A stretch of 63,946 nucleotides of DNA, counting the filler, from Folioceros fuciformis (Eukaryota), in the NCBI GenBank assembly GCA_049999805.1. It is 8 parts of 8 records of this genome, joined end to end, with 100 filler letters (N's around TTAATTAATTAA, not from the genome) between each part and the next. Parts side by side here need not be neighbours in the genome. Positions count along the whole stretch, not along the records: positions 22,369 to 32,928 come from JBNGIO010003389.1; 7 more parts are not named here. The stretch is one strand, 5' to 3'. Shown here piece by piece: positions 1 to 63,946 of the stretch. Made by a program: the position numbers and the translations under genes. Below the pieces are notes generated by a model. It saw nothing but the letters and a program-made list of their open reading frames with translations, searched no databases and had not been told where the DNA came from. Position 1 is the first letter of the stretch; every line of letters begins with the position of its first letter.

Positions 1-504
1 TGCCACAGCGCCTGTTTCTTCACCGCCAAATAATTACCACGTATGTACGTACATATTCTTCTTCTCATTCTTCACGTGAAGGGAACACATCAGTCCGTGC
101 CCCCGTGGGCCATTCTCAAATATTCAAACGTTTGCATGCTTCGGATCCGAAATCACCACTTTCTAAGCTGGCAGCTGGCAAAAGGAATGCAGCCCATTCT
201 TGTCATACTTTAAGCCCGCCAATCATCAGCCAATCTAACTAGGTACTCATGTCACCCAATGGTGTAATTACAAGTCAGGCTAATCATACGTTAATCTAGC
301 AACCAAGCTACAACACATAATACCCAAGTACCATACTCCACATCTACAACAACTGCCCTGCCCTGCCCTGCCCTCACCCTGAATCTCTTCACGTAGAAAC
401 TTTGATTCCCTTCACGTGGGAAAACAAAGCATTCTTTAATTTCATATAACCCTTTTTTACATCCTGGGGCATATGACCTACATCAATCATATTCTCATTG
501 CCGA

Positions 505-600
505 TTTTAGGGTTTAGTATTGAGGATTGTAGAGTTTAAGGTTTATGATTTAGGGTTCAGTAGAGTTTAGGGATTAGGGTTCAATAGGGTTTATGGTTCA
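505..600 (+). repeat. Degenerate TTTAGGG-like (interstitial telomere-like) tract
   Basis: Clustered variants: tttagggtttag, tttaagg, tttatga, tttagggttc, tttagggattagggttc, tagggtttatgg. Confidence 0.5.
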
Positions 601-1353
601 CCTAATCGCACCAACCAAATAATTTTGTCAGTATCCTATACTATCAACCCAAAAAACTCTTCATCCCCTCTCAAATTGAAAGGTCAAGAGAAACAAAATA
701 TACAAAGCCTCCACGATAGTGGAGAAAATATCTCTTCACCCCTTGTCTCATATGATTATTGGGGGAGAGTCAAATATTCTATTGAAAAAAGATGGGATTT
801 GATTTTATTATGATTGCAGAAAATATTTATGTATCATTTTTATATAATTATATCAAAAATAAATTCTAATTGACTAAAACCTTCTTTAATGAATTCACCA
901 AAAAAAAAATCTTCCTAGTTTGTACATGCATGTACCTACCTGAACAACTGGCCTCAGGATTATTCGCCAGGTTCAGATTTTTATCACGTATTAAATGGAA
1001 AAAAAAATCGTTTAAATCTAGGTTTGTACGTACTTGCGTGTCTGGGTATATTCTTGTTGTTGAAGCAGATGTGCTGGTTAGGCTTTTCTCCAGCCTGCAA
1101 ACAGAAGGTAGGTGAAGGTCTGTAAGTTGTGCACATTGATGAAGGAAACCCTAAGGAGCAGAGCGGGAGGACAGGACGCAGGGCCCTTCGTGTTGCTTCC
1201 ACTTCCGATCGCGAGGCAGCAGTAGCAGGGTTTGTGTCAGATCTGCGGCTTCATCTGCACATCATTTTGTTGAGAGGGCACAGGTGCTTGGGCATCCCGG
1301 CGGTGGTAGCACGCCGGTGGGGTCTCAGCCTGTGCCGTGGCCTTGCTGCAGTC

Positions 1354-1560
1354 ATGGATCGCAACGTAGGGATATGGCAATCGGCTTACCGCCTGCTGAT
1401 GCGGAGGAACTCGGTGTACGTGGCGTTCGTCTTCGCCGGGGCCATCGTGGGGGAGCGGGCTGTGGATTACAGCTTCAACAAGCTTTGGGAGAAGCGCAAC
1501 CGGGGCAAGCTGTATGAAGACATCCCGGATTTAGGGTCCAAGGCAGCTGAAGCAGACTGA
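1354..1560 (+). CDS. QCR9: Cytochrome b-c1 complex subunit 9 (UQCR10/QCR9), 68 aa
   Basis: ATG at 1354. MDRNVGIWQSAYRLLMRRNSVYVAFVFAGAIVGERAVDYSFNKLWEKRNRGKLYEDI matches the family pattern RRNS.Y...F.GA..GER..D....LW...N.GK.Y.DI. Confidence 0.93.
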   Translation: MDRNVGIWQSAYRLLMRRNSVYVAFVFAGAIVGERAVDYSFNKLWEKRNRGKLYEDIPDLGSKAAEAD

Positions 1561-2193
1561 CAGCAGCCGGCACCGGTGTGTGCTGCATTGCTCATCTGGT
1601 CATGCCCTGCATGAAGGTTGCTGCATTCTCTGCAACTAGGGTTCGCAAGTACAAGAAAGGGCACTGCCAATCGAGCTGTGGCCAAGTTTTGTGAATTGTC
1701 TTGTCGTCCATTTTTTGCAGAGGTTAAATGTTTGCCACTGTGGCCGATCTGGACTCAGTAATGCTTCAATTCTTACAGGTCAAGCCCTGGTAGTGGACTG
1801 GGGCAAGTTCCTCTCTAGCCGTCCGCGTTGCGTAAAGGCCCGAAGGTTGAATGCCGCAAAATAAGGTGTTGCCACAGTTGAAAACGTTCTTTGCTTTCTG
1901 GAAAGCTGCAAGCTTGACTGCTTCGCAAGTTTCCTTTCTTCTATCCTTACACACCACGAGTAGTATTTGCAGCCATGTGATCGACTCTGAAGAAGCCAAA
2001 AGTTGCCGAACGCTTTTGTGTGGGTGGCCGACGAAGAAAAAAAAGTACCTTTATAACCCGGGCAGCCAGGCACTCGTCGGTCCCAATGCAAGGAATAGAG
2101 AAGCAGAGGAACTGTGCAGCGCCAACAGCTAATTTGCCTCTAGGTACAGAGGCAACCCCCCGCTAGTCAGCATTGTCATAAGCTGAAACACTA

Positions 2194-3172
2194 TCAGAAT
2201 CCCACAGAACAGCTCTGTGCAAGAATGATCTTGTCTCGTGGATCCACAGTTACTTTACAAGTTGCATCTACCTGCACCAACGTGTGCCACAGACGTATCA
2301 GATTGAAAGAAATTACACCGGAGCCATTGCAAATCCAGTAAAAACGTATGCTGCCATCCAGCAACCGTATGCTACCACACAGCAACAAAGCAGGTCGCAA
2401 GAACAACTCGCTAAGCTCGGGCTGTGATACAAACCTTGACGTGAGGCCTCCAGCAGAAAACCTGCACAGCTCCCGAGAATTTCGTGACCGTATCGAAGGG
2501 AATCTTCCGGTTAAGTGTATCAGCCCACAGGGCCGCCACATTTTTGAAAATCTGCTGTCCCTGCAAATCCAGAGCAGCAGGGACCACGACAGTCCGCCTC
2601 GCAGGAATCTGAGCCCTCTCCAACACCACCTGCCCAATCTCATCCCCTCTGTAGAAGATGGTCACCAAAATGGTGTCATACGACACCCCGAAGTAGTTGG
2701 AATTCGCTATCTCCAACTGCAACTCCATGGCAATATGCAGGATAAGAGACGGCACCAGAGTGGAACTCTTGGGATCCTTCTGCACATCTATCCCGTCTAA
2801 TCTAATATTCTTCACCACCACCTCCGTGGACGCTGGCCAAACGAGAAACCCGGCCCCCGACAACAAGAGCGCCAGGCACAGCATCCCCACAGCCGACTGT
2901 ACGGCATCGCAGGTGGTCTTCACTGCCACCCCGTAATTCGGCCTGCGGTAAGTCACGAAAGGCGGATCCGCATCCCGCACCCCCCGGTACACGCCCTCGC
3001 CGTGCCCGCAGTGCCAACATCCCGCCTCACGCTCGCTGCTGCCCGCGGTCTGGCACTCTACCCTTATCTCCTGCTCCTGGCTGCGGTAAGAGAGCAAGCC
3101 GGTCGCCATCCCTTCCTGCTCCCCGGCCGCATCTGCATCGAGCCCTGACGTCCTCGCCAGGCGCTCTGCCAT
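2194..3172 (-). CDS. LEA_2 / NHL-like single-pass membrane protein, 2 exons (3172-2435, 2271-2194)
   Basis: Hydrophobic helix ending FLVWP, an N.NYFGVSYD motif and a C-terminal C.V.VDP....I..QSC. The GT-AG intron at 2434-2272 keeps frame. The start codon is uncertain (3172 or 3109). Confidence 0.8.
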
Positions 3173-3946
3173 CTCGCCACATTCCCCCGCATTCCGTCCT
3201 CCGCAGGCCAGACCAGGTAAGGCAAGGTGAGGCAAAGTCATGTCATGTGGCATGCCATGTACTTACTCGGTCCACTTGGACGGAATTTCCGCCATGAGAC
3301 GAGGTGGCGTGGTACAGGGAGCATCCGCTCCCTTCAAATCCAATCCTACAGTTAAAGCTCACAATGCTTAATAGCTGCTTAAGATCATCTAAAATTTAGC
3401 TCAAGGTATATGTGCAGTACCTAACTACCTGCCTTGTTTCAATTTCATGTGACTTATTAGTGGATGCAGTACGTTAGTATCATCCAGATATTGATATAAT
3501 GTGGAGCTCAACATATAAGTAGCACGTTGGCTGCACATACTAGCCTACATGAGGTATGGCCTGCGCTTGTCGGGACAAACTGCGTGGTGGGGACTGATGA
3601 CTGGCTGAGGAACCAGGAGACTGCGGGGACGCCAAGGGAAGAAGGAAAGAGGGAAGGAAGGACCGTGACGCCCATGGATTCATGGATAGCGGGGGCGCAG
3701 CAGAGCTGATTGATGGCAGGAAGCGCTGGCCCGGTGGAGGGCAGCGTTGCGGGGTTTTGGGGCGATGGCGAGCAGCATGCGACGTGGGAGGAGCAGCACG
3801 GGGACTCCTTACTGTTGCAGCAATCTCGGTGAGTGCCACGCACTTGCGATTCTGTGTTTGTGGCTGGGTCCGGTGTGCCCGCTGCTGCTGCCGTGTCGAC
3901 CTGTCCTGCTTCGCTGCTGGGGAATTGCAGGTACGACGGGTTTGAG

Positions 3947-5720
3947 ATGGACAGAGCCGGGGCCGNNNNNNNNNNNNNNNNNNNNNNNNNNNNNNNNNNN
4001 NNNNNNNNNNNNNNNNNNNNNNNNNNNNNNNNNNNNNNNNNNNNNNNNNNNNNNNNNNNNNNNNNAGCGGCCGACTTCGGCGGGGCACCCGGGATGCTTC
4101 CGAGGGGAGGTCCGCTGGGCCTGCCTGGAGGAGCCATGGGAATACAGCACAGGATGGCTAACGGGGGGCAAGGGCAGGGTCAAGGGCACGGGCAAGGGCA
4201 AGGGCAAGGGTTTACTCCCGGCGCAGGTGCTGGTGCATTTCCGCCTGCCCAGCAGGGTGGCGGAGCGGAATTAAGCTCGGGGGCCGCAGCCGCAGCGGCA
4301 GGGCGAGGTGGCGGAGGAGGGGGGAGGGGTCGGGGAACTGGGGGCATTTTCTTTAAGACCAAGCTTTGCTCTAGGTTTAAGTCTGGGAGCTGCCCTTACA
4401 ACAGTAATTGCAACTTTGCGCATGGAATCGAGGAGTTGCGGAGGCCGCCTCGTGGATGGGAGGAGTTCGTGGCTCAGGATGGAGGATATGGAGGGGGTTC
4501 TGGGACACCTCCGACTCCGGTTCCCCAAGGGCAGGGGCAGGGGCAAGGATTAGGTCAGGGTGGACAGGGGTTACAGAATGGGCTCACTGCGGACTCCCTC
4601 AAGTTCCATAAGACTCGCCCTTGTAAGAAGTACTTCAACGAGGGCAACTGTCCCTATGGAGACAAGTGTAATTATCTGCATGACGAGCCCGGGCCGCAGG
4701 CAAGAGGTGCAAGAGACACGCCGGTCGTCAACAGTGCTGCACCCTTGTCTCCTGGTGGTGCAAGCAGTGGGAGTGGTGGTGTCACAGCACGTCCTCCAAA
4801 TTGGAAGACTCGGATTTGCAATAAGTGGGAAGTCACTGGCCATTGTCCATTTGGAGACAAGTGCCATTTTGCACACGGCTCAGCAGGTTGGTTAACTTTA
4901 TTCCTCGGTAGTGCATCTTGCTTGGATGGTGTGCAGTTGTGGTCACCTGTGTCGGTCGTAGGGCAGGGACAGTTGGACCTTAGGGAGAACTCTCTAGTCT
5001 TGTTTCTTGGTTTCTAGGTTGATCCGCTGCGTCTGCAAGTAGTGTTGTCTTTCTTTTGCATTGACATTTAGCTACGTATAATCTGTATGCTTTTAGGAAA
5101 ACACATTTGGAAGTGGTTTGTTCCCCCTAAGATCTCATCTTTGTTTTGAATGCTTCTTGATGCACGGTGTAGAGCTGCAGTCCTATGGTGGGGGTCAATT
5201 TGATTCCAGCAATGGAGGTTCTGGTGGTGGTACACCAACTGAAGTAAAGTCCTCAACAAAGCAATGGGAGGTCGGAATGACGGATTCTCAACCTGCAGGA
5301 ACTTCTCAAGGCACTCATTCCAAGAAAGCAAGGCAGAGTGTGAGAACTGCCGCTGGTGAAAGGACCACGGCCCCCTGGAAGGAGTCTTTGACCGAGATCT
5401 GTAATGTGTATGCTGACTGGATTGACGTAGACAAAGGCAAGGCCTGGAATGACAATGGGAAATGTTCCAGCCCGAAACTGCCACAGCATATGGGGCAGTT
5501 GGTGCACGGCGGGGGAGAGAAGCCTGATGTTGGTGAATTCTGTGGGCAAGACGGTGATGCCTATCCCAAGGTGGATGGTAGCCACGTTTTTCCTGCTCAA
5601 AGACACATCAGCCTGCAGAATGGCTTTCATTGTGTTGGGAATGGTGTGATCCATTCTGTGCAGAATCAGGTGGATTATGGATACTATGGCCAAGAAGGAA
5701 GCAACTATGATGGGCCATAG
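3947..5720 (+). CDS. Triple CCCH zinc-finger protein, exons about 3947-4886 and 5173-5720
   Basis: Three C-x8-C-x5-C-x3-H fingers led by FFKTKLC, FHKTRPC and NWKTRIC. A phase-1 GT-AG intron spans 4887-5172. The N-terminus crosses an N-gap, so the start is uncertain. Confidence 0.88.
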
Positions 5721-6678
5721 CATAAGGTGTCTTGTGGAAGTATCTAGCCCTGCCCACTGCAGCCCTAGATGCATTGCGGAGTAGTTTCACCGTGTCTCTT
5801 CCTTTCCATGGGTCATCGTGTCTCCATGCCTACTAGTGGAAAAGTTGCCGTCAAAGGTAAGGGCAGTGAGCAGCTGACCGCAGGTCTTCCTGTTGGTCAA
5901 GGACAGGGTATCTGATGTGTGGTCTCTGCGAACGGTCTCGTCTACATCATCAGTTGCCGTGTCGAGCCTGTAATTGGATGAGCCCCGGGACGTGTGAAGT
6001 GGCAATTTCCCCAGCATATGAAAGTGATCTGAGCTATTGTCTTTCATATGTCTTCCTGGCGCTTCAGATGAGATGGCAGGACGGATGTGCATCTCTGTCC
6101 CAATGTTAGTCGGTTTGCAGGGGTGAAATGTGCCAGTGCTGTGCCCATCAAAGTCCCTTACCTGTTTGGCCAAGGGCACTCAACATGGGGCTCCTCAGTA
6201 TCCGTTGTAAACGGTATCGCCCTTTGAAGGTTTTTTATGCTGCCTTACCTCATGGAACGTTGATTACAGGGCTGTACGGTACCGCCTTCGTTGTCCTGGA
6301 AGCCTAAGATGCCAGGGTATGATGGGTGATCGTCAGTGGCTCTCTGGAAAGTGTTACCAGCGTACTTGGCACATCCGTGTCCTGCAAAACGTGGGGGCTG
6401 GCTGCATGGCTCGTAGGGGTCTCGAGACCTGATTGTTAAGCCGCTAACATGTCGCAATCGCTGCCGAATATCCTTACTGCCAATCTGGAGATCAATTTGG
6501 AGGCCTCGTGCGCTTGTCACGACTTGCAAGGCAGGTCCGAGTGAACCAGGTAAATTTGGAAGAGTTTCAAAAATCTCAAAAATTCCTCAAGCTACACATA
6601 GTGCAATGGCCTATAAAATGATGCACCTAATATTTCGTTTATCTATCCACCAGTTTCCCGTCAAATTTCAACCGTCGA

Positions 6679-9600
6679 CTACTGTTGGAACACTCGACCG
6701 TGCAAGATCTTTTTACGCACAAGAGATTTGAATGCATTGATCGCAGACGCTTCCAGCTCTGCATCCCGAGGACTTCCTCCTTGCCGAAGCGGTCCTCCTA
6801 ACACAGCACAACTTTGCAGTAACGATACAACCTGAGGACATAGTACAGGGAAAGTTGTAGCGCAGTCCGCAACAGCCCCGAGCACCATTCGTAGAAAATT
6901 CGCAGAACCTGTTGTCTTCGTTCGAATGTTGGTACAATGTGCCACGGCCTATAGTATAACAAGGAGACAATAATTAGGTCACAGCGGCACAAAACTGCAG
7001 GCAGGCGTGCTGATACCTCACCAGTTGGGCAGCCGGGAGAGACTGAGGCAGCTTGGGGTGTCTTGTAACAAGGCTCACAGTTAGATTCACGGCAAAAATC
7101 TGTTGTTGCTGCTGGGGCTGTTGGATGAGTTCCTGCAAAAAGTCGAAGCACTGCACCAAAGATGGAACACCATCTACCATCATCGGCAGGAGAGAGACAT
7201 CATACCCCTGTTCCCAAGGAACTTTAATTAGTCTGGCTCATGGGGCACACTACAGCAATCAGCACCAGGCAGCAACTACAATAAATGCCGAAAGCAGACC
7301 TGAAAATGCAGAATCTTGAGAAGCGATGGGGTGGTGTGTAGAAGAGAGGAAATTGTAGCACAGATGAGATGGCGGGCTTCTAGCAAAGGCCCAGGGCTGA
7401 CATCATCCCCTAAATACTTGCTTGATATACATGCCTCGAGCAGTATCTGGCACACAGCACTGGCAACACTCCAACGATCAGTGTAGAACAACTGAAAAGG
7501 TATATTGCACTACCTACAAGAAGAACGAGTGTAAAGCAATGCCCGAAAGATGGGTACAGGAAGGGTGGCTGACCTATCCTGTGCTACTAATCCAGCTAAC
7601 ACTTCCTCTCGCTTCAGGCTCACGTCAGATGCTAGATTTTGAGCTGCCCCGTTTTGAGAAGTCCTGGCTTCAGGCCCTGCAGCTAGGCATACTCTCCTGT
7701 TCTTGATGAGTAGCTGCTGCAGGATCCTTAGCACAACAGCAAGCAAAGGAGTTCTGTACACTCTTAGGCTGCAAGTTAGAATAGTAAAAGGTTCTTGCAG
7801 GAACTGGCTGTATGTAAAGGTTTTCGTCTTGCCCTTGCCTCTCAAGTGTGCATTGTCATATGGAACATTGGCTGCATCGCTTAAATAAGGGAGCACAGTG
7901 CCATCCTTCATGGCCTCAAGGAATGTTGGGACAAGAAGCTCTAATGCATACGATGGGAGGCTTTCCCACCAAGAGCAAAACATATCTTGAACACATCTGG
8001 GACAGGCTGGATTCAAGAGGCGAGGTGCAAGCTTTTCTACAACTAAGACCTCAAGTTTCCAACCTCCTTGGACTTCAGTCTCTCTTTCCAGGCTAGACTT
8101 CGACGGATGCATCAAAGAATGAAGAACATGGAGGACTTTCAGGGGCTCAGTGCACACATTTTCAAACCGGCTAGTCAAATATTCAGGTGACCCAATCACG
8201 TCTCCCAAGATACACTCCACATTGTCGGCTGGCCAAGTGCTTTCTGTTGTTTCGCTGTGGGCAGTATCAACTGACATCAACTCAGAAAAATTCTTTTCAG
8301 ACGCTGGTTCTATGGTTGCCAAGCGCCATTTGAGGTCTTCTCGCACTTTAATGCCCTCAGTAGACCTATTCTGTGACGTCTCAAGCTCGTGAAGTAGATC
8401 CTCAACAAGAAGAATTTCAGGGAAGAGCGCAGAAGCCACAGCTACCCACTGTCACAGGTGAGGTGCCACTTACGATCAGAAAAACTAAGTGATATGCATC
8501 AACACGCCAACAAATCATTCACTTATACTAACCCTGGGTAAAAGATGTTCGTAGGCAAGCCAACGCTCCTCCATATATGCCATTAGAGGCCTTAGAGGCA
8601 ATGATGAAAGAAGACTTTGCCACCACTTGCCAGTTTCTTCAATCGCTGATATATCAGCATTGCCAGTGCCAAAATTGACCCCATATTCTCGCATATTATG
8701 CTCTGTGCACAGTACATAGAATGTAGCCAAAGAAGCGACTGCCATTTCCGCCTGATCCCTTGAGCTACATATTTTTGCTCTTAGTTCCGCAGCCATGCTG
8801 AAGGCTTTCGAGGGCATACGAACACACTTCTCAGTTCCTGTTACAAACATCGACGGAATGGCTTTCACAAGGAGCTTCTGGGACAAGAACTGTGAATTTG
8901 GCTGGAATGACCTCCCACGTGGGCCAAATGACTCAGCTGTGGATTGTACCAACTGGATCAGGACCTGAAACCAGAGCCAAAAGTAAGGCCAAATAACACA
9001 TTCGCCAAGTATTGCTAAAACTGATATATACAAGAGAATGGTCAGAGCATCATACACAAGCAGATGCATACAGGGTGGATGGGCTCCCTAGCAACAGAGA
9101 TGCAGTGCAGGATGGCTCCAGATGGATCAACTCCATAACGAGCAAATTGGTTTGATTGGAACATTTGCTCAAGGCACCTCAGGGTCACCTCCGGTTTCTT
9201 TCTGCATAAATCAATGGTGATCAAAGTCAAAACAACGACCAATCTCAAAGTACTTACTGAAGTTCCAGACTAGAAAGCCACAACATCAGCTGCATCGTTA
9301 CCTTCGACCGGAAATAGGACCCCTGGGGCGAAGCGCAGCCACAGCGTCCGCCACCAGAGCGGGCTCAGACAAAATGCCAGCCCCAGTAGCAGCATCCACA
9401 AGGTCTCGTAGCATAGAGGTGTGAACAGTCAGGTGCATTCCCAGTGCTTCTCTCACTAGCTGCAAAATTGGAAACAAGAATTTGGAAATTGATGCGATTC
9501 ATACAAAAACATTCAAGCAGAACAACGAAGCACGAGAAACATGTGCAAGGAAACAGTACCACAGCGATATCTGACAGGTTGCGTACTAGTAGCTGGACAG

Positions 9601-11462
9601 CCAGCCAGACCGACAACTCTATGCTAGATGTAGAAACCCTGGAAGTCGCCATTTTCACACCGTAGAGAAGTGAACTGACGCAGCTGTAAAACAGCGTTTT
9701 TGTTGTCATGTTGGAAAGGCCAGGAATCAAGCATACAAATGAAATCCCCAGCTGAAGGGTGCGTTCTTCAAGAATTTCCTCCTCAGCCCTACATGTATTC
9801 CCAGCTAAAGCCTTAAGCCAGAAAACGACCTGCACAAATTGGCCTTTCAAATGTCAGGGTCCCCCATTGACCTCGTTCTCGTCATGCATCATGTGTAAAG
9901 TGACCAGTCAGCAGAAGGCAGCTTGCCTCTTCGTGTGTTGGCAGCAAATCACCAGCACGGACAAGAACACAAAAGAGCCTGAGGTGACTGTGTAATCTGC
10001 CACACCAACCATCTCGTTCCAATGTTGACCTCGCATCTGCTAGCAATCTGTCCCTTGCCCTTTGCACTGCCCCTTCCCGTCGTAGAACCACATTAGCTTG
10101 CATGGTACCAAGATCAGAAAAGTTGGTAATTCTTGCGTCAACCAGTGAAGGAAAAGAAATTGGAGAATAGTGATCTGATGCCCTTTGAGATGTCCCAATA
10201 CAAAACAGCATCCATTTTGAGGTGTCTTCTCTGGAGAATATAACTGTACAGAGAAACTCCAACACATCCTGGATGACGTCAACCGTGATATGTAGTGCCA
10301 TCTCTGCACATGTGCAGGTACTCAACAAAGCCTGCCGGCAGATGAACGCGAAGGAAGGTGCCACTTGGCAAAATCTCAGAAGTGCCCAGACAGCAAGTTC
10401 CACCACCCTTGGGCAAGAAGTTGCCAGAGCAGGGAGCTTATCTTTCACGTTATTTGGAGTAGGATGTCCTCCTGATGGTAGTCGTAGTGCACTGGCAGTG
10501 CTCCCACCGAAGACACTCTGTGGTAAAGCATCTGCCACTTCTGGATGGGAAGAAAGAACCTCCACCAGACGGAGCACACCTTGCTCAAGGATGATCGGAT
10601 TGTTCACGAAAGTCGCAACCAGCAAAGCGCAGTCACTGGAGGCCCCGAGAAGACCTTTCACAAGCTGCTCTGCAGCATAAATTGCAAAAGAGATAAGCTG
10701 TACACACTGGTCGCCGACATGAAAGACAAGCGCCGGCACTGTCATCTGCTACGGACGCATGCAAACAACCTCTTACAGGCAACTCACGGTTTGAGGGTGG
10801 GAAATCGAAGCGCACTCAACCTGGAGTCAACAGTCCTGGACAACGGGAGACGGCAATAGGAAGCAGGCATATTAACTCCGTGAAGCAAGCTTCATTGCTC
10901 CAAATGCTGTGCTCGTGTCTCAGCTGTCGCTCTGATCCACTAGAACGCTTCGACGGAAATCCAGCAGCAAGCTTGCGAAGGACAACAACAGCGATTTTCA
11001 CGCGATCCCTCTGCAGATCGAGACGGACCATGAAAGAAAATCCCAGAACTGATTTCAGCGCAGAAGCCAAGGAAGTAATTCCGCACCACTAACCTCAACA
11101 GCCTCCTCAAAGTTGCAGAACTCATCCAAAGTCGGTGGGTCCTCTTCTTCCTCCATCCATCTCGCGAATCTTTCGTCATCGCCATCATCAGCTGCAGAAT
11201 GCAAGCTTTCAGCACTCTCTGCTTCCGTTTGCAAGACTGCACGATAAATCTCCTCATAGTCTAGGGACGCGTAAGAAAGTGCACGTTGTGTAAGCCTGTC
11301 AGAGGCCACAGAGCTGGGTAGGCTAGGCAATACACTGGGGGAATCAAACGCCTGCAACGCGAGTGACGGTAAGAAGACTCTGGAAAGACTATCGTGGCCT
11401 GCTGCCAAGTCGGAGGGCCAGGAAGTTCCATATCGTAGAGACTCCACAACCTTCTCTGTCAT
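6679..11462 (-). CDS. INTS2: Integrator complex subunit 2 homologue, multi-exon
   Basis: The spliced C-terminal exons read EPFTILTCSLRVYRTP...REEVLAGLVAQDSAVCQILLEAC...LKILHFQGYDVSLLPMMVDGVPSLVQCFDFLQELIQQPQQQQQIFAVNL...LPQSL. These are collinear with animal INTS2 motifs as I recall them (AQDSAAVQILLEIC; HFQGYP..LLP..V.GIPSMH.C.DF.PEL..QP....QIFA). Internal exon boundaries are only partly resolved. Confidence 0.85.
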
Positions 11463-11934
11463 GTCTAGAAGGTGTCGAAAGGCAGCGAACCAAATTGGCC
11501 ACCGTCCCACTCCTTTGCACCAGCTTTCCTCAACCCCCTCCGCTAGGTCGTGATGTCTCTGTTTGATCTCATGTTTCCTGTTCCTGGTCCAAGCTAACAG
11601 ACATTCGACATGCGTTCTCTTCAAGCATCGGCATTTGTAGCGTTCAGATTTCGGAATTCGTCAAGCAGTACATCGGCAAACTTTTCCAACGATTCCGGCT
11701 TCAGCTCCATCGACGGTGAATTAGGGTTAGGTTGCAGACTGGAGAGTTTCAAGGCAAATAATTAGCAAGAACGAGCTTTAAATTAGATCATGACCTCAAA
11801 GACGGGCAACGTAACGAATTTGGGGAATCTCTCTTCCGACGACCCCAGAGCGTTATGAACAAAGGCTGTCATAGCAGCACCGAGCTTATGAGTACGCCTT
11901 GTCATTGAAGCTGTGACGAGACTGCGTTTTGGAC
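11463..11934. promoter_or_regulatory. Probable bidirectional promoter between INTS2 and TMEM33
   Basis: Divergent start codons about 470 bp apart, with a telo-box-like ttagggttagg near 11721. Confidence 0.5.
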
Positions 11935-13918
11935 ATGGCAGCTGCGGAACAGCAGCAGAAGCGGGCTGCGGCTCTGGAATATAATTTTGAGGATGACGGC
12001 CGATGGGCTGATTACTGGAACAACGTTCTGGTCCCAGCTCATCTCTCATCCAACCTTGAGGTGCTGCGGCACTACAAGCTTAAATTCTATCAACGCTACA
12101 TCGTGAGTGCCCCGTTGCTCTCTTTCAAATCTCTCGATTGAGCAATGGCAGTTACTTTGAATGTTTTTTCCGACCAAGCCTCAATTGTCATCTGCAGCCC
12201 AAATTTTGTGGTGATGTATCTGTAGTCGAGCGTGTGTAACTCGTAGCATTGCACGTTGCCTTGATATGGTTTTTCTTTCCTGGCAGGATCCTGAACTTCA
12301 AGTGGAACCACTTAAATCTGTGACGCCTCCCACCTCAGCTCCCTCGCCATCCGTGTCTCAACCGGCTGCACAACATGGGCGTCCGGTCAACGCAGGTTCT
12401 ACTTACGTGAGGCACGGAGCTTGCCTGTTCAATGAAAGCTGTGGATTAGTCTGACGGCTAGTATGTTGGCTATGCACAGGGACCAGGAGCTCCAATGGGT
12501 CTTCTGCTAGGGCAGCCAGGCCCGATTCTGCGGCAGTCAATCCTTCGAAACAGCACACTTTCCAGTTTTTGAACAATGCTTGGGTATATGTGCTAGAAGT
12601 TTGTTACCGTACAAATAATGTATGAGGCTTTCCACAGTACTGCAGGGTCACTGACAAGAGCTACTTCTGTAGGTGCTCATCATGGCGGTTTTAGCCTTTC
12701 TTCCCCTTGTACCACCCTCGATCTCCAACCGGGCATATCGGTTCACCCTTTTTGGAACAGCCATCGGTGCCATGCATTCTATCTACCTTCAATACGGGGT
12801 AAATAAGCTGCATTTGTCTTGTATAGATTATGGATGTCCAGCTTGTGCTTGGTTCTTGGAGCTGGTTGTATCTGGAGATGGCGATGACAGCAATCCAACC
12901 TTGAGCTCTGATTCCTGTCACAATTCAGAATTATTTGTGTCAAAATGTGGAGTGTGCATCATGTCTTACGCCCGATGTGTGTCTAAACTGGCCAACCTTT
13001 GATCGTGCACAGATACCCCGCTCTTGGAATCTTCAGGGTATTCAGTATTGGCTGCAACCAGTGGTGGCCGGCAAGGAGTTGCTGTATCTTATGTACTCAA
13101 TCATTTTTATTCTCTCATATTCGCCCATAAAATGTAAACCTCTCGTTCGTCTAGGTGACTATTTTTGTCTTGCTTCATTGTGCGTGTACAATAACCACTA
13201 TTCTCATTTATGGGTATGTGGCAGTCGCTGTTCTGCCCCTGCTTTGTCGATCTTTGGAACTTGTTGCCCGTTACCTGAGACAAAATTTTAGCAATGCCCA
13301 ACTGTACAGGTGAGATTGGAGATGCTGTTTAGTTTTCCTTTTGATGGTGCCTTTCCACTGTAAGGAGCCCTGCCTTGATCTGACTGGACGTGACGGCTTA
13401 CAACTTGACTTGCCATGCAGGAAATACTTGGCAAGCCTATGCACTTGGGTAGAGTCAAACAGCGGAGTCTTAAACACACTCAGTGCTAATTGGGAAGTTG
13501 GTATTGGATTCCTGCTGATCTTCCTAGTGTTCACGTAAGCATCTTTCCATCCACTAAGATGATTGCCTTGAGATACTTTTGCTCCCCGTCTCATCAAACT
13601 GGTCGTCTGAGTTCCTCTGATGCCGAAATGTTCTCGTACTGCAGACCTCAACGCAACTTCTTGCAAATAATGCTCTACTGGCAGGTCAGTTTTCTCCCTG
13701 GTCGATTTAGTGTATTAATCAGGTGCTCTGTACTCACGTGTTCATTGAATTGGTGTAATGCACAGGTGTTGAAACTCAAATATAAATCACCGACTTCGGC
13801 GGCTTATCATAGAAGTACTTGGGGGAGAATCGGAGCTACTGTCAACCCGCTGGTTGCGCGCCATGCACCTTTCCTACAGCGCCCTCTGGATTTAGTCAAA
13901 CAATGGTTTCTATCTTGA
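11935..13918 (+). CDS. TMEM33/Pom33 (UPF0121) family membrane protein, multi-exon
   Basis: The plant-type N-terminus is YNFEDDGRWADYWNNVLVP...HYKLKFYQRYI|DPELQVEP. Hydrophobic exons follow, then ANWEVGIGFLLIF, QRNFLQIMLYWQ|VLKLKYKSP...YHRSTW and a terminal KQWFLS. Confidence 0.88.
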
Positions 13919-14147
13919 GAGGTCAGGACATCCTCAATCTTTTGCCTCCTAGGTCTAGAACGCGGCGAGGTAATGTCCGTACCCCCATGCAATTCCATGA
14001 GCGAGGATAGAACCGAGTATTGAAGAATTTCATGAAATGAAGCAGCTTATGCTTCGAGTTATTTTTTATTTGTTTTCGTTGTTGGCAGTGCTGGCATCAC
14101 AGTACTGACTAGTTAACTCCATGCCCATGTAATATAGTTCTCTCACA

Positions 14148-16137
14148 TTACGCTCTTACAGCGTGCCGGGCTGTGTATCGCAAAGCCGCCGATCGGTACA
14201 CATCCGCATGTGCGAAAACTGATTCTGATGCAGATCACACAACAGATAAGCTGGTAAGTCTTGACAGCGTACCGTACACATGACTCAAGGCGAGCAGACA
14301 GGCTCGAGATTCCTCACCATCTTGGGGCCTTGAATAACCACCACCCATGGTGATGACAAGAGGCACTTCTCGCTTCAGGCATTCACTGTACACCATGTTG
14401 TTCCGTCTGAGCAATCCGTTCCTGCGAAGACCAACCACATCGTGAAACGCCGCAAATCGCACTGCACACAAACTCGCTCAAAAAGTCTGCTCTTACCTTG
14501 TCATAGCAAGACGCCCGAAACTGTCTTCCTTCAGGGCATCCACACCTGCCTGTTACATCCATTCAGCCCACGAAAGCGCAAAAGTGTTCAGTTTAAATGC
14601 CTGACAGTCCTCCCCTCTGTGAAGATATAATGAGAAACGCTGGCGGAACAAACAACCTGGAAGAACACCAGACTGGGTTGATGTCGATCGAACAAGACTG
14701 GTAGCCACTCAGCGAGAACTTGCAAGTATTCATCGTCAGCAGTCCCATCAGACAAATCCACGTCATAGTCAGACTTCATTTTTGTTCTCCATGGATAATT
14801 GTTTGCTCCGTGCATGCTGAATGTAATCACTCGGTTATCATCCTCGAAAAGTTTAGCGGTACCATTGCCCTGTGTAGTTAACACGACAGAGCACGTTCAG
14901 TGACGAGGGCTTTGAATATGCACAAGCAAAGGAAGCCGACTTACGAGACCTCCCCCAACCTGATGCACGTCCAGATCAATCACGAGTACAGGATTACTGA
15001 GGTTACATCGCTCCTGGTAATGCTCCAAAGCTGCTACGGCTGCTACAGCTATGTCATTGAAAACACCTGTACAAGAAGCCTGACGGTCACTCCCCAGCCA
15101 AGTCTCTGAAGAAAAAGATCCAGTAGTACTAGAGACTGGTGGAGGTGTTGAAGCCCTACAAAAGCCCTCTCCATGGCTAGTGAAAGCATGATGTGTGCCC
15201 CCCGCAACATTGGCTGCAGCCCTTCGGAGGCCCAGCATCACAGCATGCATTGCACCCACCGTCCCCCTACAAACTCAGAAACGTTGTCAGCACTCCCAGG
15301 CATTGTCGGAGGTTACACCGACTTTTCACTCACCCAACAGAGGAACGAGATCGTTGTACAAGCTCGTTGCTCCAGGGGAAGCCCAAAGCTCGTTGTTCTT
15401 TATCATTCAATTCCCCGTGGAAAATTTTCTGGACGTACCTGTTTGCCAGATTCACGACCCCCTGTCATGGATAGGACAACTCAAAACCGTCACCCATTGC
15501 TGACTGTAAATTCGTCAAGCTAGGTGACACGAACTTTAGGGGTGTGGCGAGTCGATTTCCCGATACCGTATATCATGCACCAGAGCAAGCTCATGTTCAC
15601 TTGCCAGTGGGGCAGGGCAAGTTGCCAGCATATGCCGCAACGAGACGTCTCCCTCCAACAGGAGTCTGGTTGACCGATACCTGCAAAACCAACAATCCAC
15701 CTCAACCAAATCCGTAATGAGGAGCCTCGAAGCTGTTTCAAGGGAATGCATATCGACCAAGCGAGGAGTAAGCTACGCACTTGTCCATGGGAAACCTATG
15801 CCCTTCCGGGAGGGGAACCACATGATGGTCGGAGTAGAAAGCAAGCAGGCTGAACCCGCTTCCAGCATCCATAGCAGTTTTCTTGGTTACAGGGAAGTCC
15901 GAAGACCCAGATGTTGCTGTTATTGAGATCCCTCTCCATGCCCACAAATGCGACCCTGACGACATCCGACTCAACCGTCTCTACGGGATATACTACTCAA
16001 CCTGTGGAATCTGAAAACGTAGAAGCCCATCTCAAACCTTTGGACGCAGTGCAATATCTTGACAAAGTCGACAACCCCACTGCCCGTAGAGCGGGAAACA
16101 GTGCTCCCTGCTGCACGCCAGCAGCGCACACGCTCAT
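14148..16137 (-). CDS. Class IV / bacterial-type Zn-dependent histone deacetylase family protein, multi-exon
   Basis: Motifs PLPEGHRFPMDK|Y, GFPWS, GGTHHA, GEGFC|VFNDIA, IDLDVHQ|GNGTA, FSMHG..NYP, AGVD and GGGY are all intact. The stop is at 14148-14150. The first exon (16137-16038) is a plausible but unverified model. Confidence 0.88.
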
Positions 16138-16650
16138 GGCTGCCTTTAGGTACGATCGCATCAGGGGCAGAATCAGCCAAATTGACCAGTTTCCAAAAGT
16201 GGATTTCGGTGAGGAGCACCTGGACGGGCAGTTCCCTTTCGCCCGGCGCTCTCTCTTTCTCAGTCAAAGGAGGAGAGCCCCACAACCCGCAATCAAGAGT
16301 CAAGGCGCTCGGGGTGAAGGCAGCCGTGCGAAAGGTAGGCAGTGCTTGCATCTCTTATGTTCTATGCACGCCATTGTGTGTACCGAGCTTCTTCTGACAA
16401 AGGTCTGGATTCCTGTGCACCTCCTGAAACAGATAGGCTTTTATTGAGCACGTTACAGAGCCTGTGAGGGCACGGCGCACTGGCTCTTCCAGGATCCCCA
16501 GAGAGATGGTGGCGGGTCGTGCCTAAAATGGCAGATCTTCTTACCAGGAGGAGCATCTTGTCCGAGGTCCCGCACCCCGGGAAAGGAAGCATCTATAAGG
16601 CACGGCCTTGCCCACCACTTTGCCGGCTGCAGTTGGCTTGCAGGGGAATC

Positions 16651-17925
16651 ATGGCGTCCGCAGCAGCAGGGAACAACGGTGTCGGTACTGCAGTGGCCAT
16701 TGAGAAGGAAGGCGCAGCTGGGGCCGCGGGAGCGGCCGCAGCCCAGCAGCCGCTGATTGCCAAGCGGCTGGAGCAGTTCAAGACCACCATCTTCACCACG
16801 ATGAGCTTGCTTGCGCTGAAGCACAAGGCTGTGAATCTGGGGCAGGGCTTCCCCAACTTCGACGGCCCACAATTCGTAAAGGATGCGGCGGTACAGGCGG
16901 TCCTGGACGGCAGCAAGAACCAGTATGCAAGAGGGTTCGGGGTGCCAGAGCTCAACGCTGCTGTGGCCAGGAGCTTCTTCAAGGAGTCGGGGATCAAAGT
17001 GGATCCGGACAAGGAGGTGACCATCACGTCCGGGTGCACGGAAGCCATAGCTGCCAGCATGTTGGGTCTCATCAACCCGGGCGACGAGGTGGTTCTATTT
17101 GCGCCCTTCTACGACTCGTACCAGGCCACGCTGTCCATGGCAGGGGCCAAAGTGAAGGCGGTCACTCTGCGGCCTCCCGACTTCGCTGTTCCTGTGGAGG
17201 AGCTCCGGCAAGCGGTGTCCTCCAACACCCGGGCTATTTTAGTGAACACACCTCACAACCCAACAGGGAAGGTGTTCTCACGGGAGGAGCTGGAGCTGAT
17301 CGCCGACCTCTGCATCCAGCACGACGTCTTGGCTTTCACGGATGAGGTGTACAACAAGCTGGTGTTCAGCGGAGAGCATGTGTCCCTGGCGTCCATCAAA
17401 GGCATGTACGACAGGACAGTGACCATGAATTCTTTGGGCAAGACCTTCTCCCTCACAGGCTGGAAAGTGGGTTGGGCTGTCGCACCTCCCCGGCTCACAT
17501 GGGGGATTCGTCAAGCTCATGCTTTCCTCACCTTCACCACTCCCACCCCTTTGCAGTATGGAGCTGTGGCAGCCCTCAACGCCCCGGATTCTTACTACCA
17601 GGAGTTGGTGGCTGACTACAGGGCCAAGAAGGACATACTTGTCCAGGGCCTGAAGAGTGTTGGCTTCAAGGTTTATGAGCCTCAGGGCACCTACTTCGTC
17701 ATGGTCGATCACACTCCCTTCGGGTTTGAGTCCGACGTTGCCTTTGCCCAGTACTTGATAGAAGAAGTCGGCGTTGCAGCCATACCCCCCAGCGTCTTCT
17801 ACCTTCACCCTGAAGATGGCAAGAATTTGTTGAGATTTGCTTTCTGCAAGGATGAAGCTACCCTTAGAACAGGGATTGAAAGGCTTAAGGCTAAACTTAA
17901 GATTGCACCGCCCTCTTATTCGTAA
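16651..17925 (+). CDS. PLP-dependent class I/II aminotransferase (kynurenine/glutamine transaminase K, DapC-like), intronless
   Basis: Motifs NLGQGFPNFDGP, NTPHNPTGK, DEVY, SLGKTFSLTGWKVGW (PLP lysine) and RFAFCK. An alternative in-frame ATG lies at 16528, but the TATA-like tataag near 16594 favours 16651. Confidence 0.93.
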   Translation: MASAAAGNNGVGTAVAIEKEGAAGAAGAAAAQQPLIAKRLEQFKTTIFTTMSLLALKHKAVNLGQGFPNFDGPQFVKDAAVQAVLDGSKNQYARGFGVPELNAAVARSFFKESGIKVDPDKEVTITSGCTEAIAASMLGLINPGDEVVLFAPFYDSYQATLSMAGAKVKAVTLRPPDFAVPVEELRQAVSSNTRAILVNTPHNPTGKVFSREELELIADLCIQHDVLAFTDEVYNKLVFSGEHVSLASIKGMYDRTVTMNSLGKTFSLTGWKVGWAVAPPRLTWGIRQAHAFLTFTTPTPLQYGAVAALNAPDSYYQELVADYRAKKDILVQGLKSVGFKVYEPQGTYFVMVDHTPFGFESDVAFAQYLIEEVGVAAIPPSVFYLHPEDGKNLLRFAFCKDEATLRTGIERLKAKLKIAPPSYS

Positions 17926-19640
17926 CAGAGCTCACGAGGTTAGACATCTGCAGTCCTGTGACTCCTTGTAGCGGGTTACAAACTTCGATGGTGAACGCTG
18001 GCCAGGACGGAAAGGATTTGCAAAGCAGGTCCAGTCTCCCCCCCCTCCATGATCTTGTGCCCTCCCAAGAGTTGTTCTCAAAGGGAACCTGTTTCTGCCA
18101 GGCAGCCCAGCTGCCTTCGCCTCCTAATGGAACCACTAATTATGTATTTCTGGAACTCTTTCGAATCTTCCAGGAGTTTCACGTAATTGAAAAATACTGA
18201 GGACCCTTCTTACGGTACTTGGCAAACTGTTGATGAGTCTCTAAGCATTGAAGAATCTCGAACTGTTACACGGTTGACGAAGACAGGGAGAAAATGAGCT
18301 AGGGTGTGTAGTACATGTGCATGGTCATGCTGTTGTGGTTGGGTTTTCTTAAAGCGAGCCTTTAACATCATCAAATGGTTACATGCAATTGTGTGTTTAT
18401 TTGTTTGCCTAAGTGTAGATAAATTTCAGTACATAGAGACATGCATTTTCAACATGGTCCACATTGTGCCCAATATGCTTACCAACATGTAATTGCTTGC
18501 CACTTTCACACTTTTATTTTGTCAACCGCTGTTTTGAAAGAACTCATCTCTCCCTCAACTAGGAGCTTTGCTTTTTCTACTTGACACTCGAGGCTTGCCA
18601 TCTTCTCCTAAGATAGGATCCTAACTCTCTCCTTATGACACTCTAAGGCTCCCTTAGCTTATGTTCTCTAAGAGTAGAGACTCTAAGCTCCCACAACCTA
18701 CCCTCTAACAAAAAGCACATATGCTATGGTACCATAATGTGTGCTCTCTAAGAGAGCATACACTTGAACCACTCACATCCAATAGGCACCCTAGTCCTAT
18801 CCTCATCGTGTTGTTCTCTTCACTTGTGCGTCAAGGTAAGATGTTCGAATAACCTTATTCTCTCAAGGAAAATGCTATTGGAACCTTTGAAGCTCCTCAG
18901 TTGCCTTGGAGAAATCTGTTGTTGAACAACTATGTAATCCACATTCGTCAAGTAATTAACTCCAATTGTATATTATGGGTCCTATTGTTTGCGGTCTTAG
19001 AAACCCATAGCATTTGTACAATACATCTAAATTAGACCATAGAGAGTATATCCTAGGGGAATATAGAATAATGCCATGATTGGGGCATGATCCTTGTCAT
19101 CAAAGCACACAAATGTTTGACACATTTGTGTGCTTCACTTGATTGAACCAAAGATTGATCTTAGATGTCATTGTTTTATAACATGCACTATCTTTAGTAG
19201 ATTTACTCCATGGACCCACATGGGAAGGCACTATAGACAAGCCCAATATGTTAAGTCCATAGATGTATATAGGAAGAAGATACAATGACACTGGAAGATA
19301 GCCTATACTTCAAGTCCATGAACAAATACTAGAAGATAGCTCAACATGGGAATGCAGCCTTATGTGTCAAGTCCATGAACAATTACTAGAAGGTAGCTTG
19401 TGATTGGAATATTGAATGAAGGATGTTTAATTAGTATATGCTGGTTATGATTAGTTAGGGCACCCTTCATTAGGTTATGTTAATAATTAAAAGATGTAGC
19501 TGTTCGCTAGGATTGTGCCTTTTCATTAGTGCCTTTTGGGCTTGTTTAAAAGACTTACCTTCTTTATGAAAGATAACAGTGTATTCTTGAATATGTAGAC
19601 AATGTAATTCAATTCTATTTGAATAATCTGTAAATCCCAT

Positions 19641-20300
19641 TTAAAATAACAATAGCCTTGATGGCTCACAGTGGCATGGTGAGTCGAAACCAACACCAGC
19701 ACTGTCACCACTGGTGACTTTCCGAAAAGATTTCTCATTTTGGAATTTCATGGACAACATTGGATCCAGCTTCTTCTTGAGCCCACCGTCCTCAATCCAC
19801 ACCCATCCTGATAGACATCCAGGATCATGGTTAGAGGAGGAAACAAGAATTGTGGGCTGGCCAATAGCCATCATGGCTCCAACTCCTGTGATCCTTTGTA
19901 TATCTCTAGAGGCTTGTGTACAAATATCAAGGGTAGTATAAAGTCTTGGCCAAAAATAGTTGACAAGTTGGCGGCTAGAGAACTCGTCTCCACTTCCTAG
20001 TCCTTCGCACCAGCCCCATGCTGCTTTCATGTCTTGCATCAGCAACAGATGCAGATGCATGTAGTTCCCAAGATAACCAATACCACCAAGATCCCTTCAA
20101 TAACCCTTGCAACCCCTCCCCACACAACACTTTGAAACCTATTAGGGTGTGATGAAGCAATTGGCTTCTCTATGGACACCTCGACCTCACAGGATGTCTA
20201 TGTTCTCGTCAAGCTAATGGTGAGTAGCACTATGGGGTTGGCGTGCCTTTGTTGATCACACCAATCCTCACTTCAAATTCCCCATCTCTGGTCTCCAATG
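19641..20300 (-). mobile_element. Possible highly decayed Gypsy pol remnant (RNase H end / integrase zinc-binding region)
   Basis: Only weak fragments such as EFEVRIG and YFWPRLY, in broken frames. Confidence 0.25.
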
Positions 20301-20401
20301 ATCTCAAACGGTATGCTCTTTGAGCCCTCCAATTTCAACTTCAAAGACCAATGACGCTCTTCATCTCTAGTCCGATTGATGCAATGAGAAACCTTGCTAC
20401 A

Positions 20402-20713
20402 TTACAAGGCTGGTAAGAACAAAGTGATAAAGTTTCCTTGGTCCCGGCGTCTTTGTTGACCTCGTCTCCCAAGGGAGGCTACTACAAATAAAAAGGGGGA
20501 GCTAAAAGAGGAGGAGGTGGAGAGAAGGAGTTGGAGGAAGTTAAAATCACAATCTCCTTCTCCAATTATGATCACTCCGGCAATGGACCTTTCAAGGACA
20601 TGGTTCAAATGCTGAACAATGTGGTAGAAGTTAATAGAGAGATAGGGCTTGGTTTCGTTGCAACTCTAGGGAAAATTGGAGACAGCCTTCTCAAGCTTGG
20701 TGAAAAACTGTGA
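20402..20713 (+). mobile_element. Possible 3' remnant of the PIF/Harbinger second (Myb/SANT-like) ORF
   Basis: An amphipathic C-terminal helix (GFVATLGKIGDSLLKLGEKL) lies convergent with the Harbinger nuclease fragment. No Myb domain is visible. Confidence 0.35.
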
Positions 20714-20801
20714 TATGTTGGTTGTAGTTTGTAGAACGAGCTTTAGATTCAAATGAAAGTTGAAGACTTGATAAAGTAAGTTATGGAATCAGACAAAGTA
20801 A

Positions 20802-21362
20802 GGACCATGTTGCATGATTCATATAATGGCAAATCTTTAGAAATTCGTATCTCCCTCCAGATGCAACAAAACTCAAGAAATGTACACTTGTTAGAAAGCT
20901 CTTGTCAAGAGCTACACGCTGGTATAAACATCATTTGTAATTAAAGTTGTGCGCAAAGAGTTACAAGCACTAGACGATGCAAGAACCACATTACATGATG
21001 CATGTCATGGCAACTCTTTAAAACTATGTATCTTCCTCCAGATGCAATGAAACTCAATAAAGGTATACTTGTTAGAAAGCTCTTGTCAAGAACAACACGC
21101 TGGTACAAAAATCATTGTAATACAAGGTGTACACAGAGAGTTACGAGCACTGGATGATGCAGGAACCACGTTGCATGATTCATGTCATGGCAACTCTTTA
21201 AAACTACGTACCTCCCTCCAGATGCAACGAAACTCAAGGAATGTACACTTGTTGAAAATATCTTGTCAAGAGCTACATACTAGTATAAAAATCATTGTAA
21301 TACAAGGTGTACATGGAGAGTTATGAGCATTGGAAGATATAGGAGCCACGTTGCATAATTCA
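20802..21362. repeat. Tandem repeat, about 180-181 bp x 3
   Basis: Unit starts (ttgcatgatt/ttacatgatg) fall at 20810, 20991, 21171 and 21351. Units share ctccagatgcaa...cttgtcaaga. Confidence 0.9.
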
Positions 21363-21464
21363 AACATGAATCAACTTTAGAAGAAAATATCAAACTCTGG
21401 TTGAAACGAAACTAAAGCCACATAGGCTTGTTTCAAAACCCTTTTATAGAGCTACAATATAGAA

Positions 21465-22019
21465 CTACTCGCTGGGGTCGGAATCATGCTCTTGCTGCCA
21501 CAAGATAAGCGCTAGTTGGTCTCTTAAACTTTCTCCTACAAGATGTGTAGCGCTTGCACTTGGAACTGTAATGTAGTCAGGATCGTGCTGAGGGATTGTG
21601 TTCATAGCAGGGTCTGCATCATTATCTTGCATATCAATACTGATGTTATGTAGTATACAACAGCAGAATGCCAATTTGCCAACTGGCTTTGGATCTGGTG
21701 AACTTAGACGTTTGTTTAAGATACGCCAGGTGCCTTTTAAACGTCCAAATGCCCTTTCTACGACAATCCCGCTGGAGCTATGTTTGTAGTTGAAGGACTT
21801 CTTAAACATGCTCAAGTTTCTACCAGGGAAGGGAACAACGAGTCAAGGAAGTAATGGAAAATCGGCATCACCAAATATATACTCTTGGATTCTATGAGGA
21901 CCAACAAGCATATCAGATCCATGAAGTTGCTTCTTATCTTCTACTAATCGATATAGGCTAGAATTACAAAGAACTCTAGAATCGTTTACACTTTCTGGCC
22001 AGCCAGCATAAACATCAAT
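21465..22019 (-). mobile_element. PIF/Harbinger (HARBI1/ALP1-like) DDE nuclease, C-terminal remnant
   Basis: DVYAGWPESVNDSRVL...YIFGDADFPLLP*LVVPF...FNYKHS...VERAFGRLKGTWRIL...CCILHN, with an in-frame TGA at 21843-21845. Similarity stops abruptly at about 22020. Confidence 0.88.
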
Positions 22020-22268
22020 TGTTAAGCATGATTAATGTTGAGATTAATTAGTGCTAATCCAACTTATTGAGTTTGTACTAATTAGTGGTAAGAGTGATTA
22101 AGGTTATGATTAATATATATAGCTTATTAGACTTTGTTATGTTAGGCAAAAAGGTATTGTAGGGTTTGGGGTCATTTATCCCATATTGGCCACGAAATGG
22201 GAGTGCCACCCATAGGTCCATAAAAGAAGGGATGAACCCACCTAGTATTTGTAGTCTAACTCCCTCTT
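22020..22268 (+). mobile_element. Probable LTR start inserted into the Harbinger nuclease
   Basis: Begins TGTTAAG exactly where nuclease similarity ends. It is AT-rich with a TATA-like cataaaag and is cut off by the scaffold end. Confidence 0.45.
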
Positions 22269-22368
22269 NNNNNNNNNNNNNNNNNNNNNNNNNNNNNNNN
22301 NNNNNNNNNNNNTTAATTAATTAANNNNNNNNNNNNNNNNNNNNNNNNNNNNNNNNNNNNNNNNNNNN
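22269..22368. other. Artificial scaffold-joining spacer
   Basis: N(44)-TTAATTAATTAA-N(44), which gives stops in all six frames. Confidence 0.97.
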
Positions 22369-22915
22369 TCTTCCAGGACCGGGTCATGGGGTTCACCACG
22401 CAGATGCCCGCCATCTGGTTGACCAACTCAATGTGGAAGAGACAGAGAAGCCCGTCCTGCGCCAAAGCGGTGCTGCATCCCCACGCCAGCACGGTCTCCG
22501 GGAGGAAGGACAGATCCACCAACCGGACATCGTACACGAAACCTCTTGCCCCGTTGGCCAGCGGGTGCGTGGACCGCGGCTTCACAGAGGACAACATCTC
22601 GAAGGAGCACACAGGGCCCGGGCCCGGGGGCCGCAGGGCTCCCGACGCTGCCTGCAGATCCTTGAACTTCGAAGATTCCAGCAAAGTGCGCCAGGATTTG
22701 CACACGGCGCGGAATCGGAGGAGGCTGGTGGTGGGCAGCATCGCTAGCACCCGTTCCAGCAGCTCCGACGGGAGCCCGCCCCATACCCTCTCGCGCATCT
22801 CCGCCGTCAGGCACAAAGCTCCGTTGAGCCCACCTTCAATCATGTACAGCTTCAGTTGCAGCCCTTTCCTCGGTTTGCTGCTCCGGCTCGCCGGACTCCA
22901 TTCCTGCGGCTCCAT
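22369..22915 (-). CDS. F-box (kelch/FBA-type) protein, 3'-truncated by scaffold end
   Basis: F-box VWGGLPSELLERVLAMLPTTSLLRFRAVCKSW, followed by GLLC...VVNPMTRSWK. The start is uncertain. Confidence 0.85.
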
Positions 22916-23244
22916 CGCACCTGAGTTTCGTCGTGTTCTCAACAGTCAGNNNNNNNNNNNNNNNNNNNNNNNNNNNNNNNNNNNNNNNNNNNNNNNNNNN
23001 NNNNNNNNNNNNNNNNNNNNNNNNNNNNNNNNNNNNNNNNNNNNNNNNNGGCCTCCTCTCACTGACCATTCGCCTTTCATATAAATATGCCAGTGAAAGA
23101 GCAAGGCGAAACCGGAGTGTGAAGAACCGCAAAATAGCGAAGACCCAATGAATCAAAGCCTAAATGCTGACGGGATGATTTCCTGGAGCTGGCCGTAGTG
23201 CCCAGTGGACCCTGCAGCGAGGGTCACAATCCTGACTTAGTATC

Positions 23245-25479
23245 GTGGAAGAGTTTGTTTCTCGAGAGGTGCGGTTACAGGAGGAGACGGTTCATGTGAT
23301 GCACCTCCTTGGTCACCCGGCTGTGGTACTTCCTGCTGCGACGTACGGGTATCTGCTGCAAGGATGTTGGAGGATGAAGGTCCTGGATGAAGGATGTGGA
23401 GTTCATACCCAAATCGTTGAGGCTGGGCTGCTGGAGTACAGCAGCTATGTGGGTGATTCCATCGTCAGCAGGCTTGTGGGCTGCGGAAGTCTGCAGGGTG
23501 CCCTCAAGGGTATTGGCAGAGTGCCACAACGCAGCACCTTCACATGGACATCCAATATCTCAGGGCTGGTCAAAAATGGGCAGAATGGAGAGGCTTTGAA
23601 ACGCTACCACCAGATGGTGGCCGAGGGTGTTAATCCGGACCAGTACACATATGTGAGTGTGCTTCGAGCCTGTAGCGGTCTGGCAGATCTGCAGGAGGGC
23701 AAGAGGGTTCATTTCAGAGTGGTTCAGGACCAGTGTGAGCTGCAGTTGTTCGTGGCAACGGCTCTGGTCGACATGTATGCCAAATGTGGGAGCATGGTGG
23801 ATGCACAGCAACTGTTTGACAGGGTGCCCCATCGGAATGTGGTGGTATGGAGTGCTATGATTTCTGGCTACGCACAGCAAGGGCAGGGGGCGAAAGCTTT
23901 GCAGCTTTTTGATCACATGCGAAGGGAGGGTGTGAGACTAGATGATCGGGCTTTCATCAGTGCTTTGAAAGCTTGTGGAAGCCTGTCTGCTGCAGAAGAG
24001 GCTAGAACTTGTGATGGACGACAATTTAAGCTGGACTCTCTGAGAAAGGTCAGGGAAATCCATGCTGATATTGTGAGAGAGGGGTTTGGAGCAAGTGTGT
24101 TTTTGGGAACCACGTTGGTTGATACATATGCCAAATCTGGAAGCATGTTTGATGCGCAGAGGGTTTTCGACAACCTGCACAACCGCAACGTAGTGTCTTG
24201 GAGTGCATTGATCGCTGGATATGCGCAGGACGAACAAGGTGAGGCGGCTGTGCAACGGTACCACCAGATGAAAGGAGACGATGTGGAGCCAAATACGTGG
24301 ACGTTTGTCAGTGTACTGAAAGCTTGCGGCAGCCTTGCAGCAGGGGAGGGCTCCGTTTTCGTCAAGGGACAACTGCTGAAAGTGCAAGCCCTCGAGATGG
24401 GTCATGCCATCCACGCTGACGTTGTAAGAAAAGGGTGCGAATCAGATGTGTTTGTCGGAACAGCTCTTGTTGACATGTATTCAAAGTGTGGGAGCATGGT
24501 GGATGCAGAGCAGATCTTCCACAAGCTATGTCAGCGGGATGTTGTTTGTTGGAATGCAATGATGGCTGGATACGCTCATCAAGAACGTGGCGAAGAGGCG
24601 ATGCAATTGTATGCTCAAATGCAGGAAGCTGGTGTGATGCCAACGTCTGCCACCTTTATCTCTCTTCTCAAAGCATGCAGCAATATAGGGGCTCTGAACA
24701 TGTGTACGCGGGTGTACCATGATGTACTAAACATCGGAACGGATCTGAACTCAGTATCTACCTCTCTCATTCATGCATTTGGAAAATGTGGGTGCATGGA
24801 TTCTGCTCGGATTGTCTTTGATAGCTTACCAAGGCAGGATGTGCTGCAGTGGAGTGCATTGATAGCAGGGTATGCTCGTCAGGGGGAGCACAAAATGAGC
24901 TTGAATCTGTTGAAAGAAATGCGGCAGGCCGGCATCAATCCCAATGGAGTCACATTTGTATCTATTCTTACTGCGTGCGGTCATGCTGGCTTGGTGGACG
25001 ATGGCGTCAAGTGCTTCGATTGCATGACAGGGAGATACGGGATCGCCCCAACTATTCAGCATTATGCTAGCCTGCTTGATATGCTTGCTCGTGCGGGACG
25101 CTTTGATGAGGTGCAGGACATTCTTTCGAGGATGCCTATCCAGCCCAACCTAGCCATATGGTTGTGTCTGCTGGGTGCCTGCCGAAAGTTCAGGAACGTG
25201 CAACTTGGAAGAAAAGCGTTCGATTCTGCTGTTACGCTAGAACCCAAACACAGCACTTCCTATATAGTCATGTCGAACATTTATGCCGAGGCAGATTTGT
25301 GGAAGGAGGCCAGGAAGGTAGACGAAATGAGGGTCAGGGCAGGTGCTTGGAAACAGCCGGGGAAGAGCTGGGTTGAACTTGGGGGCCAAGTACATGCGTT
25401 TGTGGTACATGACAGAAACCACGAGCAAAAGGATCTGGTGTACTCTAAATTGAGAGAGTTAAGGCGAGCAATGTCGTGA
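23245..25479 (+). CDS. PLS-class pentatricopeptide repeat protein, E1-E2-E+ (no DYW deaminase), intronless
   Basis: Repeated ALVDMYAKCGS..DA...FD....RNVV.W..MI.GY triplets, E motifs (HYASLLDMLARAG; YIVMSNIYA) and the PG box KQPGKSWVE. It stops before any HxE/CxxC. The first in-frame ATG is at 23299. Confidence 0.95.
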   Translation: MEEFVSREVRLQEETVHVMHLLGHPAVVLPAATYGYLLQGCWRMKVLDEGCGVHTQIVEAGLLEYSSYVGDSIVSRLVGCGSLQGALKGIGRVPQRSTFTWTSNISGLVKNGQNGEALKRYHQMVAEGVNPDQYTYVSVLRACSGLADLQEGKRVHFRVVQDQCELQLFVATALVDMYAKCGSMVDAQQLFDRVPHRNVVVWSAMISGYAQQGQGAKALQLFDHMRREGVRLDDRAFISALKACGSLSAAEEARTCDGRQFKLDSLRKVREIHADIVREGFGASVFLGTTLVDTYAKSGSMFDAQRVFDNLHNRNVVSWSALIAGYAQDEQGEAAVQRYHQMKGDDVEPNTWTFVSVLKACGSLAAGEGSVFVKGQLLKVQALEMGHAIHADVVRKGCESDVFVGTALVDMYSKCGSMVDAEQIFHKLCQRDVVCWNAMMAGYAHQERGEEAMQLYAQMQEAGVMPTSATFISLLKACSNIGALNMCTRVYHDVLNIGTDLNSVSTSLIHAFGKCGCMDSARIVFDSLPRQDVLQWSALIAGYARQGEHKMSLNLLKEMRQAGINPNGVTFVSILTACGHAGLVDDGVKCFDCMTGRYGIAPTIQHYASLLDMLARAGRFDEVQDILSRMPIQPNLAIWLCLLGACRKFRNVQLGRKAFDSAVTLEPKHSTSYIVMSNIYAEADLWKEARKVDEMRVRAGAWKQPGKSWVELGGQVHAFVVHDRNHEQKDLVYSKLRELRRAMS

Positions 25480-25721
25480 TATTGCTAGGATAAAGAAACT
25501 TTCAGTGCTAGATTCACGGGCGACATGGTATCCATCATGTAGTGCCGGGCTGCGATTCTCGGCCGACAACATTGAAAAAAAGATGCAGCTTGTCCGGAGA
25601 AAGACAGCAGAAAAAAAGCCACTTGTTTCCAGACCATCTTCCGAAGTTCATGTAGACGATCTAGTGGCTCCCGGCATTGTCAGAAGAGCCACCCAGTTGA
25701 TCTTCATGATAGTCCAGTCGA

Positions 25722-27848
25722 CTACGTTCCCTGCAAATAGGGGTGCAGGGGTGGAGGCTGGTATCGCTTTGACAAGCCTAGCACTCGCCGATGTGTTGCA
25801 TTCGGAAACTGCAAGGGGGGACCTGTTCCTGTGTGTGGTAAGCAGGTTAGTATCACACATCGTTTCTGATGGTGCTTGTGCTGTTTCTGTTGGCTGAACG
25901 AGTAACCACAAATCCATGGGGGGTAGGGAGATGGGAGGAGATATCACCTGATGCTGCGGCCAGAGCATTTGTCTTGGAGGGTGTTGAGATGTGGTTCAGA
26001 GGCTTCAGGGGCAGCCGTGCAGGTTGCAAACCTGAAGAAGCAACAAACCCATTACCGTGGAAAGAAAGGACAAAACAAGGTTTCGTATCGCCCAGAAGCA
26101 GCACGACGGCATGCATTCTGGGCTGTTGCTGTCAAGAGCTCTTACCTGAAGTTGTTGTGGTGGCTCTTTGGTTCCCAGGTTTGGCCCAGGTGACTTTCGC
26201 AGCAGCGTCTACCTGCTTGAGTACAACGAAAACGTGGTCAGAGGAAAGAAAAAGCAAGAGTTTCAAGCTGCTCGGTTGGTTGGCAGGTTGGGAGGTTTAC
26301 AATCCCCTGGGAGGGACTTGCAGGTTCAATCGCTTTGGCTGCTGGCCTTGTCTTGGTGTTCGACATTGGCATCTTCGACACTTTCGGAGAGGCGTCTTTT
26401 GTACATGTTGGCGTTTTCGGCGGTGCCTGCAAGTTGGAGGTAAGAAGAAGGCAAGCTCAGAGAAACTTGAACCTGGGATAGACATAATCATTCACCCACT
26501 TTACCCTATTAGAGCGAGCTCGTTTGATCACGTCGGATCTGATGGACGCCGGATGTGTAGTCCTTTTCTTCTTAACTCCACCCTTGCCCATATCGGAATC
26601 ATCCGAATCGGGCTCAAATAGGTCATCCTCGTCTTCGTCGCTTTCACTTTCCTCATCAGCCGACCATTCGTCATCTTTCTTCCCCCGGGCATTCATTTCC
26701 GTGCCTGGGCCCTGCAGGACATTCTTTGTCAGTCACCTGTATGATAGGACGGAGGTTAGATGTCCACTACTCCAGTGATGATAAGAAACAATAACCTTGA
26801 CATCAGCGGTCGGTTTTCTTGTCGCCTGGTCATCCTCGCTAGAGACTGCTGCGTCTTCCTCCTCGTCATCCTTCCGGTTGTCCGTTCTTTGGCCACCAGC
26901 GTTGACGGAACTCAACTGGCGTAGAGGGTGACCGCCGTCGTCCCCAATCTCGGAATCTGGAGATGCTCTACGCACAGGAAGTTCCTCTGCAGTGACTGTA
27001 GCCTGACGCTGATCCTCTTGCTCCTATACCGGACAAATGATGCACTTCAGTGCCGTATCCCTTCCTCGAGAAATCACTGCTACAGAACGAGGCGAACTGT
27101 GCATACCTGAGAAGCGGGCACCTCCGTATCTGCCTGCCCACACTGCCCCGAGGAACTGCTCTCCACCGATAACGCATCGTTTGGAGCTTCAAAAGCAACA
27201 GCCTCCGGAGTTTGATGCAACCTTTGAAGAATCTGGCTAGCTTCTCTGGCCTCAACATCGCATTCTCGGAACGTGACACGAGTGCCCCTATCCGCTCCCC
27301 GGCTGTAGGTGTGCACAAACGCAGTGCTCAACGACTCGGAGATAGCCCTCTCCAGTTGCTTGGCTTCGGCCCGGTCCTGTACAAACAAGCCACATGACGT
27401 CAACCCCTGAACCTCCACACAAGATGCAGACACACTACACAACTGCAGGAGCAGAAATCTCCTCCAACCACCAGAATCCCTCTAGTTCAGATACACCACG
27501 TTGCCTCACTTCATCTCACGTCTCAAAAACTAGGCAAATGCACGGAGAGGCAGCAGAATGGAAGACCTTAGCATTGGCTCGCTCCTGCCAGACACAGACA
27601 CCAAGCAGCACATAGGCATCAAGAGCAGACCTCCAACCGTCTCTCCCAAAACCCACAAAACACCCAGCAGCCTTTTCCCGAAATCTCCTCACCTGAGCTC
27701 TGGAAGACCGCTTCAGGCTGAGACTACGCTTGGGTCGCGCCTGCTCCAAGGCCTGCGGAGCTTCCCTGGCCACCTCGTCCTCGTCGGACGGCGCGTCCCT
27801 GTAAGACACAGAACTGCGCGCCAGCCGAAGCGGCCTCCCTGACGCCAT
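25722..27848 (-). CDS. RAD51AP1-like intrinsically disordered protein, 8 exons, about 414 aa
   Basis: Exons 27848-27693, 27376-27107, 27023-26796, 26711-26505, 26426-26301, 26212-26146, 26031-25948 and 25828-25722 are all GT-AG and phase-consistent (1245 nt). The protein ends ...KVTWAKPG...HRRVLGLSKRYQPPPLHPYLQGT*. Confidence 0.65.
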
Positions 27849-28797
27849 GGCATTGCTATCCTACGGCATCGGAACTGCTTCTCCTGCCTGCCGGATTCCA
27901 CCTTCCTCCTGCCCCCCTCCCCCGACTATCTTCCGATAACGACCGGGAAACAGAAATCAACCGCCCCACCCATCTCGTCGCAGAATTCCTTCCCCTCTCA
28001 AAACAGCAAGCCCCTCGGGTCGTGACGTGACGTGATGTGTGGAGCAAAATCCACCTCGTCGTGTTTCTGGGCTTCCTCTAAGCACAGCACATTTGAAGTG
28101 CATGAAAAAGCGGGAAGAACGAGGGCTTGGGTCGGGCCGGGTCGGGTCGTCGCTGGATGGGAACAGAATCTCCGCTATCAGCTTAAAAACAAGCCTAACA
28201 CCGCGCCTCCGCTTCTACTCATCTCGCGGTCCCGTTCTATTTTATCTACGTGTAGTTTTCATTCAGAATTAAAAGATGAGAAGAAACTTAATTTACCGCA
28301 TTGCTATCTGATCATTCATCATTATAAGGATGTAATTTATTTTTTCATAAAAAGAATAAATTTTTAGCTGTTTAATGTTCGAAGGGGCTAGTACGTTTTG
28401 TTTTGATCTTTGTCTTAGGGTTATTCTTTGTTTAGTAGATAAGATTTTCTATCTATTTTTAAATAAATAAATAAATAAATAAATAATGATTAACAGAATA
28501 ATTTTATGTTTCATGATGTGAGATTTTTTAATTTTGCAAAATCTCAACCACCTTAAAAGAATAAGGAACTCTATGGCATATATCATACACATATGTATTT
28601 TTATGGTATCTTATTCAAGCATATGAGATGATCTCTTATAGTACCTAACTAATCTATAGTGGATGATAATATTTATCATTCAAGCAAAACAAGCATGTAT
28701 ATTATCGTAAAAGGTTTTTTTCTATGCTTATATATGTAGAGAACTACACCCTTGTTTCTCATGCATTCAGTGGAGTGTCCTATACTTAGTGATTTTG

Positions 28798-31700
28798 ATA
28801 GGGTCCTGTTATATCCTTAGTTTGTGGACTCTACTTGTCATTGCCACCTTAGTTTTGGCTGCACAATATGATGCAAAGGTATGGTAGATGAATTTTTTCA
28901 ACTTGTGATGCTTGAATCTTTGACGGCGGCCATGTCCATGCTCTACCGCTACACCAATGGCTTGAATGGCTTTGCAGCTGTGCTCACTCCACATGCAGTA
29001 GAGCTATTGAAAAGTATGTGTGCGTGGGTGTTTGTTTGCAAATGATTGATGCAACCGAACTGAGGGAGTGATTTTTACTCTTGTCAGATGTTCCGGAAGT
29101 GTGGTCCATCTTTCCTAGCACGACTCGATAGATAGTTACAACCCGGTCATTTGAATTCCTTGGTTTGGAAGATGGTACTACGGATGGGCTGTGGAATCAG
29201 ACGGAGTATGGCAAGGGAGTTATCATCGGCCTTGTTGACACAGGTGGAGATGCTGCAAGGAACTTTGCTTCAAAGCAAGACGCTTAGTTTGCTGATTGTA
29301 TGAAGGATGGAACCATGGCGTGTAGGAATATGGCCTGAATCAGCTAGCTTTGCCGACGCCGGTATGGACCCAGTTCCGGCAAGGTGGAAGGGAGGATGTA
29401 CTCCCGGCGCTGAGTGGAGCTCTGATACCTGCAACAAGTACGGTTTGCTGTCTTGAGCTGGGATTGTGGGACTAAAGCTGTTGCAGAATTCACACCTCTG
29501 CTGGATAAACGTAGGAAAGTGATCGGGGGGAAGTTCTATCTCAAAGCAGCCAGAGCCCACCACCCGGTAACGGGATACGAATCAGCTCGTGATGACAACG
29601 GGCACGGGACACACACCGCGTCCACAGCCGCTGGCCGCTTTGTTGCTGGAGCGGAAGTCGATGGGCTGGCTGCAGGGACTGCCAAGGGGGGGGCTCCCTT
29701 GGCGCACATCGCCATGTATAAGGCGTGCTGGCCTTTGGGCTGCGACGATGCTGACATCTTAGCGGCCATCGATGACGCCATTGGAGATGGTGTTGACATT
29801 TTGTCCATATCGCTCGTCGATATATGGTGGTCTCATTCTGATACACGGAGAACGAGTTCTTCGTTCACTTGAATCCAGCCCAGTTGCTTGTTCCGTGGCT
29901 GACAGCAGGTGTTGCTCATGTATGTGTCAGAGTCGACTGGACCTACAGTATTTCCAGGATGCCCAGGCCATTGGCATCTTCCATGCCTTGGAGCATGGCA
30001 TTTTCGTGGCAGCGTCGGCGGGAAATTCAGGATTCCAAGGGCCCGCAGCGCCTTGGATCACCACAGTGGCTGCTGGTTCCGTGGATCGGTTGGATGTCAA
30101 CTCCTTGAAGGCTGGAAGGATCTCTGCTACTGTGGGTATTCTGAGTCACCCATGAAATTTATGGAGACGAGATGGGCAGGAGTTTGATAGGTGCACGTGT
30201 AAGTTATGGGTGTTTTCATTGTAGGGAGTGTCACTGGAGATGGAAGAGTTCATGGAGCCGTGGCCGATGTCAGGGCCTGCTCCGCTTGTGTATGCTGGGG
30301 ACATCCCTGCTGCGTCATCTAATTCTACCATGAGGTGTGTGGTGAGCCTGACGGACATCACTTTCAAGGTTTTGCTGTGATAATGTGGTTCTAAGAGTCT
30401 GCTTGTCTGTGAACGTCCCAGCAAGTTGTGCTCAGAGGAGGGTGCCTTGGACACGTCCAAACTGGACGGGTCCCAAGTCCTCCTTTGCGAGGGGGATTTT
30501 CGCAGGGCTTCCTCGACATCGATGTGACTCTGAACTATTCGGGGTTTATTGTGATAGTCCCTCAACCTCCGACTCAAGAAAGTCAGGGTCAGTTTGATGT
30601 TGCAGCCACTGCCATATCTCCTGCACTGGGAAACAAGTTGAAGACTTACATCAAATCCACAAAGTAAGGTCCACTAATCTGCGCTGTTGAGATGACAGCA
30701 GAAGGATATAAATGTCTGTCAAGTTTCGAGCCCATCTTGATCGTCTTGGTGCTTCACTTCTGCCTGCAGGTCTCCTACTGTTACCTTCTCTAAGATCACA
30801 ACCCAGGTGAATGGAGGTCTGACAAAGCCTGTTCCACTGGTGGCTAGTTTTTCTTCACAGGGACCCAACCCCATCAACCCCGACATCATCAAGGTGAGCT
30901 TGCTTTCCTAACGAAAGACGACTGTGACAACGCACGTTAGTATGCTCCAACGATTCCACAGCTGACTCTCACTCCCGTGTCCTATCCTCACGTCCAGCCA
31001 GACATCATGGCTCCAGGAGTGAAGATCTTGGCCGCCTGGCCAGAGACGTCTGTGAACGTCACCTGCAAGAGCTTCAACATGCTGTCAGGCACCTCCATGG
31101 CTGCTCCTCATGTAGCTGGGGTTGTAGCACTGCTGAAATCAATCCACCCAACCTGGAGTCCGGCTGCCATCAAATCCGCCCTCATGACCACAGGCAAGTC
31201 CTCATTTCCAAAAAAAACTGTCGTACCTTCACATCAAACTTTGTCATCACAATCACAATCACCATTCCTAACACCATGTCTGTGCACCACGAAAGCAGCT
31301 TCCGATCTGGACAACCTTCAACAACCCATCAAGGACGCATCAGCATCAACTCCAGCCACCCCGTTCCACTTCGGGTCCGGTCAAATCCAGACCATCAAGG
31401 CTGCAGACCCCGGCCTGGTATACAACCTCACCACCACCGACTAACTAGCCTTCCTTTGCAGCACTGGCTACACCAACAAAGACATCCAGGTCATCTCCGG
31501 CAACAAGGGCTTTGCATGCAGCAGCCTCCCCACCATCCCTGCCCCCACCGACCTCAACTACCCATCCATCTCTGCATCCAGTCTCCTCCACTCCCTCACA
31601 GTCTCACGAACCCTGACCAATGTCGGCCCCTCCACCAAAGCTACTTACCGAGCCTCCGTCCAGCCTCCCCCTGGCATCTCCGTGTCGGTATCCCCATCCA

Positions 31701-31858
31701 TCCTCCCCTTCACGTCCATTGGCCAGCAACTCCAATACCAGGTCACCCTCACAGTCTCCAAACCATCAAAATCCCACCCTGTCTTCGGCAAGCTCATCTG
31801 GTCCGATGGTTCCCACCATGTCACAAGCCCCATCGCCATACTCACCTCCAAGCAATGA
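28798..31858 (+). pseudogene. Subtilisin-like S8 protease pseudogene (I9, S8, PA, Fn3-like), multi-exon
   Basis: Catalytic motifs [11 protein letters not shown] and SGTSMAAPH are present. In-frame stops occur at 29129-29131 (TAG) and 31442-31444 (TAA in place of the usual DY.FLC Tyr). The signal-peptide-like exon begins with ATA at 28798. Confidence 0.85.
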
Positions 31859-32381
31859 ACTCAACTACACACATGCCACCTGCTAGCTAGTCCCATCTCA
31901 GCCAGCCCAGAAACCCGTAGCTGCCAGCATTTCCTAATTTTAACCATCATCACCCTCTCTCCTAACCAGCCAGATCTCGAGCCACATAGCTTAAAGACTC
32001 CCTGTTTTATCTGAACTGGACAGGACTGAACATCTTAGCTACACTATTTGTGGGTGTTAGGGTTCACTGTCTCCTCTCAAATATGAATCCATCAAACCAT
32101 CTTCCGGTCTCCATCCGAAACCCTAACCCTATTCCTACAAAGCAAGAAATATTCCTCGACGCAGGGTACGGCAGGTGTGGACGGTCCAAACAACCATGGC
32201 AAGTCGGGGAAGCCGCGTGACAAGATGCGGGTCCACATACAATCCACGCGATTGGGCAGGTTACCGGGTGAGCTAAGTTTAGCATTTTAACATCGGGTAC
32301 GGTGCAAGGTGACCAGTACAACAGGCTAAGGAGTGACAGAGTGAAGAGACACAGGAAGGTGAAGGGAACGCACTGACGGAC

Positions 32382-32540
32382 CTTCCTGCCGAGCTTCCTC
32401 GTTGGGGGCAGCCGACGCCCGGTTCCAGTACACGCCAAAACGCGCGCCCGATGCCGAAAAGTTAAGGGAGAGAGACTGCTGCGAGTCCTCTGCGGGGACT
32501 GTGAGACGTGCAGCGCAAGGCAGCCTTGTACGCGCTCCAT
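32382..32540 (-). CDS. Possible first exon encoding a transit-peptide-like sequence; remainder not found
   Basis: MERVQGCLALHVSQSPQRTRSSLSPLTFRHRARVLACTGTGRRLPPTRKLGRK followed by a GT donor and a pyrimidine-rich tract. It is Ser/Arg-rich and nearly free of acidic residues. Confidence 0.3.
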
Positions 32541-32928
32541 GGCCTCCGTTCCCCGGCCCTGATTCGCCGAATACCGCAGAGGAACTCTGCCAGTCGGTTC
32601 CTTCGTCGTCAAGGGTAGAGTCCATTGACCGACCTTGACTTGCGCAACCCGGATTCTCCGTTCCGTTTCATCACGTTCCGTTGAAGTTTGGTGCACGGCC
32701 AGGGAACACGAGCCCGATGTGCGAGATCTGACTGCTTCGTTGCTGGATAAGAAATGGTTTAGGGTTTTTTCGTGGGACGGAGACGCAGAGCCGTGGCAGG
32801 CCCCATGTGCGACGACGATGCTTGCGGAGGCAGCGTCCGGGTGGAGCCGGGCCCGCCCGGGCAGAGCCGCGCCGGGCTGAGCTCAGGTTCTCTTGCCTGC
32901 CCGCGTCCTCGAGTCTCTCTCTTTTGGC

Positions 32929-33028
32929 NNNNNNNNNNNNNNNNNNNNNNNNNNNNNNNNNNNNNNNNNNNNTTAATTAATTAANNNNNNNNNNNNNNNN
33001 NNNNNNNNNNNNNNNNNNNNNNNNNNNN
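32929..33028. other. Artificial scaffold-joining spacer
   Basis: N(44)-TTAATTAATTAA-N(44). Confidence 0.97.
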
Positions 33029-33740
33029 CCTTCTTCTCTCCTCTCCTTCACCATGCTCCTCTAATGATCCTTTCAAGTAGTATCAGAGCAAAGGTTGTGG
33101 AGCAAGATGGTTGTGCCTATTGTAGGTACAATGAGCGGAGGCACAAGGCAAGGAGAGGAGAGAAGAAGGGAGGAGGAGAGGAGAGGAGAGGAGAAAGAGA
33201 GGTCTCACAGTGTCTCTCACAGCTCTATTGCAGAGGGAGCTCAAGTGGGTATTTATATCCTCTAGAAAAGCTCTCAAGGAAGCTTCACAAGAAGGTCACA
33301 GGAAGCTGCACAAGAAGCTCACAGGAAGCTATGCAGGAAGCTTCCTTGGGAGCTTTTCTAGAGGGCATAAATACCCTCTTGAGTTCCCTTTGCAATAGAA
33401 CTGTGAGAGACATTGTGAGACCTCTCTTTCTCCTCTCCTCTCCTTCTCCCTTCTTCTCTCCTCTCCTAACCTTATGCCTCCGCTCATTGTACCTACAATA
33501 GGCACAACCATCTTGCTCCACNNNNNNNNNNNNNNNNNNNNNNNNNNNNNNNNNNNNNNNNNNNNNNNNNNNNNNNNNNNNNNNNNNNNNNNNNNNNNNN
33601 NNNNNNNNNNNNNNNNNNNNNTGCCTCCGCTCATTGTACCTACAATAGGCACAACCATCTTGCTCCACAACCTTTGCTCTGATACCACTTGAAAGGATCA
33701 TTAGAGGAGCATGGTGAAGGAGAGGAGAGAAGAAGGGAGG
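33029..33740. repeat. Long imperfect inverted repeat built from LTR 3' end, PBS and leader
   Basis: 33029-33285 is the reverse complement of about 33340-33740 (the latter contains an N-gap). The fold-back point is at the ggaagcttcc palindrome near 33336-33345. Confidence 0.8.
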
Positions 33741-34022
33741 AGGAGAGGAGAGGAGAAAGAGAGGTCTCACAGTGTCTCTCACAGCTCTATTGCAAAAGGA
33801 GCTCAAGAGGGTATTTATACCCTCTAGAAAAGCTCCCAAGGAAGCTTCACAAGAAGCTCACAGGAAGCTTCACAAGAAGCTCATAGGAAGCTATGCAGGA
33901 AGCTTCCTAAAGATTAGCTTAAGCTAATGATACTTAATTAAACACTAATATTAGACTAATCACATTAGTCTAATTAGACTAATCACATTAGTCTAAGCAC
34001 ATTGGGCTTTAATAACCCTACA
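33677..34022 (-). mobile_element. 5' LTR (34022-33690, TG...CA, about 333 bp) plus tRNA-iMet primer-binding site
   Basis: The minus strand begins TGTAGGG and ends TTTCA, followed after 2 nt by TGGTATCAGAGC (33688-33677). It abuts the Copia RT remnant. Confidence 0.8.
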
Positions 34023-35603
34023 ATCACTTGCCCCGAAAAGGAGAACTAGAAGAAAGCCATTAGGTCAGAATTAGATTCATTAAGAGCTAATAAAACTTGG
34101 AAACTGACTACATTACCTAAGGGTAGGAAGTTAGTTGGCTCTAAGTGGACCTTTAAGATTAAGCTAAATGCTGATGGCAGCATAGAGAGGTACAAATTCA
34201 GATTAGTCGCTAAAGGGTACTTGCAAAAACACGGCTTCAACTACAACGAGGCTTCGACTACAACTAGACTTTTAGCCTGAAACTGAAAATTACCTCATCA
34301 AAGATCCTAATGGCTTTAGCTGCTCACCATGATTATGAGTTGATGCAGTTAGATATCAAAACAGCCTTCCTATACGGCAATCTCAAACACAAGATCTACA
34401 TGGAAATACCCGAAGGTATACAAGTTAAAGGACAATCAGTTTAATGCCTGTAAATTACTAAAAGCACTTTACGGACTGAAACAAAGTGCTCTTGAATGAT
34501 ATAAAAAATTAGATGTCACCCTTCAGGACTTAGGTTTCACTAGACTAAGCTCATATAGAAATATCTATATCAATAGACTTAATGGTCACTTCATTGTTCT
34601 AGAGGTCTACGTCAATGATATCGTTCTCATGTCTAACTCAAAGAATATCCTAGAAAATACTCGCATGATGCTTGTTGAGCGATTCTTGATGACCACATGT
34701 TGAGAGCTTTCCTTTTGCCTAGGGATTCAAATTGTTAGAGATAGAAAGGCTAGAAGTTTATTTATCCATTAGTCTAAATATATACAAGAAATTCTAGTTA
34801 AGTACAAGATGATAGACTCTAAGCCTATTTCCACACCTATGGAAACTAACCAAAAGCTAATTGAGGATGATAATCAACAACATGAAGCCAATGATCATAA
34901 CACCGAAGAGCTGCCCTATTCTTCCGCTCTCGGAAGTTTAATGTATTTAATGCTTTGCACTAGACCAGACCTTGCATTTTATCAGCTCTTGCTCAAGTTC
35001 ATTGGAAGGCAGTAAAGAGGATCTTCACATATTTTTTAGAGCAACCTTGGATATGGGACTACTCTATCATTCTCAAATCCAACAGGACCAACACTTACAA
35101 CTTAAGGGTTTAGTGACGCTGACTGGGCCGGGAACAGGGACAACAAAAAGAGCATAAGTAGCAACGTCTTCTTACTCGGCAGGACAACAATAAGCTGGAG
35201 CAGTAAATGACAGCAAATAGTCTCACTCAGCTCAACAGATGTACTGCTCCTTAACCCATGAATGTAAGGAAGGACTCTGGCAGCTTTACGAGGTCGCGGA
35301 GTTACGAGAAATCTAGCAAATACCAAGACCCTTGCAGAAATCCAGCAAATACCAAGACCCTTGCACTGCAACAATCAGGGTGCTATTTTGCTAACCTACA
35401 GCTCCAAATTCCACGCTCAAACTAAACCCGTGGAGGTACAATTTCATTTCATAAAACAAGTTATCAGCTATGGTAAATTCATGGTGCTTTACTACCCAAC
35501 GAAGCAGATGACAGCAAACGTCCTAACAATGGCACTCAGCAAAGTGAAGCATCAAGAACATTCATTCAACATGGGACTAAGAAGCTTAACATACATTCAA
35601 TAG
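34023..35603 (+). mobile_element. Ty1/Copia reverse transcriptase-RNase H remnant
   Basis: [32 protein letters not shown]...RLVAKGY, QLDIKTAFLYG, ALYGLKQS, YVND, GSLMYLMLCTRPDLAF and CNNQGAI. It has multiple stops and frameshifts. A purine tract and TGTTGAG near 35641-35655 suggest a PPT and 3' LTR start. Confidence 0.93.
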
Positions 35604-35849
35604 CTTTTTAAAAATTATAGAACCTTGAAACTAGACGCTAAGTGGGAATGTTGAGATATAGCACACTAGCCCTTAGGGCACAATTCGGATTAAGGCAGAT
35701 ACGTAATAGGCACCATATCGAACCGACACCGAGACGGTTACAGACACATGACGCTTGGGCACAGCCCTCATGTATTTACCGTATCTGCTCAGCCAATTAT
35801 TCAATCAATCCAGGTCCATATGCGACCGAAACATACTACTGATTCCAGA

Positions 35850-36555
35850 TGCCTGGCCGAGCACAGGTGCCATACGGTCGCAGACTACACCATGGGCTAC
35901 AAAGAGGACTTGCCTCCAGAATCGCAACAGCCTTGTTCCGGATGGTAGAGAATAGAGTTTGCTCTTGCTCCATCTTGGTGAACGGCATCGACATTAAATC
36001 TGTAGGGTTGTACCCTACTGCAACGCCTATCCAGCATCCCGCAAGACCCCGTCCTCTTCTGAGGCACGGTCAGAATCAACTTGGACCTCTTCAATCAGCA
36101 CACAGAATACATCAACAAGGCCATCCGCAAAGTTCAAAGCCGGATAGCATGGTGGTGAGCAACGGGGCAAACTCCAGTGTGAGAGACAAGGCAACTCCTC
36201 TAGAGGCATTACCACAGCCCTCCTCCGCAAGTCACGAATCATCGTCATGGACGAGGCCACTGCCGCTGTGGACGAAAAGACCGACCAACTCCTTCCAACA
36301 ACTACGCGAGAGGGACTCCAGAACTGCACTGTCCACACAATCGACATGGTGCTGGACTCCAACCTGCTGCTCGTTCTGGCCAAGGGCGGCTACGTAGCTG
36401 GTCAATTCGTCTTCCCCTACAACCTGGCCCGTCGGGATTCTGGAACGGAGAGCACGGGAGTATTTGCCAACATGGTTTTGCAGCGTGGAACGGCCACAGC
36501 CTCCCAGTTGATGCACGCTGCAGAAAAAGGCTCAGGAAGTCGGGTGAATAATTGA
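35850..36555 (+). pseudogene. ABCC/MRP transporter second nucleotide-binding domain fragment
   Basis: ALFRMVE...I.VNGIDI..VGL, SIPQDPVLF*GTVRINLD and RKSRIIVMDEATAAVDEKTD (Walker B/D-loop). It is frameshifted and has an internal stop. Confidence 0.85.
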
Positions 36556-36744
36556 TCTCCTCAGCCCCTGTATCATGTGAACATCCGTCATCACTCGTTC
36601 GTTCTGGATACCCCCATGGCTTGGATCCTTTCTTCCTTGCACGCTCTCACCACATGATCTGCCAACCATCCCGTCGTCTGTTTGCCAACATGGGGTCGCA
36701 GATAGCAAAGGTCACAGCCGGGCAGTTGACGGAAGCTGCAGAAA

Positions 36745-36844
36745 NNNNNNNNNNNNNNNNNNNNNNNNNNNNNNNNNNNNNNNNNNNNTTAATTAATTAA
36801 NNNNNNNNNNNNNNNNNNNNNNNNNNNNNNNNNNNNNNNNNNNN
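36745..36844. other. Artificial scaffold-joining spacer
   Basis: N(44)-TTAATTAATTAA-N(44). Confidence 0.97.
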
Positions 36845-37265
36845 TTCCTCAATAGTAGATCTAAATCACACCTTGCTAGTAATGGAAGAAACTAATAGAT
36901 ATATATAAAAGAACTAGTTAAAGTTTATTATTATATTACGATAGTGATGCCAAATACTACAAAGGTCAAAATCTTCAGTTCAGGTCACTTGTTAAGCTAT
37001 TTAGGGTGCCGTGAGGGAAATCTGTCTAACTTAAGCCACGGATGTGTGTCCAGACGCCTTCAACTGGGCTCCCGGTTCTGGAAACCGGTACGTGGTGAGA
37101 GTAAACCGGCATGTGTAGAGCACGCATACGCTTCGGCCACGGCCTCCAACACACTTCCTTTCGTGGCACAGGGGGCTCCATGTGCGATGGCTTTTTCTTT
37201 GGGTGTGGGACGAAAGATTGGTGGCTGCAGGGTCGCTCCCTGTGTGCCGCTGTGAGGAAGGTGCA

Positions 37266-38429
37266 ATGGAATCCAGCACGTCTGACGAAGTTCGGGAAGA
37301 CTGCGTGCTATTTCTGCTGCTGAAGGCCGATCCGAAGCAGCCTTCCCTCGAGAGGAGCGCGGAAATGGATCCAAATGTATGGAGCCAACTTCCCGACAAT
37401 TTGTTGGAGGAGGTGGTAAGACGTCTGCAGACCCCATCCCATTTCAGATTTCGCGCAGTCTCCAAAGCGTGGGCAGCACTGCTCTCTTCTCCCGAGTTTC
37501 TGCGCCGCACCACAGCAGGCTGCCATCCGCCCCGCAGCCTGTCCATTTGTGGATCTATAGTGAGCCTGTCTAAGGATGTGGTGAGACCTGGGAACGTTCG
37601 CAAACTCCGGCTCCCTTACTCTCCCAATCTTTACCCTTGCTGTACAGGGGGAGGACTCATTTGCTTCCGCAGTACGTCTTCCAGTTTCCAGCTGCATGTT
37701 TGCAATCCTCTAATAAGGACGTGGAGGCAACTCCCAGAGTATGAAACCCCTTATCACTGTGTCACCAGGACCACTTTGGTTTACAACAGGGATCTCAAGA
37801 CATACAAGATTCAGGTCACTTGTCGAAAGGAAGGAGCACATGAAAATGATTGGGCCATTTGCATCTACGACTCTAGCCAAGATTCTTGGAAGACAGTGCC
37901 ATTGCAACCATGCCGGGGCATGGAGTTCGCCCACGTATTCTGCAACGGGATGATTTATTGTATTGACTCTCAGTTGATGTTGTGGTCCCATGACATAACC
38001 GAGGGGGTTTGGAGGCAACTCTCAGTTCAGCGGCCAGCCAATGTGTTTGAAAGGCATATCTCTCTTGAGGAGCACTGCGGTTCTCTCTTGCTGGTTGGCT
38101 TTCTGAGCAACTCCCTCACCAGCTATGCAATATGGAAGTTGGAGGAAAGTCAAGGGGCTTGGATTGAGGTGGCTGTGCTACACAAAGAGCAAATGATGGA
38201 CCTCTTCGTTCCTTCTGCTGAGCGTGAACAATACTGGAACTCCATATCACTGGGGGATTGCTTTTTCCTGCATATTTGGATCAGTCTCCCCAGAAGTCGC
38301 AGCAAGGGCATGTTAGTCTTCAACTTTGAGCAAAGCTTATGGCTGGCTTGGGCGATTGATTTCGGAGAAAAGAGTACGAGCCTCCGCTTCTTTTACCCTT
38401 GCGATCCGAGGCTGGACCAAGTTCCATGA
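37266..38429 (+). CDS. F-box/kelch-type protein, intronless
   Basis: MDPNVWSQLPDNLLEEVVRRL...FRFRAVSKAW, GGLICF, VCNPLIRTWRQLP, IYDS..DSW and a terminal DPRLD. Confidence 0.9.
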   Translation: MESSTSDEVREDCVLFLLLKADPKQPSLERSAEMDPNVWSQLPDNLLEEVVRRLQTPSHFRFRAVSKAWAALLSSPEFLRRTTAGCHPPRSLSICGSIVSLSKDVVRPGNVRKLRLPYSPNLYPCCTGGGLICFRSTSSSFQLHVCNPLIRTWRQLPEYETPYHCVTRTTLVYNRDLKTYKIQVTCRKEGAHENDWAICIYDSSQDSWKTVPLQPCRGMEFAHVFCNGMIYCIDSQLMLWSHDITEGVWRQLSVQRPANVFERHISLEEHCGSLLLVGFLSNSLTSYAIWKLEESQGAWIEVAVLHKEQMMDLFVPSAEREQYWNSISLGDCFFLHIWISLPRSRSKGMLVFNFEQSLWLAWAIDFGEKSTSLRFFYPCDPRLDQVP

Positions 38430-39076
38430 GTGGGGTTATTCACTGGAAGCATTGGCTGCAGGTGGATGGGGTTCGATATGGCCGAGAGTGTGCGCCTACC
38501 CTGCCATCGTAGGCTATGTTAACATTCTTTCCTCATATCTTGTAAATACTGTGAAACCACTAGGTACAGAAGGCGTGGTTACTTTGTGCAAGGAAGGGCA
38601 AGGATGCGCTCTGCGCTTCAGCGTCGGTGGACTCAGAGAAGACCTATGAAAGCGACTGGTCGCTTTTTTGTGGACAAGCACCAGATGAGCAGCAGAAGCT
38701 CCTGGAACCGGAAGGTTTCCAGACTCACATCACTCAATTGTACAGAATTTCACACTTATCAATGAGAATCATACTTATCACTATCCTACAGTATCATGGT
38801 AGAACAACAGCCATCAGGATGCGCCGTTCGGTTTTCCTGCCATAAGAACAGCAGGTGAGGCACAAGAGAGTGATGGTTTGCAATACCGAATTGCCATTAG
38901 TAGGCACTCGGGCAGCTAGTAAACACTACAGACTCCAATGTGACACTGCTAGAGGAGGATATCAAACTTGTTCGTGAGAATGTTGCATTGGCTGTGTTCC
39001 AACACACCATAGATGACATTTTCTTTCGAATCAAACTTGAAACTCATTTTTTTGCAGAGAACAAGACGGCAAATGA

Positions 39077-40779
39077 TCATTTCTCGCTGTCGTGAACGTC
39101 AAAACCAGCACCAGTCCATGCATCCTCGAGAGCTCTGTGCCTGGACTGTACAAGTACACCCTTCGCTCGTCCAACTCCACGTCCACGGCCCTTGATTGAC
39201 ACATGTTGTCCAGGGCTGACTCTCTTTCCAGATCCTGGTGAGTTGACAGGGCTGTCGAAGGCCGACGGTTCTTGAGGGTCATGGGGGGTAGATTCTCCCG
39301 TGGCAGTATCGCCATCCAGTGGAGTGTTTGCATTTCCAGATCCATTTCCTTGAAGGGTATTCCTCGATTTAACATCAACTTCCCCCTGCGAATGTGGTAA
39401 TATGCAGCACTGAGTCAGCTCCTGAACGTCACCGAAGTCATGTTGGGCACTGCCGACAAAGGCCCTCCTTATGAATCTACTGAATAGAGCATGCGACTCT
39501 GGAGGACCGACTCATTTCACTTGATCCTGCAAGTGATTTCGTTTCTCATGAGAGTCATGAGAAGACTATTAAGCAGGCACACCTATCCGAGAAGAAGAGA
39601 AACTGGCTCTAACCGTACTCTTGCTGTTGTCCTGCGCCACCTGCTCAGTGGCCACGACACGAGGCTGGATGCCGTTGCCAAAGATCTGCTCCGTAGCCCC
39701 ACCTAGACCCGGGTTCAAAGCCTCGAGCCTTCTAGTGAGATCTTCTAATCTCGAATACTGAGCCGCGGCACTTTCTTGTACCTGAGAAAGGAAAAAAATC
39801 ACATCATCAGCAGTGTCCAATGACACGAACTTAAAAGGACAAGAAAGGGATGAAGGGGAAGTACCAGACGGTTGAGATCACCGCAGAGGGTAGCTTTGTA
39901 GAGCTCCTCGTCTTGCAGTACTTTGGCTGCTGCTTCCCAGGCCTGTGACAGCAGAGTGGCTTAACCTGAATTTCCACTCTGAGCTCTCAACTGGTTATCA
40001 CTGCAAATTTCACAAAAGACACTTGCCTTCTTAGCCTGTGTTTCTTTCAATTTTGCTGCTTTGATTCTGTCGGCAGATTGCTCTATCTTCTTGCGCATAT
40101 GCTCAAGAGCTGGCAGTGGGTCACATTCCACCAGACTGTCAGACATTACAGCAGGCTGCCAATTTGCAGTGGAAACATCAAGTCGTTTCAACAAAACGCA
40201 CCTGCTTTCTTGGGCCCAGCTGTAAGCTTGACTTCCATAGCCAAACCCGACAGCTCTCTCTCCACATCTCGAATCTTCGAGTAGTTATCCTGAATATATC
40301 TGGCAAACCGTTCATCAGGTGGGCACTCAGATCTCATCCGACACCTTGACTTGGCCAGGACTTGTTGGGCCAACCAGAACTTACTTTCTTAGTTGCTGCT
40401 CCTTCTCTTCCAGAATCTGCCAGGGAACAGCAACTGAGCTAGGCCTTTCTGGATAAAACAATCTAAGTAGCACACCACACTTCCCATCAAGCACGATCTG
40501 CAACAGCAAGCCACAAAGGGGGAGCGATCGCAAGTAAAGCACGAAAAACCTACTCTACCGCCGGGACAGCAGAACTGGTAGCTCTCAAAATCTTGAACCG
40601 CGCAAAGACATCGTTTTCTCATACACGTCACACACCTCCAGAATCATGGGCATCACTCACAGCACTTGCAACGCAATGCAGAGCAGGGAACCCACCTTCT
40701 CGGTCAAGGCGATGATCGGAGGCTCCGTGGCGATGCCATCCGCGCCCATTCCCGGCTCTAGCCCCGGGTTGGAGCCCAT
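39077..40779 (-). CDS. DUF662 / RAB6-interacting golgin (GORAB)-like coiled-coil protein, multi-exon
   Basis: YIQDNYSKIRDVERELSGLAMEVKLTAGPKKA|ALEHMRKKIE...|AWEAAAKVLQDEE...LCGDLNRL|VQES...LEALNP. The last exon ends WTGAGFDVHDSEK*. The junction into the last exon is not fully resolved. Confidence 0.85.
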
Positions 40780-42240
40780 CGCCCCCAGGTCCTCCTCCCT
40801 CCGACCCCAACCAGAATGAATCAGTTGAGTAGAAGCATCGGCACGAGGTACACGCCGCAGTCTGTCATTACGAGAAACTGTGCGGGCCGCCCGGAAGAAG
40901 AATGTCGCGCAGTCAGCTTAGGCAAAGCGTTGCCTGTTAACTTAACCCTGGAACCGAGAACAGAGGAAGGAAGATCCCGAGCCCCCCGATCGAGCTCGTC
41001 CCACTGTCAGCGGATTTTGACCTCAGTTGCTTTGCTGGGAGTGGCATGCGATCCGACTCCTACTCCGGCTCACTTCGAACGAACAGGCTAGGTCGTGCGG
41101 TTACGATAGGTCTCCGGTTGGGTGCAATTCGAATTTGGAACACTGAGCTGCAGCAATTTGAGCAATCCGTGCATTTTGTGAACAGCCTTGAGTTTGAGCA
41201 CTCACAAGCGTAGATGCCTCCGGCTCGGTCCGTCAAGGTAAAGCTCTGCCGAGAGAAGACCTGTGGGGGGTTTCATCGAGGGCTTCATGATGTCGTGAAC
41301 AAGTTCAAGCGTGAGTTTCATTTGGGGACGGAAGTGGTAGACTATGGTTGTTCTTGTATAAAAGGTTTAGACGTTGCGATGACACTTCGCGTCCAGGGTT
41401 TTAGGGCGACTCGGAAGCTGAGCGCTACGAGCTTCCACTGGTATCGATCCACAAGGGCGACCCTGAGTCATAACAAGCTTCTGGTGTGCAATGGTTTAGA
41501 GCTGACCAATGAGTTTCCTGGAGTCAGGCTACTAGATTTGAGCATCATCTTGTCGTCGGGTATCAATCAGCAAATGACACTTCTGCATCTTCCGAAGATG
41601 CAGAAACCTTTGGGTGAAACCCTGAACCGAAATGTGCATGTGTCCACCCACCCAGAGCGCAAGCATCTCTGCAAAAAATTGCAATGCAAACAAGCCAGCG
41701 TGGTGTCTCCATCACCTAAGCTTACTAAACCTAAGCTTCGTAAACCTAAGCTTACTTCCCAGGAGCAGCACTCGCGAGCGGGTAGAGTAGCCAGCGTCTG
41801 TGTGAAAGAAGGGGTGGGGAGCAACTGGCAGAAACGGGAATATGGTACAAGAAAACTACCTACCGTCTACAGTATTTATACAGTCGAGCCATCGAGTTTG
41901 TGCGTTACGCTACGCTATGCTACGCNNNNNNNNNNNNNNNNNNNNNNNNNNNNNNNNNNNNNNNNNNNNNNNNNNNNNNNNNNNNNNNNNNNNNNNNNNN
42001 NNNNNNNNNNNNNNNNNNNNNNNNNATGCTACGCCACGCACTGCTCACTGCCCACCGTGTGGGGCAAGCTACTACCTTACCCCCCGCCCCAACGGCTCCC
42101 TGTGATAATTATATCAGCCAAGACTGTTTGTTAGCAAGCCCTGCAGGTCTGTCTGCCTCTTCTGTGGCTGTGTCTGTCCTTTTTCGTGCCAGTTGCTCAC
42201 CACCCCCATCCCGTGGCATCGCATCGCCTCGCAGTTCAAA

Positions 42241-42385
42241 TCACGCTCTTCCCCGTCTGCTCCTTGTCGATACTCCTCCAGGGGTAGCAGCACCGGTTGA
42301 CGCTAAGGCTACTGCAGCTGCCTCCACCTTCTCCCACTCGAAACGGCCCGGAAGTGGCACCTCGTTCACGGGATCAAAATTGTAC
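42241..42385 (-). CDS. KRP: Last exon of a KRP/ICK cyclin-dependent kinase inhibitor (5' part lost at scaffold end)
   Basis: After a tgcag acceptor the exon reads YNFDPVNEVPLPGRFEWEKV, the plant CDI cyclin/CDK-binding signature. Confidence 0.85.
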
Positions 42386-42538
42386 CTGCACGAACGCACG
42401 TCCGCAAGTGGCAAGGCAACGTTCACACCATGGAAGTGCAAAGGGCCTGCCAGGGGCAGTGCAAGCAGAAGTGGGAACGGAAACGGAAGTGGAAACAGAA
42501 GAACCGAATGGCGAGACTGACAACTGACCACTGCCCGA

Positions 42539-42638
42539 NNNNNNNNNNNNNNNNNNNNNNNNNNNNNNNNNNNNNNNNNNNNTTAATTAATTAANNNNNN
42601 NNNNNNNNNNNNNNNNNNNNNNNNNNNNNNNNNNNNNN
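42539..42638. other. Artificial scaffold-joining spacer
   Basis: N(44)-TTAATTAATTAA-N(44). Confidence 0.97.
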
Positions 42639-43187
42639 CTTCATTTCTTGTTATCATAATCCAACTCACCCTAATCATAATACTCATGTAATTAATATAA
42701 TATAATACTTATAAAACTTTCACTAATATGTACTTTGGAGGAGAAAAATTAAAAGATGTCATCATAAAGAAGGAGACCTGGTAACACACCATGATGCACT
42801 ATGTATCTTATTTCATTTAAAAAAATTATTATTCATTTTTTTTTCCTTTTTTTATTGTTAAAAAAGAAATAAAAAGTTCCCATTTTAATTCATGCCAAAA
42901 GATAAAGAGGAACAACCCCAGCATAGCTAAAGGTCAAAAGGGTACTAGCCCCTTTGACTTTGAAAAAAAATGGCAGGATTGAGTCCATAATACATATATA
43001 GATAAAATGTGTGGAGACAAGCACATATATGAAAAGTATAGTTTCTAGCTGCAAGTCAAGTACAAATTAAACAAAGAGACTGTGAAAAGAAAAATAAAAG
43101 AAAAGAAAAGGTAAAAAAACATGGAGACTCATTAGAACGCGTGGCAAATGTGTATCTCACTCCATATGGACGAGGACGAGGACGAGG

Positions 43188-43335
43188 ATGTGACGGGACA
43201 GACCTAACCTAAAGCGAAAAAGAGAAGAACTCAGATAAGATTCTACACGAATGGGGTGAGTATGTGACGGGACGGACCTGACCTAAAGCGACAAAGAGAA
43301 GAAAGCAGATAAGATTCTACACAAATGGGGTGAGT
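43188..43335. repeat. Tandem duplication, 74 bp x 2
   Basis: atgtgacgggac...gataagattctacac.aatggggtgagt starts at 43188 and 43262. Confidence 0.9.
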
Positions 43336-44139
43336 GCCAGACCCCACCAGGCTACACTAGGACACAGAAACATAAGATTCTTTTACATAAATAGGGAAAG
43401 TGCGCACGAACATGGACCTACACCTTGATCTCCACCTTGACGTCAACCTCGACGACGTCGACCTCAATCGGACCCAACCTATCCTGTTGATCTTCAAGGA
43501 CACCAATGTAGGGTTTACATTACTTAAGAAGTACATACATACCACGTCGTATGTATTTTTCATGCATGTGTAGTGAAAATGACATCTATGAGAGTATCAC
43601 TATGTGTACCGGACGTAAGCACATATGGATTCCATATGTGCTTACTATGTACAACTTTTACATGTATGTAGTAAAGATGATATCTTATAGTCTGGAACCA
43701 CTATACATCATCATGAACCAAAGTTGAACCAAGTGACCAATTACAACATCAACTCAATGATGTGAGAATAATGTTAATTAACAACCCACAACAATAATTT
43801 CACATTGGTTGTGCTGCCACGATAGAAATATATCATTATTTATTATAAACAAGATCATAATTGCATCCATCGAAATACCTTAATATTGTAAAACTTTTAT
43901 GTACTTTGATATATAATATATTTTTATTGGATATATATATATTACAGTTTATCTTTTTTAGCTGAAAATTTCTTTTGAAAATAAGGATATGTATAGATAT
44001 ATTATTATGTATGTTAGAGCCGTACAATGAAATGACTTTGCTCTGCCGTCGTCTCACAAGCAAATCCCCTGAAAAAAAACACACACACACACATCGGGGG
44101 GCGAGTACCCAAGTACCACTGAGCGAAACGGAAGAACAA

Positions 44140-44358
44140 GCCAAGCCCGAGGCGAAGCCTAAGCCTAAGCCCAAGCCCAAGCCCAAGCCNNNNNNNNNNN
44201 NNNNNNNNNNNNNNNNNNNNNNNNNNNNNNNNNNNNNNNNNNNNNNNNNNNNNNNNNNNNNNNNNNNNNNNNNNNNNNNNNNNNNNNNNAAGCCCAAGCC
44301 CAAGCCCAAGCCCAAGCCCAAGCCCAAGCCCAAGCCCAAGCCCAAGCCCAAGCCCAAG
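44140..44358. repeat. (AAGCCC)n microsatellite spanning an N-gap
   Basis: Perfect hexamer runs on both sides of the gap. Confidence 0.95.
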
Positions 44359-45337
44359 GTTTAGTCACAGACGGTAGGGTGAAGGGTGGCCACCACCGTG
44401 AAAGGAGGCAATGAAGGTGCAGAAGTCGCAGTTGCCGCCTCCTGCCTCGAGCCCAGGCCTTTTTTCTCTCTCTCGACTGGCTAGCTACCTCCTTCTCGCC
44501 ATTCGACACCATTCGCCTCGCCCGGAGGCCTGCTCCTGCCCCTGCTCCTTGCTCCCTTCGGCTGCCCCGCCTCCTCTGCCTTTAACTGCGTGCGCGCCTG
44601 CCCTCCTGCTCTGTGCCTCTGTCTCTGCCACATCTGCTTCCAGCACCAGCATTGTCTAGCTTCGCCTTGCTGTTTGCATCTCCCTCTTTTCCTCAAAGCT
44701 TCTCGCGTAGCGCTTGCGGAACGCGGACCTGCGTCGACCCGGCCCTGCTTCAGTACCTACCTGTGGGGTGAGTATCTCAGTCTCCGTCTGCTTCTCTCGT
44801 TTCCTTGCGCATCTGCCAATTTCTCGTCTCCGCTGCCGGCTCTTCAACCGCCTCCGGATCTGCCACAAATTTTTAATCCTGTCCCCTCACTTGTCCGCTG
44901 CTTGCAATGTGTGCTCCTTCGGCCCTCTGCTCTCGTACGCGTCCATGATTCCCGCGCTGCCGCCTCTGCGTCGCGCGCTCCAATTTGTGCCCCTGCGCTT
45001 GGCCCTCGTGCCTTGCCTTCCCGCTCGTCACCACCTCTCCTCTGCTGCTCCACTCCTTCTTTTCGATGCCACCATTGCGGTTCTCTCCTTTTTCTTGTTT
45101 GTTTGTTTGTTTGTTTTTTTTTTTGGGGTCTTCGGAAGGGGGTGTGGAATGCACCAACCCCGTGCTCTCCGTCTGCAGCGGCCCCTCTCGGACTTTCGAT
45201 CTGACAGCATGGCTCCCCGCTTCTTTGGCCGCGCCTCTGCAGGTCCACTGCACCTTGCTCGCAGAGCCTCTGGTCTCTGCGTCCTCGCAGCACAGCACTT
45301 CCTTTCGGGAGAATTGGTAATCTGTCACCGCAACGCT

Positions 45338-46546
45338 ATGGCTCGCAGAAAGAGATCAACGAAGAAGAAAGTAGGCAACCGTGACCATAAGCATGCTGAC
45401 TGCACAGGCGCGGAGGAGCCTCCAATGGACGAGAGATTATGGAGTAATCTTCCCAAAGATTTACTGGAGAGAGTCATCTCTCGCCTACCTCTGCATGTCC
45501 TGTTTCAGGCTCGCACTATCTCCAAAGCCTGGAATCAGACTATTCTCTCTCCCAGCTTCGTCAAGACTTCTGTCGAGGCTCCCACCCGCGGCTCTTATGT
45601 CCCCATGTACATATCCAGAGGGGCTGAGAGGGAGTGCCTCGCTTACGACTTCACTCTCAACAGATGGCAGAAGCTGCCATCATTGTCGTTCCTTCCTCGC
45701 CAGGTTGCCTCATACTGGGTCTCCACTGGAGCTGGTGGCCTTCTCTGCTTCAACTATGTGTCCGAGACCTTGAACCATGAAGGCCAGATTGTCTGCAACC
45801 CCCTCACAGGGATGTGGAGGGAGTTGCCCAGGATGGTTCCAGATCCTGGAATGTCTCCTCTGGTTTTCCATATGCTTGTGGAGCGATCGTCCAACTCGTA
45901 CAAGGTCATTGTCTCTCCGGACACTCAAAGTCAGAACCCCTATCAAGTGCTCAATTCTACCCTGTCCAACACGCAAGTGTATGACTCCAAGCTTGGCGTT
46001 TGGACCATAACTGGGAGGCCCCCTTTCCGACTCAGCTATCATCACGGGAGTGCTTATTGCAACGGCTATCTCTACTGTGTGGCGGTTGACAACAAGATTC
46101 AGTCGTTGCCCCTGGGAGTGGTGTCTTACGATACCAGAACTGGAACCTGGAGTGATGTTGTGGCCACCGTCCCCAAAGGTTTCCAGATTCTCAAGATCAT
46201 GGAGTGCGGATCCAATGTTTTCCTTGTCACAGACCTGCACGCGAAGGTTAACAAGTTTGTCAGCATTCACATCTTCAAAAGGGACCCAGCTACTTGCGAA
46301 TTCCTTCCTTTTGCAGAAATGCCACAGAAATTGTTCTTACAGTCTAAGTTCGACAAGGAGTTCTATGATTGTGTCGGCGAAGACTATACTATATGCTTCA
46401 CTAATTTCAAGCGCCAGCCTACGCCTGTCTACAACCTGGCCCGAAACACGTGGAGTAACTTACCCAGTCGTCCTTACTTGGGGAATGGCGATGTCTATGA
46501 TCTCTTTCGGTTCTGTTTCCAGCCCAGCCTGAATGCCCGGGTATGA
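45338..46546 (+). CDS. F-box/kelch-type protein, intronless CDS
   Basis: Basic N-terminus MARRKRSTKKK, F-box MDERLWSNLPKDLLERVISRLP, GAGGLLCF, VCNPLTGMWRELP, VYDSKLGVW and a terminal FQPSLNARV. Confidence 0.92.
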   Translation: MARRKRSTKKKVGNRDHKHADCTGAEEPPMDERLWSNLPKDLLERVISRLPLHVLFQARTISKAWNQTILSPSFVKTSVEAPTRGSYVPMYISRGAERECLAYDFTLNRWQKLPSLSFLPRQVASYWVSTGAGGLLCFNYVSETLNHEGQIVCNPLTGMWRELPRMVPDPGMSPLVFHMLVERSSNSYKVIVSPDTQSQNPYQVLNSTLSNTQVYDSKLGVWTITGRPPFRLSYHHGSAYCNGYLYCVAVDNKIQSLPLGVVSYDTRTGTWSDVVATVPKGFQILKIMECGSNVFLVTDLHAKVNKFVSIHIFKRDPATCEFLPFAEMPQKLFLQSKFDKEFYDCVGEDYTICFTNFKRQPTPVYNLARNTWSNLPSRPYLGNGDVYDLFRFCFQPSLNARV

Positions 46547-48544
46547 CAGTAAAACAAGCAAGTTTGCACTACTTTCGCTCCTTTTCCCATTTCCGGGTCA
46601 TTAGCTTCGACTCTATGTACAGCTGGCCTATTTGTACCATGGGGAGTTCTGTGTTTGTGATACACATTGTGGCGGCAATCGTCCTGCTCACACACACTAG
46701 CGAACCTGGATACAGCCGGCTCTTGGGAGTCTTCTATGCAATAGCTTCAGGGATTGTCTTTCTCTTCTTGAGAGCAGCTATTTTTGCCTCTCGTAGATAG
46801 TCAAATTTTTTTGGACTCTCTCCGTCCATAGCTGCGGTAGCGAGTTTCCACCACCAGGCTAGCGAGTTTCCACCACCAGGCGATATTGGTGCAAAGAGTG
46901 GAAAGCAGGAGACTGACACAGACCGTCTTCCATGCGTCTCACTGTGGGAGTAACTTCTCTGTTCCTCACTGTAGGCGCAATGTTTCTACTGCCACGTTCA
47001 CATGCATTCTAGAGTTGTGTAAAAGTAGTTAATGAAGACTGACGGTTATTTTCCTTCCAGATAACCTTTGAATTAGGTGTGAGAGGCCATCTAGGGTACC
47101 TGTTTCGAACATGCCGGATACATACATACATAATCAGACTGTTCTCTACAGTCGGCATGGTTTGTCAAGCTCGTCCAGTTTGTGATGGCGGGAAGCATGC
47201 TGCCATAATCTCTTTTTCAATAATTTTTTTCCAGTAATAGAAAATAGTTTATAATAATAATAAAATATTTCTTATTACCAATGTTTAATGATAATGATGA
47301 TCAATATATAGAAGTCATGGCATATATATATATATACAGCTTATGAAGATTACCAATGTTGATGTATGGGAGTGTGCACATATGAGCATCCACATTCTAA
47401 AAAAGCAAACAACAACGTGTTTGAAGAAAGGGGTTTCTAAGTTGAAAGGAGTTTATGCAAAATGCCAATAATTTTCTATTATTTTGGTTTTGTTTTTACA
47501 TATTTTTATAGGCCCTTGAAGTAGTCTTTTATTCATTTGGAGAGAGGATTATCGCTGGTTGCCAAAACTACACCTGATGTAAAAGTTGAAAATTAGTAAG
47601 GATGAATAAATCCAGAACTTTCAATTTATAGTAATTTTAGCATATTATATTTATGAAAAAAATATATGTTTTATAAAATTTACAATTTGAAAGTGCCATG
47701 AACGAGTGTACACCAATGATATTGCCTTAAAGCCTACCATCATTCACATGGATGTTCCTTTTTTATTTCCCAAAAATAAGGTTCTTTATAAGTGCATAAG
47801 TGTTATGAAAGGCCTAAGAGGAGATCATGGCACTCAACGTGCCAGCCCTTGAGTTCCTAGCTCAATGATTAGGCCTAGGTGTTGGCATGCCAATGCGCTA
47901 CCCTCAAAGTCCCTTGATGCATGGGATCCTTTTTTGCCTCCTCCTTACCTTTGGCTTAAAGCTAAGGGGACAAGTAGAAAGTTTCTACTTATCTACCCAA
48001 CTTCCTTTATATCGAGGGAGAAACCACTCTACCTACAGTCTTTTGGGAATATTTTTTTTGCAAGTTGCCACTTTCATTCTCCCATGATTGGTATTTAGGT
48101 TGTATACAACAATAGGCTCTATCATGAAGTCCTTATGTTCCAAGGATTTGGGATAGTTCAAATCACAAGGGAAGTCTAGCTAGTTCTTATGTGCCTTGAT
48201 TTATAGCTCATCATCAAACTATCCAGGTCTCAAGTAATCTAGCATAGTAACCAAAACCCTGCCGGAGAGTGATCTGCCATGGGCCAAGAAGATCCTTGGG
48301 TACAAAAAGAACCGCCAAGGCTGTATTTTATCACTCTCTGTATTTTAAACTACTAATCCCCTGTTGTTTGATTATTTTGAGAGGAACCCTGATACCTACG
48401 ATCGTCTACAAGACCCTTAGTAGAGTCCTTCTCAATTATTAGGAAAACTCATTGTGACGGAGTCTCAAGCATCTAACATTAAGAAAAATGCTAAGCATGC
48501 AAGAGGCTTTGGGGCACACAAGTGAAGGTGCAAAATACTCAACT

Positions 48545-48644
48545 NNNNNNNNNNNNNNNNNNNNNNNNNNNNNNNNNNNNNNNNNNNNTTAATTAATTAA
48601 NNNNNNNNNNNNNNNNNNNNNNNNNNNNNNNNNNNNNNNNNNNN
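48545..48644. other. Artificial scaffold-joining spacer
   Basis: N(44)-TTAATTAATTAA-N(44). Confidence 0.97.
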
Positions 48645-48679
48645 GCTTAAGTTTTAAGTTAGGATGCTAATTTTGCCTC

Positions 48680-48780
48680 TACCTCAAGTGGATATTCAAA
48701 TTTAAGCACAAGGCGATGGCAGCATAAAGTGCCACAAAGATTGACATTGTAGAGACACTTTGAGTTAGGAGTCATTTCTT
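48680..48780 (+). mobile_element. Short decayed Copia RT fragment
   Basis: aagtggatattcaaatttaagcacaaggcgatggcagcataaagtgccacaaag resembles KWIFK.K...DGSI...K with a frameshift. Confidence 0.5.
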
Positions 48781-48993
48781 GGTGACTCAACCTTAACTTT
48801 AGAGAAACATACAAAGTTTAACAAGATGCTAGGATTAAGTAAGACTTCTATGTTATTGATGTGTGGAGTGGAGTGTTAAAAGCCCCTAGGGTTTGTGCAA
48901 CACATATAAACTAGAACCTACACAATACATCTTATAGCTATATAGAATAATGCCCAAGCTTAGTTTTGTTCAAATAGGATCATGGAAGGGCTG

Positions 48994-49076
48994 CTAGAAG
49001 GATTGCTCAATCACAGTACACTAGAAGGATTGCTCAGTCATAGTACACTAGAAGGATTGCTCAGTCATAGTACACT
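48994..49076. repeat. Tandem repeat, 27 bp x 3
   Basis: ctagaaggattgctcagtcatagtaca at 48994, 49021 and 49048. Confidence 0.9.
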
Positions 49077-49482
49077 GGTGACTAAGGCACAAAATACAAA
49101 AATGAGCTAAATTGGAGAATAGGTGACTTCACTATTTCATATTGACATTCAAAAGACTAGACTTAATACATCACACGTTGTGTATCACTAAATGATAGCC
49201 CATCTAAATAATCACATGTTGTGTATCACTATATGACAACTCATTTAATTACCAGCATGTGATCTATATCATGCCTTGTTAAATGAGATATCCACTTGTA
49301 TGCTGCTTTTGCACTCAGCAATGGTGACAAGAGTGTTAGAAACCCTAGGCCTATTCGTACAATCAAGCTCCAACTCATTTAATAGAGAGCTTTCTTCTTG
49401 ACTTAACTAACATTATGCTCCAATTGTGAACCATGCATGCACAACCCCAATCATGAACCATTCATATAGAACTGAAGACCCA

Positions 49483-49850
49483 CCTATGCACGATAGAATG
49501 GACATTCATAGCTAAATCATACAAACATCAAACACTTGAATCATACAAACATCAAACACTTNNNNNNNNNNACACTTGAATCATACAAACATCAAACACT
49601 TGAATCATACAAACATCAGACATAATGATAGTGCCGCACTAGTATTCTCCTTGCTCCTATGCAGGATAGAATGATATTCACAGCTGAATCATACAAACAT
49701 CATACATTGCAAGATCATAATGATAGTGCCGTACTAGTATTCTCCCCCCTTCTATGCACAATAGAATGGACATTTATAGTTGAATCATACAAACATCAGA
49801 CATTGCAAGATCATAATGATAGTGCCGCACTACTTTTCTCTCCCCCCTTC
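49483..49850. repeat. About 95-bp tandem repeat x 3, with a nested 24-bp expansion in the first unit
   Basis: Units read ctatgca..atagaatg...aatcatacaaacatc...cataatgatagtgccg.acta...tctcc. The first unit repeats aatcatacaaacatcaaacacttg around a small gap. Confidence 0.85.
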
Positions 49851-50227
49851 ATCTTGTCCACAAATGAAGTGGGCCTCTGAAAAGTACCAAATCAATCCAA
49901 GAGAGCACTACCATAGCTTTTTGTAAGGTGTGGCAATCATGCATGATGACCTCCTTCCAAGTGGTAAACTTTAAACCTCATACATATTTGTCTTATATCT
50001 TAGACTGATTCATTGTGGGCCAACAGGAAATATTGGAATTCTTTGTTGTACTCAACCACCAACTACACCTGAGCATTATATGAGTGTGGAGAGCTTGTCT
50101 CAAGCAATCTTTTGAGCTTCCCTTGGTTTAAAGCTAACAACTTGCCTTGGTTCAAAGGTAACAAAGAAGTCCAAAGTATTCGAGAAGTCATGCCCCACAC
50201 CAACTTGCACTTGCAATTGTTAATGCC

Positions 50228-50378
50228 ACCACCATTTTGACATAGTCTCCCATAGGAACACCATTTTAATGTAGTCCCACATGGGAACACCATTTTGACG
50301 ATATTCCTAGATAGGAACACCATTTTGACGTAGTTCCCCATAGGAACACCATTTTAACGTATTCCCACATAGGAACCC
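50228..50378. repeat. Tandem repeat, 29-30 bp x 5
   Basis: accatttt starts at 50231, 50260, 50289, 50319 and 50348. Consensus is cataggaacaccattttgacgtagttccc. Confidence 0.9.
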
Positions 50379-51886
50379 TCTAGCCAAATTTACTTGTTGG
50401 GGAGCTAAAACAAGTTGGAAAGGTGTACTATATGGTACCATCTGATTCATCCGATGTTCTATCTGCACTAGATCCCTTTGCCAAGTTAAAAGAAATGCAC
50501 ACCTAAATCTTAGGGACATTAGATGTTGTAGGTTCATAACAACATCCATTTCGGGGGGTGTAAAAGAACTAGAGGCAATTAGAGCTTGGTTTGAGTCAAA
50601 GCAAGAATAATGAAATAATCCATAGTTTGAGCATGATGGTAGGAAGGAGGCCTCCTTCGTGTTTGCATTACCAAGGCACTGTAAGTAGATTCATAATAGC
50701 CTCCCTCATGCTTACATTGTGTTGCAATGCCTTGGTCTTATTGTTGTGACAACCACATTCATCATCACTTGCATCTTCGTTCACTTTAGGAACATTCATG
50801 TGGGTAACTTTGTTGTTACATCAAAATCAGACATAGTGGTTCTTCTGTATTTTTATGGAGAGGTTCTCCTACAAATTAGTAGCCATGGGTGAGTGCTCTC
50901 ACTTTACAAGGAAGAAAACTTATTGGGAACTTTAAAACTTTATGTTGACACATTGGGGGTAAACTAGAGTTGTGACTAAACTTGAAGGTGGACAACATGT
51001 TTGTGGTTGGGTTATGATTGGTAAGAAAATGATTTGTAGGGGCTTCAAGCTTCCCTTCTTCTTCAACTAAATTTGGAAACACCTTGCTTAAGTTTATTTA
51101 TTGTTTAGAACTTGTTTATTTTAACTATTTCTATTATTTATATCTTTAATTGTATTTGTAGTAACTAACTTCCAATAATCTTTCTAGTGTGTGGTATGAA
51201 TCAAGCTAGTTTATTTCATTATAGCCTGTTCATGGTTTAGGATTTAGAGTTCTTCATAGGATTTAGAGTTCTTCATAATAGGTACGAATGGAGAGAACAT
51301 CTTGTAAGATACATGTGGAACAATCTTTATCTTGTATATACATATACGTGTAGTGTAAAATTTTAAATAAAAATAAAGTCAAAAAATAGTTCTAGTCAAT
51401 TGATTTTTCTATTAAATGTATCTTGCTGCATCTATATATGAAGTTTGATAAAAATACACCCATTTTATATCTATTTAATAATTTAATAATTAATAAATTA
51501 AATAAAAATTATCCTACTATTCATAATATGAGTAGAAACCATCTACATGTCACAAAAGAAAACACAATTAAACAGAACTTATGGGAACGCCAAATAACTT
51601 TTTTTAATCAAATTTGCACTTATCAATCTCACTAGTCATATTAAAGTACTAAAAAATAACAAAAATTCTTAAACTCGGGTTGAGTACGATGGCTGGTCAG
51701 AATCCGAATTGCACCGTAGCATATAAAATTAAACGTTGCGCCCAATTTCAGAACAGAGTACACAAGCTGATGACAATGCGCTATCGTAATACATCCCCGA
51801 CACCAACCACCTGCATTTGTGAAGTTTCCTGAGTTGGACGATGTACAATGCTCCTCACCTACCCTGCTAGGCGGGCCAATGTCAGC

Positions 51887-52375
51887 TTATATGGAATCAT
51901 CGTCCGTGCCCCAGGCAGATGACCTAATCACGAAAAACCCAACCGTTGATCCAAGGACCACCGCAAGGAACACGCCCACATTGAATGACATCACGGCAAG
52001 CATTAGCAAGTATCCAAGGGCCACTCTCAATGCGTGAACCAGTGTTGCCGAAATCCGCTGGGTGGCACTTGCAAGCCAAGGTATCTTGGGCCTCTGCAGG
52101 GAGGCAATAGAAGTGGACCGCAAGTGGCGGGGAATCCTCGACTGGAGCGCTGTCAGACCTTCGTAGAGGAAAGCGGAAAGGAAGACAACAATGAGGGCCA
52201 CTACGTACTGAGACGTGTGAGTGGTGGTCCAGCTCCTTGCGAAGAGCGTCACGTTATCGCTCCACACAAACCACGACGATTGCATCATTGTCGCCATGGA
52301 AAAGGTAGATCCCGTAGTGGGAGCCATGGCTGTTCCTGGATCCATCGGGCCCTCCATGATCTCCTTCACAAACAT
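51887..52375 (-). CDS. COPT: COPT/Ctr copper transporter, intronless
   Basis: Met-rich N-terminus, VTLF..W, a first helix ending FLYEGL, and YLLMLAVMSFNVGVFLAVVLGSTVGF containing MxxxM and GxxxG. Confidence 0.93.
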   Translation of the reverse strand: MFVKEIMEGPMDPGTAMAPTTGSTFSMATMMQSSWFVWSDNVTLFARSWTTTHTSQYVVALIVVFLSAFLYEGLTALQSRIPRHLRSTSIASLQRPKIPWLASATQRISATLVHALRVALGYLLMLAVMSFNVGVFLAVVLGSTVGFFVIRSSAWGTDDDSI

Positions 52376-53491
52376 GAACAGCTAGCCAGTCACTTTGGCA
52401 TGAATAGCGAAATACACATCTTCTACACAGAACTCAGTGCTCGAGACTGCTAGCCTCTCCCACCACTGTTACACAGACTGACAAACGCATGTTTACCAGA
52501 GCAGCTCAGGGGTTGCAGTCGTTCAATGCTTCCCAAAAAGCTTCCACGAAGGTGCACAACAATCCCGAGGCATCAACTGGAATGGTATCGACTGGATGGT
52601 TCTTCTCAGCAGACTAGGGACGAAGCCGATACTCCAATTCTCGAGACTAGAGTCTTATGAATTAGAGGACAGTGACATGGGGCCTGGGTTCATCCTTGTG
52701 GAGCGCAGATGGACAGTCCCGATCTCTCGGCATTCCCAACATGACCCACCAATCAGCTATCTTGTCCCCACAGTGGTTGAGCGTCACGTCCGCTTCGGTT
52801 CTTCCGTTGCCGTGTGTGTCAACTCTCGGCACTTTTGTCACATAGCGGACAGTGTAGCAGGGCACCTGAATAATAGTGCAATATACCGTATCATGTGAGC
52901 AGGAAGCCTACCGATGCGAGATATTTTTCTGGCTAAGAGAAGGCTGCATAGGTGGTTCGGTGGGGCAACAAGACATCGTTACATCAGCAGAAGTATGTCC
53001 TGAAACACAAGAAAGCCAATAGCAACAAAACTGGACTCGTGAAGTAAGAGGAGAAAGGTGGTACCCCATCCTGCCGTCTAGCGCACAAAAGCAGACTGCC
53101 CACGGAGAACCATCAAGCATCTCGAAAGGTTACAATTGCTGTACATACACATACTCACCTCTCAGCAGTCTTCGAAAGCTTTATTAATCCTATTTACAGA
53201 GAGCCTTCCTCACCAGTCCTCAAACAACCTTGCACACAGCTGAAGAGACGACTTGACACGCAGGCAAGTGGCGCTACGCCAACTGTACCGATGGAGCATT
53301 TCCAATGATTGCCAAGGCAGCAATGGAGCACTTGAGCATGTTCAAAGCAAACCAAAACCCTAAATCTAAGGCATCGTCCGGCAGGCATTCAAGGCTCAAG
53401 GCTGAAGTCTCATCTAATTGCCTCTCTTCATCACCTGAAGAAAAGCATGTCCCTTGCACCCCTCCCTCAATTTCCAGCACCACGGTTTCGG

Positions 53492-53863
53492 TCACAGAAG
53501 CTTTTTGCTCTCCTCGAGATCCACGTCAGGCGCGGAAGCAGCCTCCTGCGCTCTGCTCTCCTCCAGCTGCTGTTTGAGCTTGCGCTTCTCGATGTTCTTC
53601 CTGGCCTTGGCTGGCAAAGCAGCTAGCCGCCGCTCCTCTTGCTGCCGAGCCCTCTCCTCCTTGTCATACTGCAGCTGCATCTCCTTGGCATGCCGCTTCG
53701 ACACGTAGTAGAGAAGAAGCACAAGCAGCCCGGCAGTCGTAGACGAGATGTGCTTGTAGTAAGCCAAAACACCAGGGACGATGGCGAGGAGCAGGATCCA
53801 GAGTTGCTGTCCCCTGCTATACCTAAAGTCGAAATTGAGCTTGAAGTTGATGTTGAGCTTCAT
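53492..53863 (-). CDS. Hypothetical small membrane protein with C-terminal coiled coil, 123 aa
   Basis: ATG-started ORF with two short hydrophobic stretches followed by an E/K/R/Q-rich helix. No family recognised. Confidence 0.5.
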   Translation of the reverse strand: MKLNINFKLNFDFRYSRGQQLWILLLAIVPGVLAYYKHISSTTAGLLVLLLYYVSKRHAKEMQLQYDKEERARQQEERRLAALPAKARKNIEKRKLKQQLEESRAQEAASAPDVDLEESKKLL

Positions 53864-54580
53864 CTTTCCAAGCTGTCTCCCAGATCCTACAGGCCACCCA
53901 AACTCTTCCTACTCTTGCGAGACAGTAATCTACAAGAGGCTGCCGCACATCATACCTTCAGGTCAGCTCCACTCCAATTACCCCACGTGTTCAACAACAT
54001 GTCCCGCGGCAGCGCCATGAAGCTGGCAGCGGGGCGAGTTCGATCAACGGAGTATCGGGGTGGAATCCCGCTTCCCGCGGCACCAGCAGGGCCTGGAAAA
54101 AGTGAGCATCACTGTCCGTGTCCTCCGTCAGACAGTACCTCGAAAGGGGCACATATGCAACGCCTGCCGGGCCTTTGGTTTAAAGTATCACGAAAGTACG
54201 CTTCCCAGTACAGTAGAAGAAGCATTAACATTGATCACTTTCCACACCGGTTGGAACAAATGAGAACACGGACTTTCTACACGAACCATGCGACGGCAGC
54301 TGTGACGCTGAAAACGTCATCAAAAGCCGTCCACACGCGAGCGGCACGCGATGCTTAGGGAGAGCTGGCAGGGAAGTCTAACCCAAATGTGTATATGTAT
54401 GTACATACCTACCTAAGCGTCATATCTGTCACGGGATTCGTGTGCGCAATTTTTACAAGTCGGATGTGATCTCGACTGACGTGGGCTGCCTCTGAGAGAA
54501 GCATCAGCAGAAACCTGTGAGCTGGAGAAGATTGCACTGCCACTTCCCCGACACTGGGAGCGGTACCGGAACAGTTGCGG

Positions 54581-56704
54581 CTACTTCCGGAGCCTTAGGG
54601 GCCGCATCATCTCGTTGTCTTCGTGGTCCAGAATATGGCAATGCCACACATATCCCGGCTTCCTGAAGGGGTCGAACCCGAACTGGTGGCCGTCCTGGGA
54701 CGTGAACCTGATGACAAACCTGGTGACCTCTTCCGGGTACGTAACCGCGGTGTCCTTCCAACCTAACTGGTGCCCGCGAGGTGCCTGCGCCGGGCCCGTG
54801 TAGCAGCTAGTGTTGGAAGGGAAGTCGGAGGCCAAATCGCAGGTGCCCGCGCTGTACGCGTCTGCGTTGAAAGGCTGCCGGTTGTGCACCTTGAAGCGCA
54901 CAAGGTGAAGGTGGATGGGGTGGGCGTCCTCTGTCAGGTTCACGATCTCCCATACCTCCGTGGTTCCGAATCGGGGTGTCTCCGTCACGGGCTCCCTCCA
55001 CCGCTTTCCCCCAAGCAGCGAGTAGATGGGGACTCCCGTGACCGGGTCGTCGAACTCCTGCATCAGCAGCTTCCGCGTGAGTACCGCCACGGCCGGGTCG
55101 ATGTCCAGGTCGTCCGCTGTATCCACCTCCTGGGGAACGTAGTAGTTCGTGCTGGAAGAATCCTCCACTGCGCATTTGCAGTTCCCACACCCACCCCCAA
55201 TCACTGTCTGTCTCTGTCTTGCAATCCTCATTGATGTGCTAATGAAGGGAGACAAAACATGCATTGCGCGAAAGCAACGCAGCTCACCTGACGATTGAGA
55301 CGGAGGCGGATGTACCACCGTGAACTTGATGATGAAGGTGGTCCCGGCGGGGCTGAAGGAGGGGTCGCCAGAGGGGAAGGGAGCAGGCGCCGAGTTGTTG
55401 AGGTACAGGACGGTGCCGGGGGGAAGGAGGGAGAAATCCACCACCACGTCCGCCCTTTCGCCGGGCGCCAGCGTGAGGAGGCTCACGTTCCTAGGCCGGT
55501 GTAGGTAGCCGCCGTCGGTGCCGATCTGGAAGAAGACCACCCGGGGGTCGCTGAAGAAGAGCTGGAGGAACCTAGCGTTGGCCGCGTTGAGGAGGCGGAA
55601 GCGGTAGCGCACCGGGAGGACGTCCAAGAAGGGCCAGACCTTGCCGTTGGCGACCATGACATCGCCGAAGTACTCCGGACACCAGCTGGGATGGACATCC
55701 GGGGCATTGCCGATGCTAGGGAAGTTGATGCTGCCGTTGGACCAGAAGGTCTTGTCCTGGAAGAGGACCGGGATGTCGAAGGTGCCCTGTGGGAGGCCGG
55801 GGAGCGGCTCCTCCCCCGGGGCGTCGCGCAGGAGATAGAATCCCGCCAGCCCGGCCAAGACGTTCAGCCGGGTAAGCCCCAGAGCGTGGTCATGGTACCA
55901 CAGATTGGTCGCCCGCTGCTCGTTCGGGTAGCGGTAGTTCCTGGTGTGGAAGGCCGGACCAGTTTCGCCACCCGCCGTCCACCACGCCTCCGGGTGGCCG
56001 TCGAACCTGCTGTCCGTCTCGCTGCCGTGGAGGTGCGGCACAAGGGGTACCCCGCCTTTTGCCGGCGCCGCCCAGTGGATGCTTCTGTCGATCGTGAGGA
56101 GATGGTGCCGGTCGCGGATGTGGTTGCTCCACTGGATGCGAGTCCGGACGTGCTTCGTCGCGTGCAGCGTCGGGCCCGGATAGCTCGCCTTCGCGCGGGT
56201 CGTCCCGTAGGCGTACAGCGCCGTAGGAGGCAGGTCCCGGTGCAGCTTCTGCGTCACAGGAAGGAGAAAAATAAATCCACACAACACTCAATCCCGATCC
56301 CAATCCCGCTCCAAGAGCCCGTGAGACCAGCAATGCAGCAAGGGGATCAGCTATGCCGCGGGAAAACACGCAATGCAGGAGGAAAATCAACCTCAAGCAG
56401 CGAGGCAGAGAAAGCTTTCGGCAACTCCATCACTCAAAGAGGCATGCATGTTCACGATATCTGGTGGCGACGCTTAGGAGCCAGGTAGCGAGCCTACCTG
56501 CGTGATTCTATATGCACCAATATTGACCCAGCGGCCGGCAGAGACGTTGATGGACGGAATGATCGGCAGAGCATCCACAAAAGGCTCCAACGGCGGAGAC
56601 GGATCCAGAGCTTGACAGGAGGACTGCAGACCTGCTGCCCCCCGCAGCACAGCCGCAAACGAAAGAAGTGCCAGGAACGAGGATCCGAGGAGCGCCATCT
56701 TCAT
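54581..56704 (-). CDS. LPR1: LPR1/LPR2-type multicopper oxidase, 3 exons (56704-56498, 56248-55288, 55167-54581), 584 aa
   Basis: Signal peptide, LEPFVDALP, copper ligands HLHG, WYHDH, HPIHLHL and WHCHILDHEDNEMMRP, plus W.PEYFGD. The introns are phase-consistent GT-AG. Confidence 0.93.
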
Positions 56705-59050
56705 GAGTGCCTCCTGCCGCTGGCGAGCGCAGGCACAAATTTATTTCCCCCTCATGAACCTGAAGAAACAAGAGCGGCCGGGCAAGAGGGTAGAGTGAGG
56801 AAAGAAGCAGGGAATGAAGAAACCAATCCCTGGCAGTGCAGACCAAACAAACAATCAGGACACAGGCCGTCCGACCGACCTCATGAACCACAAGCCTCAC
56901 AACTTTCAATCCTCCGGCGCTCTCAGAAATCAGTCTCCAGACCGTGGCGGATGGCGCAGAAATGGAGTTGTCTCCCGGCAATTTATGACAGAGTCCAACG
57001 GGTCATTCCCTCGGACATGGAATTGATTTACAGCCGAAGAGTCCTCCTCGTCAGGCTGTGAATGGAACAGTGCAACACAGAGAACAGTAAATGTCGAAAT
57101 CACGCACCAACCGCCTCAGCTTCGCTGGCCCCTTGACCTCCTATTCCCTATTTTCGTGGTCTCACTTGAACCCGAGGATGGCTTCGCAGCTCCATCGCCT
57201 TGACTAGGGTGAAGGGGCCGGCGCAAGGTCAACCTAGATATGTAGCCAGGCTCCGAAGCCACTCTTAGGTGCCAACGTATCTACACATTCCCCAGCTGCT
57301 AGGAATGGCATTGTGTCGAGCCGTTGCCGGCGCGCCAGCCAGAGGTTTCTGTGAAACCGACCAATAATACAAGGAGGAGACGCAGATTTAAAACCGCAAA
57401 ATCTTTGCAGCTTTGGTGCAGATGTGATTTCCATGCTCAGGTTGCAACATGCATTGATCCCGGAAACCTGCTTATCCTTGACTGGAGGCTTGGAAGCCGC
57501 AGGACGGGCCCTAACCAGAGAGAGCGTGCAGGTCCCACACGTTGCGTACCTCGGGAACGTGCCTGCGCGTGCCAGGCATTGGTTAGCCATAAGACACCAT
57601 CCGGTCAGCAAACGGAGTGCTGCGGCAGAGCTCTCTTGCTCTCTAAGCAAAGCTTGTCCATACAGACCAAACACGCTCCCATTCGTGCCGGACACCCTCC
57701 CCCTCCAATAATGTAGAGGACCGGTGGAGCTCACTGCTGGAGCATCTTCCAGATATTTTCCCCTCTTGCCGCCGCTCCATCCTGCTTCCTATTGCTGAAG
57801 ATGTCAACGTGACAGTGTGACGCCCCGTACAACTCGTTTTCTCTAACGTCCGGTGCATCACAAGCAGCAGGCAGAGCGCCTTCGCCTCGCAAGCCACATT
57901 ACGTGAAGCAACCGCTCGTGTAGCTGGCGAGTCATCGACCCTATGATCGCGAACTTGAACAGAAATCCGCACCAAACTGCGCCTTGCCGCACTTACCATG
58001 GAATTACGCGTCCTCCGATTCCGAACTGGTAGCTCACCAGGTGCAGTGACCATTCATCCGCCATTCCAGGCTTCAGCAGCTGCAGGCAACACCTCTGCCA
58101 AGTCCGATGCCCGACCCACCCTTGTTGCAAGCACACAGTAGAGAAGATCAGCAGGTGGAGCAAACTAGTGAACTGCATATGCCCCTCTTCGTGAAGCGCA
58201 AACACACCAGTGCCACCTGATAGGTCTTGCTCAATCGGTCGAGTTCGAGCCACTTTCTGGCGAGACAGAATCGAAGACATTAAATATGGGCATGGTGCAA
58301 GATCCGAAGATGATTCCAGACAGAAAGGTTGGTCGGTGTTCGTTCGCTGAGCGAAGAGCAGGAAGGAGTCAGACCATAGCGGTCGCATGTGTCTTGGGAG
58401 TCGCTTCGCCCGTACCTGGTCCTGAATCTTGGTTGTTACCGTCATTTTTAGCAGTTCAAAAACGTATCAATAAGAATATAGAGTTGCAGAGACAGGAAGT
58501 CTCGTATGTGTGTACCTACATCACCAAGGCGTTGGGAAACCCAGCGCGGGTTTTAAAATTACGTAGGTCTAGGCCAAACCAACACGACACACATTCAATA
58601 TAGTAACGCGGCTGTGAAGTACATAGGTATCTCTCGACTCACTGTTCTCTTCAAAAAGGCGTGGACGCCTTTTGCTTTGCTGCCAGAAGGTTTAGGCACA
58701 GCGCCCCAAACCGCCATGCAGGATATAAATTTTCCGTGGACTGGTTTCTCGCAGTTGGATCAGAACCGCGTCATATACAAGGCGTATCTAGCTGGTAAAA
58801 ATCAAAGGCTTTTCGGGATCTCTAAATTATGAAAAGCATAGGTAGTAAAGTAAGTATTTCACACGCTTCAACAATGGGGCTGGACCTTACTCCCCTATTG
58901 GTTTGAATCTTGATTTTGGGACAAGTATATATAACAAAGCAGTTCACATGCACTAAGACAACGATTCATACCCATTTAAGATTGAATCCAAGTTGCACAA
59001 GTTTTCCGAACTTGTATACTAAGTTCACTAATTCTTCAAAGCCTGAGCAG

Positions 59051-59150
59051 NNNNNNNNNNNNNNNNNNNNNNNNNNNNNNNNNNNNNNNNNNNNTTAATT
59101 AATTAANNNNNNNNNNNNNNNNNNNNNNNNNNNNNNNNNNNNNNNNNNNN
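59051..59150. other. Artificial scaffold-joining spacer
   Basis: N(44)-TTAATTAATTAA-N(44). Confidence 0.97.
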
Positions 59151-59173
59151 TCGAGATAGCGAAGAAGGCGAAG

Positions 59174-60442
59174 GTGACGCTTGGAGATCGAACGTTCGCG
59201 GACCGGCTGAGGCAGAAGTTTTGCGAGACGACGAGGGCGGAGAGCTACCGGGACAGGCAGAGATCGGCGCTGACGCTGTCGGTGCCGGCGGCATCAGGAT
59301 CGCCCGCGGCATGGCAGAGCTCGCCCCGGCTCAGTCCTTGGGGTTCGAAGCGGGTGTCCGGGCTCCCGAGCTCGCGCGCCGTGGCGCCTTACCCCTCGGA
59401 CGGCCTTCCGCTCAACGAGCATGACTCGGAGGACATGGTGCTCTACGGTGTGCTGGCGGAGGCGGCGGCGGCAGCTGAGGGATGGTGTCCGGTTCAGGTG
59501 CAGCCTCCCGCTCCGGCTGCGGCGCCGGCTCCGGCTCCACCGCCCGTGGTGCTCACGGCGAAGCAGAGGCACGAGCTTGAGCAGCAGGCTATGGTGGAGG
59601 ACATCATCCGGGAGGCGGAGGCAAAGGACGGGGGCGCGGGCAAGCTTCTCAAGCCACAAGGAGGGAACGCCAAGCCGCACTACCGGGGGGTGCGGAAGCG
59701 GCCGTGGGGGAAGTACGCGGCGGAGATTCGAGACTCCGCTCGGCAGGGCGCCAGGGTTTGGCTTGGGACGTTCGACACAGCTGAGCAAGCTGCTCGGGCT
59801 TACGATCGGGCGGCATCGAGCATGCGCGGCTCCCGTGCTCAGCTCAACTTCCCGGCTCCGTCGGCCTCCCTTCCCGCCACGACTGCGCAGCCGGCGCGGG
59901 NNNNNNNNNNNNNNNNNNNNNNNNNNNNNNNNNNNNNNNNNNNNNNNNNNNNNNNNNNNNNNNNNNNNNNNNNNNNNNNNNNNNNNNNNNNNNNNNNNNN
60001 CCCGAATCCTCCGCCATTCTCAACACCGGCAGCAGGTTTCGCTGCTCCAGGTCGGAGCCCGCGGAGCTGCAGCAGTTTATCTTGTGCCGGGAGCAAGCCA
60101 AGTTCCACTCTTTCCCTGGTGGACAAACTGCGGGCGGCCACCAGGAAGCACGGGGGTCAGAAGCGGGCCGCTCTGATTGCTCTCAGCCCTAGGCTGGTGA
60201 GCAGCAAGCGGTGCGCCACCAGCTCTGACGACACCAGCTCCGGCTCTGGCTCCGGATCCTCCTGCTTCAGTCTTGACAGCATCGGCAGTGAGCTTTGCGC
60301 CCCGTCGCTGTCTCACGGCGACCGTGTTGCGGATTTGACCTCCTTCTTCTCCATCCTGTCCCAGCCTCAGCACCAGCCTCAGCTCCAGCCGCCTCCATCT
60401 GGGGCTCTGGACTTGGCCGTCGTGGATCTCTGTATCATGTGA
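59174..60442 (+). CDS. AP2/ERF transcription factor, ERF group IX-like, probably 5'-partial
   Basis: AP2 domain [19 protein letters not shown]...[29 protein letters not shown], with an upstream [17 protein letters not shown] motif. The frame across the N-gap is assumed. Confidence 0.9.
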
Positions 60443-60991
60443 AGATCCCGCTCTGCTCTTGTACTTGTACTCCCTTCCACATCCCTCCCAGAGCAATGCA
60501 CAGCCCTGGCGCCATGCTGCCATGGCTGCTTCCTTTTACAGCTTGTCAAGTTTTTGGACCTTTTGGCAGCCATGTGAACACGGTTTCCGCGTTTTTCTTC
60601 ACGCCTGCTTCCTGGCTCCACATACCTGCCCCTGACCCTGCCCCTGCCCCGTCGTCATTAGGTGGCAGCGGTCACGCAAGAGACCTTGCCAACTTGTACT
60701 ATGTGCACGAACACGCCTTGAGTATCTCACCAGTCACGAGTGCCATGCCTGCCTGCCTGCTGGACTTGTTGGAACACCTGTCACAACTGCGAACGATTGG
60801 ACGGGGCTTTGTAGGTGGAAGATCGGTGTGACTGTTCCCAAAGTTGGTCACTTCGTCCTTACGTGCTTCTATTTCACCTGTGGTGACTTGTGATAGAACA
60901 ACCCTTGATAAGATTCTCAAGAATCATAGATGTGTGTGTGATAGCTTTTCTTCTACAAAGGGTGTGGGAAAATGTAATTTTATTAAACAAC

Positions 60992-61085
60992 GGATCTTCT
61001 GTGCCATCTAATTGATAAGACAGAAAGATAGGAAGTGGGATCTGCTGTGCCATCTAATTGATAAGACAGAAAGATAGGAAGTGGG
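60992..61085. repeat. Tandem duplication, 46 bp x 2
   Basis: ggatct.ctgtgccatctaattgataagacagaaagataggaagtg at 60992 and 61038. Confidence 0.9.
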
Positions 61086-62364
61086 GCTTCGAGGAAGCAT
61101 GAAACGCATTGTAGTATTAAAGTAATGAATTGTAGCATAAAAGTAAATAAAAAATATTTGAACAAATTCTAGCATCGAAGTAAATAAGTATTTAAACAGA
61201 CTGTAGCATTTAAACAGACTGTAGCAATGGTCGTAAACAAATATTTTAAGAACCTAATCCTCTTAGTACGAGGCACTCTCCTTTGAGGATTCTATTTATT
61301 ATCCATTTTTATCTCTTTTTTTGTTCAAAATATTACTATGATACACATTCTTATTGTATGATTAGAGTATACATAATCATTTTAAAAGAAAACATAGACT
61401 ATATGAAATAGGATGTAATATGAAACTTTGAGTTAGAAATAGTCTAATACATATACATGAAGTGTTATTTTTTATTATTGAAAAAGAAATGGAAAGTTCG
61501 TCCCATCTACTCCAAATAGAGAGAATAACTCGAGCACGACTAAAAAGGGTAATAGCCTCTTAGAACATCATCCTCAAAAACTATCTACTGCTCCCAAAAT
61601 ATCATGATATGGAATAATGGAAGGCCTACCTTATTCTAGTGTCAAAGAAACCACCTAATACTTGTTGCTATTTTAAAAACTACTTTGGTCAATGCTCTTT
61701 GCAAAGCAATAGATAGATATGTGTTATGGAAAGAAGGTCATCATACAAGAAAGATGAGGACTAGTCAAGTCTCACTACAAAATTGTGCAAAAAGGGATTA
61801 AAAATGATCAAAATAGACTTTTTATACAAAATAAAATGAAAAAATAAATAAATAAAAATACGAAAAAAATAACTATAAAACCTTGAAGCCATGGCGTACA
61901 CAAGTTCACACCATTGCCTAGAAAACATGATGTTTTAGGGTTTTTTTTGCTTTTAGGATGTTTTTATCATTATACGCCTACAATGTGTGTTAGCTAGTTT
62001 ATGGAGTGCACTTGTGCGGCGCCAACCGGGTCATGGTACGCACAAATACATAGCAGCGAGGTCATGGTGCATACTCGTGAGTATGAACCCACTTAGAGTA
62101 AGAACTTGTGTGTAGTGGTTTGCTCCTAGTACAAACTTTTGTGCAACAATTGATCTTAGCACGGACTTGCAAATGCCTCTTGGCTTTCAACTTGCACTTC
62201 TATATACTAATAGATTGATTTAAAGGATTTTAAACATTAGGAGAGTAAAAAGATACCTAGAATTTGAAACCGTAGCCCCTTGATCAGTCGTTTCTAGAGG
62301 CGTTAAAGGTTGCTACAACATCTTGAACATCACTACAACATCTCTTCAACACTTAATGTTAAAG

Positions 62365-62464
62365 NNNNNNNNNNNNNNNNNNNNNNNNNNNNNNNNNNNN
62401 NNNNNNNNTTAATTAATTAANNNNNNNNNNNNNNNNNNNNNNNNNNNNNNNNNNNNNNNNNNNN
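62365..62464. other. Artificial scaffold-joining spacer
   Basis: N(44)-TTAATTAATTAA-N(44). Confidence 0.97.
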
Positions 62465-63061
62465 TTTGGCTGGAAGCAGAGCTAGGGGAGTCACGGCGTG
62501 CTGGCCGAATCCAGGCGGTGGCTGAGGATAAGCGGTTGAATCTGAGAGCACCCAGGCACGAATGGACTTGCACTTAGTGCACTGCAAACCAAGGAGAGCG
62601 GCTTGTTCCAAATCCCGGTCAAACCAGGTGCAGTGCAGATCAACTGACCCCATCGGCAATTCTGTATGGTCGTTCCTTCGAGCTGGACAGAATGGTCTCG
62701 ACTGGATCTAGCAGCCGAAGACTGGCCAGATGGCTGGTTGGACAGCCANNNNNNNNNNNNNNNNNNNNNNNNNNNNNNNNNNNNNNNNNNNNNNNNNNNN
62801 NNNNNNNNNNNNNNNNNNNNNNNNNNNNNNNNNNNNNNNNNNNNNNNNCGTCTTCCCCCTATAACAGCCGAGTAGGCGGCTGCCTAGGGGGAAGACAGGG
62901 GAGTGTCCCGAGGGACACTCCAAGGATGACAGCCTGACATTGAAACACTGGTTGTAGGCTACTACCAGGCTATCTTAGGGCGTGGGGATGGCGTTGGGGG
63001 GGGGGGGGGCGTGGAGTGCCCCACCCAAGCATCGAAGGCAAGGGTAGTATGTCCCCTATAC

Positions 63062-63187
63062 CATGGCAGCCAGTGGCCGTAATTAGCATACAGCTTGCCA
63101 TCTGCGGTTAGTGGGCTGAAACTGACTCGCTACCGCAGGCGGAGGGCCCGATGCTAATTACGGCGATGATGGATGGTGTGTGCCATG
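63062..63187 (+). other. Long imperfect hairpin / inverted repeat
   Basis: Perfect 14-bp arms at 63076-63089 and 63151-63164. Pairing continues inward with G-U pairs to a loop of about 10 nt, and an outer catggca/tgccatg also pairs. Confidence 0.75.
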
Positions 63188-63415
63188 CCAAGACGCGACG
63201 CCCTGGGGTTATCCGCTCAAGGGCATCAGTCCAGCAGCTTGGAGGGTGGTCCGCTAAGGACATAAGTGACACTTGGCTTTCCATCCATGAGTAGCAACCC
63301 TGGTTGCTTGTAGGCTGAAGGCCTAGCCTAGGTGTGCTACTTGTGGAGGGAAGCCCAGTGGTGGTTATGTTGACAAGATGGCGGATTCCTTATTCAGGAG
63401 CACTTGGTGGGCAGG

Positions 63416-63553
63416 TTGCAAGGCCAGGAGTCTTGGCCAGTCGTGGCCAGTAGGATGGAGGGAAGGACCTGAAGATGGGAGACCTTGCAGGGCTAGGAGT
63501 CTTGGCCAGCCGTGGCCAACAGGATGGAGGGAAGGACTTGAAGATGGGAGACA
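63416..63553. repeat. Tandem duplication, 69 bp x 2
   Basis: ttgca.ggc.aggagtcttggccag...gaagatgggagac at 63416 and 63485. Confidence 0.9.
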
Positions 63554-63710
63554 ATGGGGAAGAAGGCAGGATAATCAGAAGAGGGGAGATGATCTGACCC
63601 AGGAGGGGAGAAGGATGTTGAGAGGCATCCTTGATTTTTGCTAGATGTGAGGGGCTGATAATTGTGGGCAGCTAACGGTGTCAAGGGGCAATGGGCAATT
63701 AGAAGCAGGG

Positions 63711-63946
63711 GTAGGTTAGAGTTAGGATTCTAGGTTAGGTTAGGTCTAGGTTAAGTTTAGGTCAGACCTAGGTCAGGTTAGGTTTAGGTTAGGTCTAGGT
63801 TAGGTTTAAGTCAAACCTAGGTTAGGTTAGGTCTGGGTTAGACTTAGGTTAGGTGTAGGTTAGATTTGGGTTAGGTTTAGTTCAGATCCAGGTTAGGTCA
63901 GACCTAGATTAGGTTAGGTTAGGTCATACCTAGGTCAGGTTTAGGT
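63711..63946 (+). repeat. Degenerate (TTAGG)n-like array running off the window end
   Basis: Mixed TTAGG, TTTAGG, TCTAGG, TCAGG and CCTAGG units. Confidence 0.9.

Follow-up and report, generated by a model that had tools for sequence, protein, structure and literature searches.

The window analysed here is a stretch of 63,946 nucleotides, filler included, from Folioceros fuciformis (assembly GCA_049999805.1), and all positions given below count along it. In the part derived from JBNGIO010003389.1, on the minus strand, lies an eight-exon gene whose coding span (25722..27848) runs from an ATG at 27848-27846, with an in-frame stop a short way before it, to a stop codon at 25724-25722, and encodes a protein of 414 aa. 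Its exons, like all features of the protein discussed here, are on the minus strand: exon 1 (27693..27848, aa 1-52), exon 2 (27107..27376, aa 53-142), exon 3 (26796..27023, aa 143-218, acidic and weakly conserved), exon 4 (26505..26711, aa 219-287), exon 5 (26301..26426, aa 288-329), exon 6 (26146..26212, aa 330-351 and the first base of codon 352), exon 7 (25948..26031) and the coding part of exon 8 (25725..25828, 34 aa in frame from 25826). The seven introns span 78-316 nt and are all GT..AG, exons 2 to 8 begin in phases 0,0,0,0,0,1,1, and the spliced frame stays open over 1245 nt. A preliminary description of this DNA had proposed eight exons joined through seven canonical, phase-consistent introns into a protein of about 414 aa, and our model agrees with it on these points. 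The remark that the last exon is missing from the ORF track also fits: the stop-to-stop frame of exon 8 comprises 73 codons, of which 44 are left from the first ATG/GTG/TTG, under the default of 60 aa.

Splicing is recorded in contigs of a public run, X1, whose kind ('RNA?') is a guess. All seven joints of the model occur in these contigs with exact boundaries, read as CT..AC on the plus strand. Joints 1-3 are firmly bridged by a single 915-nt contig, with shorter sides of 207-228 letters; the same contig extends to 27901 and sets the minimum extent of the 5'UTR (27849..27901, at least 53 nt). At joints 4-7 the shorter side is just 22-28 letters (28 and 27 at the two ends of exon 5), below the 31-letter rule for a bridging record, and introns 5, 6 and 7 are also covered by unspliced X1 contigs. 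Inclusion of the last exon, a point on which the earlier proposal had been declared open to refutation, is seen in X1 with a shorter side of 26 letters. On the window, run X2 consists of a single 38-letter piece on a PPR gene, and run X3 of nothing.

On the opposite strand, a transcript overlaps intron 7 and the first part of exon 8 in antisense. It has a GT..AG intron of its own (25846..25926, plus strand; joint 25843->25925, cut +2, depth 7.9) and, as a neighbour of the gene, lies outside the protein.

The model draws independent support from homologues: proteins retrieved with exon 8 as the sole query match exons 1, 2 and 4 as well, in the same order. Exon 1 aligns with the N-termini of fern and moss homologues, and the fern sequences continue without a break over the exon 4/5 junction. 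A moss-like locus (L001) carries a phase-1 intron at the same place as the one before exon 8. The eight-exon locus is a real, spliced, protein-coding gene. Searches of the protein collections did not recover its own product, and annotation may therefore have missed the gene.

The strings quoted in the preliminary description all occur in the protein, in the order given: RPLRLARSSVSYRDAPSDEDE, QLERAISESL, an acidic tract followed by KKKR, KVTWAKPG and RRVLGLSKRYQPPPLHPYL. The N-terminal motif RPLRLARSSVSYRDAPSDEDE (aa 5-25, 27774..27836) joins a basic stretch to V.Y and an acidic run. Its family pattern, R..R.[AP][RHK]...[VC].Y, is present in 9 of the 11 sequences tested, the window's included, and R6, R9 and Y18 are nearly invariant in homologue alignment A3. 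Exon 2 opens with a UIM-like helix, DRAEAKQLERAISESLS (aa 53-69, 27326..27376), which gives a Pfam UIM_2 match below the cutoff (E 0.21, 12.4 bits, cutoff 21) and is helical in the AF2 model of a homologue, P0021. That model (14-row alignment, mean pLDDT 46) contains one helix, at residues 56-81, which is the UIM-like region. The L..AI..S core of the helix occurs in the window and in five of five fern sequences and is missing from all four moss-type sequences and the one conifer sequence; a Pfam scan of the five fern sequences listed no match to a UIM profile.

Further along, the acidic tract DDEWSADEESESDEDEDDLFEPDSDDSD (aa 231-258, 26592..26675) aligns with the D-WS.E acidic block of ferns, and the KKKR cluster (aa 265-268, 26562..26573), which has K[RK]K[RG] as its fern counterpart at the same place, opens a basic C-terminal third (net charge +18 over aa 271-414). 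A likeness of the N-terminal motif, helix and acidic tract to animal RAD51AP1 is an assumption. KVTWAKPG (aa 335-342, 26174..26197) is a candidate W..P recombinase- or DNA-binding motif whose position is not conserved in homologues. Its proposed equation with animal KPKWVPP is weak: WAKP (aa 338-341) fits the W..P core only and stands in a different column from the W or FVPP of mosses. At that place aromatic-x-x-P is missing from the fern and conifer rows, and the ferns' only such strings lie within or just before the C-terminal core, F[KR]PP being inside it; FVPP occurs in two of four moss-type sequences and FVSP in one, the conifer has none, and the columns do not align. Aromatic-x-P-P strings do stand near basic residues in several members (moss KPFVPPGP, fern RRF[KR]PPP, window KRYQPPP), and the window also has TWAKP. 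The C-terminal core HRRVLGLSKRYQPPPLHPYL (aa 392-411, 25734..25793), a putative RAD51_interact-type motif, belongs to exon 8, which holds the entire C-terminal motif. Overall, 64% of the residues of the window protein are disorder-promoting.

This C-terminus led to a family. A phmmer search with exon 8 (34 aa) against 1,835,955,588 proteins gave seven matches at E<=0.001 (1.9e-4 to 5e-4), every one at the extreme C-terminus of a protein of 243-450 aa, from Physcomitrium, Adiantum (two species), Ceratopteris, Psilotum and two unnamed sources. A profile search listed 14 proteins and added a second moss, Ceratodon, and a conifer, Cryptomeria, so that the homologues come from at least seven named species. 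Members include Physcomitrium patens LOC112287669 (XP_024386695.1, A9TQZ5), Ceratopteris KAH7444114.1, Adiantum KAI5069124.1, Ceratodon M758_2G151100 and Cryptomeria LOC131038465; all are annotated as 'hypothetical' or 'uncharacterized' and carry no precomputed Pfam domain. Ten of ten family proteins are colinear with the spliced product through separate N- and C-terminal stretches (17.0-57.9 bits, the accompanying E-values referring to the 10-sequence file only), sharing the N-terminal motif, a KR.L.LKR block, the acidic tract and the invariant C-terminus, while the low-complexity middle is barely alignable even between moss and fern. Alignment A1 has 20 invariant columns, 17 of them within the C-terminal core, and HRRV.GLSRR..PPPLHPYL is invariant in seven of seven sequences. 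Lack of LGLS..R/K...PLHP conservation in related plants had been named beforehand as a ground for refutation; GLS[RK]R..PPPLHP is present in all ten full-length moss, fern and conifer homologues examined.

By sequence comparison, the window gene is a member of a conserved, so far unnamed land-plant family represented in mosses, ferns, a conifer and Folioceros fuciformis. Intrinsically disordered and 370-450 aa in length, its proteins resemble animal RAD51AP1 in layout. In a word-index search of longer proteins, exon 2 (90 aa) left 0 of 730 candidates at E<=0.01; for the 41 aa around exon 8, no candidate had three words in common with the query, so that this method missed a family that does exist. 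Neither exon 8 nor profile A1 matched a PDB sequence at E<=10. No angiosperm protein is among the seven phmmer or 14 profile-search proteins, both searches being limited in reach; the same two sets contain no animal protein, and no direct plant-animal alignment was scored.

The link to RAD51AP1 comes chiefly from the C-terminal peptide. Pfam PF15696 (RAD51_interact) matches the C-terminus of all 14 homologue sequences (~10 distinct genes), ranking first among 24,736 models in nine and second in five, with E<=0.1 in nine. Every match extends to the last model position (39 of 39), and 12 of the 14 cover positions 24-39 without a gap. Scores range from 9.2 to 20.9 bits against a cutoff of 25 bits, which none of the 14 reaches (best E 4e-4, at 20.9 bits), and neither the window's exon 8 nor its 73-aa frame gives a match at E<=10. 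The Pfam scoring proposed earlier has in this way favoured the homologues as a set while leaving every score under the cutoff and the window's own exon unmatched.

Residue register offers a second comparison. In the excerpted text of Kovalenko 2006, interaction with RAD51 in yeast two-hybrid assays was significantly affected by four substitutions in human RAD51AP1 (335 aa): R316A, L319Q, L328A and H329A. Counted from the C-terminal end, the human L, L and H stand at 16, 7 and 6; the window and four of four moss-type sequences show the same numbers, and in six of six fern and conifer sequences they are 18, 9 and 8. The counterpart of human R316 is V395 here, with arginines one and two places earlier, so that three of the four critical residues are in register. 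The motif also lies wholly within a short last exon, in the window as in L001, and the same excerpts place the whole motif of RAD51AP1 and RAD51AP2 in a short last exon. Language-model features of the homologue P0005 pointed in the same direction: its three best named clusters were chordate RAD51AP1/PF15696 at 0.82-0.83, a lead only; atlas scores below 0.9 are reached by shuffled proteins a third of the time. Agreement is limited to six of P0005's 10 best family-bearing matches, and with exon 8 as the only query the atlas yielded nothing usable.

Taken together, these comparisons lead us to favour, with somewhat more confidence than doubt, the view that the gene encodes a land-plant RAD51AP1-type RAD51 accessory factor, absent from the literature searched. 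The corresponding reading in the preliminary description is partly supported: its gene and conserved C-terminus hold, the Pfam scores stay below the cutoff and its equation with KPKWVPP is weak.

In the strongest competing account, the gene encodes a disordered nuclear protein peculiar to plants and without descent from RAD51AP1. Its C-terminal peptide would be a convergent short linear motif, which may bind RAD51 at the same site or engage another conserved partner. The motif is short and proline-rich, and convergence is possible. It would be consistent with the uniformly sub-cutoff PF15696 scores, with the silence of the window exon, and with a middle region that hardly aligns between moss and fern. 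It is also consistent with what is known of the motif itself. According to the excerpts of Kovalenko 2006, the C-terminal 16 aa are the region of strongest homology between RAD51AP1 and RAD51AP2, two proteins with nothing else in common, and residues 96-111 of RAD54 show 50% homology to this 16-aa core; the motif can therefore sit on unrelated scaffolds. Against this stand the L, L, H register, identical from the C-terminal end to the human numbers, the confinement of the motif to a short last exon in plants and animals alike, and the full-length features of P0005, which (again as a lead only) fell with RAD51AP1 clusters rather than with RAD51AP2 or RAD54. On this balance we regard an independent origin of the peptide as rather unlikely, and yet as the likeliest of the alternatives.

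More doubtful still is a chance resemblance without any role in recombination, the protein being, for example, a chromatin or ubiquitin-binding adaptor. Several weak Pfam matches could be read in this way: Shugoshin_C on the moss N-terminal motif (E 0.054-2.5), YL1 on P0005 and P0003 (best E 0.0013), Nop14 on P0005, P0007 and P0016 (best E 0.45), and UIM_2 on the window's exon 2. However, one model of 24,736 picks out the same 16 residues in every one of the 14 sequences, and the peptide is invariant over mosses, ferns and the conifer, which implies a very conserved partner; we consider mere coincidence quite improbable. That the locus is non-functional (a chance run of frames, a non-coding transcript or a pseudogene) would accord with the absence of its protein from the collections searched and with a run that is only guessed to be RNA, but is already contradicted by an open frame of 1245 nt across seven exact GT..AG joints and by homologues in at least seven named species that match several exons colinearly, and has next to no likelihood.

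Returning to the gene as a RAD51AP1-type factor, a general mechanism can be proposed. The short last exon encodes an invariant peptide at the C-terminus, HRRV.GLS[RK]R..PPPLHPYL, which would dock on RAD51 and perhaps on DMC1; the basic C-terminal third would bind DNA. Jointly, the two would help the RAD51 filament to capture duplex DNA and form D-loops, as animal RAD51AP1 does. The N-terminal basic-V.Y-acidic motif may recruit or regulate the protein on chromatin, and in ferns and Folioceros fuciformis the UIM-like helix may contribute to the same function.

No description of a plant counterpart of RAD51AP1 was found in the literature searched. A plant family with the same RAD51-binding tail would push the origin of the factor back before the split between plants and animals. 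A bolder extension, which we hold to be unlikely at present, is that RAD51AP1 is an ancient eukaryotic RAD51/DMC1 accessory factor rather than a vertebrate or animal invention: bryophytes, ferns, Folioceros and gymnosperms would have kept it, and in flowering plants it would have disappeared or become unrecognisable through divergence. Integration of DNA by homologous recombination comes far more readily to mosses than to angiosperms, and if this extension were true, the Physcomitrium copy would be one reason for the moss's readier homologous integration. More immediately, the family is a new candidate for research on plant recombination and meiosis. Physcomitrium patens, with its routine knockouts and gene-targeting assays, lends itself to a direct test.

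A comparison with known systems places the family closest to human RAD51AP1 (PIR51, 335-aa isoform). RAD51AP1 has been called vertebrate-specific in the literature, including a 2025 review (PMC12535699), contrary to which a sea-cucumber genome paper reports RAD51AP1; the domain map of that review, with a helix bundle and zinc fingers, conflicts with the primary papers. The plant proteins share with the human one the C-terminal motif (PF15696 positions 24-39), the window's L, L and H at the places of L319, L328 and H329, a short last exon that encodes the motif, and a similar size (335 aa in human, 414 aa here). They differ in PF15696 scores below the cutoff, in a counterpart of R316 that is out of register, and in having no WVPP, the type of motif that binds DMC1: WAKP in the window lies elsewhere, FVPP is confined to two mosses, and the F[KR]PP of ferns falls inside the core. 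DNA binding by human RAD51AP1 involves lysine clusters (K231-K236 and K283/K284/K286/W287); the largely disordered window protein has a basic C-terminal third beginning at KKKR, a candidate counterpart.

The aromatic-x-P-P strings invite comparison with the FxPP 'P-motifs', which bind a site on DMC1 and RAD51 (PMC11229353). Like the P-motifs of BRCA2 (PhePP, TR2), FIGNL1 and RAD51AP1, the plant strings sit beside basic residues and may be their equivalents; unlike them, they vary in position by lineage and are missing from the conifer. RAD51AP2 has the same C-terminal motif, also in a short last exon, but in the excerpts available it is a protein of 1159 aa described as meiosis-specific, far from the 370-450 aa of the plant proteins. 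NUCKS1, a RAD51AP1 paralogue with 28% identity to it, resembles the plant family as an acidic and basic chromatin protein. In all vertebrates examined, however, NUCKS1 is without the C-terminal RAD51-interacting domain, whereas in the plant family that is the best-conserved part of the protein.

Eight minus-strand pieces, at 27848-27693, 27376-27107, 27023-26796, 26711-26505, 26426-26301, 26212-26146, 26031-25948 and 25828-25725 (the 34-aa coding part of exon 8), with a stop codon at 25724-25722, were spliced by script at GT..AG sites in the window sequence into a single 1245-nt open frame encoding 414 aa. Introns 1 to 7 measure 316, 83, 84, 78, 88, 114 and 119 nt. All the motif strings cited in the preliminary description are present in this product, in the order claimed. 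Its remark that the last exon is missing from the ORF track is also explained, as exon 8 has 73 codons stop-to-stop and 44 from the first ATG/GTG/TTG, which places it below the 60-aa floor of that list. A 256-codon open frame on the plus strand (25851-26621) lies antisense to exons 5-7.

Neither exon 2 nor exon 8 retrieved any relative in word-index protein searches. Exhaustive phmmer comparison of the 34-aa exon 8 with 1.84 billion cluster representatives retrieved seven proteins (E 1.9e-4 to 5e-4), each matched at its extreme C-terminus. Exact look-up traced these to Physcomitrium patens, Adiantum capillus-veneris, A. nelumboides, Ceratopteris richardii and Psilotum nudum, alongside two further sequences, and all the identified relatives are annotated as 'hypothetical' or 'uncharacterized'. 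A profile search yielded 14 proteins, none with a precomputed Pfam domain, adding Ceratodon purpureus, a second A. nelumboides protein, one further sequence, three N-terminal fragments and two isoforms (P0025/P0026, 385 and 308 aa) from the conifer Cryptomeria japonica, whose homologue keeps the tail (HQRVIGLSRRVRPPPLHPYL) and has a divergent, serine-rich N-terminus. The profile search missed the Physcomitrium protein and its reach is thus incomplete; with that reach, the lack of angiosperms among the phmmer and profile-search matches is a hint, not a result, that the family is absent from them.

Proteins retrieved by exon 8 alone also align to exons 1, 2 and 4, in order. Compared with the family, the spliced product gave colinear matches to ten of ten sequences over separate N-terminal and C-terminal stretches, scoring 17.0-57.9 bits and highest with fern-type sequences (E-values for this comparison apply to a 10-sequence file), and fern sequences cross the exon 4/5 junction without a break. 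A moss-like orthologue on a metagenome contig (L001, 1047-1609) has a phase-1 last intron interrupting a glycine codon; the split lies 13 residues before HRRV there and 12 in the window, where the intron is likewise in phase 1. Conserved blocks comprise an N-terminal basic-V.Y-acidic motif, KR.L.LKR, a UIM-type helix limited to ferns and the window, an acidic tract that leads into a basic cluster, and the tail HRRV.GLSRR..PPPLHPYL, invariant in the related plants and altered in the window only by K for R, with L at the variable position. The gene and its motifs are real and conserved. The UIM reading of the exon 2 helix is among the weaker points, its Pfam score being below threshold. The nearest relative, P0021, was modelled with AF2 (14-row alignment) as disordered (mean pLDDT 46), its only helix spanning residues 56-81. 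Shugoshin_C (PF07557) weakly matches the moss N-terminal motif, which may bind histones or nucleosomes, below cutoff (E 0.054-2.5), at residues 8-22 in P0004, P0008 and P0020 and 14-28 in P0015.

The Pfam comparison proposed in the preliminary description had a mixed outcome. PF15696 (RAD51_interact) matches the C-terminus of all 14 homologue sequences scanned, which are non-independent, representing ~10 genes of one family, whereas window exon 8 has no Pfam match at E<=10. Among 24,736 models PF15696 ranks first in nine homologues and second in five, with E <=0.1 in nine (best 4e-4). Its match ends at the final model position in every case and is ungapped over model positions 24-39 in 12, although all scores (9.2-20.9 bits) fall under the 25-bit cutoff. 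Queried with the complete Psilotum protein (P0005), a language-model search placed three chordate RAD51AP1/PF15696 clusters at the top (0.82-0.83), a ranking we treat as a lead only.

The reading we favour, and consider probable, is that the eight-exon gene encodes a plant RAD51AP1-type accessory factor, which would bind RAD51 or DMC1. Its main rival, in our judgement unlikely, is that a similar motif arose convergently on an unrelated scaffold. Animal RAD51AP1/NUCKS1 may have counterparts of the N-terminal motif, the helix and the acidic tract, a weaker point of the case.

Splicing was examined in a public sequencing run (X1), presumed by guess to be RNA, which covers 0.68 of sampled words in 25600-27950 and whose contigs were placed on 25200-28300. 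These contigs carry eight joints, seven coinciding exactly with the predicted introns (CT..AC on the plus strand). Joints 1-3 lie within one 915-nt contig that reaches 27901 (shorter side 207-228 letters); joints 4-7 also fall at the predicted boundaries but are weaker, their shorter sides (22-28 letters) being below the 31-letter bridging rule. Unspliced contigs span introns 5, 6 and 7 alongside the spliced forms (26183-26327, 26008-26173 and 25817-25954), and short joint sides would be expected from word-based assembly where both forms coexist. Because the kind of X1 is a guess, it is formally possible that the spliced contigs derive from a processed DNA copy. Minus-strand retention of intron 7 would bring in a stop codon within the intron (ORF 25853-26131) and yield a product lacking the RAD51-type tail.

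The eighth joint (depth 7.9) is a plus-strand GT..AG intron, 25846-25926, so that a spliced plus-strand transcript overlaps the 3' end of the gene in antisense, opposite intron 7 and exon 8. A 2060-nt contig runs continuously to 25831 from the nearest neighbour, a convergent, intron-less PPR gene of the PLS class that carries an E motif (23236-25479, plus strand, 747 aa; PPR_2 E 1.5e-75, E_motif E 3.5e-14), so the 3' ends of the two genes seem to overlap. This PPR class identifies the window as land-plant DNA; it is nuclear, with ~49% GC. Further off, long plus-strand frames encode a class I/II aminotransferase (16468-17925, E 1.6e-70) and an F-box protein bearing a KIB1-4-type beta-propeller (37119-38429); no recombination genes were seen near the eight-exon gene within the window.

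The equation of KVTWAKPG with the RAD51AP1 P-motif, given as a WVPP peptide (PMC11229353) whose W287 is also a DNA-binding residue (PMC8233230), holds for W..P and nothing else. KVTWAKPG occupies a different column from that of W or FVPP in mosses, and no similar motif stands at its position in the ferns or the conifer. The fern tail holds F[KR]PP where the window has YQPP, and two mosses carry KPFVPPGP ~20 residues upstream; such FxPP-type strings may be candidate recombinase-binding motifs.

No plant counterpart was described among the matches listed for RAD51AP1 with Arabidopsis or plants, where one Arabidopsis paper (PMC10657422) mentions RAD51AP1 as mammalian background only, nor in literature on PF15696, 'RAD51 interacting motif', 'RAD51AP1-like' or A9TQZ5. 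The literature consulted, including a review (PMC12535699), terms RAD51AP1 vertebrate-specific, a label already loose, since a sea-cucumber genome paper counts it among the genes of an echinoderm (PMC9700323). Kovalenko et al. (2006, PMC1636435) place the strongest RAD51AP1/RAD51AP2 homology in the C-terminal 16 residues, report that the motif is contained entirely in a short last exon, and find that R316A, L319Q, L328A and H329A in the 335-aa RAD51AP1 significantly affected RAD51 interaction. L319, L328 and H329 therefore lie 16, 7 and 6 residues from the C-terminal end, exactly as do L398, L407 and H408 of the 414 residues in the window and their equivalents in four of four moss-type sequences; fern and conifer tails have two additional terminal residues. 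R316, in contrast, is unmatched, the window having V395 there and arginines one and two positions earlier. The RAD51AP1 paralogue NUCKS1 lacks the RAD51-binding tail (PMC4787752), whereas the corresponding tail of the plant family is invariant.
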